Shown here: one piece after another, positions 1 through 64,000 of the stretch
Numbering within the stretch: position 1 is the stretch's first letter
How the letters are laid out: every line of letters starts with the position of its first letter
Source of the DNA: Candidatus Latescibacterota bacterium
GTDB taxonomy: Bacteria > Latescibacterota > UBA2968 > GCA-2709665
Direction: 5' to 3'
Assembly: GCA_963667175.2 (NCBI GenBank)
Contig: CAXXXF010000012.1
Coordinates: forward strand, 1 to 64,000
Length of the DNA stretch: 64,000 nucleotides
Made by a program: the position numbers and the translations under genes
The notes under the pieces: model-generated
What the model was told of the DNA's origin: nothing
Database searches by the model: none
Seen by the model: the letters and a program-made list of their open reading frames with translations, nothing else

Positions 1-2
1 TC

Positions 3-821
3 AACCTGAAGAACGGGCTATTCTCCCTGCGCTGGGCCTGCGATGTCCCATTCCGTGCCGGTCTTTCAAGTTCATCCGCCCTGATTGTATCCATCCTCAA
101 CGCTGTGCTGGCCTACATGGGCAGGTCGGACCACGTGTACTACCGCGCGGAAATGGCCCGCCACATCGAGTTGCACTATCTTGTTTTGTGCGGATATCAG
201 GACGCATATATGTGCACGATCGGGGGTCTGAACTTTATGGACTTCCGTGAAAAACAGTTCTACCGGGCGCTGGCCGACGAACCCTACGCCACCGTGGAGC
301 CCCTCGCGCCGTTCATGGAGGATTGCCCCTTCATCCTGGCCCATACGGGCGTAAAGCGCAACTCCGCCCGGGTACACCAGCCGATCCGGGAACGTTGGCT
401 GGAAGGCGACCGGGAAGTCGTTCGCAGCTACCTCCGCATCGCCCACGTGGCGCGAATGGGAAAACGGGCGCTTCTGGAAGCTGACTGGCGAACCCTGGGC
501 GAACTGATGGCCGAGAACCACGAAATCCAGCGGGACCTTGGCGGTTCCGGCCCGGAGAACGAACGCCTCATCGAGGCCGCGCTGAGCGGCGGGGCCCTCG
601 GCGCCAAGCTGGCCGGCGCCGGCGCCGGCGGCACGATTATCGCCCTGGCGCCGGAACCCGAACCGGTCGCCAGGGCGCTGCGGAACGCCGGCGCCAGCCG
701 GATCCTTTCACCGGCGCCGGCGCCGGGCGTCACCATAACGGCGCTCGAAACCGACGCGGACAGGCGCGCGGCGGAAGCCGAACTCCTCAAACGTTCGCGG
801 CAGGAGGACCTCAGAGATTAG
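3..821 (+). CDS. GHMP-family sugar kinase, 5'-partial
   Basis: Frame is open from base 3: DVPFRAGLSSSA (GHMP ATP-binding motif), GYQD, and C-terminal GAKLAGAGAGG. Confidence 0.85.
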   Translation, partial: NLKNGLFSLRWACDVPFRAGLSSSSALIVSILNAVLAYMGRSDHVYYRAEMARHIELHYLVLCGYQDAYMCTIGGLNFMDFREKQFYRALADEPYATVEPLAPFMEDCPFILAHTGVKRNSARVHQPIRERWLEGDREVVRSYLRIAHVARMGKRALLEADWRTLGELMAENHEIQRDLGGSGPENERLIEAALSGGALGAKLAGAGAGGTIIALAPEPEPVARALRNAGASRILSPAPAPGVTITALETDADRRAAEAELLKRSRQEDLRD

Positions 822-1268
822 TGCCCTGTACCAAAAATACCTCACCATACGGCCGCCGATTCATCCCGTCTCGTTGGGTTGCTTGCGCTGCTGTTGCTGA
901 GCCCGTCAAAGCAAGCTTGTCGACAATGCTCAGTTCGTCTGTTGGCGGATGAACGGGATTTGGAACTAACCCATTGGGGGACAACGGATTTACCTCTCCC
1001 ATCTCTCCGTCTTCAGGAAATTCGGCGAAAAGGGAATTGTCATTTTCGCTCTTGACTCAAGCTGACCGCCGATCGCTGCTTTTCTCCGGCCGAAGTAAGG
1101 CAACTCATTTCCGGGACGGGACACCATACGTCGCCTGCAGAGCTCCTTTTTCAACAGACTGCCAACGAAACGAAAATTCATGGGCGGTATGCCCTTGCCG
1201 ATACAAAAGACTTTGGTTATCTTTAGCGCGAATAACACCGAACCTCGAAGGGCGCGGAGACGTTCTCA

Positions 1269-2318
1269 ATGGCAATTCTGGCAGATACGCTCCAGGAAAC
1301 GTACGAACTGATGGAGCGCAAACTCGGTGGTCTCGTGCCGGAAATCGAGCTGCTGTATAAAGCCGAACTGGTCTACGAGATCAACCGCCTGAAGGAAGCG
1401 CGCGGCGCCATCATTCTGGGTCACAATTACATGGAGCCGGCGCTCTTCCATACGGTGCCGGACGTGGTGGGCGATTCGCTCGAACTCAGCCGGAAGGCCG
1501 CTGAAACCGACTGCGATCCGATCGTGTTCTGCGGCGTGCGATTCATGGCGGAAACCGCAAAGATCCTCAACCCGGAAAAGACCGTACTCCTGCCGGCAAA
1601 AATCGCGGGCTGTTCGCTCGCGGCAAGCATTACAGCCGAAGACGTACGCAGGCTCAGACTGGAGTACCCCGGTGTCCCGATCGTCACGTACATCAACACC
1701 TATGCGGACGTGAAAGCGGAATGCGACGTGTGCTGCACGTCCAGCAACGCCGCGATGGTTGTGGAATCGCTGGGGTGCGATACGGTCATCTTTCTTCCGG
1801 ACGAGTACCTGGCGGCCAACGTAGCCCAGGAAACCGGCAAACGCATCATCTTCCCCACGCGGGAAGAACCCGATGCGCCGAGGGCGGAACTCGACTACGA
1901 GATGATCGGTTGGCATGGCCGGTGCGAAGTGCACGAGAAATTCACGGTCGACGACGTCGCCAACGTCCGAAAGCAATTCCCGGGAGTGCTCGTTCTCGCC
2001 CACCCCGAGTGCAGTCCCGAAGTCGTGTCCGCATCCGATTTTTCCAGCAGTACCTCGAAGATGAGCGCCTTTGTGCAGGAGACAGACGCGTCCAGTTATC
2101 TTCTGCTTACAGAGTGCAGCATGGGCGACAATATCATGGCCGACAATCCCGACAAGGAAATGGTGCGGCTTTGCAGCATCCGCTGCCCGCATATGAACGA
2201 GATCACACTCGAAGACACGCTGAACGCCCTGAAGAACAACGAGCAGATGATCGAGGTACCCGAAGAAATCCGTATCCGAGCCAAACGCGCGGTGGACCGG
2301 ATGCTGGAAATAGGTTGA
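1269..2318 (+). CDS. nadA: Quinolinate synthase
   Basis: ILGHNY, GDSLELS, FCGVRFMAET, AGCSLA, YINT, CEVH, HPEC and CPHM motifs. Confidence 0.97.
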   Translation: MAILADTLQETYELMERKLGGLVPEIELLYKAELVYEINRLKEARGAIILGHNYMEPALFHTVPDVVGDSLELSRKAAETDCDPIVFCGVRFMAETAKILNPEKTVLLPAKIAGCSLAASITAEDVRRLRLEYPGVPIVTYINTYADVKAECDVCCTSSNAAMVVESLGCDTVIFLPDEYLAANVAQETGKRIIFPTREEPDAPRAELDYEMIGWHGRCEVHEKFTVDDVANVRKQFPGVLVLAHPECSPEVVSASDFSSSTSKMSAFVQETDASSYLLLTECSMGDNIMADNPDKEMVRLCSIRCPHMNEITLEDTLNALKNNEQMIEVPEEIRIRAKRAVDRMLEIG

Positions 2319-2342
2319 ATTCAAGGGCAACCCGAACCTCGG

Positions 2343-2371
2343 GGGCGGGGTTTCATACCCGCCCTTCTTTT
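2343..2371 (+). terminator. GC-rich hairpin plus U-tract after nadA (terminator or REP-like)
   Basis: GGGCGGG-GTTTCATA-CCCGCCC followed by TTCTTTT. Confidence 0.55.
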
Positions 2372-2384
2372 GTGTGGACACCCC

Positions 2385-3617
2385 ATGCCACTCGATATAT
2401 GGATGTTTATCGGCCGGATCGACGCCTTCGAAGAGGAAGGCGCCGACAGAATCCTGGACCGCCTGGAAGGAGTGGGCATCGCCAACATCGTGATCGGCGA
2501 CCTGAGATTCGGGTCGTCTCCCGCGTATCCGCCCACGCCGGAACTGTACCAGGGATGCGAAACGCGTCCCCCGGAGTTGTCGCACGAAGACGTCCCGCGG
2601 TTCGAGACGCTGCAACGGGCCGTTGAAAAGGCGAAAAACAGGAAATTCGACGTTTACTTGCACGATTGGCTTCAATCGGCTCCAGGCTGCATCAACAATC
2701 CGGAGAAAGTCAGGTACGGGCCGGCGCGGACGAGGGACGTCGTTCGAAGTTTCCCCGGTGTGGACGGATTCATCCTGGACGGGCCCGAGTGGGGGTATGA
2801 GATCGCGCCCGACTATCGGAGCAATCTGTTCCGTTGCGACTGCGACGACTGCCGCGACAGGGCGTCGGAATGGGGCTACGACTTCGATGTCATCCGGCAG
2901 GCACGGGCACGCCTCAAGGACAGTCTGCGGAGTCTGGGGGACCTCCCGCCAGGTCGCCGGGAACGCGGCCTTATGGATGGTCTCGACGCGCTGATTGCCA
3001 ATCCCGGTCTCTTCGACTGGTTTCGCTTCAAGACCGACAGCATCGAGCACTATGTACGGTCTTTCGCGGACACCGCCCGATCGCTCGATCCACCGCGAAA
3101 GATAGCCTGCGGACCCCGACTGCCCGCATTTGCGCCTCTCACAGGTTACAATTTCGGACGCCTCGCGGGAATTGTCGATTTTCAGTGCCCCAAACTCTAT
3201 TTCTGGCAGCACGGCATCGACGGCCTGAAGGGCACGCTCTACCGCTACGGGAAGACACTCTGCGAGTGGAATCCCGGTATGACCGAGGCGGAGGCGCTCG
3301 ACCGCGTGCGCGAACTCTTCGCCCTCTGGGTGCCAGGCACACAGCGCCTCGCCGACCTTGACGGGCCGTTGCCCGCGGCGTTCTTCGAGCAGGTGGCATT
3401 GAGCGAGATTCACAAGATGAGAGAGCGGCTGGGCGACGTTTCCCGCATCCGCCCCTGGATGGGACTTCATCACGGGGGTGTCCGCATGGACAGCCGCGAA
3501 CTCGAACATATGCTGCAGACCGTTGAGCAGGGCGGCCTGACCACCCTCATTTACTGGCATTACAGTGACATGACGGAGTCGGACTGGGAGGTGATACGGG
3601 ACCGCATCCGGAATTGA
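2385..3617 (+). CDS. Hypothetical protein, possibly glycoside-hydrolase-like TIM barrel
   Basis: Long ORF; VDGFILDGPEWG and CDCDDC resemble GHL-type barrels (inference). Confidence 0.6.
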   Translation: MPLDIWMFIGRIDAFEEEGADRILDRLEGVGIANIVIGDLRFGSSPAYPPTPELYQGCETRPPELSHEDVPRFETLQRAVEKAKNRKFDVYLHDWLQSAPGCINNPEKVRYGPARTRDVVRSFPGVDGFILDGPEWGYEIAPDYRSNLFRCDCDDCRDRASEWGYDFDVIRQARARLKDSLRSLGDLPPGRRERGLMDGLDALIANPGLFDWFRFKTDSIEHYVRSFADTARSLDPPRKIACGPRLPAFAPLTGYNFGRLAGIVDFQCPKLYFWQHGIDGLKGTLYRYGKTLCEWNPGMTEAEALDRVRELFALWVPGTQRLADLDGPLPAAFFEQVALSEIHKMRERLGDVSRIRPWMGLHHGGVRMDSRELEHMLQTVEQGGLTTLIYWHYSDMTESDWEVIRDRIRN

Positions 3618-3788
3618 ACGTTCGCATTTGATATCGTCTGGAACGGTTTTCGTTCTTCCCGACGTCCAGGGCCGCCGAGTTCAAGAGTCCGGCGGCTCGT
3701 TGTCATTCCGACGAATGACGCGAGTCCGGCAAGACCTGGTTCAAATACCTGATCAGGCGCCGACGACAACACCAGCTTCCAGGGTCAC

Positions 3789-4792
3789 ATGCACGCCATC
3801 ACGGTTAAGGAACTTTCCAAGGCCTACGTCGTACCCGAACGCGACGCCGGCCTGCGCGCCGCGGTCGTAAGCCTGGTAAGACGAAAAACGCGGGAGGTCA
3901 GGGCCGTTGAGGCGATTTCCTTCAACGTGGAACACGGAGAGGTCGTGGGCTTTCTCGGTCCCAACGGGGCGGGAAAGACCACGACGCTCAAGATGCTCTC
4001 GGGGTTGCTCTATCCAACAGACGGCACGTACGAAGTCCTCGGCCATGTCCCCCACCGGCGTGAGCGGGCTTTTCTCAGCCAGATTACGCTCGTGATGGGC
4101 CAGCGTAACCAGCTGATCTGGGACATTCCGATGATCGACTCTCTGGAACGCAATCGGGCGGTCTATCGGATCCCGCACGGGGACTACAGGGACACGCTGG
4201 ATGAACTGACGGATCTGCTCGAGTTGGAATCGCTTCTGCCAAAACCGGTCAGAAACCTATCCCTCGGCGAGCGGATGAAGTGCGAGATCGCCGCGGCTCT
4301 CCTGCATCGTCCGAAGGTCCTCTTCCTCGACGAACCCACAATCGGTCTCGACGTGACCATGCAGCGCCGCATTCGTACTTTTGTCGAAGAATACAACCGC
4401 GCCCACGGCGCAACGGTACTTCTCACCAGCCACTATATGGCCGACGTCGAAGCCCTCTGCAAGCGTGTTGTCGTCATCCACCACGGTCAGATTCTATTTG
4501 ATGGCGCCCTATCGGATCTTGTCACCCGGTTCTCCCCGCACAAAACCATTGACGTGGAACTCGAGAACGAAAACGCCGACCTCTCTCCGTACGGAGAGGT
4601 GGTTGAAGCCGACGGCCTGCGTTATTCGCTGCGCGTGCCTAAAGAGGCTACGCCGCAGGTGACAGCGAGGATTCTGGGTGATTTACCGGTACTCGACCTG
4701 ACCGTCGAAGACCCCCCATCGAGGAAGTCATCGAGCAGGTCTTCTCCGTTGAAACGCCGGAAGCCGACACCGGGACGGCGGGAGCCGGCTGA
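3789..4792 (+). CDS. ABC-2 exporter ATP-binding subunit, frameshifted near the 3' end
   Basis: GPNGAGKT, LSLGE, LFLDEPT, SH motifs; adding one C to the C6 run at 4712-4717 restores EDPPIEEVIEQVF and a TGA at 4790-4792. Confidence 0.9.
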
Positions 4793-4797
4793 CACCA

Positions 4798-5592
4798 ATG
4801 CTTGCGATCTACTGGGCATACCTGAAAACCACCCTCGCGCTTCAGTTTCAGTATCGCGTTGCCATGGCGATCTGGATGATCGGGGGGCTTCTCGAACCGA
4901 CGATCTATTGCGTCGTCTGGTCAACCGTCGCGTTGGCCCGAGGCGGAGACGTGGCCGGTTACGACGCGGGTGAATTCGCCGCGTATTACATCGTCCTGAT
5001 GGTCGTCAATATGTGGACGTTCACCTGGATCATGCACGAGATGGGCTATCGCGTCCAGCACGGCGAACTGTCGGCGATGCTCCTGAAGCCGATTCATCCC
5101 ATTCACAGCGATATTGCCGACAACATCGGTTACAAGACCCTGACGCTGTGCGTGCTGATCCCGTCCGTGGTCGTTCTCGGCCTCCTGTTCAATCCTACGT
5201 TTGAATTCGAAACCAAGAACGCGCTCCTTTTCGTGGTTGCGTTGATCCTCGCCTACGTACTCAGATTCTTTGTTGAGTGGGCGCTCGCGCTGGTGGCGTT
5301 CTGGACGACCCGGAACGAGGCGGTGAATCAGATGTACTACTTTTTCGGCCTCTTCCTGTCGGGCAGAATCGCTCCGCTGGATCTGCTGCCCGGATGGACC
5401 CGAGCGGCCGCCGACGCGCTCCCGTTCAAATGGTCCGTCGCCTTTCCCGTAGAACTTGCCCTTGGCAGGCTCGAAAGGGCCCAGATTACGCATGGCTTCA
5501 CGATGCAGGTTGTGTGGGTCATCATCGGGTTCGCCATCGTCAAACTCGTCTGGCGCCGGGGAATCAGGAAATATTCCGCCGTAGGCTCCTGA
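4798..5592 (+). CDS. ABC-2 family permease (DUF990-type)
   Basis: YR near the N-terminus, GELSAMLLKPI, multiple TM segments, ends YSAVGS. Confidence 0.88.
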   Translation: MLAIYWAYLKTTLALQFQYRVAMAIWMIGGLLEPTIYCVVWSTVALARGGDVAGYDAGEFAAYYIVLMVVNMWTFTWIMHEMGYRVQHGELSAMLLKPIHPIHSDIADNIGYKTLTLCVLIPSVVVLGLLFNPTFEFETKNALLFVVALILAYVLRFFVEWALALVAFWTTRNEAVNQMYYFFGLFLSGRIAPLDLLPGWTRAAADALPFKWSVAFPVELALGRLERAQITHGFTMQVVWVIIGFAIVKLVWRRGIRKYSAVGS

Positions 5593-5620
5593 GAACCGCT
5601 TTTGCGCCGAGCATCCGGAT

Positions 5621-6408
5621 ATGCACAAGGCAATTGTGATATGGACGTTCCTGAAGATCGGCATTCTCAACGAACTCGCCTATCGGGCCAACTTCTACGT
5701 CCAGATCTTTCGGTCCACGGCGAGCCTCGTACAGGCGCTGCTCGGTGTCTACGTGGTCTTTCTGCACACCGAAACACTTGGCGACTGGAGGTCCTACGAT
5801 CTGCTCGCCCTGATCGGCGTATTCGTCATTATCGGCGGTGCGATTGCAATCGTGATCCGGCCCAGTATGGCCCAACTCATGACGGACGTCCGCCGTGGCA
5901 CGCTCGACTATACGCTCACAAAGCCCGAGGATGCGCAGTTTCTGGTCAGTATCAGCCAGTTTCAGGTCTGGAAGGCGACCGATTTCGTTCTTGGCGCGGT
6001 CGTGCTGTCGTATGCCCTGTACAAGAGGGGCATGGAAGTCGGCGCCTTAGATGCCCTCACCTTCGGCCTCGTCCTTCTGTGCGGCGCGGCCACGATCTAC
6101 AGCTTTTTCCTGATCCTGTCCACCATCTCGTTCTGGTACATCAAGGTCGAAAACATCCTCAATATCTTCGACGCGGTGGTGCCAGGCCGGCCGCTGGCCC
6201 ATCGGCATCTATCCCCACTGGCTGCGTTTCGTCCTGACGTTTATCGTTCCCGTCGCGTTCGCGATCCACGGTCCCGGCCCGGGCCCTGACCGGCAGGCTC
6301 GATTCGGAGTCTCTCACGGCTGCGCTTCTCTTGGCGGCCGGTTTGCTGATCGCCTCGCGCCTGTTCTGGCGGTGGGGGCTCCGCCACTATTCCGGCGCCT
6401 CGGCCTGA
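5621..6408 (+). CDS. Second ABC-2 family permease, frameshifted
   Basis: LAYRANF, GTLDYTLTKP; the expected C-terminus WRWGLRHYSGASA* is in another frame ending at 6408. Confidence 0.82.
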
Positions 6409-6485
6409 CCGGAGTTCGATCGTCCGAATGCGCCCGGCCCCCGCCCGGCCGCAGAACCCGCCAACTCCGATTCGAGAGAAAACCC

Positions 6486-7628
6486 ATGAATGTCTGCACT
6501 TGTCGGTGCGGGGATTTTCGGCATGGCCGCGGCACTGGAGTTGCGTAACCGCGGTCACGACGTCACGCTGATCGAGCGCGGCGAAATTCCCAACCCGGAG
6601 GCATCCAGCACGGATGTCTCCAAAGTGATCCGGCGCACGATGTACCCGAACGAGGCATACGTGGAACTGGTAACGAGGGCCGCGGCGCAGTGGCGGGCGT
6701 GGCACGACCGCACGAGCCGGTCGATTTACTTTCAGAATGGCAAGTTGATCGTCGCACGCGATCTGGATGCGGATCACGAAGCGCACGCGGGCTGGGAGAC
6801 CCTGAGCCGGTTGGGAAAAGACGTCTTCGAGCTCACCGCCGGCCAGGTCCGCGAGCGGTTTCCGCAGTTCACCGTAGGCGACGAGGACAGGCTCTTCTTC
6901 GACCCATGGGCGGGGCTACCTGCGCAGCGGTCAGGCGCTGGGGGACCTGGCGACGCTGGCGCGTGAAGCGGGCGTGACCATTTTTGAGAATACGCCCGTC
7001 CACCGCGGTTGAAGAGACGGATGGCGGGGCCAGAGTCCGAACCGGCGCGGAATGGAAGGACTGCGACCGTGCGGTCGTCGCGGCCGGCCCATGGGTAGCC
7101 GAACAGCTACCCGCCATGGAGAAACGCGTACGGATCACGCGGCAGCAGATGGCCTTCTTCGCACCCGAGGACTCCCGGCCGTTCGAGCGGTCCCGTTTTC
7201 CGGTGTGGTCGATCCTTTCCCCCGGCAACCTGTGGTACGGGTTCCCCTATCTGCACGAAGGGTTCGTGAAGGTGGCGGAAGACAGCAAGGTGGACGATGC
7301 CGAAGTCGACGTCTCACGTGACCCGACGCCCGAGTTCCTGACATGGGCCAGGGAGTTCGTCGCGCGGCGAATACCCGGTCTCAGCGAGGCGCAACTGGTC
7401 GGCGGGCGGTCCTGCCTTTATACGAACATGGCCAATATGGCGGACGAGGCGTTCGTCATCGACTGGGCGCAGGGATATGAACGCGTGTTGATTGCCGGCT
7501 GCGGATGCGGCCATGGATTCAAATTCGGCGGCGCTATCGGACCCGTGATCGCCGATGCGCTGGAGGACCGTGAGAACCCGATGGGCGAAATGTTCAGGAT
7601 CGGAAACCGCTTTGATAAACCCCTTTGA
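6486..7628 (+). CDS. FAD-dependent oxidoreductase (sarcosine oxidase/DAO family), split by frameshifts
   Basis: VGAGIFG dinucleotide motif, ASSTDVSKVIR, AAGPW, CLYT, GHGFKF spread over ORFs 6490-6966 and 6984-7628. Confidence 0.85.
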
Positions 7629-7972
7629 TTCACAAAGACTGAACAGACATGGATGGACGGGATGAACAGGATAAAATCCGATCAGGATTTACTGGATTTG
7701 CAGGATTAAGCAGGATTTGAAACCAGGAGCGAGGCAAAGGCGCGAGAAAACGAACATCAGAAACTACGAAACACGCAAAAAAAACGAAAAATACATGGCT
7801 GAATTCTAATGCCGGAAGAGGCACAATAACAGCGATCCTGTTACATGGCGTATCGCCGAAAGACGATGAATGTCCCGCAGGGTCACGGCGTTACGACACA
7901 CGCCGTTTGACGCCGATTGCCTTTGTGCCTTTTTGTGCTTTTTGTGGCGAATTTGACGGTTATCTTCTTATC
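7620..7972. repeat. Modular dispersed repeat, family R1 copy a
   Basis: CATGGATGGACGGGATGAACAGGATAAAA (7648-7676), AAAGGCGCGAGAAAACGA and CCTTTGTGCCTTTTTGTGCTTTTTGTGGC modules shared with 48548-48761 and 57255-57430. Confidence 0.85.
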
Positions 7973-8009
7973 AATAGATAATACCACCACGAAGAAAGGG
8001 GATTCCACG

Positions 8010-8399
8010 ATGCCTGAGAAAAAGGTCAAGTCGTTTGCCGCCCACGCCAGGGATGCCCGCTGGGTGCAGCAGGGATTGCGCTCGTACTTCAGCTATCGCG
8101 ATCTGGGTATCAGGGATGCGACGGAAGGGCGCGTGCTGGCCCACGTCATTCGCGCTCACGAACCCTGCACCGGCCCGCTGGGCTATCATTCCCACGACCT
8201 GGAATTTCAGATGGTCTACCTGATCAACGGCTGGGCCCGCCTCTACTTCGAGGACATCGGCGAGATTCGGGTCGAAGCGGGTGACGCCTGGTATCAGCCT
8301 CCGGGTATCCGGCATGAAGTTCTCGAATACTCCGATGATTGGGAAGTGATCGAGATCACCATGCCGGCCGAATTCGACACCCACGACGAACAGCGCTGA
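8010..8399 (+). CDS. Cupin-domain protein
   Basis: YHSHDLEFQMVY and GDAWYQPPGIRH cupin motifs. Confidence 0.88.
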   Translation: MPEKKVKSFAAHARDARWVQQGLRSYFSYRDLGIRDATEGRVLAHVIRAHEPCTGPLGYHSHDLEFQMVYLINGWARLYFEDIGEIRVEAGDAWYQPPGIRHEVLEYSDDWEVIEITMPAEFDTHDEQR

Positions 8400-8417
8400 T
8401 TCCGTGAAAGGATTCCC

Positions 8418-9296
8418 ATGAGAGTCGGGTTCATCGGCCTTGGAAACATGGGGCAGCCGATGGCGGCCAATATTCTCGGCGCGGGTCACGAACTGACCAT
8501 CCACGATACCCGGCGTCATACCGGACGTGACCTCGAGGCGGGGGGCGCGACATGGGCTGACAACGCGAGGACAGTGGCGGTTCGATCCGAAGTGGTGTTG
8601 TCGTCGCTGCCCGATGGCGAGGCCGTCGAGGACGTGGTGTTGGGTGACGACGGCGTGTTTGCCGGTATTGCGCCAAGATCGACGTACGTCGACACCAGCA
8701 CCGTCGCGCCGGCCGTGACGCGCCGCATTTCCGCGCTTGGCGCCGAACGCGGTTTGCGCGTGCTCGACGCGCCGGTCAGCGGTGGCATCGTCGGCGCGCG
8801 CGACGGGACGCTCACCCTGTTCGTCGGGGGTGAATCAGAGGATCTGCGGCGGGTGCAACCCTTGTTGGCGTGCGTCGGCGACAGGGTGATTCACGTCGGA
8901 CCGGCCGGATCGGGGAACGTGGTCAAGCTGATCAACAACCTGATGATGTTTGTGAACTTCGCCGGCGCGTGCGAAGGCGTGGCCATGGGCGCCAGGGCGG
9001 GAATCGACCTGCGCCTGCTTCTGGACGCGGTGAAGGCGAGTATGGGTCAGAGTCGTATTCTCGATCGCACGCTCTCCCTGTTTCTGAACAACGGTCGGAT
9101 GGGATCGACAGCTGACCTTGCCGTGAAGGATATGCGTCTGGGGGTTGCGCTCGGTAAAGAGCTCGGGGTGCCGCTCGAGGTCTCTCCGCTCGTGAGAGAC
9201 CTCATGGTCCGGCTCCGCGACAGGGGTCAGGGGGATCGGGATGAGTTCATCGATATGATTCCGGATCTGCTGCGGCGGTCCGGCGTGGACGTTTGA
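8418..9296 (+). CDS. NAD(P)-dependent beta-hydroxyacid dehydrogenase (3-hydroxyisobutyrate DH family)
   Basis: GFIGLGNMG, DAPVSGG, KLINN, KD motifs. Confidence 0.92.
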   Translation: MRVGFIGLGNMGQPMAANILGAGHELTIHDTRRHTGRDLEAGGATWADNARTVAVRSEVVLSSLPDGEAVEDVVLGDDGVFAGIAPRSTYVDTSTVAPAVTRRISALGAERGLRVLDAPVSGGIVGARDGTLTLFVGGESEDLRRVQPLLACVGDRVIHVGPAGSGNVVKLINNLMMFVNFAGACEGVAMGARAGIDLRLLLDAVKASMGQSRILDRTLSLFLNNGRMGSTADLAVKDMRLGVALGKELGVPLEVSPLVRDLMVRLRDRGQGDRDEFIDMIPDLLRRSGVDV

Positions 9297-9354
9297 TCCA
9301 AATTTACCGAAACAGCGTTTGCCGTGTGTCTTACATTGTCGTATATTGTAATAC

Positions 9355-9588
9355 ATGAATACGACACTGACAGTACGGACCGACCGGGCGATGCGCAAGG
9401 CGCTGGAAGAACGCGCCCGGACACAGGGATTGACGGTGTCGGAACTGGTTCGCCGGCTTCTTGATGACGCCATTTCAGAACGTCCCCTGGCGCAACGCGC
9501 CGGGCACTTGAAAGGACGTCTCGAACTGGCAGGCCCCGATTCCGACGCCTGGCGCAATCGCCTTCGTGAACGGAACTGGCGCGGATGA
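9355..9588 (+). CDS. Ribbon-helix-helix (CopG-like) antitoxin
   Basis: TLTVR...ARTQGLTVSELVR; ATGA overlap with the downstream PIN gene. Confidence 0.82.
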   Translation: MNTTLTVRTDRAMRKALEERARTQGLTVSELVRRLLDDAISERPLAQRAGHLKGRLELAGPDSDAWRNRLRERNWRG

Positions 9589-10016
9589 CGGTCTGGCTGC
9601 TGGATACCGGTCCGCTGGTCGCTTATCTGAACGCCTCGGACCCGGCACATCAAGGCGTTGGAGACGCGCTCGACGGCTTTACGGGACAACTCTGTACGAC
9701 CGGCGCGGTGGTCACCGAAGCGATGCATTTCGTGTCGGGTAACCGGTCCGGTCCCCGTTTGCTTTCGGAATTCGTCACGTCGGCCCGCATTCGGGTGTTC
9801 GACTTCGCTCAACCCTCGGCCCTGCGCGCGTGCGCAACGCTTATGGAAAAGTACGCCGACACACCGATGGACTACGCCGACGCCACCCTCGTGCTGCTGG
9901 CAGAACAATTAAAGTGCTTCGACGTCCTCACGCTCGACCGCCGCGGCTTTTCGACCTATCGTGTCGCCGAAAATCGCGGTTTTCGACTGGTACTAGACGT
10001 GAAACCAACTCAATGA
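9585..10016 (+). CDS. PIN-domain (VapC-like) toxin
   Basis: LLDTGPL, TEA, MDYADA, TLDRRGF acidic PIN motifs. Confidence 0.9.
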   Translation: MTVWLLDTGPLVAYLNASDPAHQGVGDALDGFTGQLCTTGAVVTEAMHFVSGNRSGPRLLSEFVTSARIRVFDFAQPSALRACATLMEKYADTPMDYADATLVLLAEQLKCFDVLTLDRRGFSTYRVAENRGFRLVLDVKPTQ

Positions 10017-11287
10017 CCATGACAATCGGCGATCCGGTCTTCCCATACTCCGCCGAATCGGCCATTGCACCGGCAATGGTCATTATTGGTTTGGCCGGCA
10101 GACTGCTCTGTCCGATTGTCTGCCTGTTGCTGATCACCGCCGCCGCACCCGACCCCGCAGCCGCGGAGTCGGAGGGCGAATCCGGCGCTATCATGACGGA
10201 ATTCGGATACGTCGCGGATGCCCTCCACAACGCATCCGGGGGCATCCGGAACGGTTCCGCGTATCTGCAGAATATCGATGCGACGATCGAGTTCGACCTC
10301 CGACGTGTCGTCGGAGGGGGGGCCGGGGCGTTGTTCGCCTATCTGCTCTGGAACGACGCGTCGACGTTTTCGGATCGTTACCCTGGCGACGCGCAGGTCG
10401 TCTCCAACATCGATGCGGAACGGGCCCTGCGCCTCTATGAACTCTGGTACGAACACCGTCTTGGCGACGCGTTACGTCTGAAAATCGGGCTCTACGATCT
10501 CAACAGCGAATTTGACGCGGTCGATTCGGCGGCGCTGTTCCTGAACAGCTCACACGGAATCATACCCACGTATTCCCAGACCGGAGAGAACGGGCCATCG
10601 ATATTTCCGGCGACGTCACTGTCGGCACGCCTGCAATGGGAGATTGACAAAAACAACCTCTTGCGTTACGCGCTGCTCGACGCGGTACCCGGCGCCCCCG
10701 ACAATCCGTCGGCCACCGCAGTCAGGTTGAGCAGCCGCGAGGGCGTTCTGCATGCCTTCGAATATACCCGTGACTTATCCGATGCCTTCCGCCTGGGTCT
10801 CGGCGCATTCTCTTATAGCGCGGAATTCGAGGCGACTCGTGAAACCGACGCGTGGGGAAATCCCGTGCGCCGAGGCGGCAATCGCGGTTTGTACGGATTC
10901 GCGGAAGGCATCGTTTACGCGGACGACGTCGCGCAGCGAAGCGCGTCGGCGTTCGTTCGGTACGGGACCGCCAACGGCGCGCTCAATCCCATTGATCGTT
11001 ACGCCGGCGCCGGGGCGGTGCTGTCGGGATTCGTCCCGCGCCGTCCTGACGACCGGATCGGGGTTTCCGTAGCGATAGCCCGGTTCGGGTCGGACTATCG
11101 GGCCGCCAATGACGCGCGCAGCCACGAAACGGCAATCGAACTGACCTATCGCGCCCGGGTGAATGACCGGATGCAGATCCAGCCTGATATCCAGTATATC
11201 ATCAACCCCGGCGCCGACAGGACGCTCGAGAATGCGCTGGTATTCGGCATCCGGCTGGAATTGGGTCACGGATTCCATCACCGCTGA
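10013..11287 (+). CDS. Carbohydrate-selective porin (OprB family)
   Basis: GDAQVVSNI, DLNSEFD, FLNSS, ELTY and QPDIQYIINPG; start position uncertain. Confidence 0.85.
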   Translation: MTMTIGDPVFPYSAESAIAPAMVIIGLAGRLLCPIVCLLLITAAAPDPAAAESEGESGAIMTEFGYVADALHNASGGIRNGSAYLQNIDATIEFDLRRVVGGGAGALFAYLLWNDASTFSDRYPGDAQVVSNIDAERALRLYELWYEHRLGDALRLKIGLYDLNSEFDAVDSAALFLNSSHGIIPTYSQTGENGPSIFPATSLSARLQWEIDKNNLLRYALLDAVPGAPDNPSATAVRLSSREGVLHAFEYTRDLSDAFRLGLGAFSYSAEFEATRETDAWGNPVRRGGNRGLYGFAEGIVYADDVAQRSASAFVRYGTANGALNPIDRYAGAGAVLSGFVPRRPDDRIGVSVAIARFGSDYRAANDARSHETAIELTYRARVNDRMQIQPDIQYIINPGADRTLENALVFGIRLELGHGFHHR

Positions 11288-11321
11288 CAGGCTCCGGCGT
11301 TGTTCTTTTCCAAACCGGAAT

Positions 11322-11348
11322 TAACATGGATGGACTGGATCAAAAACC
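11322..11348. repeat. Truncated R1 core, copy b
   Basis: TAACATGGATGGACTGGATCAAAAACC. Confidence 0.6.
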
Positions 11349-11365
11349 AAACGGAAGGAAGCGAT

Positions 11366-11623
11366 ATGAGCAATGCGAAATATGAAAATGCGCCTGCTGA
11401 ACTTGCAGATGCCATCGAACAGGCCAGGATCATTCCGGATTTTCTGCCTTCTCCCGATCAGCTTGTCCTCAAGGAGGAAACCGTACGGGTGACCCTTAAT
11501 CTTAACAAGAAAAGCGTGGATTTCTTCAAGTCGAACGCGCGGAAGAATGGCGTGCCCTATCAGAGCATGATCCGGAGAGTGCTGGAAATCTACACTGAGC
11601 AATATCTGGGTGAACGGTCGTGA
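11366..11623 (+). CDS. CopG/BrnA-like antitoxin with no adjacent toxin
   Basis: DFLPSPDQL, RVTLNL, FFK..A...GVPYQSMIR. Confidence 0.8.
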   Translation: MSNAKYENAPAELADAIEQARIIPDFLPSPDQLVLKEETVRVTLNLNKKSVDFFKSNARKNGVPYQSMIRRVLEIYTEQYLGERS

Positions 11624-11745
11624 GCGATCGGCGATACGATCGGACAGGCGCCCCCGACTGATCGCGTCCGAGTGACATCGTGCCCCGGCTGATCAGACCT
11701 GGGATACGGCGCGGCGCAAGGTTGAAAAGCCCGATCGAAATTACC

Positions 11746-11788
11746 GAAAAAGAGGGAGCGGAAGGCGGTCGCCTTTCGCTCCCTCTTT
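11746..11788. terminator. Bidirectional intrinsic terminator hairpin
   Basis: AAAAAGAGGGAGCGGAAGGCG...GCCTTTCGCTCCCTCTTT. Confidence 0.75.
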
Positions 11789-11804
11789 GATTTTCCACGT
11801 AAAT

Positions 11805-11870
11805 AATATACCAAAAAACCGCGCAAAAGTCAAGTATATAAATTATTTATAAATATATATTTATGTGCAT
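11805..11870 (-). promoter_or_regulatory. Strong sigma70-type promoter with AT-rich upstream element
   Basis: Minus strand TTGACT (11833-11828), 17 bp spacer, TGn-extended TATATT (11810-11805); near-pure AT tract at 11834-11864. Confidence 0.65.
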
Positions 11871-12023
11871 AATATCCATTGATTTCGTTCGCGCGATGAA
11901 TTATCTTCCCGATCGCATGGCCGATCCCGATAGTACGTCCCCGTGGTTAGAGTCTTACAGTAAGGCTTCTACGCATAATGCGTGCACGTTTATTCGTGCT
12001 TTTTGCTGACGTGAACGCGTTGG

Positions 12024-12094
12024 AATCCCCCCACCGCATCAGCCATCGCCTGACGGCTCGGCTTCTGCGACTCCCCCTCAAGGGGGGAGTGATT
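12024..12094. repeat. REP-like palindromic element
   Basis: AATCCCCCCACCG...ACTCCCCC-TCAA-GGGGGGAGTGATT hairpin. Confidence 0.5.
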
Positions 12095-12182
12095 GTAATG
12101 TCAAACGGGCTCAGACGTTCACTTCAATCTATATGGTTGCAACTGAACAAAGCGAAGCCGCGATAGGAGAGCGGGGCATTCG

Positions 12183-14099
12183 ATGCCGCCAAGATCCGAT
12201 CTCGAATATTGGAGCCACAGCGAGAGCGCCAGCGCCATTCTCGCCAACCTGCGCTGGACCTGGAGCCACGTCCGGGCGCACGGCAGGACGGCGGCGCTTC
12301 TCCTCATCGTTGTACACCTCCTCCTCGGTGTGCAGCCGGCCCTGCTCATCCACGTGACCAGGCATCTCGTCGACGCCGTCGTCGATGCGGCCGGCGGCGG
12401 CCCGTCCGGGTTTGACGACATCCTGCCGTGGCTGATTGCATTCGGCCTGATCCAACTGCTTACCAACGATGTGATGTGGCATTTGCGCGATGTCTTCTAC
12501 CTGCGTCTGGAGCAGGATCTTTCCCACGTTCTGGGCCGCCGCCTTCTGAAACGGTCGTCGAGCCTGCCCCTGCTGTTCTTCGACGTCAGCGAGACGTACG
12601 ACCGTCTGGAACGCGCGCGCGATCCGGGATCTAAACTCGGTCGACTGTTTTCCAACGCGCTGCACTTCTCCAGGGCCGCGGTCACAGCCGTCTCGGTGGC
12701 ATCCATGTTCGCGCCGGTTTCCATATGGATCTCCGTTGCCTTGCTGGGAGCGCTGGCGCCGCTTGTCCTCCTGGAGATCCGACAGAGCCGTATGTTCATG
12801 GCGTTCACCTACGGCGAGACACCGGAGGAGCGCCGTGCCGGGTACGTGAACCGGATCCTGACGGGTCGGTCGGAACAGAAGGAAATGCGGCTCTTCGGCC
12901 TGCACGCGCCGTTGACCGGACGCTGGCGGAGGATGCGCCAGGTACTGCGGGAACGACTGCTGGACCAGCGGCAACGCCAGGTCCTTGTGAGCATACCTGC
13001 CACGGGGTTCCACGTGGCAGTGGGAGTTGGCATCGCGGCTATCCTCGCGTTCCTGCTGGGTCACCGAGTCCTCACGCCCGGACGATTTGTTGCGCTCTTT
13101 CAGGGCGTCGGCGACATGCTGCACGCAGGAGGCAGTCTCGGTTTCAGCTCCAGGGAGTTGCAGACTCGTTCCGCGGAGGTCGGCTACGTCAGGGAGTTCT
13201 TCGACCGACCGGATGGCAGTAGACCGGAAACGGAAGCATCTCCCGGCACGGACCCAACGTCGAACGCTACCCTCTTTCCCCGACCCCTGCGGGAAGGTCT
13301 CGTCGTGGACAACGTCCACTTCACGTACCCGGCGTACACACCTGACGAGGAGGGCCGGTTTGTCCTGCAGGGGGTCAGTTTCCACCTGCAGCCCGGTGAA
13401 CGCGTCGCCCTCGTCGGCGACAACGGCGCCGGAAAGTCCACCCTGGCCAGGATCCTTCTCGGACTCTATCCGCCCACCGACGGGCGCGTGACCGCCGACC
13501 GTCTGGACTATGCTGAAATTGACCCGGCCAGCCTGTCAGACGCCGTGAGCGCGGCCTTCCAGGATTTCTCCCGGTTCGAATTCACGCTCGGCCAATCCAT
13601 CGGCATCGGCACACTGGGCGGGGCCCACGATGGGCCCGCCGCCGATTTGTGGCCTTCCTGGCTGCAACCGGATATGGCGGCGGTCGCGGATGCGGCACGC
13701 CGCGCCGGCGTCGACGAACTGGCGGAACGCCTACCCAGGGGTTACGACACGCCGATCGGGCACGTCCTCGACGGCGGACAGGGTCTCTCCGGCGGCGAAT
13801 GGCAGCGAATCGCCATCGCCCGCGCGTTTACCCGCGATCCGGAATTGCTCATCCTCGACGAGCCGGCGGCGGCCCTCGATGCGGTCGCAGAGGCGGCTCT
13901 GTACCGGCAGTTCGCCGAACTCCTTCAGGGGCGAACCGCCCTGCTGATCAGCCACCGGCTCGGCTCCGCGCGCATGGCCGATCGGATCCTCGTGCTCCAG
14001 CAGGGCCGCATCGTCGAGGAGGGGCGCCACGACGACCTCCTGGCTTACGGGGGCGTCTACGCAGGCATGTGGGAGGAACAGGCGTCATGGTACCGGTAG
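12183..14099 (+). CDS. ABC transporter, fused permease/ATPase, half 1
   Basis: TM region; GDNGAGKS, LSGGEWQR, LILDEP, ISHR. Confidence 0.93.
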   Translation: MPPRSDLEYWSHSESASAILANLRWTWSHVRAHGRTAALLLIVVHLLLGVQPALLIHVTRHLVDAVVDAAGGGPSGFDDILPWLIAFGLIQLLTNDVMWHLRDVFYLRLEQDLSHVLGRRLLKRSSSLPLLFFDVSETYDRLERARDPGSKLGRLFSNALHFSRAAVTAVSVASMFAPVSIWISVALLGALAPLVLLEIRQSRMFMAFTYGETPEERRAGYVNRILTGRSEQKEMRLFGLHAPLTGRWRRMRQVLRERLLDQRQRQVLVSIPATGFHVAVGVGIAAILAFLLGHRVLTPGRFVALFQGVGDMLHAGGSLGFSSRELQTRSAEVGYVREFFDRPDGSRPETEASPGTDPTSNATLFPRPLREGLVVDNVHFTYPAYTPDEEGRFVLQGVSFHLQPGERVALVGDNGAGKSTLARILLGLYPPTDGRVTADRLDYAEIDPASLSDAVSAAFQDFSRFEFTLGQSIGIGTLGGAHDGPAADLWPSWLQPDMAAVADAARRAGVDELAERLPRGYDTPIGHVLDGGQGLSGGEWQRIAIARAFTRDPELLILDEPAAALDAVAEAALYRQFAELLQGRTALLISHRLGSARMADRILVLQQGRIVEEGRHDDLLAYGGVYAGMWEEQASWYR

Positions 14100-15904
14100 A
14101 GAGCGACCCCATTCTTCAGCGCCCCCGCGGACCGCGGACCCTCATCCGCTTCCTGGGCTGGATGATCCGCACCGATCCATGGCGGGCAGTTACGTCCCTG
14201 GCTCTGGAGTTTACGGCTGGCCTGCTGCCGGCCGCGACGGTCTGGATCGTGAGGGAATTGTTCGATCTCGGCGTCGGTGTTTACCAGGGTGTGGCGCCCG
14301 TCACTTCAATGCTGCCGTGGCTCGCGGGCTGGGCGTCCGCTACCCTCGTCGAGACCGGCCTCCGGACGTGGTCGCGGACCATCCTGCTGGAGCGGCTGAA
14401 GCAGGAGATGGAAGACCGACTTCTCAAGCAACTCCAGATCAAGTCACGGTCTCTCCGTCTGGATGTGTTTGAGCGGGCCGACTTCCACGACCTGTTGCGC
14501 CGCGCGCAGGTGGCGGCGACGCCCGGCTTCTTCTTGAACCTGCTTGGTGCGATCTACCGGATCCTGACCGGAGGGCTGACCGTGGTTTCCGTTGGCATCG
14601 TCGTCGGGTTCTGGGATCCGTACCTGTTCGTGGCAATCGTCCTCGTCTCGTTGCCGCCGCCGCTTGCCGGCCTCTACCATAACGTGCACGAGTTCTATCT
14701 GCAACGCCGCCAGACGCAGAAGGATCGACTGCGCGGATATCTGGAGAGTATTCTTACCGAAAGGGAGTGCGCCAAGGAGGTGAGGGTTTTCGGTATTGCG
14801 CCCGTCCTGTTCAGGTGGTGGGATCACCTCTACTGGCAGGTCGCCGACCCCCTGTACCGCCAGAGACGCAGGCATCACGCCACCGGTGGTTGCCTGTCTG
14901 CCGTCAGCCTTTTCGCATTTGCCTGCGCCGTCGGCTGGTCGGCGTGGGCGGTCCTCGCGGGCGGGCTGTCCGCCGGACAGTTCGCGGCAATGCTGGTCGC
15001 TCTGCGTCAGGTACGTACAGGCGTCGACCACCTCGTAAACCGCATGAGCTTTCTAGCTATCCAGCTGTTGAACATCGCCGACCTGTTCATTTACCTCGAC
15101 CTCGGCCCGGAAGAGCCGTCCCGGAAAGCCGCCATCGCATCGGTTGAAGGAAGGACCATTGAAGCCAGGAACCTCTCCTTCCGATATCCTCAGACCAGGC
15201 GTCGCGCCCTCAGCGAAGTCACCTTAGCCATCCGACCTGGGGAGAGGGTCGCCCTGGTCGGCGAGAACGGATCCGGCAAGACCACGCTCGTCAAGGTACT
15301 CCTGGGGCTTTTTCGCCCGACGGCCGGCGATCTGCGCTACGGCGACCTTCCCGCAGAACGGACGGACAGGGAGACGTTGTGGAACCGTTCCACCGCGGTC
15401 TTCCAGGACCACACCCGCTTCGCCTTCACCCTGGGCTAGAACGTCGGGTTCGGCCGCTGGGAGCGGATGCGCGAACAGGCCGAGATCAACCGCGCGGCGC
15501 GCAGGGGCGGGGCGGACGCCGTCGCGAACCGGCTCCCGGAAGGGTACGAGACGCTGCTTGGAAGAGAATTCGAAGGCGGCACGGAATTGTCCGGCGGAGA
15601 ATGGCAGCGGGTCGCGATCTCCAGGGGATTCATGCGGGACGCCGACCTCGTCGTGCTCGACGAACCGACGGCTTCCCTGGATCCGAAGGCCGAGGCCGAC
15701 GTGTTCCGGCGATTTCTTGCCATGGCCGGCGGACGCACCACGATCGTGGTCTCGCACCGGCTGGGTTCGGCGCGAATGTGCGACCGGATCTTCGTCCTGA
15801 AGGAAGGACGGCTCGTCCAATACGGCGCCCACGATGAACTGCTTGCCAATAGCGGAGAGTACGCCCGGATGTGGGCGCTTCAGGCAGGATGGTATGAGGG
15901 GTAA
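14087..15904 (+). pseudogene. ABC transporter, fused permease/ATPase, half 2, with an in-frame TAG at 15437-15439
   Basis: GENGSGKT before the stop; LSGGEWQR, LDEPT and SHR after it in the same frame; FTLG*NV suggests GAG>TAG. Confidence 0.85.
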
Positions 15905-16428
15905 GTCCGGAGTTGGGCGATAGCTTCATCCACCGTATAGGCGCTTCCAGTTGCAGGCTCGTTTTTCCTCTGAAGGATTGTGATAACCCATCGGACTTCC
16001 CGAATCAATGCTGAAAGCGATCGAAGATTGTCAATGACAGCCCTGCTTGAATCGAATAGCGGCTCATCAAATTCATCGAATAACGCTAACAACGGGCAAA
16101 TCTCATCGATGATCTCATTAGCGACTGATTCTCCGCTGTTCATCTCCTCAATTGCAGATTTCGCATCACCGTTACACAGAACCAGATATTTTTCCGGATT
16201 TTTCTCCAGGAAATCCAATCCCCTTCTTAATTCGCCGATGGCTTCGAGTGTCAGACGATCGAGCCGGCTTAGAGCTTCCCGTGTCCGGGACGATAGTTCT
16301 CGAAAATCGTCCATCCTCCGCTTCAGGTCTCTTATTCTCCCATCTTTCCCGCTGATTGGAAGTGTATTGCCCTGCGCCCATACAGAAGCGACCTGCGACA
16401 CACAGGACATATTTAAAACCGTGGACAT
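15880..16428 (-). CDS. Hypothetical helical protein
   Basis: Low-GC ORF with plausible composition; start uncertain (alternative ATG at 16314). Confidence 0.5.
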   Translation of the reverse strand: MSTVLNMSCVSQVASVWAQGNTLPISGKDGRIRDLKRRMDDFRELSSRTREALSRLDRLTLEAIGELRRGLDFLEKNPEKYLVLCNGDAKSAIEEMNSGESVANEIIDEICPLLALFDEFDEPLFDSSRAVIDNLRSLSALIREVRWVITILQRKNEPATGSAYTVDEAIAQLRTYPSYHPA

Positions 16429-17238
16429 CTTCTGCCTCCATATTTGGGAGACGACTCAGTCGGACGTATAAAAAAAATATGGACACCGATACAGCCTGTC
16501 AAGCCATTTCACCTGAAAATCCCTGTAGTTCCAAGAGTCTTGCGCCGTCCGATAGTTATATCCTGATAAATTCATGAAACTGTTCGGAACAGTGTTTTTG
16601 TAAGTAGAAAGTGTTCTGTAGAAGGGAAAGCAGTAGGATGAGGTGTTGGCGCCGCGGTGATGAGCAATTTTGGGTGCGTCGGCAGCACTTAGGGGTGTCG
16701 CGTTCTTTCATTTGTGACTGAATTATTGGGGTTGGCGCAATCGTAAGTTTTCTTCCGCATATGTCTACAAAATTCCGCATTTGTGCACCCCGCGGATCGA
16801 TTTTGCGCGTCATTCCGCCTGACGGGTGGAAGCGCGTTCGTCACGCAAGGACCTGCAGGTTAAAGAACGCGTGCATGCGGGTGGGGCCTGCCTGCATCGT
16901 TGTCTTTCCGCTGGGATGGAGACATCTGAACGAACTATTCGTGCCAGAGGATTGGCGTAGGAGGGATTTCCGTCGGGAAACAGAGAAGGGCTTCCCCGGT
17001 TCCGGATGCAACTCAAGCGGTTTGAAATAGAGCACGAACGGCAGCAAATTCCCGGGACTTCAACTTTGCTAATCACCCGAGCGAGCGAGAATAAACCCCA
17101 TACCAAGGAAGAACCTAACGGGCAAGGTTGTCTTCTACCGTCTACCCTCTCCCGTCTACTCCCCGTATCCAGCGTCTTGTCACCTGTGTTGGTGATTGAC
17201 CGTCATAGCAATCGCGACATCCGACACCCTGGCTGACG

Positions 17239-18096
17239 CTAAAAGTCAATCGAAAGCGCGGCTCGAAGGCCCTTGTCTCTTGTCGGAGATACGCTCAGAT
17301 TGATCCGAGAAGGAGATACTTCGATCCATCTCTCGGTTTTTGTTTTGGCGCCGATCAACGTACCACAAAGCGTCGCTGTCGGCAAAGTCAAAACAGCGGC
17401 CCAGGCCCATTCAAAGCCTTCCCAGCCGCCAAATTCCCTGTACCGTCTTTCACCGTGACGGTACATCAAAAACGCAGCACCCAGCCCGACGAATAAACCA
17501 ACACTCGTGCCTTTTAATGTGTTTCTATGTCGTCCGAGGCTTACTTCAAGTTTATCGATCGAAGAAACAGCAATCAACAGAGGGCCGGTTTCATTGTGTA
17601 TCCGGATCGTGTCCACGGTAGCCCTGGAAAACTCTCCGCTGATCCATCCATTCGAGATCGAATGCGCCTTAATTCTAACTCGTGAATTTGGTTCCTCGAG
17701 CCTATGCACGGCCTTTTTTTTTGCGCGTCGCCACCTGTCAATCTCCCGCCATTTATGATGAACAGCGAGTACTTCAATGTCGCTGAACACGATTTTCCAC
17801 TTCTTCCACGGTATCGCCACGGATTGAACCACAAGATGATCCGCCTCGTTGGCCACAATCTCGCCGCTGGCAATTCTCCGACCGCCTTCTGACATATAGA
17901 CTACAGACACGTACGATCCTGACGACAGCATCGAGCGATCAAGATCCGAACGCGACATTTCCCTGACCGAACCTGCTGCTTCCTCTTTTCGAATGTCCGA
18001 GCCGAGAGGTCGCGTAGCGGCGTGCACGACGCCCGGTACAATCGTGTCAAATGCCAGGGTTGCGGTCAGGATCAGGATGAGTGCGGTCGTCTTCAT
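17239..18096 (-). CDS. Hypothetical exported/membrane protein
   Basis: Signal peptide MKTTALIL...VHA, GGGAG RBS, two glycine-rich hydrophobic segments, C-terminal Phe. Confidence 0.72.
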   Translation of the reverse strand: MKTTALILILTATLAFDTIVPGVVHAATRPLGSDIRKEEAAGSVREMSRSDLDRSMLSSGSYVSVVYMSEGGRRIASGEIVANEADHLVVQSVAIPWKKWKIVFSDIEVLAVHHKWREIDRWRRAKKKAVHRLEEPNSRVRIKAHSISNGWISGEFSRATVDTIRIHNETGPLLIAVSSIDKLEVSLGRHRNTLKGTSVGLFVGLGAAFLMYRHGERRYREFGGWEGFEWAWAAVLTLPTATLCGTLIGAKTKTERWIEVSPSRINLSVSPTRDKGLRAALSIDF

Positions 18097-18256
18097 GGTC
18101 TCCCTCCCGGGTTTCTCGCGAAACGAATGGCCTCGCAGTTCATGGGGTCCTCGGGGCGTTCACCCCTGTTTCAGCCGCGCTGTGATTTCCATCGGCTCCA
18201 GGCCGCCGTCTTTCTCCTTCGGCGCGCCGAACCGGATCGTGCGCGATCCGAACAAC

Positions 18257-21200
18257 TCAAACAATCTGTACGACGTCGGGATTCTCTACGTCCAACTCAC
18301 CTGCCGCATTTCGGAACAGTTCGACGGTCGTCGGATGGCAGGTAAAGACCAGGATCTGATTGGTTCTTGATAGTTCCGTGAAGGCGACGGCGGCCCGAAG
18401 CGCGCGGTTCGGATCGAAGTTGACCAGGACCTCGTCCACCACGACGGGTAGCGGCTCCGTCCGCTCCCCCAGTTCCCGGATCAACCCGAATCGGAGCGAC
18501 AGAAACAGTTGCTCCCGCGTGCCCCGGCTGAGTTCGGACGGCTGCTTCGTCCGCCCGTCGGCGTCCGTCACCGTAATCGTCTGTTCACCGAGGGGGGCGT
18601 ATACCTGCCGGTACCGTCCATCGGTGATCGCGGCGAAGAATTCCTGAGCGTGACGCACGACTCCGGGCTGGCGTTCCTGCTCGAACTTTCGCCGCGCTTC
18701 GTCAAGCAGGTTCCGGGCGAGCGTAAGCCGGGTCCAGTCACGTGCGTGATCCCTGAGTTGTTCCCGGAGCACGTTTCGCTCCATCCGCAGCCGCGACGAT
18801 TCCTCTTCGCCGATCAGACCATCCAGTTCCTTCCGGATTTCGCCCTGCTCGGTAGACAGTGATTCACGTTGAGCATCGACGTCGGCCCGTTCTGCCTCCA
18901 GCCGGTTAATCTCGTTTTCGATGGAATCAGGGTTCGTCTCGCCGAGATCCGATTTCAACGATTCCAGCAGATCGCCAGGCCCGCTGAGGCGTCGAAGCCC
19001 GTCGTGCGCGGCGCGAGCATTGTCGTCCAGTTTCGTCCGCCTGTCGAAGAGACCTGCGCGCACGCGGAAATTCTCCACGTCCTCGGCGCCTCCCGATCGG
19101 AGCAACTGTCCAAGCTCCTCGTCTGCCTTCCGTAGATCGCCCTTACGGTCTTTCAATTGGCGCCTGGCGTCCTCCAGTTCCGCCTCCGCGTCGGTCCGGG
19201 TCCGGACGTCTTCCCGGACCTCATCCATCAGCTCGACCAACCTGTCGGCGGCAACAGCTACGGTGCGTGGGTCGTTCCGTTCAATGGGGACGTCGAAAGC
19301 GGTCGCAAGGGGCTCAACAGCCTCAATGTATTCGTCAATGTCTTTCCGGATGGCCAGGATGCGCTGCTGCCAACTTCTCACGTCTTCCAGCCGGCTTCGT
19401 CCCAGTTCGACCTGTCCCTGCAGCACGTCGGCCGTCTCGGGCATAAGGGTATCGGAAAGACCACGCGCCGTCACCCATTCCCGCCATTCACGTTGCGCCG
19501 TCTTGAGCCGACCCTCCGCGTCCTCGACGGCAACCGCAGATTTATCGGCGCGGATCTGCCTCTGTTTTGCGAACTGCTGAGCGGCCGCGAGCGTTTCGGC
19601 GAGCAGCGTTCGTTCCCGCAGCAAGTCCTCCTCCCTGTCAATCTTCTGTTCGGCCGCGAGGAGGGACGATTCATCGATCTCTTCGAGATCGAGGGGGGCC
19701 GCATCGTGCTTCATCCTTGACTGCCGATCCTCTATGTCCGCTTCGGCGTGGTGAATGGACTCGCGAATGGGTTGCGCCAGAGGGGATTCCCCTGCAGGCG
19801 CCGGACCGGACTTTACGGACGTGAACAGATAAATGCCCAGGACGACAAACGCAATGCCGGCAACCGCGCTGATGAAGGCAGCCGCGCCTCCCAGAATCGC
19901 TCCTGCGACAGCGAACGCGATTCCAAATGCGAAGCTGAAGGATGCGGCGATTCGGCCGCCGGCTCGCGCGCCTGCAGCGGGCGCCGCGCCTTCCACGCCT
20001 TTGAGTTGATTCTTCAGATTCATCACGTTCTGTCGTTGCCGGCTGATCTCATCAAGCTGCGATCTCGTCGCCCGAACGAGGTGGCGGTGTCCTCGTATCC
20101 GGTCTGCATCGAGGCAGGGCGTCTCTGCGGCCTCAAGCTGCCGTCCGGCGTTGCTCTCCGCGTCCTCGGCTTCCTCTAACGCCGTACGATCCTGACTCAG
20201 GGTCGATCTGGCGTCGGTGAGTTCGGCGGATGCGACGGCCAATCGCTCACCGTGTTCGGAAATCTGCTGGCGGACGGAAATTGACAGATCGAACTCTTCC
20301 AACCGGCGCTCGTCCCAGTCCGGCCCCAGGTCTTTCAGGGATTCGCCGAGCGTTCGTCTGTGGCTTTCAAGTTCGGTTTCGCGTTCAGGAAGGTCCTTTA
20401 CGGACCCGTCGAACGCGGTGCGGCCGTTTTGCAGGCGGCCCACTTCGGCCGAGTATTCCAGAATGGCCTCGTGCTCTATCCTGACGTCTGCTGCCCGTTC
20501 GGCATCAGACACCCGGTTTTCCGCGGACTCGTACTCCCGCCGAGCGGCCCTCGAGCGCTCTTGCAGCGCTTCCAGGCGGTTCAATCCATCCGCGGGAAAA
20601 TCGTCAATGGCCGGCAGATCAGACAGTTCCTCCTCGGCGGAATTCAGGTCGATCCACCCCCCCCAGGCATTCTGAAGCATGACCTGATGGTTATACCGGG
20701 ATTGAATCTCCTGTCGCCGGACGCCGAGGCTTTCGAGCTCATCCCCGACATGCCGGCGGCGATCGGTCAGTTCGCCGTACCTGGTCGCGTTGTTGGAGAC
20801 TTCCCTCAGCCTGTTGTCCATTTCCACGATTTTGCCGTGGACGTCGTAGACCTTCTGGCTGCTTCCTCCTTTCAGAAAGATGCCCGTGCGGTCGGACTCG
20901 ATCGATCTGACGGCGGCTGGCAGCGACGTCACACCCATTCCCGCACTGTAAATCTGGCTATTTACGTTTTCGTCATTCAACAATGCGTCGCTGAAGAGGT
21001 CCTCGAGCGTGAATGCGAACACCTGTTCGAAGACGTCCCGCGAGTGGTTCCCGAGCAGTGCCGCCAGTTCATTTTCCGGGAGAGGCTGCCCGGATGCAGA
21101 CGTCAGGACCACGTCACCCCTGAAACTTCCCCCCGTCGTTCTCCGCACGTTGCACACTCGACCGTCCATACTTTCGATGGAAACGCGACCGCCATATCTC

Positions 21201-21400
21201 CCCCCGCCCAATGCCGGATAGGGGTTTACTCTTCCACTCTTACGGGGAAATCCGAAGAGCATCCTGCGGACGAATTCCAGCAGTGTGCTCTTGCCCGCCT
21301 CGTTCGGGCCGACGAAAACGGTCACCGAACGCGCCAGAGGCCCGAATTTCACGTCTGAGAAACGGCCGAATCCGTCGATGCCAATGTCGCGGATCTTCAT
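18257..21400 (-). CDS. YhaN-like SMC/Rad50-family ATPase
   Basis: GFGRF, GPNEAGKST, long coiled coil with a hydrophobic insert, LSRGTREQL, DEVLVNFD, FTCH. Confidence 0.92.
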   Translation of the reverse strand: MKIRDIGIDGFGRFSDVKFGPLARSVTVFVGPNEAGKSTLLEFVRRMLFGFPRKSGRVNPYPALGGGRYGGRVSIESMDGRVCNVRRTTGGSFRGDVVLTSASGQPLPENELAALLGNHSRDVFEQVFAFTLEDLFSDALLNDENVNSQIYSAGMGVTSLPAAVRSIESDRTGIFLKGGSSQKVYDVHGKIVEMDNRLREVSNNATRYGELTDRRRHVGDELESLGVRRQEIQSRYNHQVMLQNAWGGWIDLNSAEEELSDLPAIDDFPADGLNRLEALQERSRAARREYESAENRVSDAERAADVRIEHEAILEYSAEVGRLQNGRTAFDGSVKDLPERETELESHRRTLGESLKDLGPDWDERRLEEFDLSISVRQQISEHGERLAVASAELTDARSTLSQDRTALEEAEDAESNAGRQLEAAETPCLDADRIRGHRHLVRATRSQLDEISRQRQNVMNLKNQLKGVEGAAPAAGARAGGRIAASFSFAFGIAFAVAGAILGGAAAFISAVAGIAFVVLGIYLFTSVKSGPAPAGESPLAQPIRESIHHAEADIEDRQSRMKHDAAPLDLEEIDESSLLAAEQKIDREEDLLRERTLLAETLAAAQQFAKQRQIRADKSAVAVEDAEGRLKTAQREWREWVTARGLSDTLMPETADVLQGQVELGRSRLEDVRSWQQRILAIRKDIDEYIEAVEPLATAFDVPIERNDPRTVAVAADRLVELMDEVREDVRTRTDAEAELEDARRQLKDRKGDLRKADEELGQLLRSGGAEDVENFRVRAGLFDRRTKLDDNARAAHDGLRRLSGPGDLLESLKSDLGETNPDSIENEINRLEAERADVDAQRESLSTEQGEIRKELDGLIGEEESSRLRMERNVLREQLRDHARDWTRLTLARNLLDEARRKFEQERQPGVVRHAQEFFAAITDGRYRQVYAPLGEQTITVTDADGRTKQPSELSRGTREQLFLSLRFGLIRELGERTEPLPVVVDEVLVNFDPNRALRAAVAFTELSRTNQILVFTCHPTTVELFRNAAGELDVENPDVVQIV

Positions 21401-22668
21401 GCGTCGTCATCCCCTGCAAGCAGGTCCACGACGATCGCCTCAGCCTCGTCGATCAGCAGGACAAGGTCGTCGTCGACGGGAGCGTGTTCCGACAGGTGAC
21501 TGCGATAACGGCGGTGCTCATAAAGGTCGCCAAGCCCATTGCGAAGACGGTCCAGCAACTCGGCGTTGTCCTTTGCAAGATCAACGGTCTTGAGCACTTC
21601 GGCCAGGAAGTCGGCGCCTTCTACGCGCTCCTCCCGGTTGAACGGCGCCGCCGTCTCGTCCTCGATGCGCTCACACCACGCGAACGGAGAACGCTCCGCC
21701 CACTCATCATTTACCTTACTCATCAGATCCTCGATGACCCGAGGCTGCCGCAACGAAGCGTGGATACCGCCCCGTCCCGCCAGCCTGATCCTCAGCACGA
21801 CCGACCGTCCGTCCGATTCTGCCAGCGCGTCCTGAATGCGCTGGTGGAGTCCTTCGATCAGGTCCGGTACCGTGTCTGTTCGGGAGACGTCCAGGTCGGC
21901 CTGCGCCCACCGCACCGTGTCCACGGCCCTGAAGTCCAGGCGGACGTCTCTTCCCTCATCCACGTCGACCACGTAGACGCCGCGCGCGCCTGCTTCGTTC
22001 GGATGCCTTCCCTGCGGATTGCCCGGATACACCACGGTCGGGGTCCGTTCGCTGAGGACCTGCCTGCTATGCACGTGTCCGAGCGCCCAGTAGTCTATTT
22101 CGGACCTTTCAAGATCGTCGAGGGAGCAGGGCGCGTAGTTCTCGTGGGCGGCGTCGCTACCTACATTCGCGTGCAGGAGACCGATGGAGAACGTCTCGGG
22201 ATCTCCCTTGCCCAAACTCGGCACGAGGTTTTCGGCGGCGTCGCCCGTCGCATAGCTGATCCCATGCACGACGCCGCGGCCCGGATCTTCCTCGAGAATC
22301 GGTACGACCTCGGCCTCCTTCAGAAAGCGCGTACAGCTTTTCGGATAAACCAGGCGCGCCTCCCATCCGTCAAGCGGATCGTGATTGCCGTGGCAGATGA
22401 AAGAACGGATACCGGCCTCGTCGAGCCGTCTCAACCCCTCTACGAACCTGAGTTGGGCGCGCAAACTCCGATCGGCAGCGTCGTAAACGTCGCCCGCGAC
22501 CAGCAGCGCGTCGACCTGTTCGTCGATGCACAGGTCGATGATGTTCTCGTAGGCGCTGAACGTGGCATCCCGCAACGCGCTCGCCACGTTGTCGGCGACG
22601 GCCTTCAAGCCGACAAAGGGGCTGTCCAGATGCAGGTCAGCGGCATGTACGAAACGGAGAATGGACAT
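21397..22668 (-). CDS. YhaO-like Mre11/SbcD metallophosphoesterase nuclease
   Basis: ADLHLDSPF, AGDVYD, GNHD, LLH, ALGHVH, YPGNPQGR. Confidence 0.95.
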   Translation of the reverse strand: MSILRFVHAADLHLDSPFVGLKAVADNVASALRDATFSAYENIIDLCIDEQVDALLVAGDVYDAADRSLRAQLRFVEGLRRLDEAGIRSFICHGNHDPLDGWEARLVYPKSCTRFLKEAEVVPILEEDPGRGVVHGISYATGDAAENLVPSLGKGDPETFSIGLLHANVGSDAAHENYAPCSLDDLERSEIDYWALGHVHSRQVLSERTPTVVYPGNPQGRHPNEAGARGVYVVDVDEGRDVRLDFRAVDTVRWAQADLDVSRTDTVPDLIEGLHQRIQDALAESDGRSVVLRIRLAGRGGIHASLRQPRVIEDLMSKVNDEWAERSPFAWCERIEDETAAPFNREERVEGADFLAEVLKTVDLAKDNAELLDRLRNGLGDLYEHRRYRSHLSEHAPVDDDLVLLIDEAEAIVVDLLAGDDDA

Positions 22669-22747
22669 GACCTGTTATTTGGAAGGAATTGACGATTTCT
22701 GCAGGGAACGATGATTGGTTGCCCTGGCGCGTTCTCGCGCTGCAATA

Positions 22748-23170
22748 TCAGGTAAGCTCACGAAGTTTCTCTCGAAAGTAGCGGAAACTGGGCGACGCGT
22801 TGTTGTCCACGTCCATCAGCAGCGCGATTCTCTCGGACCATACGGATTTCTCCCTCCCTACTGCCTGCCAACCACGGTTCTTGAGCGCAGTTGATCCACC
22901 GGTGTATACCGCGTCGGCCAAAACTTCCCATGTGCCGCAGATCGAGTCGTTCTTGTATCCATTCAGCACGTGGTCGTTGCGTTTCGGATATGCTGTCCTG
23001 ACCGCGCCAACGTCTCCGAGAAACCAGGCTTCGCCTTCCTCGATTGCAATACAAAAACGCGTGATCGGTTTTGGATTGCATGCGTTCAAGACCGAGAAGA
23101 GACTCTGACGAAACCTCCTTAGACACCTGTGGTCGAGGTCGCAAACCAGGATCACTGCTGCAGGATGGAA
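22748..23170 (-). pseudogene. DUF4276-like protein fragment, N-terminus missing
   Basis: CDLD, FCIAIEEGEAWFLGD, DSICGTWE, SPSF; no start codon or RBS. Confidence 0.7.
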
Positions 23171-23187
23171 TGTTCAGGCAGTCTATC

Positions 23188-23385
23188 TCATTGGCGCGGC
23201 TTTTCCGCCGCTCCTGGCCCACCCTGCTCGGCGGTTCGCCTCAGGGCGCTCAGATCCACAACTTGCCGACCCGCCGACCGATGTCTGGTTTTGAGATGGG
23301 CAACCAGGGACTCGATATCATAGTCATGTTCCCGGGCGATGCTGTCTTTGATCTGCCAGAGTTCCTTGATGATTTGGTCAGACAT
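23188..23385 (-). CDS. Small partner of the PIN gene (putative antitoxin)
   Basis: MSDQIIKELWQIKDSIAREHDYDI; overlaps the PIN stop codon. Confidence 0.75.
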   Translation of the reverse strand: MSDQIIKELWQIKDSIAREHDYDIESLVAHLKTRHRSAGRQVVDLSALRRTAEQGGPGAAEKPRQ

Positions 23386-23872
23386 CTTCAGCTACTCCCA
23401 TAAGTTCTTGAGGGGTGCATATTTCGGGACTGGTATGCTCGTGTATGCTGCAAATGCTGCGCACGATGGGTTTGGTTTCGGCATTATCAAGATGCCGACA
23501 GTTCCACGTCAGAAGATAATCGATGCCGTGAACTGCGGATACGGCAATATGCAGGGCATCGTCCAGGGCCCCGGCAGGCAGGGCTTGACCCTGGAGAAGA
23601 ACTTTGGACAACGTGACGACGCTTCTCGTTATGGGCAATATGGGAATGCCGGATAAAGCTTCAAGACGTCGTGCCGCCGCTTCTGGGTTGCCCTTTCCAG
23701 CCTCTTCAAGTGCAACATCAGAGGTGTAGAGATTGAATCGGTTACTCTGTGTTGACCACCACTCAACCGTGGTCATTTGCCAGGCAGACGCCAGCAGATC
23801 CCTCGTAGGTCGAGCCGTCAAGTATGACACGATCGAGGTCTCGATATATACCGTTTTTTTATTTATTGCCAT
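23378..23872 (-). CDS. PIN-domain (VapC-like) toxin
   Basis: VYIETSIVSYL, DALHIA, LLTWNCRH, PEICTP. Confidence 0.88.
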   Translation of the reverse strand: MAINKKTVYIETSIVSYLTARPTRDLLASAWQMTTVEWWSTQSNRFNLYTSDVALEEAGKGNPEAAARRLEALSGIPILPITRSVVTLSKVLLQGQALPAGALDDALHIAVSAVHGIDYLLTWNCRHLDNAETKPIVRSICSIHEHTSPEICTPQELMGVAEDV

Positions 23873-23929
23873 CAGTTGTCTTCCGATAGCCGAACCTGTT
23901 CGCAGTATTCGTCATGCAGTACAGACATC

Positions 23930-24060
23930 AACTTGCCCGGGATGTCTCCTCTGATGAAAATCTCAATACGGGGCATTTTCACGACTGCCTGCACAATAGA
24001 CCTCGATCGTTTTCGTATTTCTCCTGTATGACCAACAGACTACCCAGCTACGTGTGAGAT
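23930..24060 (-). pseudogene. Partial duplicate of the RelE-like/HTH gene junction
   Basis: Aligns by eye with 27160-27275 (TCTCAATACGGGGC.TTTTCACGACTGCCTGCA.AATAGACCTCGATCG...CAGACTACCCAGCTACGTGTGAG). Confidence 0.85.
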
Positions 24061-24067
24061 TGCGTCG

Positions 24068-24454
24068 CTACCAGATTCGGTTAACGCCATATTGATCGAA
24101 TAAAGTCTCTATCGAAACAAGCGGGACATCGAAGGTGAGGGCTTGAGCGATCAGCATCCGGTCAAAGGGGTCGCGATGCGATCCCGGCAGTCGACCGGCG
24201 CGTTCGCCGTTACGGACGGTAATGGGCAACTCCTGAAATCCCTGGCCCGCAATGCAGCCGGCGACGTCATGCACGACCACTTCGGCACCCGGGAGCTTCC
24301 CGAGGCGATGCTTCGTTGCGATCTCCCAGGCTGACGCCGCACTGATGAGGATATCGTTACCCGGGGTGGCGATTGCATCGTGGGCAACCCCAGACAGACG
24401 ATCGCTGCCGGCGAGCCACCATAGGAAGGCATGGGTGTCGAGTAGAATGCGCAC
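24068..24454 (-). CDS. VapC toxin (PIN)
   Basis: RILLDTHAFLWW, SAWEI..K, HRDPFDRMLIAQA. Confidence 0.93.
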   Translation of the reverse strand: MRILLDTHAFLWWLAGSDRLSGVAHDAIATPGNDILISAASAWEIATKHRLGKLPGAEVVVHDVAGCIAGQGFQELPITVRNGERAGRLPGSHRDPFDRMLIAQALTFDVPLVSIETLFDQYGVNRIW

Positions 24455-24458
24455 GCAA

Positions 24459-24692
24459 TCACCCCTCCCAGGCGGCCAGTTCGTCTTCCGGAAGTGGGTC
24501 GAAGAAACTGTCGTCAACCACAACCAGACCCTTCATGGCGCCAAATCGCCGGATTCCGGGACGATTTTCGCATAGTACGAGCCTTACGACCGGCTCGCCA
24601 TCACGGGCAATGACGACCTCTTCACCCGCCTCCGCCCGCGCCAGGAGGCGGGAAAGCTGTGTCTTAGCCTCATGTACATTGAATACTGACAT
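24459..24692 (-). CDS. Phd/YefM-family antitoxin
   Basis: NVHEAKTQLSRLL, GEEVVIAR, FFDPLPEDEL. Confidence 0.93.
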   Translation of the reverse strand: MSVFNVHEAKTQLSRLLARAEAGEEVVIARDGEPVVRLVLCENRPGIRRFGAMKGLVVVDDSFFDPLPEDELAAWEG

Positions 24693-24836
24693 CGTGGAGC
24701 ACCCTCATTCGTGGCATAATAATTCTGCTTAGCTAAATATATAGCTAAGCAGGGTTCGCGTCAAGTGCGCACCATGTGATGGCGTCAGTTTCGCCCTTTT
24801 TCTCCTCGTCGCGCCCAGATTCGCAGGCGACGCGGC

Positions 24837-24896
24837 TCAGATCGGGAAATACGCCACGAGAAGTCTCGACACGGACTCGTCAAACAACAGCTTCAT
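24837..24896 (-). pseudogene. Truncated DUF5615-type PIN toxin
   Basis: MKLLFDESVSRLLVAYFPI* overlaps the DUF433 3' end and stops after 19 codons. Confidence 0.65.
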
Positions 24897-25104
24897 CCGG
24901 ATCTCCCGTCAGCGCCATCTTCGCGGTTTTGAGGACTTCAATCGCCTGGTCGCGTGTCACCGTGGGGAAGCTGTTCAGGAAATCGTCGAGACGGTCCCCT
25001 GCCTCCAGATATTCCATCAGAATACGTACTGGTACCCTCGTTCCGGAGAATACTGGGGCGCCTCCGAGAATGTCGGGATTTCGGTTGATCGCCTTGCTGT
25101 ACAT
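24880..25104 (-). CDS. DUF433 antitoxin-like protein
   Basis: PDILGGAPVFSGTRVPV, FP.V. Confidence 0.92.
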   Translation of the reverse strand: MYSKAINRNPDILGGAPVFSGTRVPVRILMEYLEAGDRLDDFLNSFPTVTRDQAIEVLKTAKMALTGDPDEAVV

Positions 25105-25139
25105 GGATTCACCTCAATCGTTCCACCCGCGCTGAATAC

Positions 25140-25320
25140 TCAGGTAAGTTCACGAAGCTTCTCTCGAAAATAGCAGAAACTGGGCGACGCGTTGTTTTCC
25201 ACGTCCATCAGGGGCGCGATTCTCTCGGACCATACGGATTTTTCCCTCCCTACTTCCTGCCAACCACGGTTCTTGAGTGCATTAGACCCGCCGGTGTATA
25301 CCGCGTCGGCCAAGACCTCG
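25140..25320 (-). pseudogene. Second DUF4276-like C-terminal fragment
   Basis: Near-identical to 22748-22925 (EVLADAVYTGGS...REKLRELT*). Confidence 0.8.
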
Positions 25321-26608
25321 CGTCCAGATAGTCGCTGAACCAGAGGCCGCCCAGTGGCAAACCTTCCTCGACCATGTTGTTCACGATCGGATCGTCGCTC
25401 GCCCTGCGAATCGTTGAGAATCCATCCGTTCCCTTCTCCAGGATCCAAACTTCATCTGGCTCTAAGGCATCGACGAAGTAGGGTTGGTGCGTGGTCACAA
25501 AGACCTGAGATCCGCTTCGTGGGTTCCTGGCGTGTTCACGGAATTCGCTCGCCAGAGTTTCAAGGAGCTTGTGATACAGGCCGTTTTCAGGCTCTTCTAT
25601 ACACAAAAATGGAGGCGGGCCAGGATCTTCAAGGAGCAACAAATAGGCGAAAGCCTTCAGCGTTCCATCGGACATCTGCTGGGCGTAAAACGGATCCTGA
25701 AAACCCTTATCGTTGAATCGAATCAGCAACCGCCCGTCATTCGACCTTTCTGTGTCGATCCTTTCGATACCCGGAATTTTGTCTGCAATCCCTTTCAAGA
25801 TGGACTCAAACCGCTGAGGGTGTTCGCGTTCCATGAATTGAACGACGTTGCCAAGATTGTCGCCGTGGATGCTGAGACGGCTCTGGGGTCCGGCCAGCGG
25901 CAGACTGCGTGCCGCGTCGGGCGTGAAGTAGCTGAGATACCATCCCTCGATAAAACGCCTGAAGGCGGAGATTCTGGGATGTTGCTTCAGGGCGCCTAAA
26001 GTCGCTATGCCAAGCCTGCGTCGATCTTCCAGTTCGATAATCTGGGCGTCTTTGAACTCTACAGCTTCTTTCTCCTCCAAAATCGAATTTGCTAACGACA
26101 TAGCAACCTCGGAGAGAACGAAGCCTTCCTTTGTTTTATTGACCGGACTACCTGCCTCGTGTCCCTTCCAGACCACGCCTTTGCCTCGACTGAGCAACAA
26201 GAACGAAAGTGGTGGGCTATTTCCCGTGTCCTCCTCCATAATTTCACACAATACAAAAGGCCGTCCGTACTTGTCCGCCTCGATCGCGATTTCATAGGTA
26301 ATCGGACGCGAGTTTCCGTGTTCCCTGTAATACACCTCGAATTCTATAGGGCCAGTTTCTCCCTGCGTCAGCATCTTCTCGAATCCACCGCGCCCTTGAG
26401 CGTCGCAGGCTTCCTCGACGCCGTTCTTGAGGGCGTCAGCGAGAAATCCGAACGCATCGAAAAGGACGCTCTTTCCAACCCCATTGCGCCCAATTACCGC
26501 TGTCATCGGAGTTAGCGGTTGGTTTCCCTGTTGGTTCCAAAGGCGGCCCAGTGTGACATCCTTGAGCACTTTGAAGTTCTTGACCCTGAAACCTTCTATC
26601 CTGGGCAT
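25250..26608 (-). CDS. ABC-type (AAA_21) ATPase; natural end about 25320, reads into the DUF4276 fragment
   Basis: GRNGVGKS, MSDGT, IEEPENGL, TTH, WFSDYLDAR. Confidence 0.9.
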   Translation of the reverse strand: MPRIEGFRVKNFKVLKDVTLGRLWNQQGNQPLTPMTAVIGRNGVGKSVLFDAFGFLADALKNGVEEACDAQGRGGFEKMLTQGETGPIEFEVYYREHGNSRPITYEIAIEADKYGRPFVLCEIMEEDTGNSPPLSFLLLSRGKGVVWKGHEAGSPVNKTKEGFVLSEVAMSLANSILEEKEAVEFKDAQIIELEDRRRLGIATLGALKQHPRISAFRRFIEGWYLSYFTPDAARSLPLAGPQSRLSIHGDNLGNVVQFMEREHPQRFESILKGIADKIPGIERIDTERSNDGRLLIRFNDKGFQDPFYAQQMSDGTLKAFAYLLLLEDPGPPPFLCIEEPENGLYHKLLETLASEFREHARNPRSGSQVFVTTHQPYFVDALEPDEVWILEKGTDGFSTIRRASDDPIVNNMVEEGLPLGGLWFSDYLDARSWPTRYTPAGLMHSRTVVGRK

Positions 26609-26842
26609 TTTTCGGTCCTCGTTTGAGATGCTTTAAGTAACCGTGTATACACCAAATGGAAGAGCGCGTCATCTCCATAAACAATGCGTCTATAGCGTTC
26701 CCTTCGCCCCGGAGTTGCTCGTTCAGCGCCTTTCCCGTATGGTCAATCGCCGGTGCGCAAAAAACGGAATCCACCGACATGACGATTGAATAAAACGGTC
26801 ATTTTCTTCATTTCGTTGAAAGTATTTCCGTTACGTCGATAG

Positions 26843-27211
26843 TCAAATGAACTTGTCAGGGGACACGCGGAAAATTTCTGCCAACTTTCGAGCGGTTTTC
26901 AGACTGATCGATCTGACTTCCCGTTCCATATTCGAGATATGCTGGCGGGGAACACCGCCGAGCATCTCGCCAAGCCTTGTCTGAGTCAATCCGTGATTCT
27001 CCCTGTATATCCTCAGATTGCCGCCTGGTGTCATTCCCGATTTGACGCTCCGGTACCATTCGGTCTCGAATATATCGACGAGTTCGTCGTCTTTGTCTTT
27101 CGATAACCGAACCTGTCCGCCGTACTCCTCATTCAATACGGACAGCAGCCTTGCGGGAATCTCCCCCTTAATAAAGATCTCAATACGGGGCGTTTTCACG
27201 ACTGCCTGCAT
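26843..27211 (-). CDS. XRE-family HTH protein (antitoxin)
   Basis: LRIYRENHGLTQ..LG......QHISNME...ARKLA. Confidence 0.88.
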   Translation of the reverse strand: MQAVVKTPRIEIFIKGEIPARLLSVLNEEYGGQVRLSKDKDDELVDIFETEWYRSVKSGMTPGGNLRIYRENHGLTQTRLGEMLGGVPRQHISNMEREVRSISLKTARKLAEIFRVSPDKFI

Positions 27212-27443
27212 AATAGACCTCGATCGTCTTAACATCTCTCCTGTATGTCCAGCAGACTACCCAGCTACGTGTGAGGTGGCAGTGGTACATGTCTGTATAC
27301 AGCTTGCCATAGTTGGGCCAGTTGTTTCGGATCGGCCCGTAATCCCGCAGTTCCTCGACAAGGTTGGCTACCCTGCGTTGAATCGAATCTGGTAGCCTCT
27401 GAATCCGCCGCAATACGCTTCTCCTTATCAGGATTCGATACAT
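27180..27443 (-). CDS. RelE-like toxin
   Basis: Basic 87-aa ORF with WPNYGKL, YHCHL, IEVYYAGSRENAPY, upstream of the HTH gene. Confidence 0.78.
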   Translation of the reverse strand: MYRILIRRSVLRRIQRLPDSIQRRVANLVEELRDYGPIRNNWPNYGKLYTDMYHCHLTRSWVVCWTYRRDVKTIEVYYAGSRENAPY

Positions 27444-27545
27444 CGAATGTAACCATTAAATAGTTACATGTCAATCGAAAGTCGTCTACCAATCCAGCAT
27501 TGTCTTCTCGTTTCTGTTTGGCTTCCGACGCAGACGAAAACTCGT

Positions 27546-27560
27546 GCAATCCGCGTGCCA
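27546..27560 (-). promoter_or_regulatory. sigma54 promoter, copy 1
   Basis: TGGCACG-CGGA-TTGC, exact -24/-12 consensus. Confidence 0.78.
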
Positions 27561-27685
27561 TCGTCCACTCATGCGCAGTTTCAGGTTCCGGGCGTCGCAA
27601 CGAACCAAATGGGCGTCCATGCTTTCGGTCACTTAATACATTACTCCCTACGTATTCTCAGGTGCTTACAACATAGCTCAGGGGT

Positions 27686-27725
27686 TTTGTGGTTTCAAGA
27701 ATCTCCTTGTGATTGATACCCACAA
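27686..27725. promoter_or_regulatory. Conserved upstream motif, copy 1 (putative enhancer or recombination site)
   Basis: TTTGTGGTTTCAAGAATCTCCTTGTGATTGATACC, similar to 51365-51405 and 55439-55482. Confidence 0.55.
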
Positions 27726-27744
27726 ACCCGATTACGATCACGGC

Positions 27745-27815
27745 CGCAATGACTTCGACCGCCGGGACGGAAAACTTCCAGGCGGTCGATAGGGAACAGC
27801 GAATCATCAATCCCC
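27745..27815 (-). pseudogene. Remnant of a GGCT gene
   Basis: GACTTCGACCGCCGGGACGGAAAACTTCCAGGCGGTCGAT versus GACTTCGACCGCCGGGGCGGAAGCCTTCCAGGCGGTCGAT at about 55662-55701. Confidence 0.75.
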
Positions 27816-27823
27816 AACGCAGT

Positions 27824-28771
27824 CTACGGGGTGGCCAACCGCCTTATTCCAACCACCTCGATCGGATCTCCTTCCTGCTTAAAACCTGCCGGTGAATCCC
27901 CACCATATTGAGACCAGCGAAGATCATAATGGTGACGATCCATCAATGCGAGATCGTCCGTAGCACTTTCCCCTTCCTTTCCTTCGTCTAGGCCGGCACC
28001 AAAGTAAATGCCGCCTCGTTCTGTAAGAATGTATCGATTGTGCAGGCTTTCGCCGCCTGGTTTCTGGCTCAGACGGCGTACAAAGACTCGCACTCCTTGT
28101 GGAACCGATCGACAAAACACCTTCGTGCATTTTCCTCGGAAGAATTCTTCAGTACACTCGTACTTTGTCGACGCATGTATTTCAATACGCTCAGGTTCGT
28201 CGCCGGGACGAGAGTGAACCAGTCGATCCAAAAAAGCCCTAAACGAACGTAAATAACGTTGTTCACCTGGGGCAAAATAGGGATCTACGAAAATTACTCG
28301 CCTGCTGATTCGGAGCAATGAAGCCACGGCGTCAGCCATAGCCGCGGCCTCTCTTGCGACGACCAAGCTATTGCTCACAGCCCAACGATTGGATTCGCCT
28401 GAATAAAGGTCATCCTCGATTACAACGTGAGGTTGGCACCTGTGGTCGGTTCGAACAACAATAGCGTGGAAGGGACATTTCCGATGTTCGCGCTGGGCGT
28501 TTTCGATCCATCCTCCAACATCCGGCTCCCAGGTATAATTCCTACGTCGTATGGATTGCTCGGATAGGTGATCCAGCAGTACTTCGAGTCGTTTCCTCCT
28601 TAAGTCGCCTCCGCCGCCATAAGCATCCCAAACGAGCCCTCTCCAACGTCTTGGGTACTGCGAAACAACCCGTGCCGTGCCGAATTCAAAGCTCTTCTTG
28701 ATGAAACCACATACTTGGCGATCGGTCCAGGTGGCTACAAGCTCAGGTTCCAATGCGTACTCGTATATCAT
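27824..28771 (-). CDS. Hypothetical protein with a PLD/MIT_C-like nuclease motif
   Basis: FVDPYF and LHNRYILTERGGIYFGAGLD. Confidence 0.65.
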   Translation of the reverse strand: MIYEYALEPELVATWTDRQVCGFIKKSFEFGTARVVSQYPRRWRGLVWDAYGGGGDLRRKRLEVLLDHLSEQSIRRRNYTWEPDVGGWIENAQREHRKCPFHAIVVRTDHRCQPHVVIEDDLYSGESNRWAVSNSLVVAREAAAMADAVASLLRISRRVIFVDPYFAPGEQRYLRSFRAFLDRLVHSRPGDEPERIEIHASTKYECTEEFFRGKCTKVFCRSVPQGVRVFVRRLSQKPGGESLHNRYILTERGGIYFGAGLDEGKEGESATDDLALMDRHHYDLRWSQYGGDSPAGFKQEGDPIEVVGIRRLATP

Positions 28772-28773
28772 TC

Positions 28774-30526
28774 TCAGAAAAGCTCCTCTGCCCGCTCAGC
28801 GAAGAAGCCCCCCGGCCAGGCTCGTTCAAACTCGCCTTCGGCAGTCACCGGAATTTCAGTGACCTCAGTGTTATCGGATCCAGGCTGCACGAAGAGCACC
28901 GCGACGTCGTCCGGATCGACTTCCGAAAAGCCTTCTGGAAGCTCACCATCAGACGTCTCGCGAATTCTTCGAAGGATACGCAGAAGAAGGTGTTCACTGT
29001 GTGTCTCGATGAGGAATGTATTACCGCTTTCGCCCAGTGCTGACTGAAGAAAAACGTCGCCCAGTTCGGCCTGAAGCGCGGGATGGAGGTGAATTTCGGG
29101 TTGCTCGATTGCCAGTAGTTTGTTATTCGAGGCGTAGGCCGAAACTAGAACCGGTAACACCTGGCTCACACCGATTCCCACGTCACGGTGACTAACGGGT
29201 GTACCGGTGCGTTTGTCGATGAGAACAAGCTGTTGAAGGGCTTCCGACCGCGCCGCCAACATCTCCTCCACCCATCGATCAGATAGTTCGCCCTCGTCAC
29301 TCATCGAGGATACGAGTTCCTCAATATCCGGGATCAAATCCTCCTCATCTTCGGGGTCGAGTTCCGCGATCTGCTCAGCAAGTCGGGAAGCCAACACCGA
29401 CAGGTCGACCATCTTGTTCGCATCCATTCCGCCGAGAAGTGACGCGAGAATATCGTGCAACGCCTTGCGGAGCTTTCCTGGCACATCGCGGGACACCAAG
29501 TCTGTCGATAGTAAATCACGCACCTGGAGTTCGTAGGGTGTCTTCAGCCGTTCCGAGTCGCCCAACCACTCATTGACGAGAAAGCGCACTTCCGGATTGT
29601 CACGAACCACGTCCCAGGCGTAGCCCCCGCCTGCGAACCGGTTGGGGTCTTGATGCTGAGAAAAGGCCAGATGTCTGGGCGGATACGATCTTAGCGGGCC
29701 AAGATACCTCAGTCTACGTAATTCATCCTCCAACGCGGCGCCGAGTCCCTCCATCAGATCACGCAACGCCTCAAGCGGTATGAACCCACGCACGACTTTG
29801 TCCCGGACTTCCGCCTGCGCTACGTTCGGCTCAGGCGTTTTTTCGATTCGAGGGAAGAGCCCGTCGCTCCTGGCGGTAATATTGGGTACCAGCAAGTCGA
29901 GCGCTTTTTCATAGGTATCGTAAGCACTTTCGAGGGGCTCCTGCCCGCTGTTCAATTGGTTCAGGCGCTGGCGACACAGATCACGAACGACTTCGGTGGC
30001 CGTGTTCCAGCCGGTCCATGGCCAGGCGTCCATCGGGTCTTGCGCTCATGGACAGCAATAGGGTTCCATCAACATCCAACGCGAATCTCTCCACACGCGT
30101 AACACCTTCTGGCTCGAACGCGCGCACCTTATCCCCAAAGAGAGTCTGCTGCGCACTCTCAAACCCCTTGCCTATTCCCAAATCTACACGAATCCGGCGC
30201 AGTGTACGAAGAGACTCCCCGAAGCGTCGGGTGAGACGTTTCGGATCAAGTTCGAATCCGAGTTCGACCTGGCGGCCCGGATCGCGCCGATGTACGTACT
30301 GCCGGAAACCGCCAAGATCGATTGACTCGCCACCGATACGGGTCCGTTGTACGTCGAGATCTCCGGTCTCGATGGCGTGATGCGCAAGTGCGAGCGCATG
30401 AATCGCGCTCGACTTGCCGGAGCTGTTGGCGCCGTAAATCAGCGTGATCGGCCGCAGTGGAATGCGCTGGGAGGCCGCGAACGCCTTGAAGTTGGCGATA
30501 CTGAAAGCCGTTAAATTCACGTTCAT
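28774..30526 (-). CDS. ABC-type ATPase with DUF3696-like C-terminus, frameshifted near 30010
   Basis: NFKAF and GANSSGKS in ORF 29981-30526; YLGPLR, DVGIGVSQ, IEQPEIHLHP, ETHSEH, WPGGFF in ORF 28774-30033. Confidence 0.88.
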
Positions 30527-32259
30527 TCTCCCCCGGGCGCCGCATTGTCCGCGACGTCCGCGATGGCGTCGAGTTTCGCGCAGACCTCGGCATCTATTTC
30601 GTTCTGAGGAACGTACTCGGCCAGTTCGTGGAAGTCCTTCCTGGCCATCAGGTTCGGCAGATCAAGTCGTTTGAAATAGGAAGCGAACAGCGGAGCCAGA
30701 AATTCATCGCGCGCTTTGATGTCCTCGCTCCACGGCGACGGCCTGCCCAGCGCCTTTAGTTCCGACGCCACTTCCGCAATCGCATCGCGCATGGCGTTCT
30801 GGCGTCTGCTGACTTCCATCGTCGTGAACAAAGGTCCCACGGAGGCGTCCTCCGCGGTACCCGTCGCGTATGCCTCCAGCGTCGCCCGCGAGCAGACGTA
30901 GTTCTCAATCACTCGACGCGTCCACGTCAAACACTGGATCGGGACGATATCGCTGCTCTCCGATTCGAGGCGATCGAAGAGGGCAACGCCCCGAAGCGTC
31001 GGGACCGCCTCGCGCAAGCCGTGGAAATGTGGCCGAACGGCTGCCGGCTGGTCTAGTACGTATTTCACAAACGGCCGTTCGAGCGCCCGGACGGCGCGTT
31101 TGTGTCCGAGTCGCCTGGCGAACGTCTGAAGCATCGACAGGTCCTTCGAGCTTTCCAGATAGAGAACCCACCCGGTAAGTTGGGCCTGAAATTGCTGTTC
31201 GAAGCCGATCCCATCCGGCGCTTCAACGTCATCGCTGCCGTCGTCGTCAATCGGATGCGGCCCTCCATCGAACGAAAAGACCACCTCCCGACCTGCAATC
31301 TCGCTGAGCCTCACTTCGGTGTGACTGGAAGCGATGATCTGACTGCCACTTTCTCTTGCGACGTCGGTGAGCAGTCCACAAACCCGGTCCTGGCGGAGAA
31401 TCTCCAGGTGAGCGTCAGGCTCTTGCATAAGGAGGACGGCGCCTGGATTCGAGTACATATACGCCAGCAGCAGCAACGTCTGGTGCAGTCCCTGATCCGC
31501 TGACGCAAGATCGAACTCGATGTGCTCATCACCGAAAGTCATCGCAATCACGCCCCGCTCCTCGATATATCGGGGCGGATTGACACGAAGCCCGAACAGA
31601 GTCTGTATCCTTTTGTCGAGGACGTTCCACTTTTCCGGCTGCGCCCGGTGGACCTGGAAACAAAGGTTTCGCAACACGTCGACGGCACGACCCTCCCGAA
31701 TTCGTTCGTTGACGGCCCCCACGTCGAGGCGCGGTTCCGTCTCGGCCAGACCCGACAATGGTGATAGGTAGGCGATCCGGGCTCTTCCGGCTTCGTCGGG
31801 AACGGGCATGAGGTCCGGAGTCTTGCTTTCCGACAGGCGAAGCGGCATGCAGTCGAAGGACCGGTCATTCGTGTAGTCGAACTCCAGGCCGCAACGCCAG
31901 TGTCTGTCCTCAATACCCCCCTCCACGATGATCTCAATGCGTACGTTGCTGGTACGCTGCCTTCCATCGTCGGTTCTCAGGTCCCGCACGTTCAGATCTT
32001 GCCACAGAATGTCCGCCTCAGAAACCGGAATCGCATCGAGGTCGCGGCGGTCGATCGACACTCCCGGGCGTTTCTCGGGCGTACTCTTGCCGGAACGCTT
32101 CTCATTCCAGCGCATCAGCCCGACGTTCCATAGCGCCAGGGCCTGCATGGCGGAGGTTTCGTCCGAGTGGTCGGGTCCGATGAACACCACCGGACTCCCC
32201 AATTCGATCTCCACCTCGCCGAGGCGCTTGAAATTTCGGATGGTGAGTTTGGTCAGCAT
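30523..32259 (-). CDS. OLD-like ABC ATPase with TOPRIM-like C-terminus and degenerate Walker motifs
   Basis: Paralog of 34589-35638; Walker A is GPDHSDETS and Walker B is LLMQEPDAH; C-terminal LYLES.KD, LFD, IENY. Confidence 0.8.
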   Translation of the reverse strand: MLTKLTIRNFKRLGEVEIELGSPVVFIGPDHSDETSAMQALALWNVGLMRWNEKRSGKSTPEKRPGVSIDRRDLDAIPVSEADILWQDLNVRDLRTDDGRQRTSNVRIEIIVEGGIEDRHWRCGLEFDYTNDRSFDCMPLRLSESKTPDLMPVPDEAGRARIAYLSPLSGLAETEPRLDVGAVNERIREGRAVDVLRNLCFQVHRAQPEKWNVLDKRIQTLFGLRVNPPRYIEERGVIAMTFGDEHIEFDLASADQGLHQTLLLLAYMYSNPGAVLLMQEPDAHLEILRQDRVCGLLTDVARESGSQIIASSHTEVRLSEIAGREVVFSFDGGPHPIDDDGSDDVEAPDGIGFEQQFQAQLTGWVLYLESSKDLSMLQTFARRLGHKRAVRALERPFVKYVLDQPAAVRPHFHGLREAVPTLRGVALFDRLESESSDIVPIQCLTWTRRVIENYVCSRATLEAYATGTAEDASVGPLFTTMEVSRRQNAMRDAIAEVASELKALGRPSPWSEDIKARDEFLAPLFASYFKRLDLPNLMARKDFHELAEYVPQNEIDAEVCAKLDAIADVADNAAPGGE

Positions 32260-32410
32260 CAGTTCGCGACAATTCCTATTTGGAGGGAAGAAGCCGTTCC
32301 TCATTCGAGCACGAACACGCAAAGCATCCAATCCTGCCTGCTAAGGAACGGCAATGATCCTTTATTCACGAATTGGGCCAGCCCGGCTCTATTCGGCAAG
32401 GTCACGAGGA

Positions 32411-32561
32411 ATTACCAAGAGCAGTAAATATTGGACAGTGGCCAGTGGTCAGGAAGAGCAGTCGCTCACTTCCATTTATTCTCAGGATTGGCAAATATTC
32501 GACACCGAGACCCCACGAAAGAAGAGTGGGAGGATAGTAACTATAGGGTGCTCCCCGTAAT
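32411..32561. mobile_element. MITE family R3, copy 1 (~150 bp)
   Basis: Imperfect TIR ATTACCAAGAGCA...TGCTCCCCGTAAT; colinear with 51161-51311. Confidence 0.8.
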
Positions 32562-32598
32562 ATGTCTCGATACCAAAGTACATCCGATCACGTCGCGT

Positions 32599-33891
32599 TC
32601 AGGCTCCCTCGCTGACCACCGAGCGCGGCTCGGCACAGGCAGGCGCTTCGTTGCGGTTTTCGGTGAAGGCGAGTGCGGTTTCCATCCAGCCTTCGGTAAG
32701 CAGGTCGCCCAACCCTCTCCCGGACTTGCGCAATTTCCCGGCGTCGGGCAGTTCGGCGACCGGTCGGATGATAGCGTCGGAAGTGTCTTCAAGGCGGCAG
32801 ACGACAGAGGTATTCTCGAACGTATTGTCATTCATTACGGTCAACAGAGTTGGCGCATGGGTCGTGGTGAGCACCTGAATACCGTGCTTCGCAGTTTGTC
32901 GTTCGATTAAATCCGTCAACAAATGCAGCCGCACCGGGTGGATACCATTGTCGATTTCTTCAAAAAAATTGAAGCTGGCCGGATTTTCGCCGAACAGCAC
33001 AGCCAGTATGGCGAGAAAACGCAATGTGCCGTCCGAAGCGCTATAGGCAGATACTTTGCCGCCATTTGCCTCGCAGAGCATGAGATGGACCCGACCGCTC
33101 GGGTCACTCGGAAACTCGAAATCGGCCACTTCCATGGGTGTGAGTTCGTTCAGCCAATTGGCGAGGATTTCTTTTCGCCGTGGGGCGGCGCAAATTGCCT
33201 GAAGCACGGTCGGCAAATTCTCACCGCCATCGCCCAATACGTTTGCGCCTGGGAACGTGGGCTCACGCATTCGATCCGGCACGAAGTCAAAAAATCGCAT
33301 ACGTTCAAACGCGGATTGAATGCCCAATTCGGACAATTTCTGGTACCATATCTCCTTGTCGTTCTGAAGAAACTGAGTCAGGCCAGGTTGAGATTGGCTA
33401 AGCCCAATTACGCGTTCAGCCTTCTCCCCCACTGCCAGCCAGAGGCCGGGATCACCACTCTCCACGGTCTTATAGATCATCGCCGATTCCGTCCGTAGCT
33501 CTTCTTCCAGCACACCGAATCCGTTTGGGTTTGTTGGGTCTAATCCAACCTTGATTGAATAGAAGGTCTTCATCCCCGACAGATTCAGTTCGATATGCAG
33601 GGAAAACGCGGCAGGCACAACAGGAGAGAGTTCGAATGGATCGGAAAAATGAATGATCTCGTTTGGAGCGCCTCGGATGGGTTCCCATACCTGCTGGCCG
33701 CCGCCGCCATATTTCCCGCCCATGATCTCCGCCAGCGTATAGCCCCGGCCGATGCCGTGGAGGAAGCGGAGGGCGTCGCGGATATTGCTTTTGCCGCTGG
33801 CGTTCGCGCCTACGATGACCGTGAACGGGCCGACGCGCAGGGTCTCGTCGGCGAAGTTTTTGAAATTCACGAGGCGAATCGACGTGATCAT
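32599..33891 (-). CDS. ABC-type (AAA_21) ATPase
   Basis: GANASGKS, SDGTLR, FEEIDNGIHP, TTH. Confidence 0.9.
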   Translation of the reverse strand: MITSIRLVNFKNFADETLRVGPFTVIVGANASGKSNIRDALRFLHGIGRGYTLAEIMGGKYGGGGQQVWEPIRGAPNEIIHFSDPFELSPVVPAAFSLHIELNLSGMKTFYSIKVGLDPTNPNGFGVLEEELRTESAMIYKTVESGDPGLWLAVGEKAERVIGLSQSQPGLTQFLQNDKEIWYQKLSELGIQSAFERMRFFDFVPDRMREPTFPGANVLGDGGENLPTVLQAICAAPRRKEILANWLNELTPMEVADFEFPSDPSGRVHLMLCEANGGKVSAYSASDGTLRFLAILAVLFGENPASFNFFEEIDNGIHPVRLHLLTDLIERQTAKHGIQVLTTTHAPTLLTVMNDNTFENTSVVCRLEDTSDAIIRPVAELPDAGKLRKSGRGLGDLLTEGWMETALAFTENRNEAPACAEPRSVVSEGA

Positions 33892-34005
33892 GATGCTTTC
33901 TCCGATTAGCTATTCACTTGTGGTAACCGGGGGCGGCCAGTTCAATGAGCGGCTGTGCCAGCGCTCGGATAGTGGGGCTCCGGTTCACACTCGCCTCCCG
34001 CGCGT

Positions 34006-34308
34006 TCAGGTCTGCACAGCCTCGCGGTTCTTGAGTGTTGGCAGCGCTCTGATGGCGTCGCCTGTTATCTCCTCAGCAATCCGTAATTCATAGAGCTTTT
34101 GTAAATTCATCCAGAACTCCGCGCTGGTGTAAAAAAAATGAGCCAACCTCAGGGCCGTATCGCCAGTGATTGCACGTCGTCCATTGAGGATTTCGGCGAT
34201 TCGGCTGGCAGGCGCCTCAATATGTCGTGCGAGCGAAACTGCGCTTATGTCGAGCTCTCTCAACTCCTCGGCAAGGTGTTCTCCCGGATGAATCGCGGGT
34301 ATGGTCAT
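34006..34308 (-). CDS. higA: HigA-family antitoxin
   Basis: IHPGEHLAEEL, ITGDTALRL, FWMNLQ. Confidence 0.9.
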   Translation of the reverse strand: MTIPAIHPGEHLAEELRELDISAVSLARHIEAPASRIAEILNGRRAITGDTALRLAHFFYTSAEFWMNLQKLYELRIAEEITGDAIRALPTLKNREAVQT

Positions 34309-34323
34309 CACAGTTCTCCTTAG

Positions 34324-34536
34324 CCTCAATTCGAAAAAGATGACCGCTAATTCAGCCACAAAAAGCACAAAAGTCACAAAAGGTATCGGTGCCAATCGGG
34401 GCGTAAAGGTCGTCCAAATGGACAATTCTACCGTTCACATACAGTGACCTGAAGTATCCTGGATATCCGACGTCAAATCGCCTGTATTCACCTGCATATA
34501 TTCGATTAAACGTCACCGAAGAATTACGAATCAAGG
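34324..34536. mobile_element. MITE family R2, copy 1, flanked by TTAG
   Basis: TTAG|CCTCAATTCG...CGAATCAAGG|TTAG; colinear with 44358-44571. Confidence 0.85.
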
Positions 34537-34575
34537 TTAGTGATAGTCCACGATTTCCACGTTCGTTGGCCCCGG
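34537..34575 (-). pseudogene. 3' remnant of higB
   Basis: Minus strand reads GPTNVEIVDYH*, the typical HigB C-terminus. Confidence 0.75.
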
Positions 34576-34588
34576 TCAGAAACCGATT

Positions 34589-35638
34589 TCATTCAGCGCT
34601 AACACGTCCCGGCTCTCGGGCGTCGTCAATCGGATGCGGCCCTCCATCGAACGAGATGACCATGTCCCGACCTGCGACTTCGTTGAGCAGCACTACGGAG
34701 TGGGTGGCGGCAATGATCTGACTCCCGCTTGCTCTCGCTACTTCCGTGAGCAGCCCAAAGATCTGGCGCTGCCTGAGACTCTCCAGGTGAGCGTCCGGCT
34801 CCTCCACGAGCAGAACGGCCCCAGGATTGGAATACATGTGCGCCAGCAATAGCAATGTCTGCTGCAGTCCGCGCCCCGCGGACGACAGATCGAGCCTGAC
34901 CCGCTGTTCACGGTACGTCATTGCGATCTCGCCCCGTTCCGGTATATACACGGGTGGGTCGAGCCGTGACCCGAACAGTGTCTGTATGTGTTCAACAAGG
35001 ATGTTCCACTTTTCCGGTTGCGTCTGATGGACCTGGAAACACAGGTTTCGCAGAACCTCCGCCGTACGACCCTCCCCAATCCGGACGTTGACGGCCCCCT
35101 CGTCGAGGCGCGTTTCCGTCGCGGCCAAACCCGACATTGGCGGCAGGAAGGCAATTCGCATGCTTCCGGCTTCGTTTGGTACGGGCATCCGGTACGGTGT
35201 TCTAGAATCCGAAAGGCGTAACGGCCTGCAGTAGAAGGACTGATCATTCGCGTAGTCGAACTCAAGGCCGCACTGCCAGCGTTTGTCCTCGGTTACTCCC
35301 TCCACGATGACGTCAATGCGAACGTTGCTGGTGCGCTGCCTTCCATCCACGATCCGCACGTCCCGCACGTGCAGGTCTCGCCACAGAAGGTTCGCCTCTG
35401 GTATGGGAATTGCAACGAGATCACGCCGGTTGATCGTCACTCCGGGGCGTTTCTCGGGCGTACTCTTGCCGGAACGCTTCTCATTCCAGCGCATCAGCCC
35501 GACGTCCCATAGCGCCAGGGCCTGCATGGCAGAGGTCTTGCCCGAGTTGTTCGGTCCGATGAACACCACCGGACTCCCCAATTCGATTTCCACCTCGCCG
35601 AAGCGCTTGAAATTACGGATGGTTAGATTGGTTAGCAT
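34589..35638 (-). CDS. ABC ATPase, ATPase domain only; paralog of 30523-32259
   Basis: GPNNSGKTS, SSAGRG, LVEEPDAH, ATH; ends just after FDGGPHPIDD. Confidence 0.85.
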   Translation of the reverse strand: MLTNLTIRNFKRFGEVEIELGSPVVFIGPNNSGKTSAMQALALWDVGLMRWNEKRSGKSTPEKRPGVTINRRDLVAIPIPEANLLWRDLHVRDVRIVDGRQRTSNVRIDVIVEGVTEDKRWQCGLEFDYANDQSFYCRPLRLSDSRTPYRMPVPNEAGSMRIAFLPPMSGLAATETRLDEGAVNVRIGEGRTAEVLRNLCFQVHQTQPEKWNILVEHIQTLFGSRLDPPVYIPERGEIAMTYREQRVRLDLSSAGRGLQQTLLLLAHMYSNPGAVLLVEEPDAHLESLRQRQIFGLLTEVARASGSQIIAATHSVVLLNEVAGRDMVISFDGGPHPIDDAREPGRVSAE

Positions 35639-35688
35639 CGGGTTTCCAACAGGCACAAAGTTCCGTGTAATTTCTTTATATTTAATAA

Positions 35689-38600
35689 TTAGCGGTCGAA
35701 TTCTTCAAGTTCATTTCCAAAATCCCCCAGCCCTTCCAGGCAAAGCCGGTCGATCAAGTCCAATGCACGCGCCCCCCAGATGTCGTTCTCGTGCTGCTGG
35801 TACGTCCGGAATATGAGCTTCGCGATACCGTGTGCGTCGGCTGAACGACTGGTCCTGATGTCTCTTGCTTCATCTGCGAATCGATCCAGGAATCGCTCAC
35901 AAACCACACACGTGATTCCCGGTAAACGCCTCGACGATTCTTCCATTGTTTCGACAAGGTATGTCGACTCATCGTGAAATGCCTTGCTGTCGCAGAATGA
36001 CGTGATTAATTCTTCGTATGTTTGGAGGGATTCATTGCGCAGTTTGTCGAAACATGAGGCAGCAATACGCCGTACTTCATTATCGTCGTCGTTGAACAAT
36101 AGACATAGCCGTTCTTCGGCCCAGGTTCGGTACTCAGGTACAGCGATATTTGCGTACGCGACCTGCGCCACACCGAGACGACACCTGGCGGGTCCGCGAA
36201 AGGCTTCATTTGCAAGGTCCGAAGCCTGCATGGAATTCTCTTTTATCAGTGCTGCGATACAGGCCAAGCGTGCGCCAGACTCCTGTACATCGGGCTCGGA
36301 TGACCGGATCATATGACTAATGATCGGCGACATTTCGTCTAAACAGGCGTGAATTCCATGGTGAATTAAGCGGTAGACATCTCTTGTTGCAAGCAAGCGG
36401 TCTTCCGACAGGTTCATGCCACGGAATAGCGACATTCCAAGCGACACGTCGTTAAAAGCAACGACGTCGACTGCACCTGCAACACGTGACAGCACCGCGG
36501 GGCTAGGGTCCCGAATCATCATTGCCAAAGTGGGCTGAAAACGGTCGACGTACGTCGAGTCTCCGAGAATGAGGTCACGAATGGCATTGGCCGCTCGCCC
36601 CCGCGTGGTGTTGATTCCATTCATATAGATATCACCACCGTAAAAGGGTTCGCCATTGCCGACTTCCCTACGCCACAATTCTCGATCCGGATCGTCGTGT
36701 TCCGTTGCCAGGTAGTGCAGCATTTGAACGGCCTCGTCCGGGAGTGCCTCCCCTAAGCTTCCGAGGACGTCCGCGATCGACTTGCCGCAGTGCGCACGTG
36801 ATTCCTGGAAGGCCTTGCGACAGACCTGAAGTTTGAGTGCGGTGTGGACAGTAGATTCCGTCAACGCGGCCAATACCACATCAATATACACCGGGTTGGC
36901 ATCGGCAGGAAACCTGAGGCTAAGGCGCGCGAATCGAACCGGTTCCTCATTGACCCGCTCTTCCAAAATTCGCGCCAACTCTGGCGCACCGCCCTTTATC
37001 GGGTCGGCCGTGTCGTCGGTTCGATTCGTGCTGTATTTCGCAATCGCGCGGAGCCACTGGCAGTCTGTCATTCTCTCCGCTGCAGACCTTTCGATAGGTG
37101 ACTTGACAAAGCCTGCCGTGAATTTGCGGGGCTTGCCTTCCGGTTCACCAAACTTCCGCTTCAATTCCTCGAAGTGCGCGCCTGCACGAGTACTTCGCAG
37201 CTCTGGTGGAATCGCCGAGAGCAGGTTGAACCGCGCCCGGCCGTTTTCTCTGCGTCCCTCTATGGTGCGCTCATAGGGATCCGCATAGCGCAGAATCGCG
37301 GCTTGAAGCTTGTTGCGATTCCCTGCACTGCAGTGCGGGAACAAAGCCCGAATCGCTTCCATCGCGCACCAGTACCGGTTGCCAGAGAACCCACACTTAA
37401 AACGCCACGGTTCATCACACAGCAACAGAACCGCCTCGTCCGCGTATCGTGCCGCACCTCCACCGTACAAAGCCAGGAGAAGATGGTTTGCGACGTGTGT
37501 ATCTCGGCGGCGCAACTCCGCGATCTCACTGGACAGATCGGTTTTCCCCTCGCGCGCGTGCGCGGCGAGCGCCATGGCCAACCCCGACAGACAGGCATTT
37601 TTGCCATCTGGATGTTCGGTCCTTATGAAAATTGACCATACGCCATCACGCTTCGGCGGCTCATCGCCCATCTGAGCGGAATCCGAAATTTCGAGAACAA
37701 CCGGCAGCACATGCTCCACAAAAGCGGCGGGGGCCTTGGCCGCTGCCTTATCCAAAATCTCTATTGCGGAGTCGTCATATCCAAAGAACTGCTTGTGGCG
37801 CACGTCCTCGCCTGCATCCCTGATGGTTGTAAACCGTAACCGAAGCCTTTGGGCCAGGGCCTCAGGCACCCACTCTGGCCTGCATTCAACGAGACGGTAC
37901 AAAATACGCCGGAATGTGTCCTTTATGGCGACAGGCTTCCGGGAATCGTATAGACCCCCGTTTTCGACAAGACGTAGATAGATATCGAAAACCTCTCGGC
38001 TAGCGCCGAGGTCAGTGAAACCGATAATAGAGCAAAGCCGTCGCGGCCATTCGCCGCCGCAGTCAACGTACGGTTTCAAAATATCGGCGACGACATCCGG
38101 CGAGTGGCGGTGGTGTATCCTCAGGTAATCTACAGCCTCATCCACCAGGCGGTCTTTGCCGGAGGCCAGCCATTGCTTGATCAGCTTCTGCATCCCAATG
38201 AACGCAAACCATGAAGATGACCCAAAGAGACGCTGCCAAGCGAGGGCCGATAACTTGCCCGCGTTTGGCGTTCCGTTCTCGATCACTATTAGCGCCGGGG
38301 CTGACCACCGCTGCCAGATGTCCCATTCCTCTTCGGTCGGTTCGGTAACTTCGGCGAGAAGCGCGAAAACTAGATGCTTGATGTGGGGCCGGATTGCTTC
38401 GTCCGAGAGCAGGCCGTCGACTTCTTGCACATAACGAGGGAAGTCAGCGTCACGGAGGTAAACCAGCGCCTGCCGAACCAAAGCGCGGCAAAACAGGTGT
38501 TGCTCCGATTTTTTCAGGAACGAGACGAGCGATTCAGACCGATTGAAGAACAGTCGCGCAAAACAGTAGTCGAAGAAACTTTCGTGACCGAATCCGTACC

Positions 38601-40206
38601 GCCGCCCGTCGCAGTTAAGTACGCCTTCCGAAGCCAGACTGTGCAAGTAATTGGGCTGAATGATGTCCAGCTTCTCTTTGGCCACAGAAAGCTGCTGAGT
38701 GGAGGTCATCTCATCACAGAGGGTCTTCATGACTTCCATCCACAGATCGCTCTCGACTTGCTCTAATACGACCTGTCGCTTGGTGTCCCAGTACTGCTCG
38801 AAGAGCTTTGTGGCAGTACCGAACGTGGGTGCCTGCAACGCGTCAATGTCGGCATCGAGAAAAAGAGATAGGTTCTGTGGAAGCCGCAGTAGCTCCAACT
38901 GGCGCTTCTGGAACAACGCCGGATCGAAACCGGCGTCCCCCAAAATGGCCTTGACTTCCTCGACCGTAAATTCGATGACGTCTACCTGGGGGTGTGAATT
39001 CGGCATTAGCTTGCGCAAACGCGGGTCGTTTTTCCAGTCGAACGCCCGGCAGACGACAACCGTATGTATATTGGCTCGCGTTCGTGTCCCACGGGCTTCG
39101 CGAAGCAGCCACTCGACGAGATCAAATGCCTCGGACTTCCTACCAGACAGGGTACTCACCGCGTCCAGTTGATCGACAATGAGGACGCCCGGAGGCCCTT
39201 CGGCTTCTGCCGCCGCCGCGAGCACAAGAACCGGCGACTCTTCGAGATCCAGAAACTTTCCAAGATCCGTAGTTGTAGATGCTGAAAGGACCCGATCCAA
39301 CCGGAACGCCACCACGGGAATTCCCCGTGCGCGGAGGCACTCTGTGACCTGAACGACGCAAGCCGTTTTCCCAGTGCCTGCCCTGCCGGTCAGAACGCTG
39401 TCGGTCGCCTCCCTCTTCAGTTGCGAAAGTAGCGTTTCCGCAGCTTTCCTCGGGACGAGCTTTTTCTGAATGAGCCTGATTCGTGCTCCGTCCAGGTACC
39501 GATTTGTCGCAGCTTCTACAGCATCACCAGCGTGCATCGGCCTACGCAAGCGTCGCAGTTGATATCCGTGCTGGGCAAGTTCGTGGACCAACGTTTGGCG
39601 CCTCAGCGTGCGATGCACGGAATCTTCAGCGATCGCCCGTAGCTTCTCCACCACGTTGTTCGGATTCGCGAGAAAAAGCGCCTGTACACCACACTGCACC
39701 TTGTCTACGAGTTCACGCTCGTCAATCGTGTGGATTTCCACCCGTCGGAGTTGGTCAATCGCGGCTGGCACTTCACACTTCCAGTGACAAAGCAGCCGTT
39801 TAAGCCATTCCTTCCGTTCATTGGCCGCGAGAAAGGCCTGTTTGAACTCCTCCACTGACTCCGCGCACTTCGCTGCCTCGCATAGCTCCGACAGCTCTGG
39901 AGCGCCGCTACCCGACGCGAAGACGAATCGATCATTGTTGCCCGCCAACTGCTGGCCAATGGCCTGAAGAAGCCCGTCAGCACTGAGTCCCGCGAGGCTC
40001 CACTTACCGTTAGGATGGCTGCGTTTCACCTGATGGAGTTCTCGACAGGACCCGGCTTTAACGACAAACTCCGCCTTCTCGAATCCGGGATCCTCAATAC
40101 GGATTTCATCGGTGTCGCCTCGGAGCATTCGAACCAACTGCGAAACCGTCCACCAATTCTCGTAGCGGTTGCCGAGTTTGTTTGCAGGTCCACCTGGTAG
40201 TGCCAT
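35689..40206 (-). CDS. Avs/AVAST-like STAND NTPase with N-terminal PD-(D/E)xK-like nuclease
   Basis: ~1505 aa; GNRYE...E...EF...HQVK at the N-terminus, GRAGTGKT, LIVDQLD, FGHESFFDY, long helical C-terminus. Confidence 0.8.
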   Translation of the reverse strand: MALPGGPANKLGNRYENWWTVSQLVRMLRGDTDEIRIEDPGFEKAEFVVKAGSCRELHQVKRSHPNGKWSLAGLSADGLLQAIGQQLAGNNDRFVFASGSGAPELSELCEAAKCAESVEEFKQAFLAANERKEWLKRLLCHWKCEVPAAIDQLRRVEIHTIDERELVDKVQCGVQALFLANPNNVVEKLRAIAEDSVHRTLRRQTLVHELAQHGYQLRRLRRPMHAGDAVEAATNRYLDGARIRLIQKKLVPRKAAETLLSQLKREATDSVLTGRAGTGKTACVVQVTECLRARGIPVVAFRLDRVLSASTTTDLGKFLDLEESPVLVLAAAAEAEGPPGVLIVDQLDAVSTLSGRKSEAFDLVEWLLREARGTRTRANIHTVVVCRAFDWKNDPRLRKLMPNSHPQVDVIEFTVEEVKAILGDAGFDPALFQKRQLELLRLPQNLSLFLDADIDALQAPTFGTATKLFEQYWDTKRQVVLEQVESDLWMEVMKTLCDEMTSTQQLSVAKEKLDIIQPNYLHSLASEGVLNCDGRRYGFGHESFFDYCFARLFFNRSESLVSFLKKSEQHLFCRALVRQALVYLRDADFPRYVQEVDGLLSDEAIRPHIKHLVFALLAEVTEPTEEEWDIWQRWSAPALIVIENGTPNAGKLSALAWQRLFGSSSWFAFIGMQKLIKQWLASGKDRLVDEAVDYLRIHHRHSPDVVADILKPYVDCGGEWPRRLCSIIGFTDLGASREVFDIYLRLVENGGLYDSRKPVAIKDTFRRILYRLVECRPEWVPEALAQRLRLRFTTIRDAGEDVRHKQFFGYDDSAIEILDKAAAKAPAAFVEHVLPVVLEISDSAQMGDEPPKRDGVWSIFIRTEHPDGKNACLSGLAMALAAHAREGKTDLSSEIAELRRRDTHVANHLLLALYGGGAARYADEAVLLLCDEPWRFKCGFSGNRYWCAMEAIRALFPHCSAGNRNKLQAAILRYADPYERTIEGRRENGRARFNLLSAIPPELRSTRAGAHFEELKRKFGEPEGKPRKFTAGFVKSPIERSAAERMTDCQWLRAIAKYSTNRTDDTADPIKGGAPELARILEERVNEEPVRFARLSLRFPADANPVYIDVVLAALTESTVHTALKLQVCRKAFQESRAHCGKSIADVLGSLGEALPDEAVQMLHYLATEHDDPDRELWRREVGNGEPFYGGDIYMNGINTTRGRAANAIRDLILGDSTYVDRFQPTLAMMIRDPSPAVLSRVAGAVDVVAFNDVSLGMSLFRGMNLSEDRLLATRDVYRLIHHGIHACLDEMSPIISHMIRSSEPDVQESGARLACIAALIKENSMQASDLANEAFRGPARCRLGVAQVAYANIAVPEYRTWAEERLCLLFNDDDNEVRRIAASCFDKLRNESLQTYEELITSFCDSKAFHDESTYLVETMEESSRRLPGITCVVCERFLDRFADEARDIRTSRSADAHGIAKLIFRTYQQHENDIWGARALDLIDRLCLEGLGDFGNELEEFDR

Positions 40207-40560
40207 GAAAAAATGTCGGCCGATAAAGTAGCTCAATCAGCGAATTGACAACTACGTTTCTCAGGTCCAGCCTCACTACAGTTGCCACATAGACGCCAAA
40301 GGACCGTTTTATAATTCCTTTGTGCGTTTTCGCGGATGCCTTTAGCACAAAACTTTCTACGGAATGTCGTTCTGTTCCCCAGTCGGTCTTGAAGGCATCG
40401 ATGAGCGGTAGAGAAAGCGATGAATTCGTACGCAATGGAGTGAACGTCAGATATGCCGTAGAGGCGGTCCCGGGGTTACAGGTCCCTACGTGCCAATATA
40501 GGGTGAGACAACTCCCCCTTCGAGATTAATGTCGTATCATGGGCGGAGAGGAGAACAAGA

Positions 40561-41029
40561 GATGAGGTCAAGGACCGATGTTGTAGGCAACGGCAGCAAG
40601 GGGTCTCTGGTTGTGGAGGTCCCGCGCGGGACCTCCACAACCACGAGGCCGGATCCGGAAGTGCCGGCGCGTGCGCAGCGTCGCCGTTTCACGGCAAAGT
40701 ACAAGCTTCGCATCCTGGAAGAGGCGGATGCGTGTCGCGCTCCTGGTGAAGTCGGCGCGCTGCTGCGCCGCGAGGGTCTGTATTCCTCGCAGTTGACGCA
40801 GTGGCGTCGTGCGCGTCGCGAGGGGTCGCTCAAGGCGCTGTTGAAGCTGCGGGGACCGAAAGGGCGTCGCCGCGACGAGGTATCCGTCGAGAACGAGCAA
40901 CTGCGCAAGGAGATCGCCCGTTTGCGACGACGATTGGAACAGGCGAACACGATCCTCGAGATCCAAAAAAAAGCCTCCGAGATCCTGGGCATCCCCCTGA
41001 ATCCGCCAGCAGGCGACGACGACGTATGA
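40561..41029 (+). CDS. IS3 OrfA (HTH and zipper)
   Basis: RRRFTAKYKLRIL, REGLYSSQL..W; A8G run at 40965-40973. Confidence 0.88.
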
Positions 41030-42039
41030 TACGGGCGGCAGAACAACTGGCCCCGAAGGTCGGGTTGACTTCCGCGTGCCGGGCGCTGGGTGTGGCGCGG
41101 GCATCGGTCTACCGTGCGCGTCAGCCAGCCCAACGCGGGCCTCGTGGCGCCCGGTCCTCGTCGCCACGTGCGCTTTCCCAAAACGAGCGCGCTACCGTGC
41201 TGGACATCCTGCACGAGGACCGCTTCGTAGACCAGGCGCCACCGGCAGTCTACGCCGCGCTGCTCGAGGAAGGGCGGTATGTCTGCTCGATCCGGACCAT
41301 GTACCGTCTGCTGCACGATGCAGGAGAGGTGCCCCAGCGGCGACACCAGCGGCGTCATCCACGTCTGGAACCGCCCCGCTTGATGGCGGATGCGCCCAAC
41401 CAGGTCTGGACATGGGATATCACGCGGCTGCCAGGAACCCGCAAGTGGGAAACCTATCCCCTCTACGTCGTACTGGATCTGTTCTCACGCTATGTCGTGG
41501 CCTGGATGGTCGCCACAAGAGAAAGCGCCACATACGCCAAGCGCCTGATCACCAACGCCTGCAACAAGCAGGGCATTCAACCCCGACAACTGACGCTGCA
41601 CCAGGACCGCGGCGCACCCATGACAGCCAAGACGTTTTCGCAGTTGCTGATGGACCTCGACATCCTGGCCAGCTACGCTCGACCCCGCGTCTCCGATGAC
41701 AACCCGTATTCCGAAAGCCAGTTCAAGACGCTCAAATACGCGCCTTCATACCCCGGGCGCTTCACCGGTCCGCAAGAAGCCCGTACCTATTTACAGACCT
41801 TCTTTTCCTGGTACAACACGCAACACCGGCACAGTGGACTGGGCTTACTCACGCCCGACACCGTCCACCATGGGCTCACACAGCAGGTGCAAGCCGCCAG
41901 ACAATCGGTGCTGGATCAGGCTTATCACAACCACCCTGAACGATTTGTTAAGGGGCATCCTCGACCACCACACGTTCCGGACCAAGTCTGGATTAACCAA
42001 CCACAGAACACCATCGAATGCCAACAACTGCTACACTAA
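41026..42039 (+). CDS. IS3 OrfB DDE transposase
   Basis: WTWDIT, HQDRG, DNPYSESQFKTLK, YN..HRHSGL; -1 frame relative to OrfA. Confidence 0.93.
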   Translation: MIRAAEQLAPKVGLTSACRALGVARASVYRARQPAQRGPRGARSSSPRALSQNERATVLDILHEDRFVDQAPPAVYAALLEEGRYVCSIRTMYRLLHDAGEVPQRRHQRRHPRLEPPRLMADAPNQVWTWDITRLPGTRKWETYPLYVVLDLFSRYVVAWMVATRESATYAKRLITNACNKQGIQPRQLTLHQDRGAPMTAKTFSQLLMDLDILASYARPRVSDDNPYSESQFKTLKYAPSYPGRFTGPQEARTYLQTFFSWYNTQHRHSGLGLLTPDTVHHGLTQQVQAARQSVLDQAYHNHPERFVKGHPRPPHVPDQVWINQPQNTIECQQLLH

Positions 42040-42188
42040 ACCCCAACGGGAGGTGTCTCATTTCTATTGACACGTTCCGGGTATCCGATCAGGAAATGCA
42101 TCGGTCTCTCGTTCCCGATAACGCCTGGCTTCCACCCAAGGACTCCATGATCCCTGCCGGTTCGCGTCGTGTTTATTGACACGTTCTG

Positions 42189-44288
42189 TCATGATCTCCG
42201 GCCCTGGTGCAAGGCCACATATTTACGCTCAAATGTATCAAGGCGCTTGCTAAGAATTCGATCAACATAGCTCCGCCTTTTGGTTATGGGACTTCGTGCC
42301 TTCCTTAAACACCTTGCGAATACAACTGTAGGTATCGTCATCACGAGTGTTTCGTGTTGGTCCCAAAACTCCTTGACCCACGCTCGCACCTTTTGACTTA
42401 ACCCCTCCGCGTCGCTACGGTGAACAATGATAACAAAGCGTCCGTATTGCCTGCCAGAGTATGACAATGATTGACGGAAGTCGTCAATGGAGAGATCCTC
42501 AAAGTTTTTTAACTCGAACACGATGTGTCTTGATTTGTAGTCATCAAGTACCCGCTTCCAGAATCCGCTCTCGGCATTGTTCGTCGCAACTACATCCCGC
42601 CGCTGTACACCGCCGGTGGTCGGGTGCAGTTCGAAGTTTTTCAGTTGGCCAGAAAACAGGATTCTGCAGGTACGCAACGTCCAGTTCTCGAAATCTGATG
42701 CTCCATCTCGTCCATGTCGAACATCCGTAAGATCTGCAACCAACTGTCCAAGCCGCCGATTTCTCAGTGCCGGCGCGGTATCGGAGGGCCTTATCTCGTA
42801 GTCATCGTGGATCTCCAAAAGAACATCAGTGGAAACATCTGCCTCGCGAATATCCAAAGCCTTCCAGTAGCAGGGATGCACCGCTACGCGTCTGTTCCCT
42901 GGCAAGTCCGATATACTAGACCGAGCTCCGTCGTGACAGAATCGCACGGCATTCGTCGCCGTCTCAATTAATCCCACGAGTCCGATGCTATATAGCGCGT
43001 CCAGTACTTGCGAACCATTGCCCAATATTGCGATGTCCCCAGACTGGGGTTGAGAATAGTCTAGTCTCTCAACTAGATTCTGAAGACCAATTTTAATGGA
43101 ATCAAGTGTCTGGAAAGCCTCACCTCCCACGAGGTGATCAATAACGATGCTCAAGCCAGGAAACACGCCCTCGTATTCTTTCCTCAAATCTGTAAGTCTA
43201 TCCAACGAAACTTGCTTCGAGGTGATCTGGATGTCGTCCTCAATGATGTCTTTTCTACCAGTGCGGTCGGCCCTGACGGCTGCGCTATTCAACAGTACCA
43301 ACAGGTCTCTCGGCCTGTACAGTGTGTGTTGGAGACAGCGCTGAAACCCTTCTCGACCACTTAGTCCCCTGTGAGCAAAACGATTCCAAACGCGGACATT
43401 GCTCTCTATATCTTGCAAATCAAGAACAACCCGCAACCGATTGGTGACGAAGTTAAACAAGGAGTCTTCATCCCAGTGAAGTCGCAGGGTGTTTCCTTCA
43501 ATATGGCGGGAGTAGTCGCTATCCTGGGCTGCCAGTGATCTGAAGATATTGTCTCGAATAAAGACCTGACCCTGTACGGGCAAGTCAGCGTCCTTGAAGC
43601 CGGAAATCGCAATTGCTAGCCCGCCAAGAATACCGATTGAGATAGTATCAGTGCTCCAGCCCTCATCAAGGCCGTCGAAAAGGAACACACACCGAGATCC
43701 GGTACTCTCCAGACCATTCCTGACTACCTGCTCCAATGTACTTAGTTCGAAAGTGGAAGCGATTAGAGCTGGCAACTCGTCAGGCGAGGAACAAGCCTTC
43801 AACACCTCATTAAGCAGAGCGTGACATCGCTGTAGTTCATTGAGTTTCAGAATGTTTTTTCGCTTCGTGAGGTACGCATTAAGGATCCCATAATCTCGAG
43901 TTGCATTGAACTTCCAGTGACTGCACAGATCGGAGGCGACGGTGAAAAGCACCGAAACTCTCCACAGTACTCTCGATGCAGAACGAACATGCTCATATGA
44001 ATCAAGACGGAGTTTGCGGATGAGTTTCAGAAATATGAGCGAATCGTGCTCTTCGGGTTTCACAGAGTGCGTAATCGATCGTTTATCATGAGACCATTCA
44101 GAGATTAGTCTGAGATAGAGCGCCGTTTTACCTGTACCACGGCGACCCACAATGAAATTGAAGTCGTCTGTATTCTTAAGGGCAAGATAGTCGCTTGTTT
44201 CGACAAAGGCCTCTCCGAGCATACGCTTATCCGCCTCGGCTCGCGCTGAACCAAGGATGTTTCCTGAAACCTGCTTGCGTTGACTCAT
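42189..44288 (-). CDS. P-loop ATPase (Sll1717-like) fused to a C-terminal restriction-endonuclease-like domain
   Basis: AEAD, VGRRGTGKT, FDGLDEGW, RPRD; C-terminal FE...RD...FELKN. Confidence 0.8.
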   Translation of the reverse strand: MSQRKQVSGNILGSARAEADKRMLGEAFVETSDYLALKNTDDFNFIVGRRGTGKTALYLRLISEWSHDKRSITHSVKPEEHDSLIFLKLIRKLRLDSYEHVRSASRVLWRVSVLFTVASDLCSHWKFNATRDYGILNAYLTKRKNILKLNELQRCHALLNEVLKACSSPDELPALIASTFELSTLEQVVRNGLESTGSRCVFLFDGLDEGWSTDTISIGILGGLAIAISGFKDADLPVQGQVFIRDNIFRSLAAQDSDYSRHIEGNTLRLHWDEDSLFNFVTNRLRVVLDLQDIESNVRVWNRFAHRGLSGREGFQRCLQHTLYRPRDLLVLLNSAAVRADRTGRKDIIEDDIQITSKQVSLDRLTDLRKEYEGVFPGLSIVIDHLVGGEAFQTLDSIKIGLQNLVERLDYSQPQSGDIAILGNGSQVLDALYSIGLVGLIETATNAVRFCHDGARSSISDLPGNRRVAVHPCYWKALDIREADVSTDVLLEIHDDYEIRPSDTAPALRNRRLGQLVADLTDVRHGRDGASDFENWTLRTCRILFSGQLKNFELHPTTGGVQRRDVVATNNAESGFWKRVLDDYKSRHIVFELKNFEDLSIDDFRQSLSYSGRQYGRFVIIVHRSDAEGLSQKVRAWVKEFWDQHETLVMTIPTVVFARCLRKARSPITKRRSYVDRILSKRLDTFERKYVALHQGRRS

Positions 44289-44357
44289 GTGCGGAACCCT
44301 TAATCAGGACTGATTGTAAGACGAAATCATAACACCTGCCAGTTTTTTGCTGCTTAG

Positions 44358-44571
44358 CCTCAATTCGAAAAAAGACAACCGTTAAATTCGCCAAAAAAAC
44401 ACAAAAAGGCACAAAGGGTATCGCTGCGAAACGAACCGAAAAGGTCGTCCGGAAGGACGTTTATTCCGTTCGCCTCCAGTGACCTGAAGGTTCGTGGAAA
44501 TCCGACGTCAAATCGCCTTGATTCACCTGCGTTTATTCGAATGAACGTTCCCGAAGAACTACGAATCAAGG
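44358..44571. mobile_element. MITE family R2, copy 2, flanked by TTAG
   Basis: TTAG|CCTCAATTCG...CGAATCAAGG|TTAG. Confidence 0.85.
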
Positions 44572-44694
44572 TTAGAATCTATAAAGTACTTGCGATCCAG
44601 GTAGGATTTTTCCAAGGGTTCTTCGGGCATATGCCGATCCCTCGCTGTAGTGAGTTTGTTGCGCCGGCAAATGATCTAACTCATCGCTGTGTAC

Positions 44695-45882
44695 TCATCG
44701 TAAGTTCTCGAAAAGAGTCCCTGAGAAGGCGTGTTGCAGAAGACCTGAAAACAACGAACTCATTTTTTTCTGAGCCAAGACGGTTTCGGCCAAAGCCGTC
44801 TTGGTCGCTCGCACGTGTACGGAGAATTCTTCCTGAAGTGCGAAAGGCGGAACAGGAATCTGTAGGGCTTTTAGCTTTACGCCGGTTAAATGTGAAAATG
44901 TCACCTTGGAGGCGGCGTCCAGCAAAGCGCCGCGCTGCGCCAACAACAGAAATAGAAATACGATATACTCAGAAGTCGCAGTGCTCGGAAAGGGACGTGC
45001 ACGATGGAGGGCTTTTTGGAAGTAGCACTCCGGTAACTCGTCATTCCAAATAGCGCAACGACCAACCTCTCCACCTTCACAGATCAGGACGTCTCCCTTC
45101 CTTAGTCTGAATTCATCGCGGTCTGCCTCGTCGAAGTCCATCTCAAGAACTTCGCGAAGGTCCAACCGATCCCAATAAACATTCGCATTCCTAAGATAAA
45201 AACGTCGATGTCGGCCAGTCTGCTGTTTTTGATCCAGCATCTTGCCAAGGCGGGATTCACAGATACTGTCAAAGCGCTTGAATGGCCACCCCATCGGATT
45301 CGTCGCGGGATCGCCGAACATCCTGATGAAAAGCGCTGGCAGAATGCACGCGCCTTTGGCATTGGCTTTGGCGCGGAGGCGGCGGAGGCGGTCGGCCTGA
45401 TCGAGAATGTCGACGATGCGGCGCTGCTCGGACAGAGGCGGAAGGGGGATTTCGAGCCTTTTGACATCGCTATCCGAAACCGCTGGGTAGTTCGCACCCC
45501 TTACGCTGGACGTCAAACTTGCGATAAACTCAGGTGCAAGTGTGCGGTAAAACAAATAACGAGGTTCTATGACCCGGCGCTTCGGGCGCAGGACACAAAA
45601 TCCGGTCGACGCAACTTGGCCGTCGAGATGCTCGGGTACCATTGCGACCGCGTTGAGGTTCGGCCGAACGGTCGAAACCAGTATGTCATCCTTACGGATG
45701 TCTTTTCGCGCACGACTTGGAGCGTTTACACCAAGTATGGTTTGGTATTCTGAAATCGTCTTGTGAATGCGGTCGATTCCCGCGATATCGACGTAATGGA
45801 ATTCGCGTGAGGGGACCCGGCGCGGATCGAATTGCCCAGTCGGTTCACAGACGTCAGCGATCGTTGCGGTATCCCATATCAT
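44695..45882 (-). CDS. hsdS: Type I RM specificity subunit
   Basis: Two TRDs, IPLPPLSEQRRIV, MFGDP, IPVPPFALQ. Confidence 0.93.
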   Translation of the reverse strand: MIWDTATIADVCEPTGQFDPRRVPSREFHYVDIAGIDRIHKTISEYQTILGVNAPSRARKDIRKDDILVSTVRPNLNAVAMVPEHLDGQVASTGFCVLRPKRRVIEPRYLFYRTLAPEFIASLTSSVRGANYPAVSDSDVKRLEIPLPPLSEQRRIVDILDQADRLRRLRAKANAKGACILPALFIRMFGDPATNPMGWPFKRFDSICESRLGKMLDQKQQTGRHRRFYLRNANVYWDRLDLREVLEMDFDEADRDEFRLRKGDVLICEGGEVGRCAIWNDELPECYFQKALHRARPFPSTATSEYIVFLFLLLAQRGALLDAASKVTFSHLTGVKLKALQIPVPPFALQEEFSVHVRATKTALAETVLAQKKMSSLFSGLLQHAFSGTLFENLR

Positions 45883-46104
45883 CACCCGCACTCCCCTTCG
45901 TCAGACTGCAGCACGATCTCATCCCACATTGTTTCTACGAGCCTGAGGGATTCCTGTCGATTGATCGGCTCGGCATCCGGGCAAGACTCGGGTAACGAGA
46001 CTCGACGGCGTACGGCGTGTATTCGGATTGTGCGTGAATCCGAGCGCGGTGATATCGCGGTCCGCCACCCGAAACAGCATCCTGGCACACTTAGCGTCGC
46101 TCAT
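45882..46104 (-). pseudogene. HEPN-toxin remnant
   Basis: MSDAKCARML...RDITAL overlaps the MNT end; internally deleted and frameshifted, no intact core. Confidence 0.55.
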
Positions 46105-46426
46105 AGAGCACCTTGCCCTCCCGCAGCGCCCGCGCCAGCACGTGGTTGAGGGAGTCACGCCAGTAGTCAACATCTTCGCGAGAATAGACAAGGACGTCGG
46201 CTGCGACCGGAAAGCCCGCCACCGCGTGGTAGAGTCTGACCATTTCTCTGTGGCGACTTCGCTTCGGGCCGAAGGGTTCGGCTTCCACGACAACCAGATC
46301 CACGTCCGAATCCTGCCGTTCATCGCCGCGCCCTCGGGAGCCGAAGAGGATCACCTGTTCCGGATCGACTTCGTCGACGATCGCTTGAACCATGTCGTCG
46401 ATTAAAGTGTCGGTAACGTGAGTCAT
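46091..46426 (-). CDS. Minimal nucleotidyltransferase (MNT antitoxin)
   Basis: ILFGSRGRG....SDVDL, EGKVLYE. Confidence 0.9.
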   Translation of the reverse strand: MTHVTDTLIDDMVQAIVDEVDPEQVILFGSRGRGDERQDSDVDLVVVEAEPFGPKRSRHREMVRLYHAVAGFPVAADVLVYSREDVDYWRDSLNHVLARALREGKVLYERR

Positions 46427-46431
46427 CGGTC

Positions 46432-46668
46432 CTAGCCGCGCTTCCACGATTTTCGCAGTTCACGCTGTAATCCAACCGGATCGTCAACCTCTCGAAATGC
46501 CTGAATCTTGCCAGCGAGGCTCATCAGGCGTTGGTTGGACTGCGTGTTTTGTATCTCGTCGTCCTGCAGGTAGACGACGACTCGGGCCTTCCTGCCAAAT
46601 GCTTCACGGAAGTCCTGTGGCAACGTGCCGTCCGCAGGGATCACGATATCTTTGTCAATCGATTTCAC
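46432..46668 (-). CDS. Small antitoxin-like hypothetical protein
   Basis: GGAGG RBS with GTG start; LMSLAG...DPVGLQRELRKSW resembles VapB-like C-termini. Confidence 0.6.
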   Translation of the reverse strand: MKSIDKDIVIPADGTLPQDFREAFGRKARVVVYLQDDEIQNTQSNQRLMSLAGKIQAFREVDDPVGLQRELRKSWKRG

Positions 46669-46826
46669 TGTTTTACCTCCTTTGCATCCCTTCCGGGAGT
46701 TCGGCCAGCAACCTGGAGTCAGTGATGACAATTGCGCTACGTCACAAGTATACTGAAACGCGGGAATTGTGTCAATGAAGCGGGGATTGTTGACAGGGGA
46801 TACAGCGGGAAGGCAGGCGCGTCGGG

Positions 46827-48473
46827 TTACTTTTCTACCTCTTTTAGCAGCTTCTCCAACCCTTCTGTAATCTTTCGTTCGATCGCCAGCACTTCGCGGA
46901 TGAGTTCGGCCGGATCTTCGTCGGGAACGGGTTCCGCTACACGGGGTTTGTAACGAGAAGCCGCGAGATTGTAGTCGTTCTCGGCGATTGTTTCGTACGA
47001 CGACCACCAGCACGCCGGCTCGTCCGTTCCGGGTTCGAGCAGGGCGTTGGCCGCTTCCCCCGGCGGCTTCTCAAATCGCGACGCCCTGTATTCGCTCCAC
47101 GCCGAAAGCAGGCCGGGGACGTCGTTCTTCTCCGGCGTCTCAGGGCGAACGCCGCCCTGAATCTTGTCGGGATCGTACCCGTCGTTCCCGATCTCATAGA
47201 ACCAGACCCGTCCGGTGGCGGTCTGCCCTTCCTCGAGATCGGACACCGGGCGGCGAAACACGAGAACTGACGTCTTGACGCCTGCGTAGGGTTTGAATAC
47301 GCCCGCGGGCAGCGATACGACGGCCAACAACTCGCACTGCCGCAACAGATTTTCCCGCAGGTCCTTGTGGGCTCGCGTCGAGCCGAAGAGCGCGCCTTCG
47401 GGTACGACCACCGCACAGCGCCCGCCCGGCGCCAGCGAGCGCAGCATCAGACCCAGGAAAAGGAGTTCACTCTTCCGGGACTTCGAAGGCAGGTCCTGGC
47501 GGATCGACTCGCTCGGAATCTGCCCGGCGAACGGCGGATTCGAGAGGATGACGCGATAGCGACGGTTCAGATCGTCTTCCGTAAGACCGCTCATTTCCGA
47601 CAGGACGTTTCCACGCTTGAGATTTGCCCGCCGGATGCCGTGCAGCACCAGGTTCATCATGGAGATCCGCATCATCTGCCGAGATACGTCGGTACCGTAG
47701 ATGGAGGCTTCGAACAAACCCCAATCCGGGATCTTCTCTCCGGCGCCCTTCCGGTAGGTCTGAAGCTTCGGAATCTCTTTCCTGACCTGATCCAGCGTCT
47801 GACCTCGATTCTCGAGCCAGTCCTCGCCGTAGATGGGCACTTCCTGAGACGCTTCGCTGTAGCGTGCGAGGACGTGGTCCACAACGTCGATAAGAAAACC
47901 GGCCGTACCGCATGCCGGGTCGTACACCGTGTCGCCCAAATCGGGATCGACCATCTCCACCATAAAGGCACGGATCTGGCGAGGCGTTCGGAACTGACCG
48001 TTCAGTGCCGACTGACCGAGATGGGTTAGCAAGTACTCGAAGATGTCACCCTTGATGTCCGGGCCGAGCTTGCGGAAATCGATTCCATCAAGTTCGTCAA
48101 CCACCTGTTTCAGCACGTTCGGATCGACGATTTCAAGCACCGCGTCGCGAAAATACTCCGCGACCTGCGGGTCGTCCTTCACCAGCGACGCCATATACGG
48201 AAACACTTCGTCACGGACGAAGTTCCGCAGTTCCTCCCCGCTCTTGAAATGCCAACCGGACCAGCGGAACCGGTCGGTCTGGCCTGGAAACAGACGGGCG
48301 TCATCTCCAGCGCCGAGGCGACCCTGGAGTTCTCGGACGGACTCCTCCTCATCCAGAAGTTTCAGGTAGATGAGGTACGAAATCTGCTCGATGTACGTGA
48401 CCGGATTGGTCACACCGCCCGCCCACAGAATATCCGTGATCCGGTCGAGCTTTCGTCTCAGCGTCTGGTCCAT
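46827..48473 (-). CDS. hsdM: Type I RM N6-adenine methyltransferase
   Basis: GQFRTPR, DPACGTAGF, NPPF, FKPYAGV. Confidence 0.95.
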   Translation of the reverse strand: MDQTLRRKLDRITDILWAGGVTNPVTYIEQISYLIYLKLLDEEESVRELQGRLGAGDDARLFPGQTDRFRWSGWHFKSGEELRNFVRDEVFPYMASLVKDDPQVAEYFRDAVLEIVDPNVLKQVVDELDGIDFRKLGPDIKGDIFEYLLTHLGQSALNGQFRTPRQIRAFMVEMVDPDLGDTVYDPACGTAGFLIDVVDHVLARYSEASQEVPIYGEDWLENRGQTLDQVRKEIPKLQTYRKGAGEKIPDWGLFEASIYGTDVSRQMMRISMMNLVLHGIRRANLKRGNVLSEMSGLTEDDLNRRYRVILSNPPFAGQIPSESIRQDLPSKSRKSELLFLGLMLRSLAPGGRCAVVVPEGALFGSTRAHKDLRENLLRQCELLAVVSLPAGVFKPYAGVKTSVLVFRRPVSDLEEGQTATGRVWFYEIGNDGYDPDKIQGGVRPETPEKNDVPGLLSAWSEYRASRFEKPPGEAANALLEPGTDEPACWWSSYETIAENDYNLAASRYKPRVAEPVPDEDPAELIREVLAIERKITEGLEKLLKEVEK

Positions 48474-48547
48474 TTTAGCACGTTCTCAAGTCGCCGGGGG
48501 CAATATGGTTGTGGCAGTTGATTTCAGCCACGTATTTTTCTTTTCTT

Positions 48548-48761
48548 GCCCCATTAATTCATAAAATGAAACTTACATGGATGGACGGGATGTACAGGAT
48601 GAAAACCAAAAAGCACGACAAAGGCACGAGAAAACGAGGAACGGCAATGACGGGAATACATGCCTTTGGACGACCTCAACACGCCGTTTCGCAGCCATGC
48701 CCTTTGTGTCTTTTGTGCTTTTTGTGGCTGATTTTTCGGTTGTCTATTTTCGATTTGAGGC
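48548..48761. repeat. Modular repeat, R1/R2 hybrid, copy c
   Basis: ACTTACATGGATGGACGGGATGTACAGGATGAAAA at the left; right end TTTTCGATTTGAGG|CTAA is the reverse complement of the R2 left end. Confidence 0.85.
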
Positions 48762-48767
48762 TAAGTG

Positions 48768-51077
48768 TCAGCTCGCCGTTCTGAAGACGTCTGCGTCCAG
48801 CCGCTCGACCACCTGCCTGAGTCCGTCCTCGCCGAAGAGTTCGACTCCCTTCCCGGCCGCGTCGAGGATGGATAGCGGGGGTTCGAAGAGGTCGTCGAGG
48901 CGAACGTGACCGGTGGCGATACCCCGGTTCTTGAGCAGGCAGAGATACTCGGCTTGACGTGGCGTGAATGAGCCCGAGACGAGCCAGGCGCGGAAGGATT
49001 CCTCCAGCTTTTCCTCTCGGCTCTTGATGGTCAGCCTGCCGAGGGCGGCGCGAATGAAGTCGATCAGGTTGCCGCCGGGGTCTCCGTAGGCGCGGCGCAG
49101 GTTATCCTCGTTAAAGTAATGTTCGGGGCGATTCAGACGCCGTACGAGTTCCTCCTCCTCCTCCGGAGATAGGGGTTTGTCGTCCCTCACTTTGCCGAGC
49201 AATGGATCGTCGTCCAACCCAACCTGAACCGATTCCTCCCATCGAGTGACGTATTCCGATTTGTCGATGCGCTCTCCCTCGGGGCCCACTTCAATGTAGG
49301 AGACCGCTTCGAGCCACTCATCGTCGAGGCCCAACTCGACAAGCTCGCGAGAAGGGTCCGGAGTCATCGGATCGGCGCCCGGCGCCGGACCGCCACCTGC
49401 GCCCGTGAAGACGTCGGTGTCACTATCGTTGAAGTACTGGTGATTTCTGAAGAAATCGTAAATCACGAACTTTCTCTTCTGAATGTGCGGCGCGGTACGG
49501 GTGCCGCGGCCTCGCATCTGCTGGTAGAGGATCGGACTTCGCACCCGTCGACAAAGCACGAGATGGAGGATCTCCCGGCAGTCGAAGCCGGTGTCCAGCA
49601 TCCCAACGCTCACCGCGATCATCGGATACGTCTCGGTCTTGAACTTCCGAATCAGAGCGTCCGGATCGGCGACGTCGGAAGTGATCACTTCGGCGTATCG
49701 TCCCTTGTCTTCCGGATGCAGTTCGTTGAGAACCTGCGCCAGTCGCGCTGCGTGACGCTTTGTAATCGCGAAAACGATCGATTTTCCGGGGCCGGGATCC
49801 TGACCGGGCGCCAACTCAACATAGCTCTTCCATGCCAACCGGTCGAATTCCCGCATCATGAGCCGGTTCGTCTCCTCGTTGGTCCAGCGGCGCTCGAACG
49901 CTACCGGGTCGTAGCGCTCGTCGTCAACGTCGGCGCCCTCGGCGAGAATCTCGGTGATGCCGGTTGCGAATCGGTACGGCGCCAGGTACTCTTCGCGAAA
50001 CGCATCCTTGATCGAATAGGCAAAGTTGGGGCTGCCCTGTTCGCATTGATAAAAGTCGTAGGTGTTGCGTTCGATGCAGGCGGCCGGTGTCGCGGTAAGG
50101 CCGACGTGGAAAGCCTCGAATCCGGTGAGCGCCGCCTGCCATGCGCCGTAGATGGAGCGATGGCACTCGTCGGCGATGACGACGTCGAAGTAGCCTGACG
50201 TATACGCTTCCATGCGTCCGATCATGGTCTGAAGCAATGCCACCGTGATCTGCTGTTCCTGCCTCGCCATCCCGGGGCGCAGCCAGTAACTCGGGTAAAC
50301 CGCAAGAATATCCTGGATCGCTTCCAGGGCTTGCTTTGCCAGTTGCTCCCGGTCCACCAGAAAGAGCACACGTTCGGCCCAGCCGGCGTCGAACAGTCGT
50401 TTGAGGTAAAGGCAAATGAGATCCGTCTTCCCCGTACCCGTCGGGAGTTCGATCAGGAATCGGCGCTTCCCCAGTTCCATCGCGTGGTCGAGCGCCTTCA
50501 TTGCCTCGACCTGATAGGGCCGCACCGTGCGGGTCTCGCCCTGGCGGATGTAATGCTCGGGAATCTCCACCGTCGCCAGGGCACGCCGGCCTGCGCGCAT
50601 CGTGACCGTGCGTTCGAGGTCGCGTCGCGAAAAGAAGCCGGTGATGGGGCGGGCGTCGGCGTTCCCGTAGTCCCAGAAGTATATCAGCTCGCCGTTGGTC
50701 AGAAAGATGAACGGGGCGCCGAGCGCCTTTGCGTAGGGCAACGCCTGCTGCCTGGCAACGTAGGGGTTGATGGCGTTTTTCTTCGCCTCGATCACCGCAA
50801 GCGGACGGCCGCGACCGTCGTAGAGGACGTAATCCGCGCGCCCGCGCGTCGAGCCAGTTGTGCCGGCGGGCTCGCCCTCCGATTCATCGGTCACTGCGGA
50901 CGAATCGCCGTATCCGTCAGCCGACTCTCTTGCGACAATGGCTTCTGACAGATGGACCTCCGCACGCACCATCGACTTGTCCGCGGGGTCCCATCCGGCT
51001 TGCCGCAGCAGATCGTCGATCGCGATGCGGGCGTCCGCCTCGCTTCCGGTCACATTCACTTGTGATTTCTGTGCCAT
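48768..51077 (-). CDS. hsdR: Type I RM restriction subunit (EcoEI-like)
   Basis: ADY..IEAKK nuclease motif, PTGTGKT, DECH, TAT, QMRGRGTR; start uncertain. Confidence 0.95.
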   Translation of the reverse strand: MAQKSQVNVTGSEADARIAIDDLLRQAGWDPADKSMVRAEVHLSEAIVARESADGYGDSSAVTDESEGEPAGTTGSTRGRADYVLYDGRGRPLAVIEAKKNAINPYVARQQALPYAKALGAPFIFLTNGELIYFWDYGNADARPITGFFSRRDLERTVTMRAGRRALATVEIPEHYIRQGETRTVRPYQVEAMKALDHAMELGKRRFLIELPTGTGKTDLICLYLKRLFDAGWAERVLFLVDREQLAKQALEAIQDILAVYPSYWLRPGMARQEQQITVALLQTMIGRMEAYTSGYFDVVIADECHRSIYGAWQAALTGFEAFHVGLTATPAACIERNTYDFYQCEQGSPNFAYSIKDAFREEYLAPYRFATGITEILAEGADVDDERYDPVAFERRWTNEETNRLMMREFDRLAWKSYVELAPGQDPGPGKSIVFAITKRHAARLAQVLNELHPEDKGRYAEVITSDVADPDALIRKFKTETYPMIAVSVGMLDTGFDCREILHLVLCRRVRSPILYQQMRGRGTRTAPHIQKRKFVIYDFFRNHQYFNDSDTDVFTGAGGGPAPGADPMTPDPSRELVELGLDDEWLEAVSYIEVGPEGERIDKSEYVTRWEESVQVGLDDDPLLGKVRDDKPLSPEEEEELVRRLNRPEHYFNEDNLRRAYGDPGGNLIDFIRAALGRLTIKSREEKLEESFRAWLVSGSFTPRQAEYLCLLKNRGIATGHVRLDDLFEPPLSILDAAGKGVELFGEDGLRQVVERLDADVFRTAS

Positions 51078-51094
51078 AGAGACAGTTAATATAG

Positions 51095-51109
51095 GCAAAC
51101 CGCGTGCCA
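51095..51109 (-). promoter_or_regulatory. sigma54 promoter, copy 2
   Basis: TGGCACG-CGGT-TTGC directly upstream of hsdR. Confidence 0.8.
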
Positions 51110-51161
51110 TTGTCCACCAATGGCAATGACACGCGAAATCTGCCTCGTATCTCATCAAATA

Positions 51162-51310
51162 TTACCAGGAGCAGTAAATAGTGGACAGTGGACAGTGGTC
51201 AGGAAGAGCAGTTGTCAGCTTCCACTTATTTTCAGGAGCAGCAAATAGTCGACATCCGGATCCAACCAAAGAAGAGTGGGAGGATGTAAACAATACGGTG
51301 CTCCCCGTAA
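51162..51310. mobile_element. MITE family R3, copy 2, TA-flanked
   Basis: TA|TTACCAGGAGCA...TGCTCCCCGTAA|TA; a homologous empty site lies at about 55080-55090. Confidence 0.82.
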
Positions 51311-51350
51311 TAACCGGGTTACGGCGACGTAGGTTACCCTGAAACCAAAA

Positions 51351-51405
51351 AAACCATAAGGGATCTTATGGTTTCAAGAATATTCTTATCGTTGGTATCG
51401 CCACA
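51351..51405. promoter_or_regulatory. Conserved upstream motif, copy 2, with a perfect inverted repeat
   Basis: AAACCATAAG-GGAT-CTTATGGTTT followed by CAAGAATATTCTTATCGTTGGTATCG. Confidence 0.6.
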
Positions 51406-51839
51406 ACGAAGAGGCGCAGAGACAAACTCGTCGTCCGATTCTATACCTGATCGGGCAATAAAAACGTGGCGGTTGGACCGGTCTTTGTCTGATTGGTTGC
51501 AAGAACGGGCGTAGAGAATACAGACACCGACCGGGGCTTTTCCATGTCAAAGTCGTGGCGTTGCAACAGGTCGCAGGTGGTCACGCTGTACCGAGTCGAG
51601 GAACATCTGCTTCAGCATACGTGTGAATTCTCTCACGCGTCAAGGAGTTTGTCGGGCAGCATCTACGACCGTCTCGTCAGCGAAGCGCCGAAGGGCTATC
51701 TGTGCGGCATCAAGACGGGTTAGACAGATTTGGCGGAAGCCGTCACACTCCCGCCGATACGGTCTCTGTACAATTTGGCGCAGTTTCCATATTCGACCCA
51801 GCGACTGGTCGATCGACCCGATGAGATAGGTTTAGATCA

Positions 51840-52211
51840 TCAACGCCTCCGGAGTCGGCGGGCGATCTGCGCACGTTCCAATTCCAGTCTTTGGGCAAGC
51901 ATCTCCAGTTGGTGATGATAGCTGGCATCGACATGACCGTTCAGAAGGTTTTCACCAAGTTGCTTCAGATCCGGACCCTCGAAAGGTTCGCCGGTGTTTG
52001 ACCGAAGCAAACTGTCCAGGGTCAGCGCTTCAAGAGACTGCGATTCAAGGCCCTGATCACTGGCATCGATAAGAAGCTGCCCAAGCTTCTTCTGATCCGG
52101 ATCGGGCGAACCGGTCCCCTCCTGTCCCAGCCGTTCAATTACTCTGTCTATCAAGGTACCATATACCTCGACGTCGGCGTAAACCCCCCTCAGCACACTC
52201 AATTCACTCAT
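51840..52211 (-). CDS. Hypothetical protein (123 aa)
   Basis: Clean ORF co-oriented behind the ATPase gene. Confidence 0.7.
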   Translation of the reverse strand: MSELSVLRGVYADVEVYGTLIDRVIERLGQEGTGSPDPDQKKLGQLLIDASDQGLESQSLEALTLDSLLRSNTGEPFEGPDLKQLGENLLNGHVDASYHHQLEMLAQRLELERAQIARRLRRR

Positions 52212-52245
52212 CTGTATTGACCCCGAGTTTTCTCGTCACCGTAAC

Positions 52246-53844
52246 TCACATCCCCCACACTGTCACCGGCGCGCCGCCTTCGGTTTCCTCTCGGCGATAC
52301 ACTTTGTCGTCCCACGACCTGTCCTTGTTCCGATCGAACAGCACCAGGTGCCCTTCCGCCGCGGCGCAGCGATCCATGTAGGCGCGCGTCTGTGCCAATC
52401 CTTCGACCAGCGTCCGTTCAAGCCCCTGGCGCAGGATTTTACACTCGACGACGACCTTCTGCGTACGGCCGGTATCCCCGCCCACCGGCCGCACCAGCAG
52501 CAAATCCGTGCGTCCCCGACCCAGGCCATACTCGCGCTCGATGCGTCCCCCGCTGTTGACGATGCGCTGCATGAACGCCTGTAGAAGTAACTGCGGTCCG
52601 GCTTCCTTGTACTGGAATCGCTCCTCCCAGTGTGCGGAGTGTTCACGGAAGAATGCCTGGAACGCGGCCAGCAATCTGTCACATTCCAATCGCCCTTCGA
52701 CGTCGACGTACCAGGACGGGTCGTGGTGGATCGACATCTCCTGCGTGGTATAGGTGAGGGCGCGCGGGATCACCTCGCGGTAGATCGGGTTGGCAATCGC
52801 GACGGGCTTGCCCTGGCCCACCAGACCCAGGTCGCGGACGTACTGAAGGTCATCGTCCGCAACCGGATCGCCGCCACCGCCGCTCAACAGCGGCTCGACC
52901 ACGCGGCGCACGCGTTCCTCCTGCAGCTTGTCGGTGAGTTGATCCAGGTGCGTCTCGCGGCGAAGGATCAGCTGCTCGCGCGCCTCCTGAATGGCGCCGG
53001 CCGTGATGGAGAGGCTGCGGTCTCGCCCGGCCTTGTTCTTGAAGCAGGCTTCGTAGGCCAGGGCGTTGACCAGCCACGGCTGGCCCCGGGTCAGCTCCCA
53101 GACATCGCCTCGCGCCTCGTTCGTGAACGACTGGCCGGTCTCCTCGGTGTGCTGCGCCAGCAGCGACTCGACCTCGGCGCGGGTGAAGTCCCCCAGCCGA
53201 AGGGACTCCGCGCGAACGTTGAAGGCGCTGCCCCCGGCAACGACGGCGTTCTCGGCGGACGACCGGATACGGTAGTCCCGCACGTCCCGCACCCCGCACA
53301 GAATCACGCTCTGCGGGAAGCGACGCGGGCGCTCGGGATAGCCGGCACGAAGTTGCCGCAGCACCGCCAGCAGGGTGTCGCCGACCAGCGCGTCGATTTC
53401 GTCGATCAGCAGTACCAGGGGCCGCAAATCCGCAGCTGACCAGTGCGCGAGCACCTGGCGTAGCGCACCACTGGGCCCGGTGCTCTCCAGCGCCGTGTGC
53501 CACCGGCCGGCCAACTCCGCGCCCAGCGCGTCGAGTCCCCCCAGCTCCAGTTCGCCAAGTATGGCGCGCATTGCCGTTTCCAGATTTTCGCGCGCCGACT
53601 GGCCCACCTCGACGTTGACGTAGACGCAACGGAACTCGCCGCTGGCATTGAGCTCGTCCCTAAGGGCGAACAGCGCCGACGTCTTGCCGGTCTGCCGAGG
53701 CGCGTGCAGGACGAAGTACTTTCGCTGCCGGATGAGCAGCATGAACTCCTCCGCGTCCAGCCGCGCCAGGGGCGGGATATGGTAGTGCATCTCCGTATCG
53801 ATGGGACCTGCCGTATTGAAGAACGGCATGGCTTTTGTGGTCAT
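52246..53844 (-). CDS. AAA-like P-loop ATPase with C-terminal PD-(D/E)xK domain
   Basis: FFNTAGP, HAPRQTGKT, IDEID, REYGLGRGRTDL, VECK. Confidence 0.88.
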   Translation of the reverse strand: MTTKAMPFFNTAGPIDTEMHYHIPPLARLDAEEFMLLIRQRKYFVLHAPRQTGKTSALFALRDELNASGEFRCVYVNVEVGQSARENLETAMRAILGELELGGLDALGAELAGRWHTALESTGPSGALRQVLAHWSAADLRPLVLLIDEIDALVGDTLLAVLRQLRAGYPERPRRFPQSVILCGVRDVRDYRIRSSAENAVVAGGSAFNVRAESLRLGDFTRAEVESLLAQHTEETGQSFTNEARGDVWELTRGQPWLVNALAYEACFKNKAGRDRSLSITAGAIQEAREQLILRRETHLDQLTDKLQEERVRRVVEPLLSGGGGDPVADDDLQYVRDLGLVGQGKPVAIANPIYREVIPRALTYTTQEMSIHHDPSWYVDVEGRLECDRLLAAFQAFFREHSAHWEERFQYKEAGPQLLLQAFMQRIVNSGGRIEREYGLGRGRTDLLLVRPVGGDTGRTQKVVVECKILRQGLERTLVEGLAQTRAYMDRCAAAEGHLVLFDRNKDRSWDDKVYRREETEGGAPVTVWGM

Positions 53845-53978
53845 CTGTCGAGACTCCTCGATGCAACATCAGTCCTCGATGTCTGCGTTTAATCTGACGA
53901 GACACCGGACTCCTTCTTCTCACTGGTATTCTATCGAGGCGTTGGTCGCGCGGCGCAAATTCACTTGCGCGCGCTCAC

Positions 53979-54167
53979 TCAGGTATTGTCGTCAGAGCCC
54001 CGTCGGGGGCCAGACTGACCCGTACGTCCTGAGGGTGGCTTCGGCTGATTCTGGTTTGACTGCCCGCTCTGGGAGGATTGTGAACTGTGTGTTGGCTTGT
54101 ATCCCTCCTGAAGGGGTCGATAACCTCGTTCTTCCGATCTTGTTGAATTTCGATCGTTTTTTGCCAT
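53979..54167 (-). CDS. Small low-complexity peptide with two GYxP motifs
   Basis: ATG 4 nt after the upstream stop, with GAGG upstream; GYRP...GYKP...PKPPSG. Confidence 0.6.
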   Translation of the reverse strand: MAKNDRNSTRSEERGYRPLQEGYKPTHSSQSSQSGQSNQNQPKPPSGRTGQSGPRRGSDDNT

Positions 54168-54171
54168 TGTG

Positions 54172-54771
54172 CTATTCCTCCAGTGGTTTGAAAAACTCAA
54201 TTAACTCGTACTGATCCTTTCGAATTATCGCGCCATTTGAGTCTTCAATGGGTTCCTTGAATGTCCCAGCTTCATCCACTTCGTACACAGTTTCGAGATA
54301 AATGTCGCCCTCCGTAGGAAATGACGTCGCATAGGACCGAAAACCATAGTACCCACCAAGCATAGAGCCGTTTTTCAGTTGCACCAAAACGAAAACAGGT
54401 TCCCGGCGGTCGAAGAAGAAATCCCAGGCAGTCGTGTACGGCAATTGGATCTTTGAATTTAACCACTGCCACTTTAATAGACGCCGGTACAACAAAGGCC
54501 AGACCACTGGTAACACAAGCAAGACCAACATCAAGCCTGCAGTGTACAAGTATGGATGCTTCACGATAAAATCATCCCGGTGAATCGGGACGAGAAGCGG
54601 TAAACAAACGGCAAGATTGAGACTACTGTAAAAAAGGGCCTGCACGAGCCCGCCCTTCCAATCAATCTCTCGTGCCGCGAAAAGAACCCGGTATACGTGC
54701 ATCGAGATAAGTCCTGGCACCACCAGGACAAGGAAAAGCGTCCACGATTCTAAATTCGGGGCAATTTTCAT
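54172..54771 (-). CDS. DUF6338-like membrane protein
   Basis: VVPGLI, TM segments, TAWDFFF, LKNG..GG, DIYLE. Confidence 0.75.
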   Translation of the reverse strand: MKIAPNLESWTLFLVLVVPGLISMHVYRVLFAAREIDWKGGLVQALFYSSLNLAVCLPLLVPIHRDDFIVKHPYLYTAGLMLVLLVLPVVWPLLYRRLLKWQWLNSKIQLPYTTAWDFFFDRREPVFVLVQLKNGSMLGGYYGFRSYATSFPTEGDIYLETVYEVDEAGTFKEPIEDSNGAIIRKDQYELIEFFKPLEE

Positions 54772-55018
54772 ATCTCAGATTTCCCGTACAGGGGACAAGA
54801 TTAATGCGCTCTGCTGTCGAAGAATCAGGCGGTACGCGGTTTCTTGGCGACGAGAACACTTTGTTTATGCCGAATGCCGCTGCAATTGGCAGCCGCAGGA
54901 GTACGAAAATTCCGGTCCGACTCTTCATCCTGTCGTCTGAGATCATCGCACATCGCGTGAAGGTCATTATCAAACCGTTCACTGAAAGCGCGGCGAAACT
55001 GACTGACAATGAATATAT

Positions 55019-55033
55019 GCAAACCACGTGCCA
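55019..55033 (-). promoter_or_regulatory. sigma54 promoter, copy 3
   Basis: TGGCACG-TGGT-TTGC; the surrounding ~80 bp is homologous to 51081-51160. Confidence 0.8.
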
Positions 55034-55438
55034 ATGTCCACACCTGGCAATCACACGTTAAATTCGCCTCGTAACTCATCCAATATCCGGATTTCAGTGA
55101 CGTAGATTCCTGAGATTTGAAAAGAAGAAATCATAAACATTCACACCTGTCCAAAATCGGTTTCTGTCTTGGACAGCATCTGGTTCACTTCCGAGAAGCA
55201 ATGCCTCGACCGAGGTCGCCTGAGATTCACAAAGTGCTTATTTCACGGGCTTTTTGAGACGGGAACCGCACATTTATGGCCGTTGGAAAAGTCACTTTGT
55301 TCTTGGACAGTATTGCGCAGACAATGGCAACCTGGTTTTCAAAATCCGGGTCAAACCCGTCCAAAAACGCCTATTGAAGCCACTTTTCGAACCTTATTTC
55401 TGAGAATTCCACGGTTCTTGGACAGCAGTGATAAACAT

Positions 55439-55482
55439 TCTTATGGTATCAAGAATGTTCTTATGGTTGGTATCGTTGCCAC
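55439..55482. promoter_or_regulatory. Conserved upstream motif, copy 3
   Basis: TCTTATGGTATCAAGAATGTTCTTATGGTTGGTATCG. Confidence 0.6.
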
Positions 55483-55539
55483 CGCGTTGCGCACGTCGTT
55501 TAGATCAACTCGATGGGTCGTTCTTGCAGTGTGACTCTA

Positions 55540-56118
55540 TCACCCCGTCCAGCACCCGGATTCCAGCCTCGGCCATTCGGGGGGTATTTTCTCGATTGCG
55601 TAGGCCCAGGCGACCTGCCAGGTCCGGTTCACGAGAACCGGCACGAGCACGCGGCGGTACAGACTTCGACCGCCGGGGCGGAAGCCTTCCAGGCGGTCGA
55701 TGGCGGGCAATCGGGTCTCGGGATCGTTAAAAACGAGCAATTCCCCATGCACAACGCCCTCGCCGGTCTCTTTCGGACAGGGCGGACGCGCGGCCGGCTG
55801 CTGAGCGGCCATAAGACGAGTGAAGCGTTCCTGCGTGGCCGCATCGGCCGAGGGATCGGCGGTTCCGATGGCGAGGATATCCCGGTCCGGTACCTTGAGA
55901 AAGGGGATCCGATCGGGCCGGGTGTAAACGCATCCCCGCACGACCGCCGGCTCAATCGCCGGCACGCCGCGACAGTAACCGTCGTGGTTCGAGTGACCGC
56001 GCTTCAGGGTGCCGTAGACGAAGAGGGCGATCGTGAGACTGGATTGGTGCCCCGCTGGCTGAACGCCGGAAGGCGTCCCGCGATTCGACTCACCGCGCGT
56101 GTCAGCGCTTCGTGCCAC
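55540..56118 (-). CDS. Gamma-glutamylcyclotransferase (AIG2-like)
   Basis: LFVYGTLKRG, VHGEL, IDRLEG, YRR, AWAY; start uncertain. Confidence 0.88.
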   Translation of the reverse strand: MARSADTRGESNRGTPSGVQPAGHQSSLTIALFVYGTLKRGHSNHDGYCRGVPAIEPAVVRGCVYTRPDRIPFLKVPDRDILAIGTADPSADAATQERFTRLMAAQQPAARPPCPKETGEGVVHGELLVFNDPETRLPAIDRLEGFRPGGRSLYRRVLVPVLVNRTWQVAWAYAIEKIPPEWPRLESGCWTG

Positions 56119-56267
56119 AGGCTCACCCCATTCCGTGCTTTGCTTTCCGATTCGCGATCGATATGTTATCCGGGCGGGTGTCCGGTCTTATACGGGAGAC
56201 GGCGCGGTCCAGGGCGGAAGGATTCATCGACCTATTCCTGGAACGGAGCATCCCTTCTTCAAGATAG

Positions 56268-56297
56268 TTTTTATCCTGTCTATCCTGTCCATCCATG
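56268..56297. repeat. R1 core, copy d (5' exon of the intron; continues at 57060-57085)
   Basis: TTTTATCCTGTCTATCCTGTCCATCCATG|intron|TAAGTTT...TGAATTA. Confidence 0.88.
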
Positions 56298-57059
56298 GTG
56301 CGCCGTGAAAGGCGCGGAACTCCAGTGGGTGAGAGTCCCACCCGACAAATGTTGCTACAGTCGGTAGCAACCGGAGCGGGGGTGAAGGTAACGACATCTC
56401 CGAAGCCTCCGGTGTAAAGGGTCGCAAGGCGACTCGGCGAGTATGCGGGCCGAAACGTGCAGTGAACGCTGAGCAGGCCTCGAAAAAGGTAATGCGGGAG
56501 CCGACCCGCCCATGGATCGGGGAAGGCCGCCGTCGTTGGAAAAAGAGAGCAACGCGTGCATCCAACGGTCCCGCCGGGGTAATGGCGAAGGCACGTATAC
56601 AAGGGGTTCCGACGCAACACGGGAAGCCCCAGCGGTGGTGAATAGACACCAACCGGACGCCCGTGAGGGACAGGCCGGGCCGTATGGGGTGGCGGACAGG
56701 CTCGTAGTACCCGTGAAGCCGGGTAACGCCGGTGGAGGGAAGGGGCCTGACTTCGGATGTGCTTGCGAAGGGGACAACTGTCGGGAGAGTGGCGCAAGCC
56801 TATTACCTCCTCTAAAAGTAGATGAGGCGACTCCGGAACAAGCTTGGGCTTCAGGTGAAGCTGTCCGGGCAGTGCGGGCAGCGTGTGCCTGAAGGCGACG
56901 TCCGTCGGAGAGCCGGATGCGGGAAACCCGCACGTCCGGTTCGACGAGCGGGATGTGGAAACGGAGCACGGAGCGGCTATTGAGGCACCGCCAGACGAAA
57001 GGGGCGGAAACAGATAAGAAGGGCCACTCCTAAACCACCGCGCCACATCCCGACTCTAC
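56298..57059 (+). ncRNA. ORF-less group II intron (762 nt)
   Basis: 5' GTGCG; domain V GAGCCGGATGCGGGAAACCCGCACGTCCGGTTC (56910-56943); long domain VI GAGCGGGATGTGG...CCACATCCCGACTC; 3' end CTCTAC; no RT ORF. Confidence 0.93.
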
Positions 57060-57254
57060 TAAGTTTGGGTCTTTGAATTATAGCTCGAATTATCCATGAA
57101 AACAGGTGGATTTGTTATATAACCGGTTGATTTTCAATAACATCAGCGGAAAATGTAACGAAATCCATTAAGAATCCGGAGTCGGGCTGGCCGGCAAACG
57201 CTGGGGTTTCGTGGTGGGCGGAGTGATGACCCACGTTCTATGGCGAATCGATTC

Positions 57255-57430
57255 CCTGACGTTCCTCGTTTTCTCGCGCCTTTGTCGTGCTTTTCGGTTT
57301 TTTCTCGTGCATTTTTCGCGCTTTTTCGCGTGTTTCGTAGTTTCTGAAGTTCGTTTTTTCGTGCCTTTTGGTTTTTATCCTGTCCATCCTGTCTATCCAT
57401 GTGAGTTTTGTTTTGTGAATTATTGGGGAT
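57255..57430. repeat. Modular repeat R1, copy e (unoccupied intron target)
   Basis: TTTTTATCCTGTCCATCCTGTCTATCCATGTGAGTTT plus TTTTCTCGCGCCTTTGTCGTGC modules. Confidence 0.85.
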
Positions 57431-57451
57431 AGAGGTCCGGGTGAGTCTTCC

Positions 57452-58369
57452 ATGAACCCGATGTTTCTCAAATGGACCGGTTGCGGCGGTTTCGAGGTCC
57501 GTACGGACACGATCAACTTCGCCTTCGATCCCTATCTGTTCGGAGAACATCTGTCTGACGCGTCGCCCGACTTCGACTATATCTTCATCAGCCACGAACA
57601 CTTCGATCACTGCCATCCCGCCACCCTGCGCCGGCTCTGCCGCGGTGGGCGATTCAAGAAAATCTTCGTCAGCCCGGGGTGCTGCGACCCCGACCGGCCC
57701 GTGGACGAGAAGTACCGCGACGCCGCGTTCGACCGGGACCTGCCCATTACCAAAACCCTGGACCCCGACGTCGTGCAGGTTGTCTTTCCGCGGCGCCTGA
57801 GCCACGTCGGCGGGGAGTCCCGCGTCTTTCCGGGCCCTTTCGAACTGGACCTCGGGCCCATTCACGTGGACATCATCGAAAGCGGGGAAAACCAGAGGCC
57901 GGACCTGCCCAACTGCGGATACCTCGTCACCGTCCGGGACCTCGGCGTCTCGTTTCTGCACACGGGTGACCTCACCGAACCCTACCGCGCGCTCGAAAAG
58001 CTGCGCGGAAGGGTCACCTACCTCATTCACATGAAGTTGGGCCTCACGGAGTGGGGCGGCGAGGACCGCACGGACAAGCTCCTCCGATGCATCGACGCCG
58101 TCGAGCCGGAGTTCCTGATCCCCATCCACTACCGCACCGACCGCGCGTCGGACCCGATCCCGCACGGGACCTGGCCGCCCGACGTCACGGACGTGGGCGC
58201 GTTCATCGAATGGATTCGGGAGGCCGTCGGAAAGAGAACCCGCGTGCTGCCCTTCACGGCGGGGGTGGAATACGAAGTGGAACTTCCGTCGAAGCGGGTA
58301 CTCTGGAAATGGAACTGGCGCAACACGTGGACCGAGCCGTCCTGGCGGGACGACCGATCGAACGAATAG
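57452..58369 (+). CDS. MBL-fold metallo-hydrolase
   Basis: DPY, ISHEHFDH, HTGD, IPIHY. Confidence 0.9.
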   Translation: MNPMFLKWTGCGGFEVRTDTINFAFDPYLFGEHLSDASPDFDYIFISHEHFDHCHPATLRRLCRGGRFKKIFVSPGCCDPDRPVDEKYRDAAFDRDLPITKTLDPDVVQVVFPRRLSHVGGESRVFPGPFELDLGPIHVDIIESGENQRPDLPNCGYLVTVRDLGVSFLHTGDLTEPYRALEKLRGRVTYLIHMKLGLTEWGGEDRTDKLLRCIDAVEPEFLIPIHYRTDRASDPIPHGTWPPDVTDVGAFIEWIREAVGKRTRVLPFTAGVEYEVELPSKRVLWKWNWRNTWTEPSWRDDRSNE

Positions 58370-58417
58370 ACAAGGGGAAACCGGGGTTGAAAGTGGATCG
58401 CGCCCGTTCGACCCTGA

Positions 58418-59515
58418 TCAGAAGACGATCAGGCCCCGAGCCACCTCCCCGGCCGTAAGCGCGTCAAACGCCTCGTTCGCTTCATCCATGCCGTATTTCC
58501 GGGTCACCAGTTCGTCAATCTTGAGTTTTCCAGCCAGATAGAGTTCGACCATCCGGGGGAAATCGTCCCACGTCCGCGCGCTTCCGTATTTGGATCCCCG
58601 CATGATTCGCTCGTTCGACTGGAGGTTTCCCGTATCGAACGTCACCGTGGATCCGGTTGGCGGAAGCCCGATCAGCACGCACTGACCCCGGGATGCCAGG
58701 CAGTCCCACGCCTGGTTGATCACCCGCGGCTCTCCCACGGCCACGAACGAATGGTCGGCCCCACGTCCCGTAATGTCGCGGATCGCTTCCACGGGATCCT
58801 CCTCGGCGGCATTGATCGTGTGGGTGGCGCCGAACGACTTTGCGTATTCGAGCTTCGACGGATTGACGTCCACGGCAATGATGGGATGGGCCTGCACCAG
58901 CGTGCCGCCCTGGACCGCGTTCAGACCGATTCCGCCCGAGCCGAAAACCGCCATGCTCGCCCCCGGCGTCACCGCGGCGGTGTTGATGACCGAACCCACG
59001 CCCGTCATGACCGAACACCCGATCAGCGCGGCCACGTCGAGCGGCATATCCTCGCGAATGGGCACCGCGCACGACGCCGGCATTACGGAATAGGAGGAAA
59101 AGCTGCACGCCGGCCCGTAGTGGTAAACCGTTTCGCCCCTCAATTTCATTCTCGAGGTGCCATCCATCAACACGCCGTTGGACGGAACGCCGCGTTCACA
59201 CAGGTGGGAAAGCCCCGTGACGCAGTAGTGGCAGCGCCCGCAGGTGGGCGCCCAGGAGAGGATCACGTGATCGCCCGGCTTCACGTTCGTCACGCCGGGC
59301 CCCACCTCCTCGACCACACCGGCCCCTTCATCGCCGAGCACCATGGGCATCGGAAACCCCTTCCAGCCCCCGTCCACCACGTGCAGGCAGCTGTGACAGA
59401 CCCCGCTGGCCACCATCCGCACCATGACTTCGTCCTGCTTCGGCCCTTCAAGGTCCAGATCCTCCACGACCAGGGGCTTGAGGGGCTCCACCAGCACCGA
59501 TGCCTGCATTTTCAT
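58418..59515 (-). CDS. Zn-dependent alcohol dehydrogenase (class III-like)
   Basis: GVCHS, LGDEGAG, CGRCHYC...C, GCSVMTG, GSGGIG. Confidence 0.92.
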   Translation of the reverse strand: MKMQASVLVEPLKPLVVEDLDLEGPKQDEVMVRMVASGVCHSCLHVVDGGWKGFPMPMVLGDEGAGVVEEVGPGVTNVKPGDHVILSWAPTCGRCHYCVTGLSHLCERGVPSNGVLMDGTSRMKLRGETVYHYGPACSFSSYSVMPASCAVPIREDMPLDVAALIGCSVMTGVGSVINTAAVTPGASMAVFGSGGIGLNAVQGGTLVQAHPIIAVDVNPSKLEYAKSFGATHTINAAEEDPVEAIRDITGRGADHSFVAVGEPRVINQAWDCLASRGQCVLIGLPPTGSTVTFDTGNLQSNERIMRGSKYGSARTWDDFPRMVELYLAGKLKIDELVTRKYGMDEANEAFDALTAGEVARGLIVF

Positions 59516-59559
59516 GGACACCTCCCTTGTGTTCGACGCGCATCCTGGGACGCGCAGGA

Positions 59560-60774
59560 TCACGCCCTCGCGTGCTGAGACTCCGCCGACGCCTGGTAGG
59601 CTACGTCAACGTCCGGTGTCTCCAGGCGCTTCCCGCCCAGCAGTCCGGACGTGAGGCAGGCCTCGAGAATTCCGCAGACGATAAGCGTCCGTTCGGGCGG
59701 ATAAGGCGCGCTTCCGTTTTCGATCATCTCCACGATCTTGTGGACCAGGCTCGCCGAGTAGGTGACGTTGGGCGTGGGCGACAGGAGAAACTGCGTGGAT
59801 GCCGGCGCGTCGAGTCCGTCCACCCGCGCGGCAAAGCAATAGTCGCGCACGGCCCCGTTCAGCATGAGAAGCGTCGCCCTCAAGCCGTCCCGGTACTCGA
59901 TAAAGTAGGCCGCGGGATTCTTCGCGAGACCCGGCAACTCCCCGGCCCCCAGGAGGTCCCGGGTGCGGCCGTCTTCTTCGGGCAGGCCGCATGGCGTATC
60001 GCTTCGCGAAAGCGCCGCTTCCAGCAGGTCCCGGGACCATCGGCCCTCCTCGCCGGCCCGCCAGACGGCGTCGCCTTCGATCATCTGTACAGCCCTGACG
60101 CCGGTTTCCCCGCCCTGCCTGCGTTCGACCATGCATTGCATGGCCTCCAGCGCGTGGTAGTCCATGGCGTCCGAGCCGCCCACCCCCACCATCAGGGCCT
60201 CCTGAACGCCGCAGTCCAGCGGCAACTCCAGGTCCGGCAGCCGATAGCTTACGGGCAGCGACGACCCCGCCAGAAGCGGAAACCCGAGGCGTCGGGAGTC
60301 AGCCACCATCTCGCGGGCTTTCCCAAAGCTGTAGGAAAGGTGTTTGTCGTTAAACACGGGCACGGCAACGCCGTCCTGCTCAAAGACTCTGACGCACTCC
60401 TTGAAGAACTCATACCGCGGATAGAGTTTCTGCCCCTTGTCGTTATTCGGGTACTCGCCGTGCTCCCCGATGATCAACACCGCATCCACGGCCAGCCGGT
60501 CGGCGCCGCAGCGCAGCGCCCCGGCGATGGAGTCGTAGACGTCAAACCCGAATTCCCATGCGCGGTCCCGGCTCTGGTCACCCTCCGGCCTCTGGTCCAC
60601 GTAGAGCGAAACGATGCGCGTATTCGGCCGCCGCCACCGCCCTTCATACGGGTACCCGACCTCGAACCGATCCGCGATATGCTGCGCGTGGGAGAGGTAG
60701 CGATAGATGGTGGCGATCACGGCGAGACGCCGTGGCGCGACAGCCGGCGTGCCCTTTTCTCCGCGGCAATCCAT
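59560..60774 (-). CDS. Conserved hypothetical oxidoreductase-like protein, paralog B
   Basis: Shares SHAQHI, LYVDQ, GEHG.Y, FNDKHLS, AGSSLPV and ERR.GGETGV with its neighbour. Confidence 0.8.
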   Translation of the reverse strand: MDCRGEKGTPAVAPRRLAVIATIYRYLSHAQHIADRFEVGYPYEGRWRRPNTRIVSLYVDQRPEGDQSRDRAWEFGFDVYDSIAGALRCGADRLAVDAVLIIGEHGEYPNNDKGQKLYPRYEFFKECVRVFEQDGVAVPVFNDKHLSYSFGKAREMVADSRRLGFPLLAGSSLPVSYRLPDLELPLDCGVQEALMVGVGGSDAMDYHALEAMQCMVERRQGGETGVRAVQMIEGDAVWRAGEEGRWSRDLLEAALSRSDTPCGLPEEDGRTRDLLGAGELPGLAKNPAAYFIEYRDGLRATLLMLNGAVRDYCFAARVDGLDAPASTQFLLSPTPNVTYSASLVHKIVEMIENGSAPYPPERTLIVCGILEACLTSGLLGGKRLETPDVDVAYQASAESQHARA

Positions 60775-62010
60775 TCACGTTCTCCAGAAGGTCGATTCGG
60801 GATTGGGCAGGTAGCGCACGTTCAGATGCGGCGTCTGAACCCGTGCCTGGTCCCGGTTCAGACTCTCCACCCCGGCGGCCACGAGTCCCGTGGTGAGCAG
60901 GGTCCGCTCAACGGGGTACGTGGCTTCTCCGGTGAGGAACATCTGCTCCACGTTGTTGACCTGAGGCGAAAAGAAATTCGCCAGGGTCGTGTGCGCGGGC
61001 GGCATGGGCAGGTACATCTGGGTGGACAGAGGATGGCGCCGACCCGCGAGGAGCGCCGCGAAATTGAAATCCCGCACCACGCCGTTGAGCAGAATCATGG
61101 TGGATTTCAGGCCGTCGTTGTGTTCGTACTGGTAGGCAATGGGGTCGTCCTCGAGCGACTTCATCTCGTCCAGTGTGGGAAGCACGTGGCTGAAACCCGC
61201 GCGAGGTTGCGCCAGCGTGTGGCTGCGCGCCAGGCAGGACTCGAAGAGTTCCCGCGACCAGACACTGTCATGGTGGGCTGCCCAGAAGCGTTCGCCCCGG
61301 TACGTGTCGAGCCACCGGACGCCCGTCTCGCCTCCCCGGCGCCGCTCCACCATGCACTGCAGCGTCTCGAGAGCGTGAAAATCATAGCTGTCCACCCCAC
61401 CGTAACCGACGCACATGGCTTCGGTCACGCGGGCGTCAAGCGGCATGTCGATGGAGGGCGTCCGCCACGTCACCGGGAGCGACGAGCCCGCCATGAAGGC
61501 GAACCCCATCTCCCGTGAAACATCGTACATCTCTTTCGCCCATTCCCAGCGCCACGACAGATGCTTGTCGTTGAAGACCGGCGCGCTCCTGCCGGACGTG
61601 CGGTACACAGCCGCGACCTGCTTGAACAACTCGTACCGCGGATAGAGGTGCTGACCCTTGTCGTTCGTGCCGTACTGTCCGTGTTCGCCCACGAGAAGGA
61701 CGCCATCCACGGCCAGGTCCCGCCCGCCGCGGGTCAGGGCATCGCCCACGGTGGGATGGATGGCCATGCCGGGAAAACGGGCGGCCCGCTCGCTGCTCAG
61801 GTCGCCCTCCGGGCGCTGATCCACGTAGAGCGAGACCAGGTCCATGGGCGGATGGTGATGCCTGCCGTTCCAGCCGTAACCTTCGAGGAAGCGGTCGCAG
61901 ATGTGCTGGGCGTGCGAGTACTTGCGGTACTCGGTAACGACGGCGGCGATCTTCGGTCGGTCGGCCACGGTGTCGATGTGTCCTTGTGTGTGGCTTATGG
62001 AGGAGGTCAA
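60775..62010 (-). CDS. Conserved hypothetical oxidoreductase-like protein, paralog A
   Basis: Same motif set as paralog B; abuts it with no gap. Confidence 0.8.
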   Translation of the reverse strand: MTSSISHTQGHIDTVADRPKIAAVVTEYRKYSHAQHICDRFLEGYGWNGRHHHPPMDLVSLYVDQRPEGDLSSERAARFPGMAIHPTVGDALTRGGRDLAVDGVLLVGEHGQYGTNDKGQHLYPRYELFKQVAAVYRTSGRSAPVFNDKHLSWRWEWAKEMYDVSREMGFAFMAGSSLPVTWRTPSIDMPLDARVTEAMCVGYGGVDSYDFHALETLQCMVERRRGGETGVRWLDTYRGERFWAAHHDSVWSRELFESCLARSHTLAQPRAGFSHVLPTLDEMKSLEDDPIAYQYEHNDGLKSTMILLNGVVRDFNFAALLAGRRHPLSTQMYLPMPPAHTTLANFFSPQVNNVEQMFLTGEATYPVERTLLTTGLVAAGVESLNRDQARVQTPHLNVRYLPNPESTFWRT

Positions 62011-63038
62011 TCCGCGGGCTTTGGCTCGAAATCGTCCGCTCGCGCGGGCAGTTCAGCCACAAACTGATATCCGGCGTCTGCTTTCTGCCTTTTGAGAATG
62101 CCGACGATCTCCTTCCAGCAGGAGACGAGGCCGACGGGACACCGGGGCATGTCCGCCTTGATCAACGTGTGCAGTTTTCCCAGACGATAGCAGGGTACCG
62201 CGGCGTACATGTGATGTTCGACGTGGTAATTCATATGCCAGTAGAGAAATCGGAACAGCGGATTCAGAATCACGGTCCGGCTGTTCAGCCTGAAATCGGG
62301 CACGTTGTCCTGAAGGCCCACGTGCTGCGTGTTGTTGCAGAGGAAGAGCAGCCACCCGCCGTAGAATGGCGCCAGCGTGACCAGCACCGGAAGCATCCAC
62401 AGACCGAGATAGATCGACACGCCGACAAGCAGCCCGTGCCCCGCAAGCAGGATTCGGGCCCAGTTGAACAGGCGCCGTCGCAGCGCGGGTTCCGACTCCG
62501 GGAACAGGACATGTTCCCATGGCCCCTCCAACTTCCCGAAACACAGGCGAACGACCCCTTTCAATCGGTTGTACAGACCCCAGGGATTGACGACCGCGGC
62601 CTTGAGAAAGCTTCGGAGCGTTATTTCCACCGGCAGTACAACCTCCATATCGTCGGGAGGATGGAGAGTGTACTGGTGGTGCTTGGAGTGGCTGGTCCAG
62701 AAGAACACGGGATTGTACCAGCCCAGGAAACTGAAGACCTTGAGGAACACCACGTTCAGCCACTTCGATCTGAACACCGTGCCGTGGCAGAACTCGTGAA
62801 ATCCGTTCAGGAGGAACGCGTATCCAGTCCCGTGCAGGAACAGGGCCAGGATCAGAAAGGGAAATGCGAGACGTTCGGATGCATAGCAGGCAAACGCGCC
62901 CGTGAGGGCGAGCACGCCAAGATGGCCCAGGGTCTGCATGAACCCCAGGACGTCGCTGCGCCGATTCAACGCGTTCAGCGCATCCCTGTCCAAGGGACAC
63001 CGGTACCAGTTGATCTTGCGTTTATCCTTCGCGTCCAT
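62007..63038 (-). CDS. Membrane fatty-acid desaturase family protein
   Basis: His boxes HEFCH, HSKHH and YHVEHH with TM segments. Confidence 0.9.
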   Translation of the reverse strand: MDAKDKRKINWYRCPLDRDALNALNRRSDVLGFMQTLGHLGVLALTGAFACYASERLAFPFLILALFLHGTGYAFLLNGFHEFCHGTVFRSKWLNVVFLKVFSFLGWYNPVFFWTSHSKHHQYTLHPPDDMEVVLPVEITLRSFLKAAVVNPWGLYNRLKGVVRLCFGKLEGPWEHVLFPESEPALRRRLFNWARILLAGHGLLVGVSIYLGLWMLPVLVTLAPFYGGWLLFLCNNTQHVGLQDNVPDFRLNSRTVILNPLFRFLYWHMNYHVEHHMYAAVPCYRLGKLHTLIKADMPRCPVGLVSCWKEIVGILKRQKADAGYQFVAELPARADDFEPKPAD

Positions 63039-63125
63039 TCCACCATCCCTCGATCGCCAGAACGCACGGGCGCCTGGTCGACGGCGACCTTCTTGAGCAC
63101 TGGGAAATTCCGACACGCGGCGAAG

Positions 63126-64000
63126 TCAACGCTTGCTTGCCGCCACGCCGTTCCGCAACACGCCTATTCCGGAGATTTCGATTTCCACGCGATCGCCCGG
63201 CTTCATGAACGTGCCCGTGGTCGCGCCCACCCCGGAAATGGTGCCGGTGCTGATCAGGTCGCCCGGCTCGAGGGTGATGATCGCCGAGATATACTCGATG
63301 ATCATATCGACAGGGTATAACATCTGTCCCGTGTTGTTGTTCTGTTTTCTCTCGCCGTTCACGTACGTGCTGATCTCCAGCGACTGGGGGTCCTCGATCT
63401 CGTCCGACGTCACGATCCACGGTCCCTGGGGCCCGAACGTATCCAGCCACTTTCCGTTCAACCAGTCGAACCACTTGTCGCGTTCGCGGCTGTCCGTGCG
63501 CTCCTTGATCACCAGGTCCCGTTCGGACACGTCGTTCATGATCGTATAGCCGGCCACGTATTTCAGCGCGTCTTCCGCCTTGACCGCTTTGGCCTTTCTG
63601 CCCATCACCACGGCCAACTCCCCTTCCCAGTCGATCGACCGGGCGACGGGCGGAATCAGAATGCGCTCTCCGGGACCGATCACGGTCGTGGACGGCGGCT
63701 TCATGAACACCCGCGGCGTTTCCCTGTCCTGGACGGCCATCTTGCCGCCGCCTTCTTCAATATGGTCCTGATAGTTTCCCGCCAGGCAGAATACTTTTCG
63801 GGGATTCGGCACAGGCGCCTTGAGCCGTACCTTGCCGATCGGATGGCCGAGCCGGCCGTCCGCTTTCCCTCCAAGCCGGTCCTCGGCGAATCGCGCGACC
63901 TGTTTCGCCGCTCGCAGCCCCGCCCCGCCCGCGTCGAGCAGGCTGAGCATGTCGCCAAACGTACCACGCGCCTCCCGGCCCGCGCTGTTGGCCATTTCCT
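63126..64000 (-). CDS. Fumarylacetoacetate hydrolase family protein, 5'-partial
   Basis: AGNY, DWEGEL, NDVSERD, GK..DTF.P.GP, LEPGDLISTGT. Confidence 0.92.
   Translation of the reverse strand, partial: EMANSAGREARGTFGDMLSLLDAGGAGLRAAKQVARFAEDRLGGKADGRLGHPIGKVRLKAPVPNPRKVFCLAGNYQDHIEEGGGKMAVQDRETPRVFMKPPSTTVIGPGERILIPPVARSIDWEGELAVVMGRKAKAVKAEDALKYVAGYTIMNDVSERDLVIKERTDSRERDKWFDWLNGKWLDTFGPQGPWIVTSDEIEDPQSLEISTYVNGERKQNNNTGQMLYPVDMIIEYISAIITLEPGDLISTGTISGVGATTGTFMKPGDRVEIEISGIGVLRNGVAASKR

What the first reader, a model, noticed from the sequence alone, without database searches (positions are those of the whole stretch)
56268..57085. ORF-less group II intron whose EBS1 matches a multicopy intergenic repeat
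Seen: the 762-nt intron splits a repeat exactly at ...GTCCATCCATG|TAAGTTT. The uninterrupted junction ATCCATGTAAGTTT is present as a reverse complement at 48569-48582. Intron bases 56511-56517 (CATGGAT) sit in the loop of a CCCG/CGGG stem and are perfectly complementary to the last 7 nt of the 5' exon. Four unoccupied copies retaining ATCCATG occur at 7648, 11325, 48576 and 57395-57401. Known: EBS1-IBS1 pairing sets group II target choice, and ORF-less introns need a maturase in trans. Inference: this is a non-autonomous ribozyme retroelement that uses a MITE-like repeat family as a genome-wide, gene-sparing set of homing sites.
Basis: partly seen in the sequence, partly recalled or inferred. 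Interest (0 to 1): 0.85.

Follow-up and report, generated by a model that had tools for sequence, protein, structure and literature searches.

The report
ORF-less group II intron in repeat
This is a real, protein-less self-splicing intron that belongs to a 26-copy family in its genome and has inserted itself precisely into a short repeated intergenic sequence, a behaviour already known in principle from other bacteria.

Summary
Window 56298-57059 (+) is a 762-nt ORF-less group II intron (Rfam D1-D4 102 bits, D5/D6 45 bits). Its loop CAUGGAU (56511-56517) is EBS1. Across 16 lineages the loop covaries with the last 7 exon bases. A single base (56582) covaries with the first 3' exon base as EBS3 in 42 of 43 copies.

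The genome holds 26 copies of one family: 16 ORF-less and 10 with an intact 441-aa reverse transcriptase/maturase lacking an endonuclease domain. Three target specificities hit three repeated sites. Two lie in a ~340-nt MITE-like element and one in a ~160-nt MITE.

Identical introns sit in repeat copies that differ by 35-45%. Two sister species have the same locus empty at ...ATCCATG|TAAGTT. So the copies arose by precise, independent insertion, not by riding on the repeat.

"Gene-sparing" is only a tendency. An identical copy interrupts a SIR2-like gene in antisense.

All elements of the concept are already described for Thermosynechococcus elongatus and for RmInt1/RmInt2. I file it as a new member of a known kind, of moderate interest. 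Splicing and trans-mobilisation are inferred, not shown.

The parts
56266..56297 (+). 5' exon: solo 'tail' module of the interspersed repeat (TTTTTATCCTGTCTATCCTGTCCATCCATG). IBS1 = 56291-56297 (ATCCATG). Possible weak IBS2 = CCT at 56284-56286.
   Evidence: Only these ~30 nt upstream of the intron are repeated in the genome, at about 27-30 BLAST hits. Pairing with EBS1 is 7 of 7.
56298..57059 (+). ORF-less group II intron, 762 nt (copy A1). Starts with GUGCG and ends with CUAC.
   Evidence: Two further identical copies lie at G000:C18:38034-38795 and C18:278383-279144.
56487..56490 (+). Candidate EBS2 (AGGU in the loop GAAAA-AGGU-AAUG).
   Evidence: In 11 of 16 lineages these 4 bases pair 4 of 4 with exon bases within -15..-10. 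The permutation mean is 2.9, and 0 of 5000 permutations reach 11. In the window's own intron only 3 of 4 pair.
56511..56517 (+). EBS1 (CAUGGAU), the last 7 nt of a 9-nt loop closed by CCCG/CGGG (56505-56508 and 56518-56521).
   Evidence: The closing pair shows a G-C to A-U change in Buttiauxella and Xenorhabdus homologues.
56582..56582 (+). EBS3 (A in GGGGUA[A]UGGCG), pairing with T57060, the first base of the 3' exon.
   Evidence: The pairings seen are A with T, U with A, G with T/C and C with G. 42 of 43 copies pair; the only miss is B3.
56749..56907 (+). Domain IV without an ORF (about 159 nt). It stands in place of the 1380-nt ORF-bearing DIV of the RT-encoding relatives.
   Evidence: No similarity to the ORF of R1/R2. 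It is shared at 88-99% by ORF-less copies of this and four other species. The fold is not distinctive, z = -1.28.
56910..56942 (+). Domain V (GAGCCGGAUGCGG GAAA CCCGCACGUCCGGUUC) with the AGC triad and a 2-nt bulge.
   Evidence: RF00029 alignment and the fold.
56946..57056 (+). Domain VI: a 13-bp basal stem with bulged A57053 (7 nt from the 3' splice site) and an unusual distal extension of about 85 nt.
   Evidence: The fold of 56908-57059 gives -68.9 kcal/mol, z = -5.67. The extension is also present in R1/R2.
57060..57084 (+). 3' exon: the continuation of the old spacer (TAAGTTTGGGTCTTTGAATTATAG). IBS3 = T57060.
   Evidence: It aligns with the empty orthologous spacers of G009 and G012.
57085..57430 (+). 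Complete, unoccupied copy of the ~340-nt MITE-like element, flanked by ATAG on both sides. It has an empty R2-type site in its left inverted repeat (TTATCCA|TGAAAAC, 57096|57097). It has an empty lineage-1 site at 57395-57401|57402.
   Evidence: About 20 full copies are in the genome, and the 3' tail is more abundant. The copy is absent from the orthologous locus of 9 relatives.
48569..48582 (-). Empty lineage-1 site with an exact ATCCATG|TAAGTTT junction.
7648..7654 (-). Empty lineage-1 site in repeat context (…ATCCCGTCCATCCATG|TCTG).
11325..11331 (-). Empty lineage-1 site in degenerate repeat context (…GATCCAGTCCATCCATG|TTAA).
51159..51312 (-). Empty copy of the second, ~160-nt MITE, the homing site of the ORF-less C lineage (GCTGACA|ACTG).
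   Evidence: A second, more diverged empty copy lies at 32411-32562 (-).

Best explanation
Window 56298-57059 is a non-autonomous (ORF-less) group II intron of IIB-like architecture.

Proposed mechanism:
1. Its RNA is transcribed together with the flanking repeat and is spliced. A reverse transcriptase/maturase made by related full-length introns elsewhere in the genome probably helps. The R1 lineage is the likeliest helper because it has the same EBS1 and EBS3.
2. The resulting ribonucleoprotein reverse-splices into DNA that pairs with EBS1 (ATCCATG), EBS3 (T at +1) and, weakly, EBS2.
3. The RT has no endonuclease domain, so cDNA priming presumably uses replication-fork ends, as for RmInt1.

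The preferred target sequence happens to be the 3' tail of a multicopy MITE-like repeat. The genome therefore offers dozens of mostly intergenic homing sites.

Shown: intron identity and anatomy; EBS1 and EBS3 (EBS2 only as a candidate); the copy census; precise insertion without target duplication; independence of the insertions; intact RTs in relatives.

Inferred: splicing, use of the RT in trans, and the priming route.
For: - Rfam hits for D1-D4 and D5/D6; canonical D5 and a D6 with a bulged A.
- 26 copies of one family. RF00029 finds exactly these 26.
- All 10 RT ORFs are open at 441 aa, with RVT_1 + GIIM and TIGR04416 at 360 bits (cut-off 300); YADD is present.
- EBS1/IBS1 in the own genome: 7 of 7 pairs in 18 of 20 A/B/C/X1/R1 copies, G-U wobbles counted (15 of 20 all Watson-Crick), and 6 of 7 in the other two (B3, B4).
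- Across 16 lineages, all 7 exon/loop pairs carry double changes. Covariation for the tested structure (7 exon/loop pairs plus 4 stem pairs) is 0.643 against 0.173 in shuffles (0 of 500).
- EBS3/IBS3 pair in 42 of 43 copies, using four different letters.
- Introns that are identical (A: 0 differences; B: 0; R1a/b/d: 0) lie in flanks that differ by 39-51 of 100 nt.
- Ectopic copies A2, B3 and B4 share only 6-7 nt with the usual site. This excludes DNA-level copying through repeat homology.
- The orthologous GGACT/MBL-fold spacer has no intron in 9 of 9 same-genus genomes examined. G009 and G012 keep the exact empty site ATCCATG|TAAGTT.
- Site census: 66 repeat-context sites, 9 occupied and 57 empty, 51 of the empty ones with T at +1.
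Against: - No RNA evidence for splicing. The only sequencing data were assembled contigs of metagenomes, and none showed an exon-exon joint.
- DIV of the ORF-less form shows no sequence similarity to the DIV of R1/R2. A conserved maturase-binding site could not be demonstrated.
- 57 matching sites remain empty, so homing is inefficient, constrained (for example by strand relative to replication) or recent.
- The related genome G009 holds 6 ORF-less copies, three of them 0-2 nt apart. No group II RT was found there. An RT partner in the same chromosome is therefore not always present.
- EBS2 pairing of this particular intron with its exon is only 3 of 4.
Confidence: 0.82

Rival explanations
1. 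Hitch-hiking: the intron entered one repeat copy once and was multiplied passively when the MITE-like element transposed, or by gene conversion between repeat copies. No RNA-mediated mobility of the ORF-less form would be needed.
For: Most copies (21 of 26) lie in repeats. The C lineage sits in a small MITE with clear inverted ends whose copies are 84-97% alike.
Against: - Introns are identical or differ by 4 nt or fewer, while their host repeats differ by 3-16% (C) or 35-45% (A, B, R1).
- Both occupied and empty repeat copies exist: 8 against 13 for the C-type MITE, and 9 against 57 for the tail.
- A2, B3 and B4 lie outside any repeat with only 6-7 nt in common.
- At the window locus the tail predates the intron, because G009 and G012 have it empty.
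Confidence: 0.05
2. Stranded relic: the ORF-less copies are no longer mobile or spliced. They are decaying leftovers of a past burst, tolerated because they lie in non-coding repeats.
For: - No expression or splicing data.
- 57 empty sites.
- No recognisable maturase-binding DIVa.
- In G009 such copies persist with no group II RT found.
- One copy (X1) has a MITE inside DIV, and two truncated copies exist.
Against: - Three A copies and five B copies are each identical over 758-762 nt at unrelated loci. This includes gene-disrupting sites that should be short-lived.
- All catalytic landmarks are intact.
- Ten intact RT genes co-reside, four of them with the same EBS1.
- The window insertion is species-specific.
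Confidence: 0.1
3. Self-sufficient or otherwise-served ribozyme: the ORF-less lineage splices and moves without the cognate group II RT. It would self-splice and use an unrelated cellular RT or a DNA-level route.
For: - G009 (single contig, 99% complete) has three ORF-less copies 0-2 nt apart at unrelated sites. The only RT found there is a Drt8-type defence RT.
- The DIV of the ORF-less form is conserved at 88-99% across species and unrelated to the ORF.
Against: - In the window's own genome cognate RTs are abundant.
- The held G009 record may lack plasmids, or the RT intron may have been lost recently.
- Retromobility without an intron-type RT is not mentioned in the passages I read of the reviews: PMC4424553 says bacterial ORF-less introns 'nearly always' co-reside with related IEPs.
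Confidence: 0.03

Closest known systems
Thermosynechococcus elongatus TeI3/TeI4 intron family (Mohr, Ghanem and Lambowitz 2010, PMC2882425; passages read through 'find')
   Same: - One intron family proliferated to dozens of copies.
- There are more ORF-less than ORF-containing copies.
- All ORF-less copies share one DIV form, implying a single origin.
- The family split into groups with different EBS sequences.
- ORF-less copies sit at well-matched IBS sites and are mobilised in trans by 'driver' RTs.
- Insertion is preferential at a conserved site in other mobile elements (the IS200-family ISEL1 and other introns).
- Most insertions are outside genes.
   Different: - Here the RT lacks D/En domains (T. 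elongatus: CL-type with En).
- The hosts are MITE-like non-coding repeats rather than an IS or other introns.
- No remnant of the ORF is detectable in DIV (T. elongatus: clear N- and C-terminal remnants).
- The ORF-less lineage is shared by several species of a genus.
- No experiment has been done here.
RmInt1 and RmInt2 of Sinorhizobium meliloti (review PMC5894124, passages read)
   Same: - The RT/maturase has no endonuclease domain.
- The target is recognised by intron RNA pairing over about 20 nt of 5' exon and a few nt of 3' exon.
[quoted passage not shown]
- Occasional ectopic sites share the IBS sequences (oxi1).
   Different: - Those introns encode their own RT, and their hosts are autonomous IS elements.
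- Here the element in question is ORF-less and the host repeats have no transposase gene.
- Class relationship to RmInt1 (class D) was not established.
[quoted passage not shown] 2008, recalled only)
   Same: It is ORF-less and resides in a genome with related RT-encoding introns whose protein may act in trans.
   Different: The review calls such introns rare in bacteria. Here 16 of 26 copies are ORF-less, and ORF-less copies were fetched from four further species of the genus.

Membership tests
Group II intron (ribozyme) | Conserved 5' end GUGYG and 3' end AY | tested here: met
   GUGCG at 56298-56302 and ...CUAC at 57056-57059. The same ends occur in all 26 copies.
Group II intron (ribozyme) | Domain V hairpin with AGC triad and 2-nt bulge; domain VI with bulged branch-point A | tested here: met
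   RF00029 at 45.4 bits (cut-off 40). The fold shows D5 at 56910-56942 and a D6 stem with bulged A57053, z = -5.67.
Group II intron (ribozyme) | Domain I-IV architecture | tested here: met
   RF02003 group-II-D1D4-4 at 102.3 bits, covering model positions 1-138 of 138. A full six-domain model was not built by hand.
Group II intron (ribozyme) | EBS1-IBS1 pairing with the 5' exon | tested here: met
   7 of 7 at this copy. Covariation across 16 lineages.
Group II intron (ribozyme) | Self-splicing or protein-assisted splicing activity | not testable with these tools
   Only metagenome contigs were available, and none showed an exon-exon joint.
Subgroup IIB-like introns | EBS3-IBS3 pair between a domain I base and the first 3' exon base | tested here: met
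   The base in GGGGUA[N]UGGCG pairs with +1 in 42 of 43 copies, with four letter combinations.
Subgroup IIB-like introns | EBS2-IBS2 pairing upstream of IBS1 | tested here: inconclusive
   The candidate 4-nt loop pairs 4 of 4 in 11 of 16 lineages (0 of 5000 permutations reach this), but the register varies by +/-1. The window's own intron pairs only 3 of 4.
Bacterial intron class (C, D, E, F/g1-g4) | RT phylogeny and class-specific C-terminal or RNA features | not tested
   - The RT lacks D/En (441 aa, RVT_1 + GIIM only).
- The best solved relative is GsI-IIC RT, at 9.5e-54.
- The closest plasmid-borne RTs are 57-62% identical, in Planctomyces sp. SH-PL62, Frigoriglobus, Buttiauxella, Bradyrhizobium and Paraburkholderia.
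- No labelled class references were at hand.
- It is not class C by behaviour: 7-nt EBS1, and no terminator-type target.
Mobile (retrohoming) group II intron | Intron-encoded RT/maturase in domain IV | tested here: not met
   DIV is about 159 nt with no RT ORF. Hence it is non-autonomous. RT-encoding relatives exist elsewhere: 10 copies.
Mobile (retrohoming) group II intron | Precise insertion at an IBS-matched site without target duplication, with empty sites in relatives | tested here: met
   G009 and G012 carry the empty orthologous site. Identical copies lie at unrelated loci.
MITE (host repeat) | Short, non-coding, multicopy, with terminal inverted repeats and a target-site duplication | tested here: inconclusive
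   - The ~340-nt element has about 20 copies.
- Its inverted ends are imperfect: AATTATTCATGAAAACCGG / CCGTTTCATGAATTAATGGGG.
- ATAG lies on both sides of the window copy, and that copy is absent from 9 orthologous loci.
- No conserved ORF.
- Target duplications were not surveyed in other copies.
- The 3' tail occurs alone more often than the whole element.
MITE (host repeat) | A related autonomous element with the same ends and a transposase | tested here: not met
   A scan for the left-end core found 26 sites. None lay as an inverted pair 0.7-3 kb apart. This was a crude test, so I say 'MITE-like'.

The most novel reading that the evidence does not exclude
The ORF-less form may not be a recent deletion derivative. 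It may be an old, genus-wide lineage of non-autonomous ribozyme that lives as a parasite of other parasites.

- It keeps one conserved ORF-free domain IV.
- It exchanges its ribozyme body with whichever RT-encoding intron is co-resident. Domains I-III of the A/B copies are 95% identical to R1. Those of the G006/G002 copies are 92-94% identical to R2. Domain IV stays shared among all ORF-less copies.
- It repeatedly re-tunes EBS1/EBS3 to new positions in different MITE-like repeats. At least 7 EBS1 variants occur among the ORF-less copies examined from five species.
- It can persist, and perhaps still move, in a genome where no group II reverse transcriptase is left (G009: three copies 0-2 nt apart).
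Probability: 0.3. Interest if true: 0.62.

Novelty: new member of a known kind. Interest (0 to 1): 0.45.

Why it matters
This is a clean natural data set on how group II introns choose and change targets:
- 26 copies in the genome;
- three target specificities in the genome and at least four more among ORF-less copies of sister species;
- all four letter combinations at EBS3;
- orthologous empty sites in sister species.

It extends the 'safe haven in other mobile DNA' strategy from IS elements and introns to small non-coding repeats. It also shows that this strategy leaks, because a defence-type SIR2 gene is hit.

The short ORF-less ribozyme, with an endonuclease-less RT supplied separately, is the arrangement used for engineered targetrons, so the family could be of practical use. 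The RT-free relative (G009) offers a test of whether bacterial ORF-less introns can persist or move without a cognate maturase.

Tried and rejected
- Minimum-free-energy fold of the whole intron. It gave no usable group II structure and pairs GCGGG/CCCGC instead of the EBS1 hairpin. I relied on covariation instead.
- Public reads. Only assembled contigs of sponge, coral and marine metagenomes hold parts of the stretch (word share 0.27 or less). They carry related introns, including an RT-encoding form in one RNA library. They show no exon-exon joint and no contig across the window's junctions, so they say nothing about splicing, expression or habitat.
- Promoter/terminator scan of 55900-57600: 1 promoter-like site on the wrong strand, no more than in shuffles. 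Uninformative.
- Is the repeat tail the 5' end of a gene family on the opposite strand (ATG GAT GGA CAG...)? ORFs from that ATG run 2-285 aa with no conserved frame, apart from one site whose frame stayed open to the end of the 900-nt stretch read (66 sites). Rejected.
- Search for an ORF remnant in DIV of the ORF-less form (blastn-short against R1/R2): chance 8-10-mers only.
- Class assignment. The passages of PMC3552965 and PMC4424553 that I read gave no usable diagnostic and no labelled reference sequences were available. Left open.
- Literature on group II introns in MITEs or REPs. Searches: 'group II intron' + 'ORF-less' + 'MITE', + 'repetitive extragenic palindromic' + 'inserted', + 'miniature inverted'. 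I found no paper reporting homing of a group II intron into a MITE. The nearest item is a table in PMC1525189, where 2 of 9 Pseudomonas putida KT2440 intron copies are associated with REP sequences. PMC4853749 describes a group I intron carrying a MITE.
No earlier findings were used.
- Structure prediction, complex prediction, the search for homologous proteins, the search of protein representatives and the protein-atlas search were not used. The protein is a textbook family.
Full report
OBSERVATION

The sequence reads ...TTTTTATCCTGTCTATCCTGTCCATCCATG|GTGCGCCGTG...CCCGACTCTAC|TAAGTTTGGG. The intron is therefore window 56298-57059, 762 nt.

Rfam places two families above their curated cut-offs:
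- group-II-D1D4-4 at 56323-56460: 102.3 bits against 49, full model.
- Intron_gpII (domains V/VI) at 56908-57059: 45.4 bits against 40.

The uninterrupted junction ATCCATGTAAGTTT is at 48569-48582 on the minus strand. A one-mismatch copy is at 57395-57408. That is 2 matches against 0.11 expected. CATGGAT is at 56511-56517, in a 9-nt loop closed by CCCG/CGGG. The neighbouring real genes are a GGACT-family gene (55540-56118, minus) and a metallo-beta-lactamase-fold gene (57452-58369, plus). The intron therefore lies in a divergent intergenic spacer.

CENSUS IN THE GENOME

The window is contig C12 of an 18-contig, 5.52-Mb assembly. BLAST of the intron gives 39 pieces. They resolve into 26 full copies and 2 truncated ones. 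The Rfam domain V/VI model finds exactly those 26, so there is a single intron family.

The 26 copies fall into these groups:

| Group | Copies | Length | Notes |
|---|---|---|---|
| A (ORF-less) | 3 | 762 nt | identical; includes the window copy |
| B (ORF-less) | 5 | 758 nt | identical to each other; 98% to A |
| C (ORF-less) | 7 | 761 nt | 91% to A |
| X1 (ORF-less) | 1 | 1059 nt | a C copy carrying an inserted 284-nt repeat |
| R1 (RT-encoding) | 4 | 1978-1979 nt | |
| R2 (RT-encoding) | 6 | 1976 nt | |

All ten RT ORFs are open. The 441-aa product has RVT_1 and GIIM domains and scores 360 bits on TIGR04416 (cut-off 300). It carries YADD and has no DNA-binding/endonuclease extension. Its best solved relative is the GsI-IIC RT. 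The closest plasmid-borne relatives are 57-62% identical.

EXON-BINDING SITES

The 9-nt loop differs between lineages, and each version matches its own 5' exon:
- A/B/R1: CAUGGAU with ATCCATG.
- C: UGUCAGC with GCTGACA.
- R2: UGAAUUU with (A/T)TATTCA, 5-6 pairs.

ORF-less copies fetched from four sister species add further loop versions:
- UUGCGAA with TTCGCAA (G002).
- UUUCGAA with TTCGAAA (G006).
- UGACGAU with TTCGTCA, 6 of 7 pairs (G009).
- UGAUAGC with GCTATCT, 6 of 7 pairs (G007).
- GGUUAGC, which matches its exons poorly (G007).

Plasmid-borne homologues of 70-74% RNA identity also fit. The Planctomyces sp. SH-PL62 copy pairs 7 of 7.

I counted pairs formally on 16 lineages.
- All 7 exon/loop pairs carry changes on both sides, and 81% of their cells pair.
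- The remaining figures are for the structure as tested, which is these 7 pairs plus the 4 pairs of the closing stem.
- Covariation is 0.643, against 0.173 +/- 0.033 in shuffles (0 of 500 reach it) and 0.07-0.14 when the partner is slid.
- Overall pairing is 86.9%, against 26-54% when slid.
- The closing stem shows one compensatory G-C to A-U change.

A second contact emerged. The base N in GGGGUA[N]UGGCG (A1 intron position 285, window 56582) pairs with the first 3' exon base in 42 of 43 copies. The combinations are A:T, U:A, G:T/C and C:G. This is the EBS3-IBS3 pair typical of IIB introns.

A 4-nt loop about 25 nt upstream of EBS1 (56487-56490) behaves as a short EBS2 against exon positions -15 to -10. 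It pairs 4 of 4 in 11 of 16 lineages, against a permutation mean of 2.9 (0 of 5000 reach 11). The register wobbles, and the window's own intron pairs only 3 of 4.

TARGETS

- Lineage 1 (A, B, R1; 12 copies): 9 lie at ...ATCC(T)GT(C)C-ATCCATG|T(A/G/T)AGTT.
- This sequence is the 3' 'tail' of a ~340-nt interspersed element. The element has about 20 whole copies with imperfect inverted ends; the tail alone is commoner.
- The window holds a complete, empty copy at 57085-57430. It is bracketed by ATAG on both sides and absent from the orthologous locus of nine relatives.
- R2 inserts in the left inverted end of the same element (ATTATTCA|TGAAAACCGG) in 4 of 6 copies.
- The C lineage (8 of 8 copies, one of them in a partial copy) inserts in a second, ~160-nt MITE with ends TATTACGGGGAGCA / TGCTCCTGGTAATA. 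BLAST finds 13 further empty copies of it. Two of those lie in the window, at 32411-32562 and 51159-51312.
- Genome-wide there are 66 tail-context sites for lineage 1. Nine are occupied and 57 are empty, 51 of the empty ones with T at +1. There are 699 ATCCATG words in all.
- No conserved protein starts at the ATG on the opposite strand of the tail.

INSERTION, NOT HITCH-HIKING

- Introns of one group are identical or differ by 4 nt or fewer. Their 100-nt 5' flanks differ by 39-51 positions (A, B, most R1 pairs) or 3-16 positions (C).
- Three copies (A2, B3, B4) lie outside any repeat and share only (A/G)TCCATG with the usual site. Homologous recombination cannot have put them there.
- The GGACT/MBL-fold gene pair is syntenic in 9 of 9 same-genus genomes examined, and none has an intron there.
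- G009 and G012 carry, at the homologous point of the spacer, the empty site ...TTTTTATCCTGTCCATCCTGTCCATCCATG|TAAGTTCC.
- The insertion is thus precise to the base, has no target duplication, and is specific to this species.

NOT STRICTLY GENE-SPARING

- A2, identical to the window copy, lies antisense inside a long gene. The two halves of that gene carry SIR2_2 and DUF4020 domains.
- B3 lies antisense in an ORF of at least 665 aa.
- R2b lies in sense orientation 43 codons into a stop-free frame of at least 543 aa.
- In all, 21 of 26 copies are in repeats.

THE ORF-LESS FORM

Its domain IV (about 159 nt) has no detectable similarity to the ORF-bearing domain IV of R1/R2. It is nevertheless shared at 88-99% by all ORF-less copies examined in five species.

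Domains I-III tell a different story. A/B are closest to R1 (95%). The G006/G002 ORF-less copies are closest to R2 (92-94%). This suggests exchange between co-resident introns.

The C lineage has no RT-encoding partner with its EBS1 in this genome, so re-targeting has happened within the ORF-less lineage.

The family is widespread. 13 of 14 same-genus and 16 of 21 same-family genomes searched have matches, against 2 weak matches in 19 genomes of the neighbouring family.

In G009 (one contig, 99% complete) there are six ORF-less copies, three of them 0-2 nt apart. No group II RT was found there with the protein or with TIGR04416. The only RT detected is Drt8-like.

MECHANISM

The best reading is trans-mobilised retrohoming.
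1. The RNA is spliced from a transcript that includes the repeat tail.
2. It is bound by the RT/maturase of R1 (or R2).
3. It reverse-splices into DNA matching EBS1/EBS3 (and EBS2).
4. It is copied using a replication-fork primer, because the RT has no endonuclease. This route is described for RmInt1 (PMC5894124, passages read).

The steps after target recognition are inferred from the family, not shown here.

COMPARISON WITH WHAT IS KNOWN

- Mohr et al. 2010 (PMC2882425, passages read) describe the same logic in T. elongatus. There a single-origin ORF-less lineage outnumbers the RT-encoding copies. The family splits into groups with different EBS sequences. 'Driver' RTs act in trans. Insertion is preferential at a conserved site of an IS200-family element and of other introns.
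- RmInt1 homes into ISRm2011-2, and RmInt2 into both inverted repeats of ISRm17 (PMC5894124).
- Zimmerly and Semper 2015 (PMC4424553, passages read) call bacterial ORF-less introns rare and nearly always co-resident with related RT-encoding introns.
- New here: the host repeats are small and non-coding, three target positions are used in two repeat families, the lineage is genus-wide, and one relative is RT-free.
- Three literature searches turned up no report of group II homing into MITEs. Supplements were closed.

VERDICT

It is a new member of a known kind and a good comparative data set, but not a conceptual surprise. Interest 0.45.

Noticed in passing
window 32411-32562 (-) and 51159-51312 (-): Two empty copies of a ~160-nt MITE (ends TATTACGGGGAGCA / TGCTCCTGGTAATA). 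Elsewhere in the genome this MITE hosts the 8 copies of the ORF-less C lineage, at GCTGACA|ACTG. BLAST finds 13 empty copies genome-wide.
   Followed up: partly
window 55147-55429; also G000:C13:174668-174965: A third repeat family (284 nt, about 20 copies at 90-99% identity). One copy lies just upstream of the GGACT gene in the window. Another has inserted into domain IV of intron copy X1 with a 14-nt direct duplication.
   Followed up: partly
window 57085-57110: The left inverted end of the MITE-like element is the homing site of the RT-encoding R2 lineage (ATTATTCA|TGAAAACCGG). It is empty here. This copy of the end also contains ATCCATG followed by A.
   Followed up: partly
G000:C18:36534-40295 (L002): Intron copy A2, identical to the window's intron, interrupts a long gene with SIR2_2 and DUF4020 domains in antisense orientation. 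A defence-type gene is probably knocked out.
   Followed up: partly
G009 (L042-L047, L070): A complete sister-species genome has six ORF-less copies, three of them 0-2 nt apart. No group II RT/maturase was found there. The only RT detected is Drt8-like (PADLOC 530 bits).
   Followed up: partly
G009 loci L042, L045, L046, L047; G000:C2 about 290430-290460: A 27-34-nt palindromic mini-insert (CCTGCCTG...CAGGCAGG) sits in three different loops of intron copies in G009. It also occurs inside repeat copies of G000 (5' exon of B2). It is possibly a tiny mobile hairpin.
   Followed up: no
G000 introns A1, B1, C1, R1a, R2a and L042-L052: Mosaic relationships: domains I-III of the ORF-less lineages group with different RT-encoding lineages, while the ORF-free domain IV is shared by all ORF-less copies. 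This suggests recombination or template switching between co-resident introns.
   Followed up: partly
G000:C6:489421-492703: ORF-less copy C2 and RT-encoding copy R2d lie 547 nt apart on the same strand. C2 sits in only a partial copy of its MITE.
   Followed up: no
window 56946-57056: Domain VI carries a distal extension of about 85 nt beyond a normal basal stem. All 26 copies have it. Its role and its distribution in other introns were not examined.
   Followed up: no
G002 loci L052-L059: Eight near-identical ORF-less copies in a sister species sit about 16 nt inside another repeat (TAACCTTGATTCGCAA|TTCTTCGGGGAAG...). A similar motif (AACCTTGATTCGTCC) occurs inside the ~340-nt element of G000.
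   Followed up: partly
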